Assembly (NCBI GenBank): GCA_001643675.2
Contig: LSRY02000041.1
Span: 248,001-312,000 of the forward strand
Direction of reading: 5' to 3'
Length of the DNA: 64,000 nucleotides
Source of the DNA: Monocercomonoides exilis PA203
Taxonomy: Eukaryota; Protista; Preaxostyla
This document shows positions 1-64,000 of this stretch, piece by piece (within the stretch, counting starts at the first letter, position 1; every line of letters begins with the position of its first letter). The notes beneath the pieces are model-generated. The model was not told where the DNA came from and did no database searches. It was given only the letters and a program-made list of their open reading frames with translations. The position numbers were made by a program, and so were the translations under genes.

Positions 1-127
1 AATTTTTGATTCGAATCGTTCATGGTTGATTCGATATGGCAGCCGTTTATTTGAACAAAGTTCCTCTCATTCAATTGCAAGGGGGTTTATTTGAATAAAG
101 TCAGATCATTCGAATAAAAACTTTATA

Positions 128-555
128 CAGTGAAGCTCGGTTATTATCACCTCGGTTGTAATCAAGACCGCGAATAATCACATTTTTTTGTGCATTGATA
201 AATTTTGCATTTTTTATGTATAATTACATCGGAAATAATCACACTATAATCGAGAATAATCACAATATTTGATAATAAATGGGTATTTTTTGTCTATTTT
301 GAAATATTTGTAAAAAAAATGAAAGTTGTTTTTTTCCACTTTATGATGAACAATATTTTTCATTAAAACATTATAAATTGAAAAATCGATTCAAATGTGA
401 GGATTTAAATTAATATTGAAAATTTTCTTTTTTTTCTTCAAAAAAGTACTTCAAAAAAACCTTTCAATGAAAAAGATGGTTCGGTTATAATCAAGTTCGG
501 TTATAATCACAAAAAATCGTGCAAAATGGATTGTGATTATAACCGAGCTTGACTG
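128..555. mobile_element. pogo/Tc1-mariner-like MITE
   Basis: TIRs CAGTGAAGCTCGGTTATTATCAC (128-150) and reverse complement of 533-555 CAGTCAAGCTCGGTTATAATCAC (21/23). TA immediately 5', AA on the 3' side. Repeated subterminal TCGGTTRTWATCA motifs. A second degenerate copy of the right end lies at ~1059-1117. Confidence 0.75.
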
Positions 556-714
556 AATTTTCATTTCATCCAAAGAAAAATCGATTTTTTGATTTATAGT
601 TTTTGTTTAACGATTTTTCATAAATACGTTCAAATAAATCCAAAAAATGTGTATTTATGATAGAAATTGATAAAACTAACAAAATATGTGTATTTGAAAA
701 GAATTTTCTTAAAA

Positions 715-982
715 GGGGCAAAATATTGTGCTTCAGGCTTTTTCATTGAAAAATTTTGTACATTTCAATGACTTTTTGAGATCAAAAAGCACAGTAAAAA
801 TGAGTCCATTTTTTGACATTCGTGAAAAACAAGAAAACTTTTCGTTTTGATTTCAGTGATGCCTGGGTGCAGATATGAAAATCAGATATATTTCATAATC
901 TGAGAATGATTAATAAAGTTATGAGCGAAGCAATTTTTCAGTGCCTCGTGAAAAAAAAGCTTGAAAGTCCGTATTTTCCCCC
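715..982. mobile_element. ~270-bp GGGG...CCCC MITE, copy 1
   Basis: Termini GGGGCAAAATA / TATTTTCCCCC. Aligns along its length with 46957-47226 (shared TTTTTTGACATTCGTGAAA and AATAAAGTTATGAGYGAAGCAATTTTTCARTGCC). Flanks AAAA/AAAT. Confidence 0.75.
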
Positions 983-2988
983 AAATGGATAATTGATCAG
1001 AAATAATTTTATTATTTTTCATTTTTACTATGTGAAGTTGCATCGTATTTTTCCACAATCGGTTTAAGTCACAAAAAGTTGTGCAAAAACCGATGTGATA
1101 ATAACCGATTTTGTCTGCACTTTGTTATTAATATATCAACAAAAATACATAATATTGAATTAAAAAATTTTTATGGCAAGTGAAAATGCAAAAAGCGTTC
1201 ACATATTCGAATGTGGATGAGTATTTCGAAAGAATTTGTCAAGTGTGCATGTTTTTGCACAAGTGATAATTTGTGCCCATAACAATAAGCACATTTTATT
1301 TCTATGAAGGCTGAGATACCAATTCCAATAAAAAACCAAAAAAAAAAAAAAAAATAAAATTACTAAAAAATATATAAAGATTATTTCAGAATAATAAAAA
1401 AAAGATTGAAGAAAAAGAAAGGAAAAAGAAAAAGAAAAGAAAAAAAAATTATGATTTTGAATGAACAAACGTTGTGGCTTTGCATTACAAGACATAAGTT
1501 ATCTAGCTCAAATGCTTGATGGTAGGATTTTGATCCTCTTATCTCCTCTATGTGAGGAATGCACTTATTGCAAATCACATTTAAAATTTTTGCACTAAAT
1601 ATAGAAATGTAAATTATTAAGGTTTTTTTTTTCCAAAAAGTGGGTTATAAAATTTTTGTCGGGAAAAAATAACTTTGTGTGATATCGGAACATTTCGATC
1701 TGAAACAGTTTGAAACAAATTTTTGTTTTTTTCATCAAACATAAAAAATTCATTCCATTTGAAATTTGCACTTAAATCTGCATTGTGTTTGATGCTGTTT
1801 TCATTTGTTAATATATACACCAAAAATTATTCAAGATCGAAAAACTTTAATTCGAAATCGTAAAAGTTTAAAACAACATCGAAAAGGAAGTTGATAAGTG
1901 AAAAATTTCAATTCAAGTCAAAGCCAAGGAAATTTTATAGAAACAAATGTTGATAATCGCAAATGTTAATATATTGGATATGTTTTTCTTTCGTTTTAAA
2001 CGACTGTTTTCAATGATAAATTCTAATATCCTTTGAACCTTTTCTCATTTTGTAGATTGAATATGTTTTATTTTATCAGTCACACATTTAACAAATGAAT
2101 TTCAAAACATTTTGTTTTCAATAAATGAAATAACTTTCTGTCTTTTTGTTCACGAAACAAGATTCAGAACTATCCTATCACTTTTATTTTTTGCAAAAAT
2201 TGCTTTTTATATTCTGAGTGCATGTGAAGAATAAAAAAAATGAATATTTTTTATATTCACGCTATTGAATACAATCAAACACTAAAATAAAGAACAAAAA
2301 ATATTTTTCTAATTGAAATTGACAAATTTCTTTGATTATTTTCTGAAAGAAAAGAACCTGACATGAGTATGAATTTTAAAATTTTTTTCAAATTTTTTGA
2401 TGATAAAGAATTTTCGTTGAAGAATTAAATATTTTCGATCTTGAATTAAACTTTTTCGATGTTGAATAATGTTTGGTGTATTTTTATCAAATACAGAGTT
2501 AATAAATTTGCTTTTTAATTTATTATCCCAATACACACGTACACAAAAATGAGTTCTAATAAAAATCTGACTCTAATTGCATAATATTTCTAATTTGAAC
2601 CAAAAAATGCAAAGAAGTCGAATTTTTAATTCATAATGAAAAAAGATCATTACCAAAACGAAAAAAAAAAAGAAAAAAAAAAGTTTGCTGTTAAAAAACA
2701 CACAAAAAAAGAAAACGGATAATATTCAGTTCTCCTTAACTAAATAAGATTGATAGATTACAAAAAGAAAGTTTCTTTATGAAAAGTTGGAATTTTCTAT
2801 TCTTTTCGAATATGTTTCATTGTTTGATAAAATGAAAAGCTTTATTGGCGTTACGGTCAATGATAATGATAATAGATGAACGAAAAAAATCAAAAATGAA
2901 AACGAATTTATATAGTGTAAAGATGAATACACAAGGAAGGACAAGAACAAATATTATTCAAAAAGAAAAAAGAGAAATCTATTTTATT

Positions 2989-5900
2989 CTAATCCTTCAT
3001 TTCTTGTTCCTTTTCGTCGTTCTCTTCATTTTTTGATCTCTTTTTTCTCACAACAACAATCACAATCACAATCACCACAACTGCCACAACAACCACTATT
3101 GGCACAACAATGGCAATAGCAATCACTCCTGTGCTTGTTTTCTTTTTGTCTTTTGTTTGATCTTTTTCTGGATTATCAATTGGTTTCTTTTTCTTTCCCT
3201 TGATATTCTTCTCATACACATCTTCAGGCTCTGATTCTTCATCAATTGCTCCCTCGATCCACCCAACAGTGGAATCATCATAATCATTCGCAAACAGAAA
3301 GGCATCTTCTTGTTTGCAGAACTTTTCGAAGTCTGGGGCAATGATGAACAGAGAAGTTGTTTTGGAGCCAGCGGTGTTTGAGCTGTCGATCTCCAGGTTG
3401 TGTTCTGATGGGAGTTGCAGATTCGATGCTGCCTTGGGCATGTCAATGAATATTGCTCCTGATTTCCCTTCTGGTGCTGAACATGACTTGAATGAACATT
3501 TGCTCGACCTTCCAATGGCCACTCTTGATTCTTCTGAACTGAGGGTGATGTCCAACCCTGCTGCTGCTCCTTTCTCCGATTTCACTTCTCGAACATTCAA
3601 TCCTTCGATTGAAACCTTCGAAGATGAATCGCTCTCATCTCTGATGCTGATTGCTGCTCCATTTTGAACATTCACTTTGCTGATCTCCACATTACCTAAT
3701 GATACTTCACGGGCTCCAGAAAATGAAAATGGTGATGATGAAAATGTCACAAATGAGGTTTCATCTGTGCATTTCACTGTGTCCATTTCCACACTTCCAA
3801 ATGTTACACTCACAAGACTGCTAGCCAAGGGGTTGTCTCCATCCGCATTTGAATTCATTCCTTCTTGTGATTGTGATCCAATTCTGACAAATCGACATGT
3901 TGATATTTTCAGTGATATTGAACCTGATCCTGCGCTGATCAATGATTCCCAATTCTTTTCTGTTGAAGAGAATTGGAATGCCAAATACTGGAATTCCACA
4001 GTTTCCTGGCAAGAAAAGAGAATTGATGAAACAGAAACATCACAATTAATTGCCACTTCTGTATTTCCCTTTCCATTGTCATTCACTCCTTCAATTGAAA
4101 CTCCATAATAGGTTGAAAATTTGATTTCTTCAGCTTTTATTGCATCAAGTGTTTTGACAATGTCGATGAAACATTTTCCACTTTTTTCTAAATAATAATA
4201 GGCATCGTATATGCTATTTATTGCAAATTCAACATTGATCCCATTTCCTTCACCTCCATTTTTCACAAATGCTCTTTCCATATTTTCTGGTATTTGAGGA
4301 GGTGCATCGAAAAATAAAGTTGTGAAATCAAAAAATTGATCAATTTCTCTGTCATATCCAAGAACATTCCACCTATTATCCAATCGCGTGTAATTGGCCG
4401 CAAAGCTTGTCTTCATTGATTCTGCAATATCTTTGTAAAGAGTATAATCATTCACGCATATGCATAATCCAGTGTTTTTTTTTGAATCAGAGAACGTAAC
4501 TGAGCAATTCTGAAATACAAGGTTCTTTCCATCTTTTGGCCATTTTAATTGAGGTGCCGATTGAATGTTTGGCATTGCCAAATAGATTCCCCCTGAATTT
4601 CCATTTGTACAACTGCATGAAGTGAAAGATGAAACTCCTCCATCTCCCACTGTGAAAGTGCTTTCACTATTGCAGCTTTTAACATTTAACGTTCCAGCAT
4701 ATCCTGTTTGACATTCCGCGAAGACACTTGCATTCAGAGTTATATCCATTCTATCATAATCCAAACTGCATGAAGAATCATCTTCGATACACAATATATT
4801 TTCATTTTTTGATGAAATCTTATTTAATGTAACATTCGTCAATAAAACCGTTTTGGGATAAAGAATTTCAAAAACGTTATGTTCAAAAGTTACAGTGTTA
4901 TTGTTATCAACACATTCAACATTATTCATTATGAAATTTTCACTGAAAGACAATACAAGTCTAATGTCCACAATTGTTCCATATACTGCGGGCCGAATAA
5001 ATTTACAGTTTATTATTGAAAGCTTCTTTTCTGATCCATAGATTAATATATATTCTCTTTGCCAAATGAAGCCTAATGTTGTTGGAAAATGGAGTACCAA
5101 ATACTTGAATTCTGTATCTCCATCGCAAGTGAAAAGATTTCCTTCAATTTTCACATCGCAATCAACTGCAACTTCAGTATTTTCCTCTCCATTTTCATTC
5201 ATTCCTTCAATTGTAATTCCGTTGCGAACGTCAAATGTGATTTCTTCAGCTTTTATTGGTTCAACTGCATTGATAATGTCAATGAAGCATGGTCCACTCT
5301 TTTCCAAATATTCATATGCATCGTATATGCTGTCGATTGGTGAATTGACATCGATTCCATTTCCTTTTCCTTCATTCTTCACAAATGCTCTTGTCATATT
5401 ATCTGGCTTTGAGGGAGGAGGATCAAAAAATAAACCTGTGAAATAGAATTTGTCCTTTTTTTCGTTGCTATATCCAACAATATCCCACCTATTGTCAATT
5501 CGTGTGTAATTGGCTGCAAAACTTACCTTCATTTCATCTGCAACTTCCTTATACAAAAGATCGTTACTCAAATATAAATATAATCCACACTTTCTTTTTG
5601 AAACATCACCCGCTTGAAAACAGTTTTTCAAAATCAGATTCCTTCCATCATGTGGCCAATAAAGTTGAGATGCTGATTTAATATTTGGCATTGATAAATA
5701 GATTCCACCAGATTTGGCATTATAACTATTGCTGCTGCATGAGGTGAAAGATGTAACACCTCCATCTCCAATTGAAAAAGTACTTTCTCTATGAGCGCTA
5801 TGAAAATTAAAAATGCCATTTTCATAAGATTCGCATTCAGTAAAGTTGGTTCCTTCCAATAAAACATTTGTTTTTATTTGATCAGAACCATCAATGAAAA

Positions 5901-6591
5901 CAACACCAAATCTTTTTGATGTTATCTTCTTTAATGTCACATTTGTAAAATAAGCATATCCGTCTGCATGAATCTCAAAAGGAGAATCTGAAAATATCAC
6001 TGTGGAATCATTATCGGCGCACTCGACATTGATCATTTCCAAACATCCACCTCCCATCTGTACAAGATTATAATATAAATATTCTTCATTGGTTAACGGA
6101 CGAATTAATTGACAGAACAAAAATCGAAGATATGTACCGGTGCCTCCACGAAAAATTGAATAACAACTTATACTTGAACCATTCTTTTCAGGAAATGAAA
6201 CCGGAAAATGGAATGCCAAATATTTGAAGTCAATAATTCCAGAGCATTCGAATAAGTTATATTCCGCATGCACGTTACAATCAATATGAACAATTGAATT
6301 TCCATTTCCGTCACTGTTGATTCCTTCGAAGGTTATTCTTTTCCGTTTATAAATTGATATTCGCTCTGCTGCCAAAGGTAATATATCATTAACAATGTTT
6401 ACTGTGCATTTTTCATCATTTCCCAGAAGATCATATGTTCTTTTCAATGATTTCTTTTCCTGACCGATCGCTGTACCAGTTTTGTTATCATCTCCACTTT
6501 GCTTCACATAAACTTCATATGGCTTTTCTTCATCCAGTTCTTTTGAAGTTATCAATATAAAAATTAGAAAAGCCAGAAAAATACAATTCAT
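2989..6591 (-). CDS. Single-pass type I surface/membrane protein, 1200 aa, three ~370-aa modules
   Basis: Uninterrupted ORF. N-terminal signal peptide (MNCIFLAFLIFILITS). Modules start YVKQSGDD / RAFVKNEG / RAFVKNGG and each has a GDGGVxSFTSC...SGGIYL-type motif. Val/Ile-rich C-terminal TM helix followed by RKKRSK. Paralogous to 58564-61020. Confidence 0.9.
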   Translation of the reverse strand: MNCIFLAFLIFILITSKELDEEKPYEVYVKQSGDDNKTGTAIGQEKKSLKRTYDLLGNDEKCTVNIVNDILPLAAERISIYKRKRITFEGINSDGNGNSIVHIDCNVHAEYNLFECSGIIDFKYLAFHFPVSFPEKNGSSISCYSIFRGGTGTYLRFLFCQLIRPLTNEEYLYYNLVQMGGGCLEMINVECADNDSTVIFSDSPFEIHADGYAYFTNVTLKKITSKRFGVVFIDGSDQIKTNVLLEGTNFTECESYENGIFNFHSAHRESTFSIGDGGVTSFTSCSSNSYNAKSGGIYLSMPNIKSASQLYWPHDGRNLILKNCFQAGDVSKRKCGLYLYLSNDLLYKEVADEMKVSFAANYTRIDNRWDIVGYSNEKKDKFYFTGLFFDPPPSKPDNMTRAFVKNEGKGNGIDVNSPIDSIYDAYEYLEKSGPCFIDIINAVEPIKAEEITFDVRNGITIEGMNENGEENTEVAVDCDVKIEGNLFTCDGDTEFKYLVLHFPTTLGFIWQREYILIYGSEKKLSIINCKFIRPAVYGTIVDIRLVLSFSENFIMNNVECVDNNNTVTFEHNVFEILYPKTVLLTNVTLNKISSKNENILCIEDDSSCSLDYDRMDITLNASVFAECQTGYAGTLNVKSCNSESTFTVGDGGVSSFTSCSCTNGNSGGIYLAMPNIQSAPQLKWPKDGKNLVFQNCSVTFSDSKKNTGLCICVNDYTLYKDIAESMKTSFAANYTRLDNRWNVLGYDREIDQFFDFTTLFFDAPPQIPENMERAFVKNGGEGNGINVEFAINSIYDAYYYLEKSGKCFIDIVKTLDAIKAEEIKFSTYYGVSIEGVNDNGKGNTEVAINCDVSVSSILFSCQETVEFQYLAFQFSSTEKNWESLISAGSGSISLKISTCRFVRIGSQSQEGMNSNADGDNPLASSLVSVTFGSVEMDTVKCTDETSFVTFSSSPFSFSGAREVSLGNVEISKVNVQNGAAISIRDESDSSSKVSIEGLNVREVKSEKGAAAGLDITLSSEESRVAIGRSSKCSFKSCSAPEGKSGAIFIDMPKAASNLQLPSEHNLEIDSSNTAGSKTTSLFIIAPDFEKFCKQEDAFLFANDYDDSTVGWIEGAIDEESEPEDVYEKNIKGKKKKPIDNPEKDQTKDKKKTSTGVIAIAIVVPIVVVVAVVVIVIVIVVVRKKRSKNEENDEKEQEMKD

Positions 6592-6607
6592 TTTTCTCGA
6601 AAAAATT

Positions 6608-6628
6608 TGATCAAGATCACTTCAGATC
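6608..6628 (-). promoter_or_regulatory. Conserved 21-bp motif 17 nt upstream of the surface-protein ATG
   Basis: TGATCAAGATCACTTCAGATC here versus TGATCAATATCACAACAGATC at 61037-61057 (18/21). Same offset from the ATG in both paralogues. Confidence 0.5.
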
Positions 6629-6803
6629 GAATTTACCAAATAGAAATATCAAAAATTATGTAAATATAATGATGGCAATTTGCAGGTTTTAATTTGAAAA
6701 GTTAATAATCAAAATTAAAGAAAATGGGCATTATTATCTCGTTGGTGAAAAAAATAACTAAGTTCCTTTGTGATGCTGATTGGAAAAAATGAACTTATGC
6801 TCA

Positions 6804-6840
<37 letters not shown>

Positions 6841-9614
6841 TTTGCTTGCTTTTTTTGCAATAATCAGAAAACCGCTGGAGGAATTGAACCTTCACATTCT
6901 CTATGAAGAATAACACCATTACACGTTGAATCGCTCTTCCATTATATTAAATGCTTATTTGAATTTTCGTCATTTGATAAAATTTTGCAAAATTTCTTGA
7001 TAAAGTTTATTTTTTTAGGTTGAATCAATTTTTTTCAGACCTTTGTTTAACTTTTTTTGGTCTTGTTGGAGATTTTTGATATATTTCATGAGTGATATTT
7101 CTTATTTTATTTTCAACTTCTTCAACTGACATATTGAACGTTCGAAGAAAATACGTACTCAAAAATAATATTCCTTGTCTCGTATATCGATGAATGAAAA
7201 CACATTTCAGTGAATGAATTTTCGTGAACCATAATATTATTACAGAAACTTCATTTGGCGAAAAATTTTTGCAATTATGAAAAAATCTGGTGCTTGTTAC
7301 GGACTTTTTCTACAATCATTTCAATATAAATCAACCGTAACAATGCAAATAATTCCAGAAAAATTAAAAAACTGAGAAAAATATTTGTTTGAGAAGATTA
7401 GAACAAAATTCATAAAGAAAATTATTTTGTCCCATTTTATTAATACATGTGAAATCGTTTCTTTCGAATTCATCTGCGGATTTATATGACAAAAGAAGAT
7501 GCCCGTGGTATTATTTTCATGAATTGTTATCTCAAACAAGTGAACTCTTTAAAATAACGCTTCAGAGCTCCTATTTGTGCAGCATGGATCTTTTGGAGAT
7601 GTTCTCTTTTTTGCTTTTCACTCTGCTTCAATTTCCTCCACATAAGATGACACAAGAGCGGAAGCAGGCTCAAACATGATACAAATTCAATTCTATGGAT
7701 CTTGATCTTCTTTTTCTATTTGATTATATGCTGCCATTGAGAATTGAACGGGCTGCTGTTGGATTGCTTTATTGAATGAGTGTACGAATGAGGAAATCAT
7801 AAGTGACTTATTCTCCTGGAATGCGATTGATAGCTGAAACAGCAAGAGCAAAGATGTTCGGTGCAAAAGATATAAAAGAGGAAATGGAACTTGAAAAAAA
7901 TCGATCAACTATTCAGCTAACTCCTGGACAAGCACTCAAGGGAATTGGCAGGAAATAAGACCCAGCAGATTCCATTGCAGCACTTTCAAAGGCAGAAGCC
8001 AACTCGTTTATTTGAGCAGCCATCAATTTGCTGTTTATTTTCTTTTTGATCGTGCGTCTTTTTTGTTTGAGATTCTCCATGAACTTCTTATTTTCCTCTT
8101 CTTTGGCGCCTGGATCCGTTCACAACAAATCAAGCAGAAGCATTGAACCGAGCACTTATTGCGATACAGAGTCAGAGAGTATAGGTTGAGCTGATATTGA
8201 TTTATACAGCAACAGCAGAGGTGAAGATGGAGTTTCCAGAGGAAGCAATGAAAATGCACATTTTCTTTGCTTTTCTTTGTAATTGTGCATTTTTAAAGCT
8301 GAAAGGATTACTTGTATGTGAAGTATGCTTCCTCGAAATTACTTTTTTTTTTTTGAGACAAACAATTACAACAACGAATATTATTTTATTTTACTTTATT
8401 TTATTTAATTTTATTTTCCACTTATTTGTGATATCTCTCTCTTTATAAAAAAAAAAATATTGTTTTTGAAGAAAAGATGTTTTCTATCGTATTGTTTGGT
8501 TTATGCTAGATTCCCCACCAGAGAACTATTCCAGAAGCTTTTCAAGGATTGCCAGCATGTTTTTGAAAAGGCGAAAGAAGCAGAAACTGAGTTGAGTGGG
8601 AATCATCTGCTGGCCTTCTCTTTGCTCCATGCTTCGACGGGCAGTCTTCTTCAACGATGGCAGGACCGATTGGAGAATGTGGGCAGAGGGGAGGTGCGAG
8701 CTGCATCTGATTGAATGGATCTGTACTTCAAGCAGGATCAGTGTGGAATAGGAATGAAACCTTGGCAAATAAAAGAGAATATGGAGAATTTGATTGAAGG
8801 AATGAAGGACTGAAGTAACTAATAGCGATAAGCGATAAGCGAAAGGAAAAAAGGACAGAGCCAGCGAAGATAATTCAACTGAAGAAGAGCGAAGCAAAGG
8901 AATAAAAGCAGACGGCAGGTGTGGTTGTAGTTGTATGCTCTGCGCATTGGTAGCTGGCGTGTGCTGTTTGTGTGCTTTCGAAATAGATGGTGGAGTGAAA
9001 TGGCTGTGCACTGCGGGAAGTGGGTGATTGCATCTTCTTGCCTCGGAAGCATTTTTTTTCTGTGGAATTTTCTGATGTGTGTACCTGTTCTGGTTGTTTT
9101 GTGTGTGGCCTGTAGGAATTCGCAGTTTCAGCAGTGTGCATTGCATGGGGTGTGGATGCTTCTGGAGTCGGGAGGGGAGCCGAATCAGATAGCGGTGGAC
9201 TGTACGTAGGAGTTTCTAGCCACTAAAAGCAGCCAGGACAAAGCGTGGAAATATATTTTTTCAGAAGAGGTGCATATGGAATCGAGAGCGAATTACATGT
9301 TGATGGTGGAGAGAGAAAAAAGGAAAGAAACAGAAAAAGCGAGAATATAAGAAAACAGAAAGGAGATAAAGACAATGAGATTATCACAGAAAGTAGAATT
9401 TGACAAACAAACGAGAAAGGCATTTTAATCTAGAAAAAGACAACAATAAAGTTATATCTTTGATGATTCTTTTTTTAAAAAACATTTCACTTCATTTCAA
9501 GAAAATAAAAAGAAATGCTTTTGAAAAACTTCAAATGACTGTTTGTTTCGATCTTATGAAACGATTAAAAAAGAAAAAAGGAAATGTAAAAAAAGCTACA
9601 AAATTCATTTTATT

Positions 9615-11041
9615 TCATTTCTTCACATTCGCAAAGTAATCAGAAATATTCAACGATAGTGCATGATAATATTTTCTACAAAGAAAATCAAAAGTTTCAT
9701 GAAAACTGATGATGGTATCTTCGTATCCTTCTTCCTCCATCTTTTCAGACGTCTCCATTTTGATTGACAGTCTTTTCGCTTTTTCCTTCACTTCTTTCTT
9801 CTTTCCTTGAAATTTCCTTAAAATTTTCAAAAAAAAAATACAATCCATTATACACCATCTTGTCATCCAACGTTTGTCTCTGTATCTCCTCCAAAACAGC
9901 ATCAATTGCCCTGCCTTTCATCAAGTCTTCAATTTTCACAACTCTATTTTCTGCTGCATTACTCAAGGGATAAATGCATTGATTGTGAATAAAGCTGTAA
10001 TTTTCCTTCGCTGCTCGAAATACATTGGAAATACTGCTTAAAATCTTAGCAAATTCTTCATTCTGCAATTTACACCCACCAAAATAAATGATCAATGTTT
10101 GCATCCATCCAAATAATATAAACTCTTCTTTCACTTCTGTCACTCCTTTTTCTTCTTTTCCTCTTTTCCAATCAATACATTTCATCAACTCTTCCAATTC
10201 CCTTCTTGTCTCTCTCGAAAAATGCAGCTCATTTAGAATCTCTCTCTCCAAGCCTTTGTCACTTCCCAATCTGTTCATCAAATAGTTCCAAGCACACTGA
10301 TAGGCGAGTCGTGTAAGGTTATGACGTTCCTGATGATATTTAATGATCTCTTTGATTATATTCAAATACAATTCATCTGGCATATCCTAATTTAAAATAA
10401 GGAAAGAAAATTCTGTTTTGTCAAAAAGGAAATAGATATGTTCATACATAACTCCCAATATCGCTCAACGCCAACAAAGCCATTTCCACTTTCTTTTGAA
10501 CTTCCTCGCTTTCCTCTTTGATCGATGCAACTTTCAGAAGACGAGGCACGATGATTGAAAGAAATTCTGTTGAAGCGAATTCATCATTCAGTGAAACATA
10601 ACATTCGTAAAGATCAATCAGCAGATTTTCGTTGTTTATTTCTTTTTTCTTGTCTTCATTTTCAATCATCTTCTCAAATCTAAAGTTTAATGAAGATTCT
10701 TCAAATCCATAGACATCTGCATGCTTAAAAGCTTTGCAATATCCAATGCGCTTCAGCAAATAAAAAGCATTTTCCATTGTAATTTTCTTTTTCTCAATCA
10801 TTGTTTGAATTTCATCAAACAACTCTGTTGTGAAAATGGAGTTGAATTCTTCTTCATTCATTCCATCAATTACTCCATTCATCTCTCCAATATTCTGTTT
10901 CTGCTCTTCCTCATTGCAATCTTCCAGCTCCGAAAACAATTCTGAAATATAAAAATTAAATAGGAAATCTGATTATCAAGAATTCAAATGCAATAATGGA
11001 AGCAAACCAGCGAACTTTTTTGTATTGCCCGTCTCCTGCAT
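9615..11041 (-). pseudogene. 3-exon E/K-rich expanded-family gene, copy 1, frameshifted near the 3' end
   Basis: Exon 1 MQETGNTKKFA from ATG 11041. GT-AG introns 10942-11007 and 10387-10447 join the ORFs in frame. Family motifs EMALLALS, HNLTRLAYQxAW and EEEGYEDTIISFHE. Frameshift at the A-run near 9830 is either real or a homopolymer error. Confidence 0.75.
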
Positions 11042-13169
11042 TTTTGAAAATGCATTGCATCCAGAAAACAACGATAATTCGTCATTTGATTTGAATTCAG
11101 ATATCATTGGAAAGAAGAAATTGGTGCAAAATATGAGCTCAAAGCAACCATGAAAATATAAGTTGTTATACCATTCTATGTTGTTAGTTTTATTTGACAA
11201 GTCGTTACAAAGAAAGAAAGAAAAAACGATTAATCTTTTTTCTTGTTTGCAGTAATGGACATTCAGATCATCAGATTTGAAGGAACAAAAATATTCCTTG
11301 CTAAAATGAGAGATCGGTGAGCGAACATTTTTCTAAGAATAGGCAATATTATTTTGAGAGGTTGCACGAGACAGCGACGGAGGGGAATTGATGATGGAAT
11401 TGGGGGAGACAATTTTTATGAAAAGCATCATTGAAGGGAATTGAACTATTTTTTAAAAATCAAAATATTTGTATGTTTGCATTTTTTATCGTTCTTGTTC
11501 ATTTTAAAGATGTTTCTATCTGTGGCCTCCGCAGAGTCCAGGAATATGACAAAATATAAAAATGACCATTTTTATGCTTTTCTGAGCAGAACATCGGAAG
11601 AGAGCTGGATTCCGAGAACAAACAGAAGATAAGAATTACACATATTAATATTCAGAAAAGAGAGGGGAAGAAAACAAATTTGGTTTCAAGTCTTTTGGAT
11701 GAGAGGAAATTGAAGAATTCCAACAATTGGACGGATCTTGGAAAGAAAAAATGAAGAGATGTTTTATTTTGAAAAATAAAGTGGATGAAAACATCGAAAG
11801 CAGGATATTTTTGAGGGGAATAAAAGAAGATGGAGAAAGGAGCGCTGGGAAACAATGGAAAAGGAGAATGGCAGCATCAGTGATTGGACAATCTTCTGCA
11901 TTTGCAATAGGGAGGGTGTATGTGTTCTTTTGAGGAATTTTTATAATCAACGCAAAACCGATTATATATATATGTATATATATTGAACATTTCACCGTTC
12001 CAATCGACAGTTTTTATTTCGACGAGCGTCATTCCCAGGGTTAATCCATTTCAAGCAGCATTTTTGTGGGCAATGAGTTTTCTTCCTCACTTTTGCCATC
12101 CGTCTTCCTCCGAAGAGTTCATCTGGCTCATTTCATTTCATTTTCAACAAACATCTTCTTCTTCCATATTTCTGTTCAACTTTAGCAATTTATGAACTTC
12201 ACCAAACAAAACAGTTTGCATATACAGGCAACACACAAACATCTTCAATGATGTTTCTTGTTTCTTCGAAGAAGCAGCTTCATTCATTACATCTGAGCAT
12301 CCTCAAAGAAAGAAAGTTCTAAATCAACAGAACAAAGCCATGGGTGAGACATGATCAGTCAACAGACAATAACCAAATTTCAAACGGAATGAAACAGAAT
12401 TTTGTTTCAAGAGCACACAAAATGGATGCATTGTTACATGCAAAATTAACAATTGCTCATTTGGAAGAAGCAAACGTGTTTGGTGATGAAATGGGGAACG
12501 CGTTATATTTGATGGGGAAAACAGAAGAATATCACATGGATTGAAGAGATGTTTGGAATGACACGAAAAGAGAGAGGTCGAGACTGAATCTGAGATGGAG
12601 GGAAAAGCAAATAAGGAAGGAGACAGAATAAAGAAGAAAAGAAAGGCGAGGAAATCCAATCAATAGAGTGATTGTGTTTTGTGAAAACAATTTTTGCATT
12701 AAATTCAGATCGATCAACATCAACTTCATTATCCTCTTCGTCTTCTTCTTGATGTAGTCTTCGTTTTCATCCATTTTTTTTTCCTTTTTTATCTAAAGAT
12801 GGCTTGCAACAAACCATTCAATGAAGATTCTTGATGGAAGAAATTAGAAAAGAATTTTCATTTTTTTATTAGAATGGAAATAAAAACAATATTTAATATA
12901 ATTCGTTTATTTTTATCCTTCTCATTTGGTGAAATAAACAAAAAGAAAAATATTATATTTAAGAAACGAAATTCAATAAATCTCATTTCCTCTAACATTT
13001 ACACTAATTTGGCAAACATCAAATAATTCATTAAAACAATTTTCTGTTTGTAAAAGAAAACATTTTCAAAGTTCTGTCGAATGATAAATCGACGGAAAAA
13101 ATAGAAAGAAAGAAAAGAAAAAGAAAAGAAAGGGTTTTTGAGATACAAACAGAAATGCATAACATTTTT

Positions 13170-14560
13170 TCAAACATTCACAAGATAATAATAAATATCA
13201 AATGATAATTTATGATAACGTATTCCTTTTAGAAAATCAAAAATTTCATGAAAGCTGATGATGGTATCTTCGTATCCTTCTTCTTCCAACTTATCAAACA
13301 CTCTCCTTCTAATTATCTTTCTTTTCGCTTCGTCCATAGCTTCGTCCATCTCTCTTTTCAATCTTTTTGAGAGATTCATAAAAAATTCCAAAAATTGATT
13401 TATCATTTCGTCTTCTAATGTCGGCTGCTGAATGCCCTCCAAAACAGCATCAGCTGCTCCGCTTTTCATCAAGTCTTTTATCTCAACACCTGTTCTGATC
13501 GATGTCTCTTTAAGCAAAAAAATGCATTGATAGCTGATTTCTTTGTAATTACCCTTTGCTGATCGAAATACCTGAACAATGCTGTTGATGAGCCCAACAA
13601 ATTCTTCATTCCACAAGCTGCAACGGAGAAAACAAGACTCACAAGTTTGGAGCCATCTCACCAATGCAAATTCTTCTTTCGCTTCTTCTTTGTTCATTTC
13701 CTCTTCTTTCTTCTTCCAATCCACGTTTCTTGTTAGCTCTTCCAGTTCTCTTGCTGCTTCTCTTCCAAAATGCAATTCATTCACAAAATCTTCTTCCAAA
13801 CTATTTTCAAAGAACAATCTGTAGATCAAAAACTCCCAAGCAGACTGATAAGCAAGCCTTGTCAGGTTGTGATGCTCTTGACGATATTTGAAGATTTCTT
13901 TTATTTCATTCAAATACTGTTTTTGTTCGACAAACTAATAAAAATATATGTGGAAAAAAATCATATGCGCTAAAAAGCAAAGAAAAATGTTCAAACATAA
14001 AGTACGTCAAGGTTGCTAAGTGATAATAAAGCCATTTCCACTTCCTTTTGTGCTTCTTCATTTCCTTCTTTCTTTAAATTAGCTTTTAAAATGCACGAAA
14101 CGCAAATACATAATAATTTAGGTATGTAATCATCGCTCAAAGAAATATAACATTCGCAAAGATCAGCCAGAAGCTTTTCATTCTTTTCCTCTTTTTTCTT
14201 TTCTTCTTCAACAATCATCTCTTCAAATCTTTTGCACAATGAAGTTCCTTCAAAGCCTTCAATCCAAATCCTTTTAATATTAGAATAATAGCTAATGTGC
14301 TTCAGCAGCAAAATTGTATTTTCCATCGAAAGAATCTTTTCTTCAATCATTGTGTGAATTTCGTTGAACAACTCTGTTGTGAAAACGGATTTGAATTCTT
14401 CTTTACCCATTTCTTCCAAAACATTGCTCAATTCTTCGATTTTTTGTTTCTGTTTAGCGTAGGTGCATTTTTCCAATTGCAGTAGTTTTTCTAAAAAATT
14501 GGAAATAAAACAATTAATCATCCGAACAATCGTTTCTCAAAATATAGATATACCATGAAA
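13170..14560 (-). CDS. 3-exon E/K-rich expanded-family gene, copy 2 (5' end uncertain)
   Basis: ORFs 13991-14521 and 13170-13913 are joined in frame by GT-AG intron 13935-13996. Same motifs as copies 1 and 3. First exon not confidently placed. Confidence 0.75.
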
Positions 14561-14852
14561 TATTTATTTGTTCGAAAGAAACTGAAAAATTGCAAAATGA
14601 ATCCAAAACAATTGATAAATTCATTTTTGTATAATCGTGGTGCAATAGAATCAAAAGAATTAAAAATACCAAATCAAAAATTTTTTAAATAACACTGGAG
14701 TCTAAACCTCTTTTGCCATTTAGTGTTTTTGTCTCAAAACAAACAAATCAGAGAAAAAAAAATCTGCTGATGGTAAAAATAAATAAGGGTTAACAACCTG
14801 TAATTTTTAAAGTGAAAATTTTTGATTGATGCTTTTCTGCATATGTGCATGT

Positions 14853-16331
14853 GGCGTATGCACACTTAACAGCAATTTCTAATTCTTGCATATTTCGTTT
14901 GTTTATTGCTTTTAAACATCATTTGTGATGTTTTGAGTAATAAAAAACATGCGGAAGTTCGTAAAAAATAAAATTTTAATTTTACAAAAATTATGAAAAT
15001 GGGTCAAAAATTTTTTCAAAAAATGAAAAATCATCAGTGATAAAAAAATCAAAATAAAATAAAAAAGTTTATCTGTATGAGTTTTCTGAATACTCAGAGG
15101 CAGATAAACCATCGCCTGGGTCAATATTGTAGGTTTCACTTGTTTCGCTGTCATTTGAAATAAGTAAATCATCTAAATCTGGTATTTCTTCTTCATTTTC
15201 TTCATCTTCTTCATCTTCTTCAGCTTCTTCTGTTTGTTTTTCTTTGAAGAAAACAATTTTTGATACAAATTCTTCAAATCTCACTATCTTTCTCTTATTA
15301 ATCATCCAAAAAGCAAGTCGATCAGCAACATATTTTTCTCTAATTCCTTGGGGAGGAAAAAATCTTCTCATATGGCTCCATAATCCTTCGATTGTATTTG
15401 TGCATGCGTGAGTTTCTTCATCATAAAATTTTCTCTTATGGCACACTGTTAGATGATTGTATCCTTAACGAGAAAGAGATGAATATGCCTTCCACTCATC
15501 TGACATTATTGTTGAATGCGGAAGAATGTGCTTTTGAATGATAGGAATCAACGTCGAAGCAGAACGGTCTGGCACAATCGTGACATAAAAATTCCTTGTT
15601 TCATCCATTTTATCTTTCTTTCGCTCCACTGCACCAAAGACCCACATTTGTTTCTTTCTTCTTCCTCTATGATATTTTCTTCTCCTCAAAACACATTCAT
15701 CTATCTCAACAATAATGTTTTCGCCTCCAAGAATAGTTTCATTCTGATTTATGATGTCCATCGCGCAACACCTCATAACAGATGACCAATATTCCACAGA
15801 GTTCCTATGAATTCCCAACATTTCCGAGCAAATTTTTACACTAGCACCATTCCAAATAAAAAGGATTATTAACAAAATCACATTTATTGGTATCCTGCTT
15901 CGATAAAATGACGTATTCTTGTATGCTGATTGCCTATTGCTACATTTTCTGCAAACCCACATCATCCTGCCATAGTAACGCCGTAAATCCATTTCAATTC
16001 TGTGCATTTTGCGTTTTGGCTTGTTTTTGATAATTTTCTTAAATATCCATTTTTCAGATTTCTCCGAATTGAAAAACAATCTGAATAATTTATTTGTAGG
16101 TTTTCCTGGTAGAGCAAGTGTATCGTCTGAATCAGACACTTCTTCCATGAAATTTTTGATTTTTCAATGATCAAAAATCCCATAAATATGTGAAAACGAT
16201 AGATTAAAAAAATCATTAAATCAAGGTTTCCGCACATATTTAGTTCATGAAATAGACACAAAATTCTTTGCAATATTTTTCTGAACTGGTTTTTCATTAA
16301 TTTGAAAATTGCCGTTAAGTATGCATTTGCC
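14853..16331 (-). mobile_element. Merlin (IS1595/ISXO2-like) DNA transposon, full length
   Basis: TIRs GGCGTATGCACACTTAACAGCAATTT and GGCAAATGCATACTTAACGGCAATTT (22/26). Perfect 8-bp TSD GTGCATGT at 14845-14852 and 16332-16339. Encodes an ISXO2-type transposase. Confidence 0.93.
15069..16148 (-). pseudogene. ISXO2/Merlin DDE transposase with one in-frame TAA
   Basis: Motifs IVEIDE, RKYHRGR, WVFGAVER, VPDRSASTLIPII, IMSDEWKAY and TNTIEGLWS. The two ORFs share a frame and are split only by TAA at 15465-15467 (SSLSR*GYNHLTVCH). Confidence 0.9.
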
Positions 16332-18241
16332 GTGCATGTTTGAGCTCTTGAGAACACGACCACAGATGCACCCATGTGAGTTATATTACTGCAGATGGGA
16401 ATGGATTTTGTCTACAGATGGAGGAGCGAGTGGCTGTTTGTATCGATTGCTTGCAAAAAGTGAATTGGTGGAGAAAACCAGCATGAAATTTGAACTTGGT
16501 TAAAAATTGCAAAATATATGATGCAATATTTGCTGCAATTTTTTGAATGAAAAATAACTCAAGCAAGATGCAGAAAAAGCGAGGAGAATGTTTCTGAAGG
16601 ATTGAATTGAATCGCTTGATCATTTCGAGAGAAATGTGTTTCACTTGGCATATTTTTTGCTTCACGATTTGTTTTGTGTGATTTTTTTTATAGAATGCTT
16701 GTTTCATGGAAAAGGAAAGGGAATTGAAGGGTTGGACAATGGAGGAAGCGAGTTGAACGAAGCACTCAGCAGGCCTTAACAACAAGCGCATTGCCATTTA
16801 CACGAATCCTACTGGTATGCTGTCAGCAAAGATATGGCGTTGAATTGTACTTTGTAAAGGAGTTAATTTGGAGGATATCTGTTTTCATCTGATATAATGA
16901 TTGGTTTCACAATGGATTTTCTGCTTTCGATGACGTTCTGTATCAGCCATTTTTTGTCCAGTTGTCTATTTTAATATGTGGCAAGAGGTGATTTGGGAGA
17001 ACAAGAAAACCTGCTGGATTGATGATTACCAATCCATTGGAGATGGGAAAATATTTCAAGGCCAAAAAGATGGTTTGATTTTTTTTTCCATTCCTTTTTC
17101 TTTAATGGTGTTCTTTGAATGAATACAGATTGACAATGAACAGGAATGCCATAGAAAGAGAAGCCTTTTTATCCTTTTTCAAAAGATTCAGAAGTTTTGA
17201 GATGATTCTTATTTGCATCGCATTCAACGATTACATTCGTGTCTTCTGCCATATGTCTTGTATGATGTATAACCAGACAATGCTTAAGATGAGCTTGAAA
17301 GAGAGAAAAAGAAGTTTGTTTGGCTCATTTATTGAGGGTATTTTGTAGAAGCGACTCTTTTGTCGGAGCAGATGGTCTTTCTGAGGATTTGTATTCAAAA
17401 GATATCTGACTTTTCGAATAATTCATCATTCATCTTTGTCGATTGACTCTTTGTAGCCATCGCCTTCATTGCTAATGTCGTTATCATCAAAATTGTAATT
17501 TTTTATTCTCTAACTCTTCCTTTCCTCCTCCTCGTCTTTTTTTTCTCCAAATTCTTTTTCGAAGTTTTCTTTTTCTTTGATTTCTTCCTTTTCAGTTCAA
17601 TCATCATCAAAATTGAAGTCAAAGACAGCGCAAAAATTAATATTGTGATTTCTTCTCCATTTTGATGAAGTAGCCATATTCTTTCAAAATGCTTTCAAAG
17701 AACTTTGTTCTTTAATGAAAACAAAAATTTTGAAGAATGATGAATAAAAAAAATGTCAAATGATGATTATTTATAGATTACACCAACAAATTTTATCCAT
17801 GTTATTGATTCATTACATCTCATCTTCCATTTTATTTTGGTGAACATAAAGAAAACAAAATATTTGAATGGATTCCGAAGTTATACGTGAACAGATATTC
17901 TTTTTGGAGAGAAAGCAGATGAAAAGATGTGAATTATCAAAGGAGAGGAGGATCTGTTGAAGATATTGTCAGAGAGAATGAATACAGAATGAAGAAGGAA
18001 TCGTTATGTCCACAGGAAATAGAATCTTCACAGTTTGGAAGAACTTTACTGAAAAGAAATGAAAATTAAACGAGACATTCGTTTTTCACACAATTGCTTT
18101 GTTGCATTTCGAAGTTTTATTAAAGAAAATGAAAATTTAAAAATAAAACATAAAATAACTGTTAATTTTTCCATTTTGTGAAGTGATGGAAAAAAGAGAA
18201 AGATAATTTTTGAGTTACAAAGCCAAATGAAATGAATTAAG

Positions 18242-19637
18242 TTAAACACTTATAAAATAATCTGTAATATCCAATGAAAATCCAGAATCATATTTTCTGT
18301 TCAGGAAATTCAACGTTTCATGAAAGCTGATGATGATATCTTCGTATCCTTCTTCTTCCACCTTTTCGAAAATTGCTATTTTGTTTTTCATTCTTTCCTC
18401 TTCTTTTGAATCATCATCCATCTTTTTGTTCAATCTTCCGAAAATAGACATATAGATATCAAAAGAAAAAAACATGATTTCATCGTTCAGCGTTGACTGT
18501 AAAAAATCCTCCAAAACAAGAGAAATATATCCACTTTTCACCATGTCTTCAATACATATAGTTTCATTTTGAGTCAAGTAATGCAATTGATAATGAAAGT
18601 ATCCTGGCATTTCTTCATTCTCTCTTGTTACTCTGCACAGTCCGACAATACAACAGATCAGCTCCATAAATTCATCTTTCCACGATCGGAATTCGCCAAA
18701 CAACACATCGACTGTGGAAATCCATCTCTCTATTATCCGAACTTCTTTCACCCTTTTCGTTACTTCCTCTTTTTTCTTCCAATCCACACATCTTGAAAGT
18801 GCTTCCAGTTCTCTTGTTGCCGCTCTCGGAAAACGTAGCTCATCCACAATGGCATCTTCCAAACTGCTGTTTGTGACAAATCTGTGTATTAAAAACATCC
18901 AAGCAGACTGATAGGCAAGATGGGTCAGGTTGTGATGTTCTTGATGATATTTGATTATCTCTTTGATCTCATTCAGAAACAGTTCTAGTTCGATAAACTA
19001 ATTAGAAATAAAGGGAAAAAAAATCAATAATATTAAAAGTGAAATTGAAATACTCATACACAACATCCTATGTTGCTCAATGTCAGCAATGCCACTTCCA
19101 CTTCTTTTTGTGCTTCTTCATCTCCCTCTTTGTTCAGCGCGACCTTCAAAATGCAAGGCAAACAAATTGAAAGAAATTCCGAAGAAGCCCACATGCTCAA
19201 TAAAAGATAGCATTCGCAAAGATCATCTAAAAGTATTTCGTTCTTTTCATTTCTTTTCTTTTCTTCTTCAAGAATCATTCTCTCAAATCTTTCGTTTAAC
19301 AAAGACTTTTTAAAGCATTGAAAATATATATTTATCAGCACTTTCCAATATCCAATATGCTTCAATAATAGAATAGCGTTTTCTACAGTCATTTTCTTTT
19401 CTTCAATCATTTTGTTCATTTTGTTGAACAATTCCATTGTGAAAATAGATTTTAATTCTTCTTTGTCCATCTCTTTCATCACTTCATTCATTTCAACAAT
19501 TTTCTGTTTCTGTTCATCTTCATTGCAATGTTCAAGCTCTGAAAATAATTCTGAAAAAAGAACCACAATCACCAGGAATTCAAATGAAACAATGAATGCA
19601 CACCAGCGAACTTTTTTGCGTTATTTGTCTCCTGCAT
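18242..19637 (-). CDS. 3-exon E/K-rich expanded-family gene, copy 3 (apparently intact)
   Basis: ATG at 19637 (MQETNNAKKFA). GT-AG introns 19551-19603 and 18998-19059 give a continuous frame to TAA at 18242. Family motifs conserved. Confidence 0.85.
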
Positions 19638-20149
19638 TTTTATAAGAACATTTTACCACAAAACAATTAAATTTTTATCATTCACATAAAATTAGCAAAT
19701 GTTTGGATTGATGACATCAACGAATAACAAAATCTCAAAAATACCATAAAAATCAATGAATTCACACCATATTTTTATGCACAAATATATTTGGCAATGT
19801 TTTATGAAGAAAAAAATAAATTTAATCTTCTTCTTTTTGATGTTATGGATATGTTGATCGATTAGTTTTGTTTGAACCGAAATTATTCATGCACCAATTG
19901 AGAATTCCAGAGTGAACATTATCTGTAGAGCTAGAAATATTATTTCCTGTGATGACAACGGACAATGGTGGTTATGCAATATTTTTGGAATTCTGACATT
20001 TGATTTTTGTTAATTGGATGACCAAGGGGAATGCAACAATTTCATCAATAACACAAAAAGACATTATGTATGTAATTTTTATTGTTCTATTGATTGTGAA
20101 GATGTTTCCATCTGTATCCTCTCCAAAGTGCAGGAATATGAGTTATTGT

Positions 20150-20970
20150 TAAAATGGCTAATCTCCCTTTGCAGAGCAATACGATGAAGATGGAGCAGAT
20201 TGTTATTCAGCCATTGGTAAATAAATGAAGTTACGGAAGATATACGATTTTCATGATTTTTATTTGGAACAAGATGTGAAAACAAATTCAACTGATGTTT
20301 CATTGAATGAAGATTTATGGATGGAATTCTGTGAAGGACAAAATCTGCACAAAATTATATAGCATTTTGGAATGTTAGGCAGATGGAATAGTTTAGGGTA
20401 TTTTTTGGCAAGGAAAGCAGCAGGCAATATCAAGGGAAAGATATTTATCACAAAAAAAAGGCAAGAATTCAATGGAAAAAAGGAGACTGCCATAATGCCA
20501 ATCGTTTTGATAAGGTTTTCCTGTTTCTCGGACTGTGCCAGGCAGACATGGAAGCGAAGAATTTCTATTTCTGATTCCGCTTATGCTCCAAAACATATGA
20601 GGAATACCAACGACGAGACATTCAATTGTCGAGTGCTTTTTTTTGCCATCAAGCAACATTCTTCCAAATTACATCTGGTTTTCATTCTTCGAAGGGGCAG
20701 CAATTTTGAGCAAGCAAAACGATTATCATGCCACGTTTGTTTTCTTCGACGCCATTGACAACTACAGAAAAATACAGAATATTTGTGTCAACCTCTTCAA
20801 GCTCAGCCATCCAGAGATTTTATTGTTATTCTCCATTTGCGTTGCATCGATGCGGAGTTGATTTGTGGGGACTTTGCTGCTTCGCATTGGGTGCGCTGAG
20901 GTGTTTGCAGAAGTTAGACAAGACGGCCATGTTTTCTCAGACGAACATCGAGAATGAACAATTTCTCTGA
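20150..20970 (+). pseudogene. Probable P-element/THAP9-like transposase fossil
   Basis: Degenerate motifs in the expected order: GRWNSLGYF (cf. WKQPxxYF), DSAYAPKHMRN (cf. DxxHxxKxxRN), TAMFSQTNIENE (cf. SQDxLENxF). Several stops and frameshifts. Confidence 0.5.
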
Positions 20971-23195
20971 AGACTGTTTAATGTGCTTATTTCTGGTTGT
21001 TATGCGGTTGGCCTGTGTTTATCTTGCGTTGTGGGTTCTGTTTGAAATGGTTTTTAAAATGGAAAATTTCATCAGATGTTGCTTTCAATCGAACATATTT
21101 TCTGGCGCTGATTGAGTTCACTCTGCTGCTTGTGTACCAACAAGAATGAAGCGTCATTGCGTTCTTTCATCTTCTTGGCGAGTTGCATCAATGATTGAAA
21201 CAGTGGCATTTTTTTAATGTGAGAGTGCATTCACAGCGCGCGGTAGCTAATACAATGAGACGGGGGGTTCAATAATTTGTTGGTGGGAGACAGCAGCGGA
21301 GGTGCAAGAAAAGCCAAAGAATGCTTCAATCAGATGGAGGACAAGGGAGATATATGTTGCAACAGCAGAACTATGAAGGAAGGAGACGAATGAGAACAAA
21401 AGAACGAGGAGAGGAAGAGGAAGAGGAAGAGAAAGGGGAAGAGGATGATATTTCGGAGAAATACAGAGAAATAAAGGAATGTTGTCTCTGATGAGGATGA
21501 TGTGCGGATGAAGGAAAAGGAAGAATTCGATAAAGAACGTGGCAATAATGTAAATAATGTGAAAAGAAAACAGAAAAGATGTGAAGACGTGCATTCAAAT
21601 CAAACTTCTTCTGCGATTAAAAATCATCTATCTCCATCAGCTTCAACGATGGGCCGCCTTATTCCTCATTCATTGCCAAGCCTTTTATGTTGTTCCTTAT
21701 CTTTTCCCACACCCTCTGCGCTTCCATCTGAAGTTATACCCAAAGACCCATCTATTGTTTCTTCTGCTTTCCTGTTCTCCTGCTGAATGCCATCAGATGG
21801 AGAAGAACTGCACACTTCAGATTCCACTGAATGCTGCTTGTCTGTATCTGTCTTCACCTCTGCCTTCACAAACCTCAGCCCCGCCACCGACAGCCCCTTC
21901 TCCTCAATCTCCCCCACTTCACACTCTGCAACCCATCTCCCCACACTTCATCTTTCAACTTCTCCATCAAATATTTCAACTGAGACGATCGCCGTATTTG
22001 CATTGAAGGGCCAAACTGATCGTAGATCGATGGGAACACATTCACATCCGCTGCAGAAAAGAGCCGATTATTCTCCTCCTTCATGCCCACCGATGTTGCA
22101 AGCTACGGAAGAGGCGCCACCAGCGGAACTGAAAGCATCACCGAAAGCGCTTAATCGAAGGCACACAACACACCTATCCAGCACCGCCAGACGTGCTACA
22201 AAACAACCCTTCAGCGTCTGCAGCACATACACCTGAGCTGCCTCATGTACCACAACCCGCAGCAGCCTCTCGATGTCGTACTCGCTACTGTTGATGTGTT
22301 TGGCACTACCACCTCCGAGGCATCCAAAGGATCAATTACGGACGCGTTGAATGATGAAAGTGATAACTACTCAACCACTGCCGCCTTCTTCTCTTCGCTT
22401 CTCAACCTCAGGAATGGCGAAGCAGACAAAGATTACTAAAGACGCTGAGCGAAGATACAACTGCTGAGCTGCCACTGCCACAAGAAGCTTTTTCAGATGC
22501 CTTACCATGTCTGCTGGCAGCATTATCGGAGACACAAACATCATGTCTTCATTCAAAGATAAAATGTGGATCATCTGTGAAAGCTCGCTGTTATCGTGCA
22601 GCAAGAAAGGACGAAGCAGAATGTATTCAGAAGTTGCACAGAAATAAGAAGAAAAAGAAAAGCGAACGATATTTCATGAAAAGAAAGCTTCAATGAATAT
22701 GAATCATGATTTTATCCAAAGATGAGCAATTTTATTGTCAGTTTTATCGATTTCATTATGTGCTTTTCAAAATACACATTTTTCATTCAGTTGAAATATC
22801 AATCGTTTGTTTCATGCTCTGGACATCTCTTGCGATATTGATAAAGACTTGTCACAAAACTCTATAATAAATAATTGAAATTTTGCATATCAAAAGGACA
22901 CTTTTGAACTGGCATTTTTGATTGGAATCAATGAAAATGCCAAAAAAAAAAAATAAGAATACAATTCTCAAATTGAGCTTTCTTTCGTAAGATTATTTTG
23001 CGATTTTCGGAGTTACAGTGTTCAAAAAAGAAAAAAATGCAATCTCAAAACAAGCAAAGTTGAACTGAAAAAGAAAATAAAAATTGATAACTGAAAACTG
23101 AAAACAAAATTTGCTTTGAATGAAAAGAAAAACTCTTTGTATCTATGAAATAACAAAATGAAAGAAAAAACTCTTAATATCTGAACAAGGAAATT

Positions 23196-25238
23196 TTACA
23201 GAATCAAATAAACTGCAACAATAACTAACACAAGTGAACACTTGAAAAACGAAGTGTTCACTCGCTTGAAGAGCTTGACTGCAAAAGTTTCTGTTTTGTC
23301 GGCAAAGCTTTCCCACCAATTGGGATCCGAGCCTTTAAGCCTTGCATAATAATCCCTTCGTATTTTCAATGCTTTTTCGGTTTCAAGCCTATCCATCCAA
23401 AATTGTGATACTGTTTTTCTCATGTTCACCGCTTTTCCCACTGGCTTCCAAGCTTTTTTTTCGTAGTGCTCGTCAAATCCAACAATAGCCTCGCCCTTTA
23501 AAAGCTTGCGCAATCCAAGTTTCATTCTCAGCCACTCAAATTTCTGAATCGCAAAATAATACCTACTATCAATCTCTTCGTTCCTCCATTCCACTTCCAA
23601 ATCTTTACGCATTCCTTTTGAGTCATCAGGAATACATAACATTTCAAAAACCACAAAAGGAATGATCAAAGAAGCAATGCAAAAGCCAAAATGCAGCTTT
23701 ATTGAACCATCGAGCTTCAGTGGAACAATAATCAGAAACGGAAGCACAACCACGCTCACGATTTTCATTCCAAGAAAAATAAGTTCTTTGGAAAGAGAAT
23801 CCAGTTTTCCATAAAAACTTCTTTCATTTAATATCATTGCAAAGAAACGTGCAAAAAGGATCAATGCGCTCCAAATTGTTAGAGAAAATACAGTTCTCCA
23901 CTTGAGCGATGTCAGGCTCACTAAAACTCGATAAATGTGTGCTGTTTAACATCATGCAATGCATTTTGTGAGAAAAAAAAAGAAAAAAAAGAAAAAAAAA
24001 GAAAAGATTAATTATCTGTAATTTGAAATTCATCAGTCAGATCAAACCGTCTGCTTTTAGCGAAGCAATCACGAAAAAGAACAGCAAAAGAACAGCTGAA
24101 ATGGAATCCAACAGCAAATCCATGTATTTGTATAATAAAGCTGTCTGCTCGAATTCGTATTCAAACAGCAAGATATACATCAAAGCAGTGAATACAAAAT
24201 ATGGCCATATGAACAGAAATATTGGAATGTGCTTCCAAAAATAGTCGAAATAAAGAGCAGTTGCCAGAATCACTCCATTGACAATACTCCACAATTTGTT
24301 TGAATATTCGCACTTTTTCACACACGAAATGAAATAATCAACAAAACAATACGATCCAATCAGAAGTGTTGAAAATGTCAAAGTGTCTGCGAATGACTTT
24401 TTTGCAGCTTCCCCGTTCGCTCTCGCTCGAAAAGCAATTTCACTGTTTCTCAGGAAACTGAGTAATCCAAGTACTATCAAAATTTCTGATATTAATCGCA
24501 AAACAGAACAAATTGATGCTTTGAGTATCGTTCGTTTCAGCCTTTTCCTATTTTCCCCAGAGATCCGTGGAAAATCTCGTATGTGTGCCAGCTCTTTGTA
24601 TATTCTAAATGAAACAGAGAATATTCGCACAAAACACATAAATTAAAGACAAACAACCAGTCAAAGAATAAAAAATGCTCAAATGCTTCAGAACACAAAC
24701 TGCAATGTCTCCTTCCATCCCTTTGCGCTCACTCCGTATTTGTAGCTCTCTTTCCAGTCTTCTTCAGAACGAGGGTTAAAAAAATAAATATATTGAAATG
24801 CACAATCTGGCAGAAGGCAAATCTTGTGCATGAAGGGAATTATTGCTCTGCACTTTATTCTTGCACATCTTGACGATTAGTGGGAAGAAACAATACAAAA
24901 CGTCAAATGTTGATTCTTTCTTTGAAAAAATGAAAAAACAATAAAGACGAACTCTTCCGTTTTTGAGAGGAGATTGAATCGATGATTCACCTGAGACAAC
25001 GAAAGAATCGTTGAAAAGTCGCATTTCCCAAAGATCCTATTTGCAACATTCCACGCAAAAAGCAAAAGGTTTGTTTCATCAAAAGATATTGAAAATTTAA
25101 ACTCAAACATCCTCAAAATATCATCGGGAAGGCTGCCTGAATAAAACGATTTCAAAGTATAAAATATTGCAAATGAAACACATTCGCACCTAAACATGCA
25201 TCTACAGCCTCCTTGGAATAGCTTTCTCTCATTTCCAT
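23196..25238 (-). CDS. Multi-exon polytopic membrane protein, unknown function
   Basis: Successive hydrophobic ORFs at 24877-25197, 24037-24639 and 23196-23921. An intron at ~23921-24048 joins KAD|VSLTSLKW in frame. Upstream exon boundaries are approximate. Confidence 0.6.
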
Positions 25239-25412
25239 GAAAAACTGAAATAATAATTTATGGTTAAAAATTTTCTAAAAAAAACTTATTAAATAATCAA
25301 ATTATTAACATTTTTTTTATAAAAATAAACTTAGAAACAAATCGTTTTAAAAACTCAAAAATCAAGAATCAAATGTGTTTCTTTCCATTTTTCATCAAAA
25401 ATCATACAAATA

Positions 25413-26421
25413 GGGTCAACTTTTTAATGGGACTTTTTTCTTTATTGGCACTTTTTTTGTTTTTGCATGCCAATCATTCAAAAAAGCTTGATGAACCACA
25501 ACACTCGGATGAGTGTGTTTATAAAACAAATACATTAAATTACCGGTTTTTTTTTAAATATTGTTTAATTTTCGTAGAGATATAGCAATTTTTTATTTAT
25601 TTTGAAGTGACTTTTTTCAGCCGAAGAAGCATTCCACAAAATTTTGAAATCCATTTTTAAAAACAACTAGCATTATCCTTTTTATATTCAAAATCTTAAG
25701 TTTAACAATTTGTTTTTTCTTCATTTTTTCACATTTCAATTTTTTATCAACATGAGAATACAAATTTGAAAATTTCTTTGTTATTAAAATGAAGTGTAAA
25801 AAATAAAAATATAATATGAAAAATACACACTCTTATGAAGAAGTGTGAAAAAGGTTGAACATTAATATTTTCTATTTGCTTCAAACAGGTGAATGGTCAC
25901 AACATTGAATGATCTGAGATCAAACTTATTCAATTTTGATGTGTTTGAGACAAACGGAAAATGTTAATGTTCAACCTTTTTCACACTTCTTCATAAGAGT
26001 GTGTATTTTTCATATTATATTTTTATTTTTAACACTTCATTTTAATAACAAAGAAATTTTTGAAATTGTGTTCGCATGTTGATTAAAAAAAATGAAATGC
26101 GAAAAAATCAAAAGAAAAAAAACAAGTTGTTCAACTTAAGATTTTGAATATAAAAAGGAAAATGCCAGTAGTTTAAAAAATGGATTTCTTATTTTTGTGA
26201 AATGCTTCTTCGGCTGGAAAAAGTCACTTCAAAATAAATAAAAAATTGCTATATCTCTACGAAAATTAAACAATATTTAAAAAAAAACCGGTAATTTAAT
26301 GTATTTGTTTTATAAACACACTCATCCGAGTGTTGTGGTTCATCAAGCTTTTTTGAATGATTGGCATGCAAAAACAAAAAAAGTGCCAATAAAGAAAAAA
26401 GTCCCATTAAAAAGTTGACCC
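25413..26421. mobile_element. ~1-kb fold-back palindromic element A
   Basis: Starts GGGTCAACTTTTTAATGGGAC and ends GTCCCATTAAAAAGTTGACCC. Inverted arms of ~480 bp flank a ~50-bp spacer (~25890-25940). TA on both sides. Confidence 0.9.
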
Positions 26422-26480
26422 TAATAACTATTTCATCAACAAATCTCTCGTTTTAAGAAAGACTTTCATATGTTTCATTT

Positions 26481-26556
26481 CTTTTTTCATTCATTATAGC
26501 TTGTGAATAAATTTCTTCTTTTTTTCATTCATTATAGCTTGTGAATAAATTTCTTT
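26481..26556. repeat. 38-bp tandem duplication
   Basis: TTTTTCATTCATTATAGCTTGTGAATAAATTTC occurs twice with period 38. Confidence 0.85.
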
Positions 26557-26968
26557 TTTTTTTCACTGTCTGAAGAATTTTTGAATTAAATAAATCCAAA
26601 TTTAGGTGATGAAAAAGAATAAAAAACCGGATACTACAATGAACAAACATGTGAAAGTGGTTTCTTTAAAAACATTCATTAAGAACCATGAAAACATTCA
26701 TCAAACGATATTATTGTGTTATACATATGAAATAATACTGGTGTGCTGCATTTCTGTTTTCAGACACGCACACCTCGCACACCACTTTGCATTTGAAGGC
26801 ACGCCATTCTGCTAAAGCATCTGGATTTTGAAAATATTCCTTTCTGATGTTCATGAAGCTGCAAACTGAAAAGCATGAGAATAATTTATTTAAGTTGGAG
26901 ATTTCGAAAAAGGCTCTTGCAATATTTTTCTTTTGCATTCCTTCTCTCTGTTTCACCACATCCAAATA

Positions 26969-27985
26969 GAATCAACTATTTAATGGGACTTTTTCATTAA
27001 CTGGCACATTTTTTGTTTTTGCTTTCCAATTGCTGAAAAGCGCTGATTGGCTTTCAGTGCTTCAAAAAACCTTTTTTACAAGTTTTACACAATTTATTTA
27101 CAATTTATTTTTTAATTTTTGCTTATTACATTGAGAAAGCAGCACTGAGCAACGTCCAAGAAGGCATGATGGGATATGCATCCATTAAAATTTTAATAAT
27201 TTTTATATTTATATTTATTTTATTTATTTATTTATTTTATTTTATTTTTCACAAACACTTTTTTCTTGTTTTTATGCAAGAACAAAACTGATTATTTCTT
27301 TGCAAATCTGATGAAATGACAAAAATAAAAATTTGATATGAAAAGTGAATACTGTGATAATGAAGTGTTGAAAATTTTTGAATTGATTTTTTATATAAGC
27401 CTTGAACAGTTAAATAAAATTAAACGAAAATGAACTTAGATCGCATTTTTTATATTTTGAAGTGTTCTTGACAAATAGGAAAATCAATTCAAAAATTTTC
27501 AACACTTCATTATCACAGTATTCACTTTTCATATCAAATTTTTATTTTTGTCATTTCATCAGATTTGCAAAGAAATAATCAGTTTTGTTCTTGCATGTTG
27601 TTAAAAAAATGTGTGAAAAAACAAGAAAAAAGTGTTTGTGAAAAATAAAATAAAATAAATAAATAAATAAAATAAATATAAATATAAAAATTATTATTAA
27701 AAAAGAATTTTAAAATAGATAGATGATAGTTCATGCTATCCAAAACATGTACCCAATTTCTTGGACGTTGCCTAGTTGGCTGGTAAAAGTCCTTTCAAAT
27801 TTAACAAAAAAAATTTCTCAATGTGTAATAAGCAAAAATTAAAAAATAAATTGTAAATAAATTGTGTAAAACTTGTAAAAAAGGTTTTTTGAAGCACTGA
27901 AAGCCAATCAGCGCTTTTCAGCAATTGGAAAGCAAAAACAAAAAATGTGCCAGTTAATGAAAAAGTCCCATTAAATAGTTGATTC
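26969..27985. mobile_element. ~1-kb fold-back palindromic element B (relative of A)
   Basis: Starts GAATCAACTATTTAATGGGAC and ends GTCCCATTAAATAGTTGATTC. TA on both sides. Long inverted arms with a spacer at ~27395-27478. Termini and inner arms resemble element A. Confidence 0.9.
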
Positions 27986-29014
27986 TAAGTATCATTGGAC
28001 AAACACAATAATCTATTTTTTGAAGGAAAAGTTGTTCTACAACATAAGGGCATCCAATATTTTTTAGACTTCCATCTTTTTCTGTTTCTGTCACTCTGAC
28101 TTTCATAATATTTACGATGATGATTTTCGACTCCATCTCAAGTCAACATAACACTTACAACTTTTTTTTTTAATTGACATCACTCAAGTTATTCAAGACT
28201 TTTTTTCAAATTGGATTGGATTCATTTCACAAATCTCAATTGTTCCATCTTCATAACCTTTATTATCTTTTGTTTCCTCTTCTTCTTCACCTTCTTATTC
28301 TTCTTTGCCTTCTCTGCATTCTCTGCTTTCTCTGCCTTCTCTGGCTTCTTCTTTCACTACTTCTTTTTCTTCTTCACTGTTTCATCTTCATGTTTTTTAA
28401 TTAAAATGCAGTAAGACAGGTTTACTCCGAGATAATGAGCATTATTTTAATGTATGGGTGGTTTGAGTGAAAACTTCTCTCTCCCAAAATGACGCGGAAA
28501 ATAGGGCGAGTTAAAAAAAAAAGTATTACATTAAAAATTGTTTAATAAAATAATACATTGTCCGCTTCACTTCAACGCTGACTTCGCCTTTTGCCTTGGT
28601 CACGAAGACCAGAGGTCAGGGGAAATTGCACTTCGGAGCTTTCTCCTGCAGTCAGTGCAAAGATCCGGTGAGGCGAGTGTTATAAAAACGGAGCAGAAAG
28701 AAAAACCACTCTCGCTTCCGCGAGGCTTGGAAAAGAAAACTGCTTGTGCAGTGCTCTGCCTCCCGCTCTTTTGCTGATCTAGCAGAGCAAATCCACTCAC
28801 CACATGCTGTGTGGGCTAATCTGACACTTTTATTTGCACTTTCTCTTCATTCCATGTTTCTTAATCCGTGTTATCTGTGTAACCTTGTGACTTTGGGCGG
28901 TTTGTTCTCCTTTCTTCCCCTGAATCTCTCGCACCTTCTTTTCCTCGTCATATTCCTACCAATATGTTTCTTTCTTTCGCACCCAGCTGCTTTGAGTCTC
29001 TCCATCTACATTCG

Positions 29015-29113
29015 TATTATCTCGGAGCAAAACCTGTCTCACTACGTTTTCATTAATTCGCAATAGAGCGAATCTACGAACGCAAGGAGCATGTTTACTC
29101 CTCGATAATGAGT
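29015..29113. repeat. Internal complementary region (ICR) of the DIRS element
   Basis: 29015-29054 is the near reverse complement of 28399-28438, and 29055-29113 of 34022-34080. The two halves abut, reproducing an end-to-end junction. Confidence 0.88.
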
Positions 29114-29400
29114 TCTGAAATCCCTCACTCTTTCTTCTCTTTATATCTTAAACCCTCATGCCTAACACAATATCTTGCGGCGGATAAACTGAAAGCGTGC
29201 GTGTAATGGTGCGACACTCCCGCTCTACACCCTCTATCTCTTGAGATATCTTTGAGGCAACGTCGGTCTGGCCCTTGCCTCTTCAGTGTCGTTCCTTATC
29301 TGTCCTATCCTTCTTCCTCTACGCTTCTTCCGATCTTTGCCTCTCTTCTTCAGTAAAGTTGGATCCTTCTCTCCAGTTAGCTCACAGATATTGTTTGGGA

Positions 29401-30590
29401 TTATGGAGGGTGTCTTCTGACAACTCGGTCATCGGTGTGTAGAGCTTCGAGGTTGCATCGTCTCCCTTTTCTTTCTTTCTTCCCTCCTAGACTCTCTCTT
29501 CTTTTTGATCGCTTTCTCGTTGGTTTCCTCCCTTCTTCAAGACAAGCTTTTGATAATTCCTCGGCACAATCTTTCATCTCTGCTTCTGCAATCTCCAGCG
29601 TACCCTCCTTCGATTCTCCACTCTTATCTGGCTTGTAATCTTCTCCCCTCTGGGGTGCTGGTCCGCCGATTGTCTCCAGAATCCAATTTGTGTCTTGCAC
29701 CGGAAAAACGGTGTAATACTCCTGGGCTTCTCTAGAATCTGGTGCCCATTTCGCACATGTATTGATAGCCCTCCAGTCCGCTCCTTCTCGTCTTGCGAAG
29801 TGTGTTATCACAGCGTGTCTTATCGAATACTCGGTGAATGTTTCAGGTATTCCGTTCTCTCTAAGAATATCCGTTTGTTCTTCCTTAATCCTCTGCAAAT
29901 TTGCTGGCCAACTCCTTCTATGTCAAACCACACATGTTCATTCTTAAAAGCTATCATTGTATAATCCATCCAACGTTGGAGCGCCTCTACTGTATCAATA
30001 CGTGGGCTTGGGTGTTTATTTATTATAATTTTAATAACCTCACCTCCCGACGTCTTTGTCTGAACCTGTGTCTGTAACATGTTATCCTAAAATATCATTG
30101 TCTCCCTTCTCATTCTTTCCAGCTCTGCTAACCTTAAATCCTTAAAAATCATCATGAAGATGAGTGCCCTCCTCTGGAGGATCTGTGGGTCCGTCATATC
30201 GTGGGTGGCTTCTACCCAATTCGTGATGATTGTTAAGTCCCACATTGATTTGTATCGTTTTCCTCTTCTCGGCTTCTTTCCCACATAAGTCTTAAGAAAT
30301 ATTTCTATATCATTAATACCATTTTCGTCTCCCTGAAAAGGTTAATGGAATCCAGTCCTTTCAGAACTGTCTGATGAATCACTCCGTTTGAGAGGTTCGT
30401 ATTCGAGAGTGTTTCAATGAATTCTGCCATAATCCATTTGGCATCTTTGTTTGTGAGGGGGTCCGTGTCATCCATGCTCTCTCTATCCAGAAATTGTTTA
30501 AATCTTCGCAGCGATCTCCACGTGTCTCTTTCGCTCTTTTGATTTCTCAGTGTTGCTGCTATATCTCTTGCTCCAACGTATTCTCCCCAT
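29401..30590 (-). pseudogene. DIRS tyrosine recombinase (disrupted)
   Basis: RYKSMWDL...LRLAEL (catalytic R), TKT, YSIRHA (HxxR box), KWAPDS (W) and EYY (catalytic Y). Broken by an in-frame stop and a frameshift. Confidence 0.85.
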
Positions 30591-32560
30591 GTTTAGAAGA
30601 GGTCCCTTCCCTGGGTATTTTCCTCTCCAATGTAATGCTTATTACCTCTCCTGGGGGTAATTTCCAGTCTTCCCTTCTCATCTTCGCTCCAGGAATCATG
30701 CACTCCTGAAAGGTCCCCAGGGTCTTTATCGAATGCCCAGGCTGCAGTAGCGGGGTCCAGGTCTGCCCCCGCAAGGTTGGCAGTATCAGAATCGTCAGAT
30801 CCCTCTGAGCTTCCTTCATCTTCTCTTTCAGCACCCGTCCAATGTTTCTCAGGAAAGGGTGGACTAGCACTATCTCGTCTTCTGGCATAACTTTCTTTCT
30901 CTTCATTCTCAGAGAGAATAATCTCCGAAAACTTCAACAAAGAACCAGCACAATAGGTTCTGAAATTATATCTAGTGTTCTCGGTGCGACTATTTGCAAT
31001 ATCTCTGCGACTTTCTCTCCCCTCAGTGCATAGTCTAGCTTTTTCGCCATCCGGCTGAGTGCATCTGCCTCCGTGTTCTATTCTCCATGGAGGTGTTCCG
31101 TCTGTATTGTGATGTCCTGGCTGTTCAGTTTCTTCTCCAATGCTCTCAGTGTTGGAATGAGTGATGGCGCTCCCCTCTTCTTCTGTATTGTCCATTTCGT
31201 GGACATGTTGTCTGTCTTCAGCCGAATCTGATCTATCTTCTGCTGTTGCAGCCATGCTCCCTTTCTCTCTAGTGTCCTCAACACTGCCCTGGATTCCTTC
31301 TCGTTGATTGCAAGCGCTCTCCCGGGGTGTCCAACTTCCGTGGACATTTATCTTCTCCTCCATGTTCTCTTTCGGTATTGTTAATACTGCACACCATCCC
31401 AGCTCTGACGCATCTGTTATTAACTCTGCTGGCCTTGTTCTCTTCCACAGACATCTCGGTCTGTTTTCAAGCAGGATCTTCCTCCAATGTGTCAATTCTC
31501 CCAACATCATTGGGTTGGCCATTTCCGTTCCCTTCAAGCCCCCTCTGGCTATCGCCTGCCTCAGCACGTATTGCATGCATGTCATCGACAAGCTTGCTGA
31601 TGGGTGTTGTAACCTCACAAAATTCAGTCTCCTGAGGAGAGCTGCTAAATCTCTCGTCTTTTGTCTCCTTCTCTTCTTTACCAGTGCTATCCAGTTGCGC
31701 ACATCCTCCAGGAGCAGCACTCTCTTCCTCTCTTGGAGAGTCACTTCCATCTTCTCTGAGTTCCACAACCATCCCAGAAACTCCACGTTCCTTGTGGGTT
31801 CCAACTTCAGCTTCTCTTCCGACAATATCCAGCCCAGATTTCTCAGGAACTGGGCTATCTCCTGTGAGATCAATCTCAATGCATCCCTGTCTGGATGCAT
31901 GAGGAGAATGTCGTCCAGATATATTACTAACTTCACTTTCCACTTTTCTCTGATATATGACGCTGCTCGTCTCATTATCTTTGTGAATGCTCTGAGCGCG
32001 TCATTTGCTCCAAATGGCATCCCTACATAGGAATAGCATTGACTCTGGAAACTGAAACACAGATAGGGACTGAATTGCTCGTCCACCTTGACATGTTGGT
32101 ATGCACTCGATAAATCTAGAGTGGTCATCCAATCGTTCTCCTCCAAAAGTTCCACCACTGTCTCCTGGGAATCCATCTTGAAGTGTTTTCCCTGCACTTC
32201 CTCGTTTAGAGCTCTGCAATCCAGGATCTTTCTTCACTTTCCGTTCTTCTTTATCACCATGAATGTCGGGTTGAACCACTTCACCTCCGACTCCTGCATG
32301 GGCTTCACCACTCCTTCCTTCAATTCCTCCTCCAAGAGGGATAAATAATTGTTCATCATTTCTGTCGTTCCCCGAAACTCCTGTCTGTGTTTTCTCTCCT
32401 CGAGTAAGATTGGGGATTGGGGACTTTTCCATCGAGCTTTTATACCCCGGCTCACTAGTTTGTCTCCCCCTATCTTTTTCCACTCGTTCAATCTGTTCAC
32501 CAGTCTCCCAGGAAGTGGCTCCTTCGGTGGTCCACTCGCTGTTCTCCTCTTCACTCCTAG
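30560..32560 (-). pseudogene. DIRS reverse transcriptase - RNase H - MT-like ORF (disrupted)
   Basis: RT motifs HFKMD, TLDLSSAYQH, MPFG, YLDD and FLGW. RNase H motifs ITDASELGW, INEKE, KTDN and NTEADALSR. Followed by VHPF...ILILP...QTW, typical of the DIRS MT-like domain. Premature stop at ~32234 and frameshift at ~31320. Confidence 0.9.
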
Positions 32561-32937
32561 CGTCTTGTGGCCCTGATAAATCTGTGTATTCCCTTCTCCT
32601 TCGAGAATATCTTCAGCAACTGTCTTTGAGTTCTTCTCCAGGGAGCTCCCAATTGAGGACCTTGTAACAATCCCAGAAACTCTCCCAACAATCTTCTCAT
32701 TTCTCATCTCGCTCGTTTGTCTCGTCAATCGGGGATATGCGGAGTCTTCATCTGTTTTCATTGCATCGTGTTGCACTTCTTCTCTCGATATCTCCGTCAC
32801 ACAATCCCGTGTGATTTCTCGTTCTCTTCTCTTCTCGTGATCAAAAGTACTCACAACCTCTCCGATATTCGCGTGTTGTCTCGATTCTTTCGTCTCTGAT
32901 CTCATCTCGCCAAGATCTGCGATTTCTTGTCGTATAT

Positions 32938-33955
32938 TCATTTCACTGTAATTGGATTCTCTCTCTCCTCCCTCGATCTCGCGGCAAAGCGCGGCTCTCT
33001 CTTCTCTTTCCATTCTCTCTCCCCTCTTCCTCCTTTCTCCTGCGACCATTTGCTGGCTCCCATTGTTGATTCCACAGCTGTCTCTCCTTGTGTCCTTGGG
33101 GGGACTGGGGGGCAATGTTCCATTGATAGGGACTGGCCTCCCAGCAATGGTTGGGACAAGCTGTGCTTGGAACTGGTGTGTTCTCTTCTTTCCTTTGAAG
33201 TACGTGAATATCTATCTGTCTCCCTTTCTCTGGAGCTGTCTGCATACGAATCCTTGGGTGCTCCTTCCCGAACTGTATCTTCTCGGGGGTCCACTTCTGG
33301 CCGTTGCAGGCCCGAAACTTATTGTGGGGTCGGGAGATGCACCGTATCCTGTTGCATCTCCCTCTGCTTTAAAAAAATCTGGTGCTCTCTGCCAGCTTCT
33401 TTAGGTTATCCGGCACCTCCTTGGACATTCCTCCTTCAAAAAAGCCTTTCGCGCTTTCCCAACCCGATTGAGATATAACTTTTAGTAGGTTAATCCTGCT
33501 GTTACAGTCGGCAAAAAGCGCGTAAGCACAAAACAGTCCTCTCCGTCGTTCTTTCTCCTCTTCCATGAGGTTCGCCTTCTCCATTTCCTTCACCGTGAGG
33601 GCTGCGATTGCTTTGGCTGCTTCAAAGCCCGATTCTAGGTCCGGCTGGAGGAGTTCGATTACTCGGCTCGCTTCGGGTGAATCTCTTCTCCCCTATGTTG
33701 TGATAGCAGTTTTGGCCAGTGAGTTCCAGCTTGTGTCTGTGTGTCCTGTAAAAAACTCCTTAGTCGTTCCCTCTTCACTTTTCTCATTGGCAGCATCCCC
33801 GTAGCTCCGGACTGACTTGGCCATGCTTGGCTTCTGGTGATTTCTTCGATCATGTTTTCTATCCTTGATAGCCTGTGAATAAGATCATATCCTCTGTCCT
33901 CGCCGTCGCTATTTGGCGCTCTAACAGTATCTTGAGTCATTCTTCCTGCGGACAA
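32938..33955 (-). pseudogene. DIRS ORF1 (gag-like) remnants
   Basis: Fragmented ORFs between the 5' ITR and the RT. Assigned by position only. Confidence 0.5.
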
Positions 33956-35209
33956 TGGAATGCAAAGGAGGTTAAATTGTTGGCGAAGTTTGATCTAAAA
34001 CCACCCATAATTTAAGATCAAACTCATAATCGAGGAGAAAACCTGCTCCTTGCGTTTGTTGATTCGCTCTATTGAGAATTGTCAAGGGAGAGTGAGTCTG
34101 ATGATGGAGGTTTGGTTGGCAAGGATGGATTCAGCAGTAAAGAAGAAGAAGATAGTGTTCATGGATCAAAAACCAAATTCTTTTTGTATATTTGTGGTGA
34201 TTAAAGAATAACAAATGGAAATGGGATGGAAAATACTTGTGAGTGAAGTTGATAAAAGTGGAAGTATTTTTGAAAGGATACTTTGGAAGAAGCATTGCCG
34301 AGACAGAAGTTAGAGGAGCGAAGGATGGAGATGGAAGATGAAAACAAAAATTGCATCTGATACAAAGAATCCAGAGAGAAGTGAAAAGTTTGAGTTATTG
34401 GATGCAGCGTCACATTAGAGTTATTTATCAGATAGTTTTTGGACTGATGAAGACAAAAGAACGAAAATAATTCATCTCTCAGATTCATAAAAGAAAACTT
34501 GAATCAGATCGTTTGATACGGAAATATGTATGTCAAATTTCTTTGAAATAGAATTTAATTATTTGTTGCAAGAATTGAATAAATGATAAATCATTCTCCG
34601 AAAAATAAAGAAGATGAATGTGAATATGAATATGAAATAAGCATGAAATATGAAGAATCGAATTCAAATTTTGAAAGAGTTACATGAATATACACATATA
34701 CGATGAACTATAAATTAAAAAAGGTTAGCTATTTAAAAAAAAATGAAGAGCGAAAACAGAAGTTGGAAAAAACCAATTCAACTGCTTTTCTATGAATGGA
34801 ATCACAACAAATATAAATGGTGAAAATGTTTGAAAAAAAATAACTGAAATGTTCATCCATTTATGAAACAGTTGCTGATATGGAAGTCTGAGTTACAATT
34901 GACAAAAGAAAACTATCAACAAATGATAATATCTTTCAACAAAAACTCAACATTATGTTTCATTAAAGCATACTTAAACAAAAACAATGAAAGGCATCAG
35001 ACTCTCTCAATGAAAGAGCCAGTTTCACGCAAAAACAAACAAAAAAATTTTGTTTTCATCTAAACCCTTCACCATTATTTTCATCCCCTTCCCATTCATT
35101 TCATGTATTAAATTATTCTGCTTTCACAACCTTCTGCAGGCTCATCAAATTCCAAAGTGCATCTTGAGAAGATCCACAAAAACACATTCACTTTTATCTT
35201 TTATAATTT

Positions 35210-38200
35210 TCATCTCTCACTGAACAAGCTCCCACCCCAACTCCCACTTCCATTCACATCTTTTAATTCGTTTGTGTCTTCCTCAACATCCACAGCATCT
35301 GACACAGTCATAATCACGGCTCCTGCTGGAAAACGCTGAATGAACTCTCGCTTCAGTCCAATCAAAGAAGGTCGTTGTTCTGGAACTGCTGAAACACACT
35401 GGTCAATCAGCGTGCTCATTATTCCATTGTTGGCTTCATTCTTCGACCTTTCTCCATTTACAATCTTCTGCCCTGCCACCTCTGCTTCAAACTCTCCAAA
35501 TGGGATCTGAAGGGTCAGACACTCCCACAGCATCATCCCGATCGAAAACACAACCGACTCCTTTGTTGCCCCCATCTTCTTGTTCATCTGCAGCTCTGGT
35601 GCCTTCCACCTCAGGCACTCCTTTCTGAAGTCATCCTCATCCTCTTCGAATGCTGATGAGGGAAGGGAGTCATCGTCATCATCATCACCATTATCACTGG
35701 CAGATGTCACAACTGTTGATGATGAGATGGAAGACGAGTCTGAATCATTATCTGACAACAAGTCCGAATGCATCACAATACAGATCACCATGTGCTCAGA
35801 GAATAGGACAATGTGTGGACTGAGATTGGCAAGTGACTGAAGAGGATTTTCCATTTCGTCAAAGGAGTGGAGGGCGAGATTAGCCACCCAAAACAGGATT
35901 TGTGCAGCTGTTTGCTCTCTTTCCTTCAATGTGCCAATCGCCATCTCTTTTGTCTTATTCCTTCCATGCAACAACATGAACAGCGAATCCCTCAGATCCA
36001 CAATCAGCTTCTCATGAGGAGACGAACAGGCCATGGCATCCACCAGATTCGACATTGATGAGGTGGTTGGGCACAGATCCTCTCCTCGAACAAATGTCGT
36101 ATCTGTATCTGAAGTATCTGTGGATGAAATGGATGGTGATGGTGTTCTTTTCCTTGCCTCTTCTTCAATCTTCTCCAACATCCATTGAGGGATCTTGTCT
36201 GAATCTCTCCCAAGGATGTATTCTGTTGAGCCGCTCTCAGATAATAAATGCTCCGATGACTCTGAATGTTCCATATTCGTATCATACACCCTCTTCTTTG
36301 CATTCTCTTCATTCTTCCTTTCTGCCTCCCTTTCTGCTCTCTTCCATTGAGCCTCAGGCGACATCTCCATCGTCACCATCTCAAATGCCTTCGGATCTTT
36401 TCTAATGTTGTCATTCACAATCTCTCTCAAATCCTTCGCTTCATTCTTTGCCTTTCTCCATCTGACTGCAAGAATAACAGAAACAATCAGAACAATCAAA
36501 AGAATAACTGCCATAATAACAATTATCAACAACCAGTAAGATTTCCCTTCTTTTCCTCCTTCAACAATCCTTTCATCTCCTTTGACCTTTGATTCTGTTT
36601 TGTTCTTCAGAATCTGTGGGTTTGTTGCAGCCAATTGTTTTCCAAACAATATCATCACTGATACCTCTGTTTCATCTGAAGCCAATGATATATTTTCTGA
36701 TGGGATTATTCCAATCACCTCTGTTTCTGAAACAAAGCTTTCTTCCTCAAAGTGATATGTTTCAGCCAATTCCACATCTCCTGTTTTGTAAACAAGTCTG
36801 AATGACAAGTCACATGGAACAAAAAGAGATCCATTGAATTTGATATAAATGTTGCTTCCATTTTCAATGAGAGAAGCATCTTCCAGTTTGGGAATGAAAA
36901 AAGGAGATGATCTTTCTCCTGCTATCCCTCTCAAATCACATCCACCATTCAGAATCCAAAGAGAAGAGTTATCTTTCAATCCATCCCCTCCCTTCAAACT
37001 CAAAATGGTCAGCGAAGCAGAATCTGAACAAATGATGTTTCTTCGAAGAGAGGGATATTTTTCAATGAATGGATTGTTGTTTGCAAACATTCCCATCTCA
37101 ATAACTGTTTTTCCTCCTCTTATCGAAATTCCTCCCTTTGACGAATCCTCAATCTTAATTTCTTTTGCGTGAAGATTGGAATTTTTCACATGGACAAGCG
37201 ATCCATTCCATTCACATATTTCTTTAAAACCATTATTTCTTTCTCTTTCCCTTTCATTCGCAATGGCTCCTGTTAATCGACATAAATCCATTGATACGTC
37301 AGTCATGTTGTCAAGTCCCATGATGCTTTCTTTATCAGAGCGAGAAACGCAATTTGAACACAAGCAATTGGAAATAACTGTATGAGCGGATGATGAAGAA
37401 GCAGAGAAAACAGTAGCCCCTTCTGAATTCCTTGAACAGTTGTTGAATGATGAATCAATAAGAGTGATTGTTCCTGAAGTTTTTTCGTTCATTGAAAAGA
37501 CACAACCTTCAGACAACTTGACCCCATTAGCATCAATTCCATTCAGCACAACACTTCCACATTTTCCAATCTCAAATATATCTGTTGTTGATTCGATTTG
37601 TTCCAGTTTCACATTTGCAAAATTAATCTCCTCTCCATTCAGCAAAAATGAAGGCTTTTTGAATGAAATGAACGATACTGAGCAGTTATCAACACGAAGA
37701 ATTCCATTTTCGATGTTCATCAACGTTGAATTGAGGACAACGGATTCAATGTCTGATTCCAAAATCGAAGAAAAGTCAACAGATGAAAGAGAAAGTTGTC
37801 CATTTGTTTCATGAATAATTGAATTGCTTAAATATGAAAACGATTGATCAAAGTTGAATTTCACACTCTCAATCCGAACTTTCTCTGAGGTTGTGATCAG
37901 ATTTCCCTCTATACCAGCAATTGTTGAGGTCAAAAATACCAAAGCAGCTGAGGGAGATTGAAGTGAGCGGATGGTCACATCCTGAGCATCACATTCCCCA
38001 ACAACATCTGTTTGACCCAATATTAACAGCTGTGAGTATAGAGATGGAATAATGTGTTGAACTCCAGCATTCAGCGAATCACAAGGCATACTGAACTCTC
38101 CACATTGCTTGCTGTCTTCGTGATTGTCTGCAACTGATGACACAAATATCGTCTCGCTCCGGTATTTCATAACCCTCAGAAGATCTTCTTCCTCCACAAA

Positions 38201-41200
38201 CGAATCTGTTGTGCAGCCCCACATCGCCAGCTCTTTTACAAATGGCGCTCTGAAATCCAAAAGGAATTGCTCATCAGCAATTTGTGTTTCGATTGAGTGG
38301 CATCGAACATACACATCTCTCCCTCTGAATGCAGAGTTATCTCTGAATGTGATATTCGACAGAATAAAATTCAATGGCTGCTCAGCTGCTGAGGTGCATT
38401 CCAGAAACAGCCACCCACCTCTTCCTGTGGTTGAACAGAAGCACTCTGAAATTGTGCAAAATGAGCAGTTAAAGCTTCCTTCCTCATTCAAAACATAAAA
38501 CATCCCTCCTCCCTTTCCACACCTCGTTCCACCGCATTTCTTCATCGTTGTGTTTCGAATCACCATTTTCAATGGCTCATCATCATTATCATTTCGGATG
38601 ATCTGAATATCGTCAGTTGTGTTCTGGGTGATTTCTTCGAATATACTCCACCCAATAACAATATCTTGTTCTATTTCGTTTTTTTTTCTTCTTGAACTCT
38701 TTTCTATGCTCAATCCGCTTGCCCCGTCCAGCTCAATATTTTTCATCGTCAAATTTTTAACATTCAGAATAGTTGTTGACTGCACAGAAATAACATCCTT
38801 TGAAAAGCAAAGTGATTGTATTGAAACAAATTCCAACAGAATCGTGCCTCCATCTGCTTTGAGCAGCCCAAAGTTCATCATTTCTTCTTCTCTGTTTTCT
38901 TCCATTTTTGTGAAAGAGCAGTCTTTCAGCGTCAACAGTCCTTCGCTTGATCCAACATGCATCAAAACATTCACTCCACTTGCAAATGAAGATGGAATCA
39001 CAAACTTCATCAGCTCGAAATTTGTAATGCCCTGAATCTTCATTGCTGCTCCTTCTGCTCCTTCAAGCGATGAGACACATTCCAAAGAGCACATTTTTTC
39101 ATCATCCGATTTTACTGAAATTCCACTCACATCAACACATTTTTTAAGAAGTCCTTTTCCAATGATGTTAATATTTCTTTTATTTCCTTCAGACAATCGA
39201 TCCAATGAATAATCAATTGACAGACAAGGATAATCTGAGAATCCACAGGCACCCATATCTCTTCCTTCACTTCCAACAAATATCTTTGATCCTGTCGTGA
39301 GCCAGAAATAGACCAGTGGAATGGCATTCGTTGTGTCACTTCCGTCAAAGCCCCTCATAGAATCCAAAGAAAAATTGGACAGATGCCCAGTCACAAATGG
39401 AAGAGAGGCATTTGTGATGCTCTTCGTCAAGTTGGATGATTCAACAAACAGGTCATTTCCACATTTTGCAACATTTGGCTTGTCTGAACCAAAAACAGGG
39501 GATGATATCACAAATGAAGAAAAGCCATCAATCAGCTTCAGTGCCATCCCTCCCCCAAACCCAATCTTTCGTTCTTCTGCTGGTGCAGTGCATCCTGTGA
39601 ATGTGCATGAAATAATATTCATTTGAATGCTCCCTTTCAACTGAGCATCAATGGCCCCTCCTCTGCTTTCATCAGCAAGCACAGAACATCCATCAAAAAC
39701 ACATTCTTCAATATTTATTTCTGTGTTCGTGTTTTCATCATGGTTGTTGTCAATGCTCACACAGCCTCCGCTTCCAGCTGCTCTTTCGATTTTTGTGAAA
39801 TTGCTGTTCGTCATGTTCAACCAGGGAGTGTTCATCAACTCACTATTTATTTCACTTCCAGACAAAGAGATCAATGGATTTCCGCTCAAAGTGATTGAGG
39901 AAGCTGAGAAGGAATCAACTGACAAGGTGCCAGACTCAATAGATAAGAATAGAAATGCCATTTCTGATGATGGATTTTGAAGAGAAAGTGAACAATGAGA
40001 TAATATCAGTGATGATAATGAGGACGAAATAAAAGTGGAATGTGATGAGAGAGAAGAAGAAAGAGAGAAGATGAGTTTTGATAATTCTGTTTCAACATTT
40101 GTGGTCAGCATCGCAGCATCAGATTCAATTTCAATATCGGAGACTATCCAGCCACTTTGATCATCTTTTCCTCTGATTTCATGCTTCTGATCAGCAAAGG
40201 CCAATTCATCGCTCATCAAAATCTTTCCATTCACAATAACTTTCTTTTCTTCTGTTTGCCTTGTGAGAGAGTGCTTTATCGTCAAACAAGGGAATTGGAG
40301 GATTCCACAATTAGAATGATCGGATGCATCTGTGCCACTTACATGAATTTCTTCTGGTGTGGGAAGGAGATAAATGCACAGAGGGATAGCCAAAGTTGTG
40401 TTTCCATTGTCATATCCTCGAACTTTGTCAAATAAATCCAAAGAGGCTTCTACGCATGTGATTTTTTGTGATTCAACAATTTCTTCCAGATTGGGTGAAA
40501 TGACAAAAATATCATTCCCCCACTTGGCTGTGTTTATTCCGAATGAAGAAGATATCAAGATATTGGAACTTTCAGTCGATAATCGAAGAAGAATTCCTCC
40601 TCCAAGACCATTGGACGTTGAGCAAAAGCATCCATCAAAAGATCCGCCTTTCACTTTCACTTCGTTTTCATTCCCAACACATAGCATCATCGATCCTCCA
40701 TTTTCTGAATTTGTGCTTCCACATCCTTCAAAGGTGCAAGAATTCAGATCAATGTTTGTCTTGTCATTGGAAAATGACATCACAGATGCTCCGCTCGTTG
40801 TTCTCTCAATTCCATCAAAGGCACACTCAGAAAGTGCCAATGAAATGTCATTTGTCGAAGAAAGCGAAAACAACGAGGTTGTTGAGATTGTCTTTGCCCA
40901 GTTCACATGTTTCACTTGGAACATTCCGTTCTGAACGTTTATCAGCTCTGTGAAAAATGCTGTTACTGACGTTTGCGCACTTCCTGTTGATATGTTCAAT
41001 CTGCTAATATGCATCTCTCCTGTTCCAGTAATCTCAAATAGCCTTGACTCTCGATTATTTTCAAATGCACGGTCACACACAAGAACAAAGTCTCTGGCAG
41101 TCAATGTGCCTGTGGAGACTGAAAAAAGAGACAAACCAGATGCTTCAAATTCTATTTGAACCGTTGAGCTCAAATCGCTTTGGCCATATATTGTGTAAGA

Positions 41201-42962
41201 ATTGGTGTTGCAGTCCACACTTTTTGTCTCTGAAATCGAACCTGTGAGTATTGCAATATCAGTTACTAATTCTGGAATCAGCTGAGTGAGGCAGCGGCTG
41301 ATGGTGCAGCAAGGATAGCTTTCATCCAGTCCACACACATATGTATCAATGGCATTGGGTTCTGTTTGTACTGATGAGACAAATCTGATTTTTCCAAAAT
41401 CATTTCGAAGCCATTCACTTTTGTCAATGATGGGAATGTAATTTGTGACAACCCTGTTTTCTGTTTGTCTGGTAGTAAAGCAGGTGGAATCAATATTGTT
41501 TGTAATTGAATCTTGAAGCAAAACATCATGACCATATTTATCGCCTGTGTTATTGTGGAAAAAGCAGAAAAAAAGCAATGTTCCATTATTGTCACAATTT
41601 ACAAATAATGCCATTGCACCTCCTGCAAGCTTTGAATTGCAATTGCAAAATAGGCAGTTTGATATTACTGCTTGATCTGTGCAATTCCAATGCAAAATTG
41701 CGCCTCCGTCACCATTATCAGAACTATTACATCTACAGTTATCAAAATTGGAATTTATGATACATTCTTTCTGTTTTTCTGTTTTCGTTTGACGGAGTTC
41801 AATTGCTCCTCCATCATTGCCCGAAGAGCAATTTTGAAAGGAGCAATCTTCAACCATTAACTGAACGTATATGCTCTCCGCTGTAATTCCTCCACCACCA
41901 TAATCTGATCTTGAAGCACATGTACATTGGACGAATGTTGTATGTTGAACAAGGCATTCGGCAATATTCAAAGCATATATTCCTCCGCCTCTTGTTGAAG
42001 AAGCGTTGCATCTCACGAAAGTAGAATTTTCAATTGTCAAAATTGCATCAGCATTATCGTGCACATAAAGTGCGCCTCCTTGTGGTGCTGTACAATCAGT
42101 CCATTCACACAATGAAAAGGATTGGTTATCTGTCAAATTCATTTGCCCTTTTTTCTCAAGTGCATTCATTTCTCTTTTCCCGAAATTTATTGTTGTGTTT
42201 TTGCAGACAAATTTCTCTGAAGAAAGCGATCCACTTGAGATCCCTCCTTCAAAGGCATTCACGCACGAATAAATAAGGCAGTTATCCATTGAATTTCGAA
42301 AACATGAATGTTCCACTATATAATCACCATTTGAGGTATATTTCATTGACATGTTTCTGAAGTCGCAGTTTGAAATCTCTTCACTTTTGCTCTTTCCACA
42401 CAATAGGAAATAATCTGAAGCTGAAACAGCCAGATCTGCAACGATAGAATTTCTCAAAATGGCAGAATTTGAATCATCAGATGAAAAAGCAAGACTGGAA
42501 GGGTTCATATTCTTTTTGGGGATCAAACTCAGATTCACCACGCAGATTGACCCACTTTGCAAATGAAAAGGAGATCCCGATTTTTGGTGGGAAATGCATA
42601 AATCCAGCATCACACTAGATTCATCTGCTATTAGAATCAAAGGTGAAGAAGAATGTTCAAGAGCCACATTTTTCAGTCCTACTGTAGAATTGTAGAATTC
42701 AAAAAATGTATTTTTCACTGTAGATATTCCTAACTGCAATGTTTTCTCTCCTGAAAATGAACTCTGCTGGAACAAATAATCATTATCGACTTTTGATTGA
42801 AATTGTGCATCATTTGAGTTTCCTTCACCAAAATAAACACAATTCATGAAAAACACAAAAATCCAAAAGAATACCTTTGTTTACCAATGTGGCTGTTCCA
42901 GAGATATCTTGTGCTTCAAATGCCTTTCCAAGAATCAAACATGCCAAAATGCACAAATGCAT
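35210..42962 (-). CDS. Very large single-pass receptor-like protein with C-terminal kinase-like (pseudokinase) domain
   Basis: 2548-aa ORF. Probable upstream signal-peptide exon MHLCILACLILGKAFEAQ (ATG 42962) spliced via a ~52-nt intron. Extracellular GGA/GGG beta-helix-like and CGxxxxPCxSI repeats. TM YWLLIIVIMAVILLIVLIVSVILAV. C-lobe motifs RWKAPE, VFSIGMMLWECLTLQIPF and C...PEQRPS. Confidence 0.9.
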
Positions 42963-43786
42963 TCTCGAATGGATTGATAATCAATTTTGATTTGAAAATT
43001 TTTATTTTTTTCCGGATGATCAAATAGAAATAAATTATGGTTGTCAACACAATTGGAAAGAAAAAAGGATTTCTTTCAGCAATCGTTTTGAGAGCATGTG
43101 AAAGACATCTGAGGCACTTTCAAGGCACTGCCATTCCTTAGGTTACGATCAGCCATGAATCGGTGTCTGCTGATGCAGGTGACAATTTTTCACATCAAAA
43201 AATAAAAAATAAAAAAGATGAAATTTGAAAAAAATGAACAAAAATAAAAAAGAAAAGCAAAATCTGGGGATATGAAATATGTTCAAATTAATATGCACCA
43301 ATAAAATAAGAACCAATCTTGCATCACTTGTGAATCAACAATAAAATATTATTATTTCTGAATATTTTTGGTTTTTCAGAAAAAGTCGAATTCTTCATGT
43401 TTGCAGCATTGATCGTATTGAACATAAAAAAAGAAACTCATTAAACAGAAATATCTGTCCAATAAAGGAACAAAAAGTTGAAACTTCTATTTCAAAACAC
43501 ATACCCTCAAAAATTACTCTTTGAAAAGGTGTTGTTTCAAATTATCAAATGTCTCCTCTCCCAACGCAATTAAATGGAGATTCCTTCTTCACCAGCTGTT
43601 CCAATCTTCACTGAAAACATAAGGTGATAATCTTTCTGCTTCATTCTGTTTTTGCTGTTTCAGGTATTCATCCACCTTCTCTTTCTTCTTCCTCTTCTCT
43701 CATTTTCTCATTTTCTTTTCATTTGACCTTTCTCCCTTGACAGATTTATATTCTTTCCCTTTATACTATTCCACAGTTTCTCTTCC

Positions 43787-43813
43787 TTCTCTCTCTCTCT
43801 CTCTCTCTCTCTC
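43787..43813. repeat. (CT)n microsatellite
   Basis: About 13 consecutive CT units. Confidence 0.85.
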
Positions 43814-46017
43814 TTCCCTTCTCTTTTTTCCTTATCATTCTTCCCAAGCATCATTAATAAATTCATCTTTTCCTTCAACTGTAATCTTTTTTCTGCCCAA
43901 ACCTCAAACACCAAATCTCCTCTTCTTCAAATAAATCTTTTGGTGAGTGATTTATCATCATCATCCCCTCCCTCAAACTTTCTCTTCGTTTTCTCTCTTC
44001 ACCATTCTTCCTTTCACACTCTCTCCTGTTTCACCTTGTTGCATCACTTCTCCAGCTTCTTCACCCAAAACATCCAAATGCATTCTTCTCCTTTATTCGT
44101 CATTCGCTTTTTTTCTCTTTCTTTTTTCTTTTTCATCCATTTTGGGAAGCATCCGATGTTTGACATTCAAAAATACCCATCTATTAATTTTCTGCGAAAA
44201 GAAACTTTTCAGAGACCGCTTGTTCTGATTGAGAGGAGATGTTTCGTACATCCTTCTCTGTAAACATTCTTTAAAAAAATAATAAAAAATAAAAATTTTT
44301 TATATTTTGTTATAATAATTCAAAAAATACATTTTCCAAAAAAAAAAAAAAAAAAAAAGAAAAATAAAATAAATCAGAAAGTTTTTTTTAATTTTTCAAT
44401 TCTTCAAATTTTTCATCATTCAAAAAAAATCAATTTTTTCTGCGAACAAACACTTGCACATTTTGTCCTTCTTCGTCAGCCAAGTTTCCATGCGAAATAT
44501 CGACAATCCCATTTGCCTCTTCTCCCTTCTCAATCTCTTGTTCCTCGCTTTCCGTTCTGCATTAGCCCTGCTTCCATCTCTTCCTTCTTCCTCCAAATAA
44601 CTCCATCCTTTCATTCTCTTCTCCGTCTTCTTCTTTTTCCTGTCTATCATTGCTCGCTTTCAATTCTTCCAATAACGTTGTCTTTTCTTCCCATGAAAAT
44701 CCTTCCAATGCACAATCGTTCAACATCACAGCCTTTTCTGATCAATTGCATGCCTTTGAATAAAAATCTGGTATGTCTCCAAAATGCCTCTTGTTGAAAT
44801 ACCTAAAAAGGAAAAGAAATGTGAAAGCGAATGGCACAGAACAAATGAATAAAAAATTCAAACCTCACAACAAATGCAGAGTGGTTGATGTCCAACGACT
44901 GTTCCAAACTTCATTTTTCAAGTAAAAGCAGCCAATGTATTTTCAGCAAATTCAAAAAGATTACAATGAAAATGGCAGCATGTTCAACAAAGAATGAAGG
45001 CTTTGATAGAACTGAATGTTATTTATGTGAAAACTGTTGAAATCAGCGTTATTCTTTTGGTTTCGCCTAGCAAGGCAAATAAATGCATAAACTATCAAGG
45101 GCATGTTGCACAAAAAATGGTGAAGCCTTCAAGTGCACCCTTGTCAGTTATCTGAAAATTGCTGTGTTTTGTGGATGAAATCGATATCTCCTCCATTGTT
45201 AACATTTTGGTTCTGGCAAATAAAAGAGGGACTGTCATTGAACTATGTGTTGGATGTTTTGTTATTCTTCCGATGTTGTTTGTTCGCGTCGTTGAGCTGC
45301 GTTGGTTGAATTATGATTTGGCGATTTTCCTTCCTTTGAAAAAACCTTCACTCCCAATCTTTTTGCCATTGTGTATCCATCACAAAGAAAGAGCAAAATA
45401 ATTTATGCCCTTTCTTTTTCAATGCTTCTCTTAAAAAAAGGTTTGATGAAGAATTTACAGTTATCAAATCATCTATTATGGTTAAAAAAAGAAAAAATGG
45501 GACGAAATATTTTGCGTTGTGAATTTTGTTCCACACAGTACTTTCAAGATTTTTCTCAAGTTTTTAATATTTCAACATTCAATATAACACAACAACGTCA
45601 GTTTTGTAATTATACGATTCCAAAAAAAGTTTGGAATAAATCATTAGATTTTTCATAAATGAAAAAATTCTGTCCCAAATGAGATTTGACAAGTTATTAA
45701 TTCAATTTTAATTACTTTGTATTGAACGTATATGGGTGAATGTTTTTCTTCCATCATTTGACAAATAATGTTTTTCGTTTATTAGACCTAATTTTGAATT
45801 ATTATCTCATTTTCAAAAAGTTTGCGAAAAAATATAAAAAGAAAAATAAATTTTCAAAAAAATCTCGAAAAATTGAAAAAGATTGAATCATTCACGATAG
45901 AAAAAATGTTGGCATTCAATCAAAAAATTTTCATTTTAATATATGGAACTGATCAGTTCATTCTTTTTGATATATTTTTTATCATGGAACAGTCAACATT
46001 GCAAAACATTCTTTGTA

Positions 46018-47387
46018 ATGTCGAAAAAAAGAATTGCACTTCCAACGCATATTAAAACTGTTTCAGCATCATTCAAAAAATCATTGATTGAAATATCGTT
46101 AGAATTAATTAAGGATCCTTTAAATGGATTTTTTCGACTAACTGGATTTTCAAAAAATGAATTTGATATTCTTCTTCAACTTCTCGATCAAGAAATTACT
46201 CCACGTCGAGATAGAAAAAAATATATCAAAAATTTCGTAGTCCAACTATTTATTTTACTGAATTTTCTTCATCTCGGTTCAACAAAAATGACAAGTTATG
46301 TTACAAAACCATATTACAATTCTCATTCTGCCGTGATTTGTTTATTACATGACATTTGTTGCTCGGTTAAACAACCACTTTTGGACTTGCTATTATCTTT
46401 TAGAAATGATCGTGTGAGAGAAATTCAGGATGTGGGATTAATTGTCGATTGCACTATTCTACCAATAAACTGACCAAGTGGAAAAAAAAAACGGAATGAA
46501 GTTTTTCAGTGGAAAGCACTATTCATATTGTGTAAAAGTGGAAATGGGAGTCAATCCCAAACTTGGAATTGTAAACACTGTCAATTATATTTTTCCAGGA
46601 AGCACACATGATTATGTTGTGTTTCAACATCATAATTCAACATTTGAAAACAAATTAGGAAAAGCGAAACTGTTGGCAGACTCAGCTCGCATAGGTGCAA
46701 AAACATGGCTAGGGGCTTACATTACAAATCCGTGTGGAACGCCAGAGTTGTCGAAGTACGGGGTGATCATTTAGCGTTTTTTCGGAAGGTTAAAGACTGT
46801 CTTTGCTGTATTTCGACAGCATTGGCCATTGAGCATCGAAGAAGTTGGAGATTTTTTTATTGTTGCTGTTTGTTTAACAAATTTTCATATTTTACAGAAT
46901 CCTTTAACAGCCTCAGATTTAGAAGCCAATAATATTTTTTTTGCTAATTTACATATGGGGTGAAATATTTCACTTCAGGCATTTTCACTGAAAAATAATG
47001 CACTTTTCATTGACTTTTTCAGAATACAAAACACAATAAAAATGGGTACATTTTTTGACATTCGTGAAATGTCACTACACTTTATGTTTTGATTTCAACG
47101 ATGCCTGTTTACTGATGTGAAAATCAAATTAATTTCAAAATTTGAGAAAGTGAAATAAAGTTATGAGTGAAGCAATTTTTCAATGCCTTGTGCAAAAAAA
47201 AAACTTGAAAATTAGTATTTCCCCCCATATGGAATATGCAAGAAAGCAGAAAGCAAAGAAAGAAGCAAATCAGAAGTATTTGGAGAAACATAGAAATAGA
47301 TTGAATTCATCATCATCGATAACATCATGTTCTTCATTATTTCTTAATGACGATTTAGGTTTGTTTTTATTATTTGATCCATATTAA
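46018..47387 (+). pseudogene. DDE_Tnp_4 (PIF/Harbinger-ISL2EU type) transposase, disrupted
   Basis: FRLTGFS N-terminal motif; IVDCT (D1), FSGKH, PGSTHD, LLADS (D2) and II*RFFGRLK (E mutated to TAG). TGA plus frameshift at ~46471. C-terminus interrupted by the MITE at 46957-47226. Confidence 0.85.
46957..47226. mobile_element. ~270-bp GGGG...CCCC MITE, copy 2, ATAT target duplication
   Basis: Termini GGGGTGAAATA / TATTTCCCCCC. ATAT at 46953-46956 and 47227-47230. Homologous to 715-982. Confidence 0.85.
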
Positions 47388-49790
47388 TGTTAAATTCTTT
47401 GAAAAAACAACATTTTCATCAACAATATACCATTATAAATTTATTTTAGAAGTCTTAGTGGAAAGCTGTAACCCACACTCAAGTGCAACTACAAGTGAAA
47501 AAGATCAAGAAAAGAAAAAAAAAGATGAAGATTTGTGAACGAGAAGAAAGAAATAGAGAAGAAAATGAAGATCAAAGAAAAATTGAAAATGAAGTCCATG
47601 ATCACGAAACCATAGACTACTCATCTTCATGGCATCTTCCCTTTCAATGGAAATCTGCATGTCTTCATAGAGTTTCATCACCATCTAACTTTCCAATCAC
47701 ATTTTGCTCATCTCAATCTTCTTCAACACAACCTTCTTTGACTCAATTGTCTCATCTTCACAATTGCATTCAAAATCAGTATCTTCATCAATACCCTCGC
47801 TTCTGTATTCTCTGCCTCAACCTAACTTGTATTTTCCTTCAATTCTCACTCTTCCTTCATCTTTATGCACATTTCCTCCTCAAAATTGCAACTTACAATC
47901 ATCTTTGAATTTCACAGCTTCTTCTGGTTCAATTTCCACTCAAAGCAAAACTTCTTCATCTTAAAATTAAAAAACATCTATTTGAAAAAAGAAATCAGAA
48001 AGAAGCAAATTATTTTGCCAGTTTTGAATCGCAGATATAGATTAAAAGAGAGTTTCATTATAATGTTTTATTCTTTTTATTTTTGTTACTATTATTTCCA
48101 AGTTGTTCGTTATATGTTGTTTGTTTTGCACATCACTTACAAATAAAACAAAAGCTGTTGCTAAAATTCTTTAAACATTCTTTTTTTAATTATCTTTATA
48201 TTTTGTGTGATTGAGATGAAAAACTTCTCTTATTAACAAAACTTTGACAATATAAAAAGGATTTTTTAAATTATGTTATAAATAAGACAAAAAAAAAGTT
48301 ATTTGGTGAAATTTGATATGAGAGGAAAATAAAAAATGAAAAACAGATAAGATTCATGTTAATAAAACATTTTAATATTCCATCCTCACCTTGCTTTTGA
48401 ACAATTTAAAAAAGTTTCAAGAATCGAATCAAACAAACATAAACAATAAAAAACTTAAAAAAAACATTTTAATACTGAACAAACAGACCTTCTATTACAT
48501 TTTTTTTATAGTTTTGTTTTGTTTGTAATCATTAATTCTTCAATTAAAAAAATAGCGATCACAAAAGCTTTGATCATAAAAATGCATTTAACAGCAGAAA
48601 AATAAAGTGTATTTCAAAAAATATTGAGTCATTCGCGAAAAGAAAAAAACATTCACATAAGAATAAACAATTCGCAAAAGAAAAACATATTCGAGTATAG
48701 GTCTATTTTTATGAATTATTATTCTAATTTTTTCCCATCGATGGAAGTTTTCAAAAATTTTCAAACTTAAGATTTCAACGTTTTCAGTGAAACGATTATT
48801 TCTCAATTTAAACTTGTTATAAAACATTAATTTTGCACATTGATGATTTCTGAATTTATTATGTGTCAAAATTTATTTGAAAAGTTCATTTTGTTTAATT
48901 TTCAAATAATATGAAAATTTCATGTTTCGATCAAATTTCTGTTCACGCTCACAAACAATCACCGTCATGAAAATAAAATCTTGACATTGCTATTATTGCA
49001 ATTTTTTGTAAAGTTTCGTTTGAAGGAACAGAAATAAGATCGAAATATGAAATTTTTTATATATATGAAAATTAAACAAAAGGAACTTTTCTAAAAAAAA
49101 TTTAGACATATAATAAAATTTTAAGAACATAAATTTTTAAATGAAATAATATGATTTCTAAAATAATCTCCCATATCCAAAAGAATTACAATAACTGACA
49201 GAATTCTTGCATTTATGAAAAAATCAATTATTTGTTCCTAACTATTGCCGCTATCTAATTATTAAAAATTTGAAATTCTTTTGCTAAATTAAATATAGAA
49301 ATATTGAAAAGTCGAGAAAAATATTCCAAAGAACTGTGTAGAACAAAATTCACAAAGCAAATAATTTCGTCCAAAATGTTCATTTTCACAATTTATTTTG
49401 TAATGCAAATGAAAAATTTATATCCTTTCATATTTTTAATTCAAATGTTTTATTATAAAAAACTGTTTGTATTTTTGAGAAATAAATCTAATTGTAAAAT
49501 AGTCGAACACAAATAAAAAATAATTAAAAATCAAGACAAAAATTAGTTTGTAAAAAAGGAAAACAATTCGCATTTCCAAACTCAATGCAGAAACAAAGTT
49601 ATAAAAAAAATTATTAGATGGAAAAACTAACACAAACAATAAAAATCCAACATTTTATCAGATATTAATTAACAATAATTTGTGATAGCACAAACAACAG
49701 AACAACATAATCAAATACACAAAAGTCACTCGAAATCTTTAAACAAAAATTGATTGTAACAAAACAAAAACGCACTACTCATTTCCTTTC

Positions 49791-51487
49791 CTAATCAGAA
49801 GAAGAAAGGAGAGGAGTAGTCTCAGACTGTTCTTCAACATTTACAGAGAGTGAAATGTTTTGTAAGGAATTTGTTTCGTCCATGCTTGTTTTTGGACTTT
49901 CCGATTCTTTCCAACGCAAAAGATTCATCGGATCAGACATCGCTGCTGCCATGCACTCGCTTGTGGTGGCCGTCATACATTGGAGCTGCATCGAAACCAT
50001 TTCTTCTTTGTTTTCGTCGCTCAGTTTGCTGAAATGGAAAGATTTGCCTTTTCCTCCGCGAGGCATCGATTGCAAAAAGAGAACAGTAACACAGCAAGAA
50101 CAACCTATTATTGCATCCGCTAGAAAATCCCACTGCAAATAATGCTTTCCGGCAACGTACAAATCCATTGGCGCATTTATTCCCGCTGGCAAAAGCGATG
50201 AAAAAGATTGGCCCATCAGTTGCACAAGTGAAAGCAGACCCAAATACATTCCCAACTCGTCGCCTGCTACAAGCTCCGCCAGCATAACCGGAGGGATTGT
50301 AAGCAAAAGCGCAGACGTTATTCCAAGTACGAAATTGGTCACGAAAATGATCCATATGTCTGACGGTTGGAGGTTGCTCATGAAAAACATCACAAAAAAG
50401 CAAGCAGTTGAAAGACCTTCGACCACGAAAAACACTTTCTTAATTCCAACTTTCTTTATAAGAGGCGATGCCACTGCAGAAAAAAGAAGCATAGAAACGA
50501 CTATGACTGAATATGCAATCGAGCCTAACGTAACACCTTTTTTGTAGTTTTTCTTGCGCAACTCTTCGTCCATTCCCTCATCATCTGTATGAAAGATTGC
50601 ACTTGTAACAAACAATGTCATTGAGGATCCATAATACAAAAATGCGAGACAAGACAAGAACGTGAGCAAAAAAATTACGAACAATTGTCGATTTTTCAAA
50701 ACGTATTTCAATCCTTGAAATATGTGTGCACCTCCGCTGGTCTTTTTGTGAGCACTACTCGACTTATGTTTTGGATCAGGAGCAAAAATAAAAGTCATCA
50801 AATTAAGGATTATAACGATTCCACCGATGAAAGCATATGAATAGAAATGGGATGCAATCAGGAGAACTCCCGTCAAAGAACCAAGACCGTAAAGAACAAG
50901 GACAATTAAATTTCCAAATAATTTTTGGTCGTCTGCAGCAAGATCAAAAACCAAGGTCTTTCCAGGAACTGTTTGAAAATTTCCGGATAAAAGCAAGATA
51001 ATAAAAGAAACAACAAGTAAGAAGATATTTTCTGCTTTTTTGTTAAATGCTTTATTTGAATCAAAATATTAACATTGAAAAGTCAACGAAAGATTAACCA
51101 CAAATTAACAAACGTCCTGTAACAACAATTGCAAAGCTAGCAACTGCAACCAATGCAAGAATCATTCCAACAAAAATAAACGGCTTTCGCCTACCAAAAC
51201 GAGATGGACATCGATCACTCCATTCTCCAACAACAGGGTTTAGTAAACCCAAGAAAGTAGCTCCTGCTCTAATAAGAGGAACAGCCCATTTTGGAGTTCC
51301 AAATTCTTTTTATGCATATTGAAAAAGAGAAGAAATAATTAATATGTTTCAAACGAATAAGTTGAGGAGATAGAACTGTAAGAGAAATTGCAGAAATTAG
51401 GGGTTGCGTGGATGTATGCAATGCAGCAGCAAATAGTCGAAATGGATGCGCCCTTGGCTTTTGTTGCTTTATGACATCATTTGTCAT
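49791..51487 (-). CDS. MFS sugar/H+ symporter, SLC45/SUT (GPH)-like, multi-exon
   Basis: ATG 51487. Exon ~51115-51305 reads [25 protein letters not shown], the SUT/SLC45 loop motif. The 401-aa terminal ORF has many TM segments and GMYLGL. Confidence 0.85.
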
Positions 51488-51661
51488 CTTTTCTTAAGGT
51501 TCAAATTGATCATTGAAAGAAATAAAAAAATCGCAAAGTTCAAATTAAATATTTTCAAATCAATAAATATTACTCAAGAGGATGTGACATGGCAATTGAC
51601 TTTAATAAATAAATTAATAATTCCACAATAAAATGTTTTGTAAGAACTACTTCAGTATTAT

Positions 51662-53159
51662 TCAAACATTTGTCATGCCACGCTCGTCTTCAGGTCCATA
51701 ACCATAACTGCCATTGTCTGCATAAATTTCATTGTTTGTTTGAATAAATGCTTCATTTTCGTAATTGTGATGATCTTCTTCCAGCAATCCTGTTCTTATT
51801 TCAACATCACCTTGAGACCCATTTGAACTTCTGAGCATCTTCTTCTTCTTCTTTTTCTTTTTTTTTTTCTTCTTCTTTCCTGTCGATGTTGTATTCTCCG
51901 TCGAAATTGAGTAGTCAACCGACTGCTGCTCGCTCGCCATGCGGTCAAACGAGTTGGTTGCAAGCGAGCCCATCGACGAGAAGTTGGATGAATGGCGGCT
52001 TCCTTCCTTCAGCGCCCTCCTCTCGCCCGCATAGATGTTGCTGCCTTCAGACAGCCTCTTCGCCTTCGAGGAGTCTCCACGGGGACTCGACGAAACACGC
52101 ACCACCAGCACTATCATGATGAACAAGGCCAGCCCGCTCTCTCCGACAATCGTGTTTATCATGGCAAGGATATTCTGTGTGAGGATGCTGCCTTCATCCT
52201 TGATAAATATCACCATCACTGCAAGCATAATTGCACGAAACAAAAATATTATTAATCCCACAATCATCTGCACAGCTATTTTTTGTTTCAATCTTTTGAG
52301 TTGTGGAGGACCATGCAAAACAGATAGTCTTTTCAACACCAGAGCGCCTAAGAAAGTGAACAATAGATATTGAATAAATGTAAAATGAGAGGTTACGAAG
52401 CAATTTATATTTTAAAATGAAAAGACAAAAAAATTTTTTTTTCAATTGCAATATTTTACATACCATACAAAAAGAAAATTATTGCAACGCATGCATTCAA
52501 TGCAACATTATAATATGACTCGGCTTTATGTATTTGTTTGGAAATATTTTCATCATTTTTGAAGCCAAAAACACACCCAATTAGAGCAAGGGGGATCACA
52601 AAGCAAAATATGATGATTAGAACAACCATTATCCACAGTCGTGGACCTCCAGAATGCTCATCCGCATGAATTGCAATAATCCAATGGGCAACAACACATA
52701 TAAAACAGGTCAAGAAAATATATCCTGACAATGCAGAAACAAGAATCTCATGTGGCTTTTGACCTCCAATCAGCTTTTGTGACATTTCAAATGCTGATAA
52801 TGAAACAAGTCTTCGGAGAAGAACAAAAGACCAATATTGAAATTCATAATCACATAACAAAAAGTGAAAAATACAACAATTTGAAATTTCATAAATATTA
52901 ACACGTTGGAAAAAACCTCAAAATAAATGAAGTTGGAAGCATCCATCTAAAAGCTGCCTGCAAATGAAAAACATCTTTTGGGCGATGTTTTCTTCTGAAT
53001 ACTTCAAGTCTGAGCAGCTCTTCAACAGAAATTACCACCATTATACTTGTAATTACTCTTTGTGGTTAAAAGAAATAAATTAACAAAACTTCGAACTGAA
53101 ATAAAAGAGAATAGCATTTCATACATTTCACAAATTATAAAAGGTCCATATGTAATCAT
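51662..53159 (-). CDS. Multi-exon multipass membrane protein, possibly TOM1/THH1-GPR137-like
   Basis: Hydrophobic ORFs 52456-52860 and 51662-52363 splice to AIIFFLYGALVLKRL. Several TM helices, then a Ser-rich, poly-Lys cytoplasmic tail. 5' exons are approximate and the family call is tentative. Confidence 0.6.
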
Positions 53160-53454
53160 AGTCCCTTCAAGAAAATAAAAAAAATCTATGCTAAAATAAA
53201 ATAAGTTGCATAATTATATATGTGATCGATTTTTTTTTTATTTGAATACATAAAAATAAAATTTCAAAAAAAAAAATATTAAATAATATAAAATAAAATA
53301 AAACTTTTCAAAAAATAATATTATGAAATTATCAAATCCTTATTTTCTCTTTTCCTTCCTTCTTTTTTTCTTTCTTTCTTTTTTTCTAATTTTAATTTGA
53401 ATTTAAAGATTTGTTCATGGACAAATTTCAAAAAATCCAAAAACGTTTAAAAGA

Positions 53455-53721
53455 ATAAATAATAATTGGGTGATTCTTTTTGAAAAGTCACATATGTTTA
53501 ATTTTCTGATACTTCAAAAATTTTATATTTTGATAAATATTTTGTTAACAAATAACAAACTTATATTTTAATGGAATTTATTTCTTAATAATGCTATTTA
53601 ACACATTCATGAGAAGATTTGTGCGTGGAAACAGAAATTTGAGCAAAATAAGAAATATTTGATTTATTTGAAAATTAAACATATGTGACTTTTCAAAAAG
53701 AATTACCCAATTATTATTTAT
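53455..53721. mobile_element. 267-bp MITE-like element with 52-bp inverted repeats
   Basis: 53455-53506 and 53670-53721 are reverse complements at 51/52. Non-coding AT-rich interior. Confidence 0.75.
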
Positions 53722-53816
53722 CAAACATAATTTTTCTGATATGGCTAATCATTTTTGAAATCAGGCTTTCAATCGAAAATTTCGTAATTATCTCTCAATA
53801 AGATATATGTCGAAAC

Positions 53817-56800
53817 TAAGGCTGTCTGACCTGACAAATCATTTTTTGTCTCGTCCGTCACTGAAGAAAAAAAAAATAAATTAAAATAAAAAATAAAAAT
53901 AAAAAAATAAAAATAAAAAAATAGAATTTCTATCTAAGTTTTTTGGTGTAATTATTTATTAGTCAAAATTTGACAACAATTTATTTATCAAAAAAATATG
54001 CCATTATAAAATATTTAACCTATTTCAAATAATTCCTTCCAATCTCCTGTTTTTCAAAAATATTTCAAAACGTATTTTATCAAGGCTTTCTTATCTTTTG
54101 GTGTTGCAGCTAACTTATATTTCAAAAGGAATCTTTTTGGTTAAAAGAAATGATGAAGATATTGAATTTTTTTGATTGAAGTGGCATGATAAAACTTTTT
54201 GATTCATCTCCAAAGACAAAACGAAGGTTATGTTTATTAATTATTATTATTCGCTGTATAAGTTTTATTCATCATTGTGTATTTCTTTTTTTGTCAATAA
54301 TTTATTCACATTGTTACAACATGCTGAAAGAAAGAATAAATTATTTCAAAAAAAGAAGCAGCAGCAAGAGGAGTCACAGATCTCTGAGTGTATTTTGTTA
54401 ACTCCTCACACTCTTGATCCTTCATTGACAACTTCACTTTCCTGACTCCATTTTGATTTATCTTTGTATCGGATTTATATTCGCATTTATTATTGCCTTC
54501 ATCTCACTAACAAACTTATTCACTGTCAGCTCCAGTAACTATTCTTTCTCTTGAAGAAGCTTCTCTTTCAAGTCATTCAGTGTCCTCATCCCTTTCGACG
54601 GCTTCACTTATAGCGTCTCGTTAAACTCTTTCTCATCCGAATTCTGACCAGCACCTTCTCCAAAGCCTTCTGCGCTGCTTTTTTCCTCCATTGTTTCCGC
54701 TTGTTGTACAGCCGCTGCTTCTATTCTTTGAGACGCTCATTAATTAACTCATTATATCCTTTTGTTCTCCATTTTCCTCCACTTCTTGCTGCCTCTGCCT
54801 CCTTTTCCTCCTCCTCTTCTGATTCTTCTTCTGCTTCTCTCACTGCCTTCTCCTCCTCCTCCTCCTCATTCTTCTTCTTCTCCTCCTCCTTTTTCTTCTT
54901 CTTCTCCAGCTCTGCCTCCTCATCGTCCAACACACCAATCTTATCTTCAGCCATCAGTAAGTTCCTCTTCTTATCTTTCTCTCTTCGCCTGTTTGCCTTC
55001 TGCAACCTCTCTCTCCTCTCCAATTTCAGTAACAACAGAAATTGTGTATCTTCTCAATATCCTCGTACAGCTGTGCATCAATCAAATGCAGTTTCATCAT
55101 TCGTGGCAGCGTCTTTCGTTTCACAAGATTCATCATCTTCTTTTCCTCTGCTGTGAAGTCCTTGATCGTGGGAAACTGCAGGACGTCATCCATCTCACGC
55201 GGCTCTTTCAGGAACTCACACACAGAATCCTGAGAGATGGTGGTAGACAAAGACGACTAAAGAGAAGAGGAAGAGAAGAAGAAGAGGAAGAGGAAGAGGA
55301 GGACGATGAAAAAAGGAATGAGGAAAATGTAGATAATGAAAAAAGGAAAGATAAAGACTAAGACGACTCTGATATCATAAAAAAAGAAAAAGAAAAAGAA
55401 AGAAAAATTGAAAATGTTTGAAAATATGGAAGAAACAAATGATGAATATAAAGAATTCGTTCTTTGTTCTTCAATTTCTCCTTCTTCATCCTCTTCCTTA
55501 ACTTTTTCATTTTCATATTATAACATTTCACCTAACTCATCTTTCTCTTCCTTCTTTGGCTCTCCTTCATCATTAACGACAATATTTTCTTCCACTGATT
55601 TCCCTTCTTTCTCCTCATCTTCAACTTTATGCCTTCCTCGATTCTTTTTCTTCTCTCATTGAAATAGTTTACATTTTTACAACTTCAACGCTACATTCGC
55701 TATCGAGTGAAAATAAACAATCAGCTTTCCTTCCTTAGAAACAAATGTCATTGAAAAAATTGAAATGTTCAATTCATATTATTTTTCGCATACTCAGAAG
55801 TAATAAAACTATTTTCACCAGATTTTCTGTTTTTGTTGCATATTAAGATGAGAGTAATTTTCAATTTTGAAGAATTCTTTTTTCCATTTTAATGATGAAA
55901 TGAAATCAGAAATTTCTCATTTATTTACAATGAGGGATAAATGACAAACGATGATTTTTTTGTCTCAAAAAGAATAAACTGTGAATGTTATTCATGAAAG
56001 AAGTGACGAATAAAGCTAATAAAAGGAAAGTGCATTCAGATGATCACCTTCAACGCGCTTTTGCTTGGAAAAAAAGTCGTTAATATGCGGATTCACTGCA
56101 TTGTGCTTCAAAGCAATAGCAAATGTTAACGTAAACCGTTTCCACTTCATTAAGCGATGCAATATGACTATTGAAAATTGATAAACTCTGAAGTGAACTA
56201 ATCGACGTTGTAGTCAGTGAATGAGTTTTTATAAATAATGATATAAAATTTTTTTTAGGTTTCTGCACTGAACTGTTCTAATAAAGTTTTGATGAATTTT
56301 ACAAATGAGTTGAATATTCTTGAACACAAATTCGATGTTTCTGAAATGTTCATTTGATTCGTAGCTTCATCCTCCTTCTCCTTTGACATTTCCTGAATTT
56401 CTTGGATTTTTTTTTGCTCTCGTGAAAATCGCATTTTTTTATTTTCAACGGAATTATTTTCGTTGAAATTGCTAATTGTGTTAATATCCTGTTCGCTTCT
56501 GAGTGTTTCCTGAGAAAAAGAAAAAGAAGATCTGGTTTCAAAAAAGCAAGAAGCTTTCTCTTTTTCTTTTTTTTCGCATTCGTATTGCACTTCTGCCTCA
56601 GATAGTTCAAAACTCTTTGGATGAATATCTTTCTTGAATTTGCAGCGATCAATTGATTCAAACAAAAACAATTTATCGAAATAAAAATCGAATACCAAAA
56701 TATAGCTAATATGTGAATAACGAACAATTATCACCAACAAATGTTTCAAAAAAGTTTAATAAAAGAATGAAATCAACCATATTTCCGCAATAAACACTTT

Positions 56801-56999
56801 GTGACAAATATGATCCAAATTTGTCCAAAATTAAAAAAGTGCATAAATTCATTCCATATTATTCATGAAACATTTAATGCCAATTAAAAAAAATGAAAAA
56901 AAAATGTTCTTAAAAAAATATGGGAAATGACAAGTCAAAATGACTCGTCAGTCAATTTGTCACTGACCCAAAAAAAACTTGTCAGGTCAGACAGGCTTA
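53817..56999 (-). mobile_element. Non-autonomous hAT transposon derivative (3183 bp)
   Basis: TIRs TAAGGCTGTCTGACCTGACAA and TAAGCCTGTCTGACCTGACAA (20/21). Perfect 8-bp TSD GTCGAAAC at 53809-53816 and 57000-57007. hAT dimerization-motif remnant CSESAY*RLF at ~56045-56110. Confidence 0.88.
54400..55660 (-). pseudogene. Disrupted E/K-rich ORF carried inside the hAT element
   Basis: Overlapping minus-strand ORF fragments 55026-55250 and 54721-55035 with acidic/basic coiled-coil composition. No recognisable transposase motifs. Confidence 0.45.
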
Positions 57000-57283
57000 G
57001 TCGAAACATGTTTCTGTAATCTTTGAATGAAAGTGTTGCATTCTCTTGAAAAAATATTCAACAAGAAAAAATTTTTATTTCATTTTGATCAAAATAAGAT
57101 AAATAATCCTTGGTGGATAGATTTGGAAAACATCTTGTAAAAAAAATTTTAATGATAACAGATCTCAAAATATTACTACATACAGAATGTTTCACATTTT
57201 GTCTCATGTTCATTTTCAATAATGTTCACAAGTATTTCATGTTTCCTAATAATTCACATGAGACCTAATTTTTTTGTTTGATA

Positions 57284-58273
57284 GGGTTACACTTTTACTC
57301 TGACCTATATTTTAACCCCCACCCTTTTTTTTGTGGAGCTGGCTACGGCTTGATGCAAGCTTGTAGCCAACAAAAAATAACTAGAAATGTTTATTTTAAT
57401 ATATTTTGCTTATACAGAAAAAATTTTTTAATGAAAATTATTTAACTTTGAGATCTCGGTATTTTTAAAATTTATTTTTTGATCATAAAATTGATGGTCT
57501 TTCCATGAATATAACATTCTGGAAGTTTTAAGCTACACTGTCATTACACATCTTATCCTTTTTATTGTTTTTATAACTTTTCACATTTCACAAGTTTCTT
57601 TTTCACTCGTTTTCTCATTTCATCCACTTTTCGAAAAAATGAAAATTTTTAAAGAATGATGAATTTTTGTAAAAATTTATAAGATTATCCTAAATTTATG
57701 TTAGAATGTTAATTATGTTGATATTCAAAAAAGTTTTACAAAATTTATTTTAAATAGAAAAATGAAAAACATCATTTTCGGTAGTTTTGATTTTTCCAAC
57801 CAGTAACATCTTTTCATCAAAAATTTATTTGAATATCAACATAATTAACATTCTAACATAAATTTAGGATAATCTTATAAATTTTTACAAAAATTCATCA
57901 TTCTGTAAAAATTTTCATTTTTTCGAAAAGTGGATGAAATGAGAAAACGAGTGAAAAAGAAACTTGTGAAATGTGAAAAGTTATAAAAACAATAAAAAGG
58001 ATAAGATGTGTAATGACAGTGTAGCTTAAAACTTCCAGAATGTTATATTCATGGAAAGACCATCAATTTTATGATCAAAAAATAAATTTTAAAAATACCG
58101 AGATCTCAAAGTTAAATAATTTTCATTAAAAAATTTTTTCTGTATAAGCAAAATATATTAAAATAAACATTTCTAGTTATTTTTTGTTGGCTACAAGCTT
58201 GCATCAAGCCGTAGCCAGCTCCACAAAAAAAAGGGTGGGGGTTAAAATATAGGTCAGAGTAAAAGTGTAACCC
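57284..58273. mobile_element. ~1-kb fold-back palindromic element C
   Basis: Starts GGGTTACACTTTTACTCTGACC and ends GGTCAGAGTAAAAGTGTAACCC. Near-identical inverted arms of ~450 bp with a spacer at ~57740-57820. Flanks TA/TG. Confidence 0.9.
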
Positions 58274-58563
58274 TGTGTTATTTTCTTGATTTCTCAAAAG
58301 AAATTGTAAATTCTTCACATCCAATAAAAATACAAATATAAAATTGCATTAACATTTATCAATAAAATGATGATTTTGACAATTTTTTGTTTTTTTCATT
58401 GTATTTATCGAGTGACATGTTTTGAATCAAATGAGAATATCATTGAAAAAAAAAACAGTTGAACAAATAGAAAAAAAAGAATGATAAAAATATACAAATG
58501 AAAATACACAGAAAATCAAGAACAAATGTTGTTTTTGAAAATTAATGATAGATCCCTTGAAAA

Positions 58564-61020
58564 TCAATCATTCATTTCTAATTCCTTCTCATCGTTCTCT
58601 TCATTTCTTGATCTCTTTTTCCTCACAATAACAACAACTATCACAATCACCACAACTCCCACAACAACGACAATCGGCACAACAATGGCAACAACAATCA
58701 CTCCTGTGTTTGTTTTCTTTTCATCTTTTGTTTGATCTTCAGGATTGTCAATTGGTTTCTTTTTCTTTCCCTTGATATTCTTCTCATACACATCCTCAGG
58801 CTCTGATTCTGCATCTTTTGCTCCCTCAATCCACCCAAATGTTGATTCATCGTAATCATTCGCAAACTCAAAAGCATCTTCTTGTTTGCAGAACTCTTCG
58901 AAGTCTGGGGCAATGATGAACAGAGAAGTTGTTTTCGAGCCAGCTGTGTTTGAGCTGTCAATCTCCAGGTTGTGTTCTGATGGGAGTTGCAGGTTCGATG
59001 TGGCCTTGGGCATGTCAATGAATATTGCTCCTGATTTCCCTTCTGGTGCTGAACATGACTTGAATGAGCATTTGCTTGACCTTCCAATGGCCACTCTTGA
59101 TTCTTCTGAACTGAGGGTGATATCCAACCCTGCTGCTGCTCCTTTCTCCGATTTCACTTCACTCATGTTCAATCCTTCGATTGAAACCTTTGAAAATGAA
59201 TTGCTCCCATCATCGATGCTGATTGCTGCTCCACTTTCCACATTCACTTTGCTGATGTCAACATTACTTAGTGACACCTCGCTGGCTCCAGAAAATGAAA
59301 ATGGTGATGACGAGAATGTCACAAATGAGGTTTCATCTGTGCATTTCACTGTGTCCATTTCCACAGTTCCAGATGTCACACTCACAAGACTGCTCTCCAA
59401 GGGGCTGTCTCCATCAGCATTTGAATTCATTCCTTCTTGTGTTTGTGATCCAATTCTGACAAATCGACATGTTGATATTTTCAGTGATATTGAACCTGAT
59501 CCTGCACTGATCAATGAGTCCCAATTCTTTTCTGTTGAAAAGAATTGGAATGCCAAATACTTGAATTCCACAATTCTCTGACAAGAAAAGAGAAAAGATG
59601 AAACAGAAACATTACAATCAATTGCCACTTCTGCATTTCCCTCTCCCTTGTCATTCACTCCTTCAATTGTTATTCCACTGTTAATGTTGAAACTAATGGC
59701 TTCTGCTTTGATTGGATCAGATGTTTTGACAACATCAATGAAACATTTTCCATTCTTTTCCAAGAAATCATATGCATCATATATGCTGTTGATTGCAGAA
59801 TTAATATCAATTCCATTTCCCCTCCCTCCATTCTTCACAAATGCTCTTGTCATGTTGTCTGGTTTAGTGGGAGGTGGATCAAAATACAGACTTGTAAAAT
59901 CACAAGGACTATAACTTTTGTTGTTGAATCCGACTACATACCATAAATTTTCTTTTCGTGTGTAATTGACTGCAAAACTTGCCTTCATTGCATCTGCAAT
60001 GTCTTTGAATAATGAATCATTTTTCATTTCTAAAAACAATCCAGTGTTAACTTTTGCACTACCTTCATAAGCTGCACAATTTTGAAATATCAGATTCTTT
60101 CCATCTGTTGGCCATTTCAGCTGAGATGCAGATGTGATATTTGTCATATGTAAATATATTCCTCCTGATGAAGTGCTATGAATTTTACCACCACTGCAAG
60201 AAGTGAAAGATGTTACTCCTCCGTCTCCAACAGTGAATGTGCTTTCGCTGTTGCTGCTTGAAACATATAATACAGCAGAAGAAATTGTTTGACATTCGGA
60301 GAATGTGCAACAATTCAGGATAACATCCAATTTGAATTTTTCAAGTCCTCTGATGGAAACTATTGAAGAGTCACTTGATATTTTCTTTAAAGTCACATTT
60401 GTAAATGAAACCTTATAAATAGCATTAATACCAAAAACAGCAGATGAAAATGAGGCAACACGACTTTCATCAACACATTCAACATTGTCCACATATAAAT
60501 TATCAACATTCAATTCCATAAGTGTATAATTAACAGTTCTCCCATTTGATGGTGGTCGAATGAATTGACAGTGATTTATTTTGAATTCCAAAAGATATCC
60601 ATAAATCAAACAACCATAGCCAGATTCACTTAAACTTATTGGAAAATGGAATGCCAAATATTTGAATTCCACTTCATTTTCACATGTGAACAGATGTCCG
60701 TTTGGATGCATATCACAATCTATTGCAACAATTTCATTTTTTATTCCTTTGCAGTCAACTCCTTCAATGGTGATTCCTGAACTCTTGCTGAAAGATATTT
60801 GCTGCGCTGTTAGTGCAGTTGCATCATTAACAATAAAGATCTTGCATGCTTCATCATCTCCCAGCAGATCATATGCACTTTTCAATGATTTCTTTTCCTG
60901 ATCGATCTCTGTGCCAGTGTTTGTGTCACTTCCACTTTGCTTCACATAAACTGTATAAGGTTTTCCTTCATCCAATTCTTGAGAAATTGCAAATGTGAAA
61001 ATCAGAAAAACAAAGAACAT
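58564..61020 (-). CDS. Single-pass type I surface/membrane protein, two modules (paralogue of 2989-6591)
   Basis: Likely start at ATG 61020 (MFFVFLIFTFAISQEL signal peptide), supported by the conserved upstream motif. The C-terminal module, TM and tail are highly similar to the 1200-aa paralogue. Confidence 0.9.
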   Translation of the reverse strand: MFFVFLIFTFAISQELDEGKPYTVYVKQSGSDTNTGTEIDQEKKSLKSAYDLLGDDEACKIFIVNDATALTAQQISFSKSSGITIEGVDCKGIKNEIVAIDCDMHPNGHLFTCENEVEFKYLAFHFPISLSESGYGCLIYGYLLEFKINHCQFIRPPSNGRTVNYTLMELNVDNLYVDNVECVDESRVASFSSAVFGINAIYKVSFTNVTLKKISSDSSIVSIRGLEKFKLDVILNCCTFSECQTISSAVLYVSSSNSESTFTVGDGGVTSFTSCSGGKIHSTSSGGIYLHMTNITSASQLKWPTDGKNLIFQNCAAYEGSAKVNTGLFLEMKNDSLFKDIADAMKASFAVNYTRKENLWYVVGFNNKSYSPCDFTSLYFDPPPTKPDNMTRAFVKNGGRGNGIDINSAINSIYDAYDFLEKNGKCFIDVVKTSDPIKAEAISFNINSGITIEGVNDKGEGNAEVAIDCNVSVSSFLFSCQRIVEFKYLAFQFFSTEKNWDSLISAGSGSISLKISTCRFVRIGSQTQEGMNSNADGDSPLESSLVSVTSGTVEMDTVKCTDETSFVTFSSSPFSFSGASEVSLSNVDISKVNVESGAAISIDDGSNSFSKVSIEGLNMSEVKSEKGAAAGLDITLSSEESRVAIGRSSKCSFKSCSAPEGKSGAIFIDMPKATSNLQLPSEHNLEIDSSNTAGSKTTSLFIIAPDFEEFCKQEDAFEFANDYDESTFGWIEGAKDAESEPEDVYEKNIKGKKKKPIDNPEDQTKDEKKTNTGVIVVAIVVPIVVVVGVVVIVIVVVIVRKKRSRNEENDEKELEMND

Positions 61021-62719
61021 GTGTTTTGATGTTTCTTGATCAATATCACAACAGATCAACACATCCTTAATTCAAACATAAACCGGATGCAATTGATGGT
61101 TTCCTCATCATCCAAGATCATTTGAAAAGTGAATTTTTATCGTTAGAAAAATGCCTCAACAAATAAAAGCTCATATTTGAAGATCAGCCCATTTAATAAC
61201 AGAAAAAAAGTAAACGCCCAAAAAAATATTTTGTAAACCCATGCATTAAATGAAGGATTAGAAAAAAATAAAAAAGTCAAAATGAGTAACATGAGAAAAT
61301 AATTGAAATTGGACTGAAATAACATCTCAAAATGCTAGAAGATTCATGACGTTCAAAACAAAAACTTATTTATTTCAAAAATGAAAATTCTCTTCAAGAA
61401 AAAAATGTTTCAAGTGACGATTTATAAATTTAATAATAATGACTGTTTCAACATCAAAAGAGGTTTGCTGTTTGATGTCAACGAACAAACAGTTTGGATT
61501 CATCTTTTAATAGAAATTATTTTGAATAATTCATAGTCTGAATTTCAAAAAACAAGGACAAACATCTACAATGGATGTTATTTCATATTGAAGCAATGCA
61601 TAATTCTCAAATCACATGGTGATTTGCATTGAAATGTATCTTGATTTTCTTTCGTCGAATCATTGAGCATTTCTTCTTCTTCGAATGTTTCTGTGATGAG
61701 CGAGAGATTCACAAAATCACCACCTCTCTCTATTTTGTTTTATGATGAATGGAATAGTGGTGAAAAGAGTTTTAATATGGATTCATGATACAGCGCATGT
61801 GTTTGTTTTTTTAAGAAAAACTCTTAATCTTTTTCAATCAGAAAATAATTCATCCATTTTTGCGAACTTCAAAAGAATTGAAATAAATGAAAAAACAATT
61901 GTTTAAACAGAAAATAATAGCAAAATTTTAATCATTGAAAAAAACAATTTCGAGTTCGACTGTTCAAGAAACAAAGAGAGAAAAATGGGAGAAAAATGAT
62001 ATTCTGACATTGCCGTATAATCATGTTAGCTTTTCTCACAATCCTCTCTTTTGAATAACATTTCCACAACTTCCCTTATAAATGGAGAGTCACAAAATGA
62101 AAACCAATTTTCATCGGTAGCACTTTCATTTATTGATAGCTTTTGATGAGGAAAGAGTATCTCTGATTTTTTCACTTTTCCTATTTCAATTGCAATAACG
62201 TTATCGAAACACATTTTGAATCAGACAAATACCATGAATTCTCGCTCCTTTTAATCTGCAATGTGAAATCACTCTTCTGCTGAGAGACAATGAGAAAAAA
62301 GATGTTTGCATCTGCTTTTTTGTGTTGATATGAAAATAACAAACGAATTGATTCAACAAAAAAATGAAAAAAATGAAAAAAATGAAAATATATCTCAAGA
62401 TACACACACATCAAACAAAGCAACAAAACCAACAATCCATTTTCAAATGAACAACTTTGAATCCTTCTCCTTCACTTACACACACACACACACCCGACAA
62501 TCCCGTCATGCTCATTCTGGTGCTTTCTCCATTGCCGTGCTGTCTTCCACCCCTGCCATCTGAAGCCCCCTTTCAGTCATCGCAACTGCAAGAATTACAA
62601 ACGGTCGCAGCCGGCACAGCGTGCTCAGCAGCATTTTCTTCACCAGATCTGTTCGGCTCACCATATACTAGAAAAATAGCATCTCAAACACCTCTACCAG
62701 CTCCCCATAGTCTTCGCAT

Positions 62720-62771
62720 TCCTCACACTCCTCACACTCCTCACACTCCTCACACTCCTCACACTCCTCAC
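62720..62771. repeat. 9-bp tandem repeat (TCCTCACAC)n
   Basis: About 5.5 perfect units. Reads EEC repeats on the minus strand, within a decayed ORF region (~62450-63025). Confidence 0.85.
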
Positions 62772-63206
62772 TTCTCTTTTTTCTGCTCAACTCTGTTTTG
62801 TCTTCCTCAATCAAGCTCTCAAACATCTCCTCAAGCAGAAAGAACGGCACACTCATTCAATAACTCACCATCTGTTCCTGCTCCTTGCCAACACATTTTT
62901 CTTGCCTTCGCTTTTGATTGCTCCACCCTTCCTTTGGATTTGTTCTTTATCTCTAACTCCATACCTAATAATGTTTCATTTTCTTCGTTTCGTTTCTTTT
63001 TCCAGTGATAGTTCATTTCCATCAATAAGTTATTAATTTGAGAAACAATTCAAAGTGCTTGAATCTTTATCTCAAAACAAACTTTTTGCGAATAAATTGT
63101 TGCCACAACGCATCTTTCTCATGAATATTGTTGAAGTGGAATTCTTTTGATAGAAAGCTTTATTGTATTAATTCTAAAATTGTTTGTAACTATTGGTCGA
63201 ATATCA

Positions 63207-63237
<31 letters not shown>

Positions 63238-64000
63238 TTGTATTCAAACAATTGCAAAATATAAAAGAACACTTATTCAATCTTTCATTGTGTTTTCTTT
63301 CAACGAATTCAAATTCTTTTTTTCAAACTCGGTTTATGTTTGCTCATTTTAAATAAACAATCTATTCAAATACAACAGAAAGAATTCTTCTCGGATTGAT
63401 AAAAGAAATTTTTATTCTAATCCAAAAACAATTTCATTAAAATGTTGCAAAATTTCACATTGTTGTTAAAAAAAGGTTGAAATGTTATAATCATTTTATT
63501 ATTATTGGTTATTATTATATCTTGACCTTTTTTTTCCCCTGTCCACTGCATTGCACAAGCCTGTTTTAAATTTATAATAACCATGAATGTTTCTAATACT
63601 TTTATCTTCTTATTGTTAATTTTTTATTCAATATTACATGTTTTTCAAAATGATCAATGATGATAAAAATTTGAAATAATTCAAAAACATAGTGTCAGTA
63701 ATTTATCTGGATTTTTTTTGTAAACAGTGCCTAAATTTTTCAATAGAAAATTAAAATTCCCACTTTTTAAATATTTATTAACGTTATCAGTATATAAGCA
63801 AACCCTGAAAATTAGGATAATTTCATTTGAATACGAAGCTTATTTCCAATGAGGGAGAAATGGGGGGAGGGGGGGAGTGTGGTGGTTAATCCCTTCCATC
63901 AAAAAAAACAAATAAATAGGTCTGGAATAAGGGGTGAAAAACCATTTAAATTCGTTTTTCATGAAAATAAAAATATGACTTAAATGAAAATTGAAAATTT

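Follow-up and report, generated by a model that had tools for sequence, protein, structure and literature searches.

Our data indicate that the two arms of individual fold-back transposons in Monocercomonoides exilis PA203 evolve in concert and are copied from arm to arm, and this is strongly supported across two families of such elements, A and C. Two elements, A and B, lie close together in the 64,000-nucleotide stretch of DNA that was analysed (the window; contig LSRY02000041.1, positions 248,001 to 312,000). They are non-autonomous, TA-targeting fold-back DNA transposons and belong to two related families. The evidence as a whole makes it likely that such transposons insert at TA and that their arms are kept matched by recombinational copying in place, which may also take other copies as templates and may overrun into the flanking DNA.

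Structure of elements A and B

Element A (25413–26421, 1009 bp) and element B (26969–27985, 1017 bp) are separated by 547 bp, and both are near end-to-end palindromes, in agreement with the positions and sizes given in a sequence-only reading of this DNA. In structure they are fold-back elements, in which arms of approximately 470 nt account for almost all of the length and enclose a loop of 54–89 nt (unpaired centre of A, 54 nt, 25888–25941; loop of B, 89 nt, 27391–27479). The arm blocks of A measure 252 nt at 98% identity and 148 nt at 92%, and those of B measure 164, 80 and 117 nt, each at 100%, which gives 361 nt of perfect arm in sum. Folding as a single strand gave one long hairpin for each element (A, -467 kcal/mol; B, -431 kcal/mol). 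The arms of B also include one asymmetric pair of blocks. The right block (27697–27823) is about 90% like family C, and the left block (27131–27193) is a deletion-riddled derivative of it that needs many gaps to be aligned with it and has escaped overwriting.

Both elements end in a common terminus of about 60 bp, GGGTCAAC/GAATCAAC...TTTAATGGGAC, which occurs four times in the window against 0 expected. TA stands at all four ends (25411–25412 and 26422–26423 beside A, 26967–26968 and 27986–27987 beside B), so the common terminus with TA that had been noticed from the letters is borne out. In A this terminus, which is conserved in families A, B and C, occupies 25413–25472 on the forward strand and is mirrored at 26362–26421. 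A and B are 86% identical over the terminal 59 nt and approximately 71% identical in the interior; overall identity is 77% over aligned positions and 62% with gaps counted. Each end of A and B has two 18-nt direct repeats (25423–25457 within the left terminus of A), and these sub-terminal repeats may be transposase-binding sites. A search of the arms with TRF found no build of tandem sub-repeats; it returned only this two-unit 18-nt repeat and a short AT-rich microsatellite in B. Neither A nor B contains an ORF longer than 84 aa or has a match in Rfam.

Families, copy number and target site

The published ONT assembly of M. exilis PA203 (82,301,135 bases in 101 contigs, N50 1,379,369 bp; PMC8767320) was used for all genome-wide searches. 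The description of this assembly assigns 35% of the genome to unclassified repeats and contains no mention of MITEs or palindromes (PMC8767320). A 25-nt terminus, with at most three mismatches allowed, was found 263 times in the genome versus 0 times for the reversed control, and 263 termini correspond to roughly 130 elements. The earlier proposal of a non-coding fold-back family is thus upheld. Family A comprises at least 19 near-full-length relatives of A, with 86–93% identity, on many contigs. Family C comprises elements of approximately 1005 bp, with at least 14 copies that are about 98% identical to one another. B forms a lineage of one element that is related to family C: its closest relative is 72% identical overall, and blocks of B are 82–88% identical to family C. 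A and B had been described as diverged copies of a single family. Their divergence is real, but they are not one family, and because they come from different families the contrast between A and B is not a valid yardstick for the matching of arms.

TA was found on both sides in 29 of the 33 copies examined, with no longer direct repeat beyond it, and the target context of the elements is A/T-rich and roughly symmetric. To take the flanking TA as a target-site duplication is the parsimonious view; TA is itself palindromic. Elements of the Tc1/mariner/pogo type insert at TA. MITEs are usually shorter than about 800 bp, non-coding, TIR-bounded and high in copy number. The elements described here are non-coding and TIR-bounded, but at approximately 1.0 kb and approximately 130 elements they exceed typical MITEs in size and fall below them in number. 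Families A, B and C are new families of a known transposon kind, and they form part of the unclassified-repeat fraction of the genome.

The genome has more than 100 DDE_3 loci and more than 700 candidate DDE_1 loci, and a genome search found no DDE_3 or DDE_1 match inside any element bounded by termini of the A, B or C type. A Tc1-like ORF of 325 aa, with unread ends, adjoins one copy (L034). The ORFs carried as cargo by a 4.7-kb relative (L035) gave no Pfam domain, and another element (L036) has no coding capacity.

Arm identity within and between copies

For each copy, the left arm was aligned with the reverse-complemented right arm over stem columns 1–440, with the loop excluded. Only substitutions were counted, because homopolymer lengths are unreliable in ONT data. 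A comparison of arm against arm with copy against copy had been suggested as a check, and it showed a clear difference in both families. Stem identity in family A is 99.36% within copies versus 91.7% between copies, and in family C it is 99.82% versus 97.7% (within-copy values of 99.4% and 99.8% when rounded). In family A, 11 of the 18 copies have no stem mismatch over approximately 425 nt, and the nearest other copy is 90.7–97.3% identical.

The distribution of private substitutions indicates how this matching arises. In family A, 113 private substitutions are mirrored in both arms and 15 are found in one arm; the corresponding numbers in family C are 43 and 7. Private mirrored substitutions are present in all 18 copies of family A and in 13 of the 14 copies of family C, that is in 31 of 32 copies. 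Since any mutation starts out in a single arm, mirrored private changes require copying from arm to arm. A maximum-likelihood tree of 36 family-A arms gave the same picture. For 17 of 18 copies, the left arm is sister to the right arm of the same copy, the two being identical or supported at 95–100%, and copy-specific branches of 0.01–0.066 changes per site arise from a star-like backbone. The claim that something keeps the arms matched therefore holds, and it is further supported by an insertion that is mirrored within its host. In L039 and L040, a nested TIR element of about 256 bp is present at the mirrored site of both arms. The two nested copies are identical within each host (256/256 and 255/255), and those of L039 and L040 are 78% identical to each other. 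A keeps the empty site of this element as ATAT at 25580–25583, with its mirror at 26251–26254, where alignment segments 1–171 and 168–842 share 4 nt. L039 and L040 lie in unrelated flanking DNA.

Near identity of the arms over long stretches within each element had been noted for A and B alike. In B it takes the form of 361 nt of perfect arm, although its lineage is about 28% diverged from the nearest relative, and B thus fits the arm-copying picture. The arms of A, with 22 stem mismatches, match less well than those of any other member of family A. The longer variants L035, L037, L039, L040 and L041 have arms that are perfect over 461–780 nt, and those of L035 are perfect around a spacer of 3.1 kb. 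L047, a rearranged copy whose outer arms are separated by 5 kb, shows poorer matching (5/323 mismatched).

Three ideas on timing were considered and rejected. The 5-kb interruption of L047 consists of gene-bearing DNA (an IQCH-like ATP-grasp ORF) and has no LTRs or TIRs, and it was not accepted as a dating clock. A clock based on segmental duplication of L039, L040, L042 and L043 was set aside, since the flanks are unrelated and provide no fixed-locus comparison. Later homogenisation of the nested element than of the rest of the arm was also rejected, as in L039 and L040 the perfect match spans the entire arm as far as the loop.

Edges, flanks and foreign tracts

Mismatches between arms are concentrated at the outer edge of the element. 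The terminal nucleotides 1–3 have 8 mismatches in 99 positions versus 60 in 13668 in the interior (Fisher p = 2.8e-8), and the longer variants have the same edge excess at positions 1–13. This edge effect is expected if conversion depends on flanking homology to either side. At the termini, the mismatch rate is about 11% in family A and about 5% in family C, of the same order as the divergence between copies, and this fits a reading in which the outermost bases record the true age of a copy.

Mirror symmetry runs past the TA into unique flanks in 3 of 33 copies. It extends for 23 bp in L005, for approximately 100 bp in L032, and for at least 1,500 bp per side at 99.8% identity in L004, so that L004 forms the middle of a palindrome that is 4 kb or longer.

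The mismatches of A also have a distinct distribution. All 22 are at arm positions 205–386, so that the outer 204 nt have none and the next 182 nt have all of them, as seen with discrete conversion tracts. The inner segment of the right arm of A is identical to the right arm of L014 (contig C66) at 185 of 185 nt, and A and L014 are about 89% alike overall. The right arm of A also groups with L014 in the tree (support 96/98). The foreign tract in A covers at least 26017–26250 and probably crosses the loop from approximately 25812. As judged from these sequence comparisons, this tract accounts for all 22 arm mismatches of A. A second copy, L018, carries a tract like L009 at 99.3% identity. Sequence taken from other copies is thus a mark of the few elements whose arms have diverged. 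The tracts from L014 and L009 are approximately 0.25–0.45 kb long.

Discussion

The mirrored changes might also be produced at transposition, if the element became symmetrical through a single-strand or hairpin intermediate, or by a template switch during gap repair, and each copy were its own cut-and-paste lineage. Symmetrisation of this kind would equally account for the mirroring of the private substitutions and of the nested element, and with most termini intact, most copies could still be mobile. However, family A has no near-identical sibling pairs. Its best pair is 97.3% identical, and most of its copies are perfect-armed. In a genome without NHEJ, excision gaps should refill from the sister chromatid and leave siblings behind. 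The excess of mismatches at the edge, the palindromic flanks and the foreign tracts resident in copies are not predicted by coupling to transposition, and L017, L014 and L040 keep perfect stems although their ends are damaged. Symmetrisation at transposition thus appears unlikely. Between the two mechanisms that the sequence-only reading had named, gene conversion in place fits better, whereas replication through a hairpin intermediate is disfavoured by the edge mismatches, the flank symmetry and the foreign tracts. Taking the edge effect, flank symmetry, foreign tracts and lack of siblings together, copying in place by homologous recombination is the most likely mechanism.

Other explanations are far less probable. 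If there were no homogenisation at all, the copies would be young insertions from palindromic masters, and the differences between A and B would simply reflect their separate families. The two do come from different families, and family C is young (97.7% between copies). Nevertheless, the private substitutions exclude this account, because 156 are mirrored and 22 are not, in nearly every copy. It would also require 18 master lineages in family A, each with one perfect-armed copy, and it does not agree with the perfect arms of B, whose nearest relative is only 72% identical. We give it very little weight. An artefact of assembly or polishing, by fold-back chimeras of ONT reads or by equalisation of the arms by Pilon, is just as improbable. 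The assembly was made from ONT reads with Canu, followed by Nanopolish and ten rounds of Pilon (PMC8767320), and the perfect arms and the giant palindrome around L004 were read from this published ONT and Pilon assembly. However, the elements occupy more than 100 loci whose flanks are unrelated and which carry TA duplications and sequence specific to the copy, real differences between arms survive in A, L018 and L006, and chimeric reads would not give 1-kb palindromes bounded by transposon termini. Finally, selection for a hairpin structure of RNA or DNA, in which pairing is kept by compensatory mutations as in hairpin-RNA genes, is hardly credible: every copy folds to a perfect stem of approximately 470 bp and the genome has four Argonaute (Piwi-domain) loci, but a second independent mutation at each site is implausible for 156 events with almost no intermediates, a 256-bp insertion and the copying of flanks are not compensation, and there is no Rfam match.

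Copying in place could proceed as follows. A break in or near an element would be repaired by homology-directed repair, which amounts to intramolecular gene conversion. The usual template would be the partner arm in cis, only a few hundred bases away. Occasionally another copy might serve as template, which would leave a foreign tract as in the right arm of A. Copying that overruns the end of the element would turn flanking DNA into part of a larger palindrome. We infer break repair as the driver of arm copying, and the copying may also be linked to the absence of end joining in M. exilis. The gene inventory of this organism is reported to lack NHEJ and to contain homologous recombination and mismatch repair (PMC6759080). 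Loss of NHEJ would bias repair towards homologous templates. Mre11 is detectable in the genome; a domain search for Sae2/CtIP was blank, and such a blank is uninformative.

The rate of copying can be approximated from family A. When the two tract-bearing copies are left out, there are 13 mismatches in approximately 6,800 stem positions, and copy branches are approximately 0.04. From these values, a site would be overwritten some tens of times for each 4% of divergence between copies. Arm copying would therefore be roughly 20–40 times faster than point mutation.

These results are relevant to palindromes beyond this transposon group. The dispersed fold-back copies provide dozens of natural replicates of one small palindrome, and they show that, for inverted arms that lie only 1 kb apart, overwriting outpaces mutation many times over. 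They further show that the copying has edges, can use other copies as templates and can spread into flanks. This gives a quantitative handle on the maintenance and birth of palindromes in a eukaryote that is reported to be without end joining. In addition, arm identity is unusable for dating elements of this kind. A wider role is possible, though we put it forward tentatively and with considerable doubt. Each fold-back might act as a self-templating repair unit in which one arm serves to mend breaks in its partner. Overrun of this repair might seed giant palindromes that bear genes, so that fold-backs would nucleate palindrome-based gene duplication across the genome. If this is true, non-autonomous elements would keep an intact structure well beyond the age of their sequence.

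Comparison with known systems

Palindromic, TA-targeting, non-autonomous transposons are known, for example the Tc6/Tc7-type elements of C. elegans and the 'PAL' elements of Repbase. The M. exilis elements are similar to these in that they are TA-flanked, non-coding and dispersed in multiple copies, consist almost wholly of an inverted repeat with a short loop, and are presumably mobilised in trans. They have no sequence relation to Tc6/Tc7 or 'PAL' elements and differ from them in their oxymonad host and in their arms of approximately 470 bp of complex sequence. A further difference is that in M. exilis the homogenisation of arms, which probably occurs in place, is documented copy by copy.

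The FB and Galileo elements of Drosophila have target duplications longer than TA. They resemble the M. exilis elements in consisting mostly of very long inverted arms and in being associated with rearrangements (PMC3573991, PMC4079207). The arms of FB and Galileo are internally repetitive (PMC3573991, PMC4079207), and a published study of Galileo does not discuss homogenisation of arms. The M. exilis arms, in contrast, are without tandem sub-repeats.

The palindromes of human sex chromosomes undergo gene conversion from arm to arm. In Caenorhabditis, the structure of inverted repeats is conserved far better than their sequence, which has been attributed to active maintenance by recombination (PMC1803023). 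The M. exilis elements are like the Caenorhabditis repeats (PMC1803023) and the sex-chromosome palindromes in that a spacer is enclosed by arms of more than 99% identity. Each of those cases is one large palindrome, often bearing genes, and the comparisons were made between species, whereas M. exilis has dozens of dispersed 1-kb transposon copies in one genome.

Inverted repeats beside a break can channel repair into mirror-image copying (PMC6103520, PMC7999016, PMC10164571). A process like this fold-back repair would explain the flank symmetry of L004, L032 and L005. The published events were induced in yeast or found in tumours, whereas the products in M. exilis are natural, fixed and centred on transposons, and their mechanism is inferred. 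Our literature search found no paper in which the arms of a fold-back transposon family are shown to be homogenised in one dispersed copy after another. The arm matching described here represents a known phenomenon in a new form that is well replicated.

Other elements of the genome

An intact Tc1/mariner-type transposase ORF of 325 aa, with HTH_Tnp_Tc3_2 and DDE_3 domains, lies on the minus strand at L034:2985-3962, a locus elsewhere in the M. exilis genome, about 480 bp from a perfect-armed copy of family C, the fold-back family related to B. Relatives occur as 343-aa frames at at least three other loci. At another locus, L035, a 4.7-kb element (L035:1114-5831; G000:C23:118114-122829 in assembly contig coordinates) has termini related to those of the fold-back elements and inverted repeats of 782 nt that match perfectly. 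Its 3.1-kb cargo includes a series of minus-strand ORFs, in which no Pfam domains were found.

Two relatives of element A (family A) have unusual contexts. The copy at L004 (G000:C25:1692606-1696613) sits at the exact midpoint of a palindrome that spans 4 kb or more, and its flanks show 99.8% mirror-image identity over 1,500 bp on each side. The copy at L047 (G000:C25:1814200-1822400) is rearranged, with its right outer arm 5 kb from the remainder; the intervening DNA holds an IQCH-like ATP-grasp ORF, and the separated arms are mismatched at 5 of 323 positions.

A hairpin mini-element of about 240-256 bp, with termini GGGTGATTATT/GGGTAATTATT, was found in the window (48870-49102 and 53468-53709) and within fold-back loci (L039:1087-1342 and L041:1032-1272). 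It is nested in each of the two arms at L039 and L040, is present in a single arm only at L042, and replaces the centre at L041. Its insertion site in A shows an overlap of 4 nt (ATAT), which points to a duplication of either 4 bp (ATAT) or 2 bp (TA).

Other features of the window

A and B are separated by a 547-bp spacer, in which a 38-bp unit is tandemly duplicated (2.2 copies at 97%; 26482-26565). A third palindrome of about 990 bp (57284-58273) has the ends GGGTTACAC...GTGTAACCC and has TA at its left edge but TG at its right; its sequence is unrelated to A, B and C, to which BLAST detected no similarity. On the minus strand, 35210-42856 is an uninterrupted 2,548-aa ORF with a protein-kinase domain at its C-terminal end. 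It is probably a member of the large tyrosine-kinase-like family, which the M. exilis assembly paper describes as overlapping unclassified repeats (PMC8767320).
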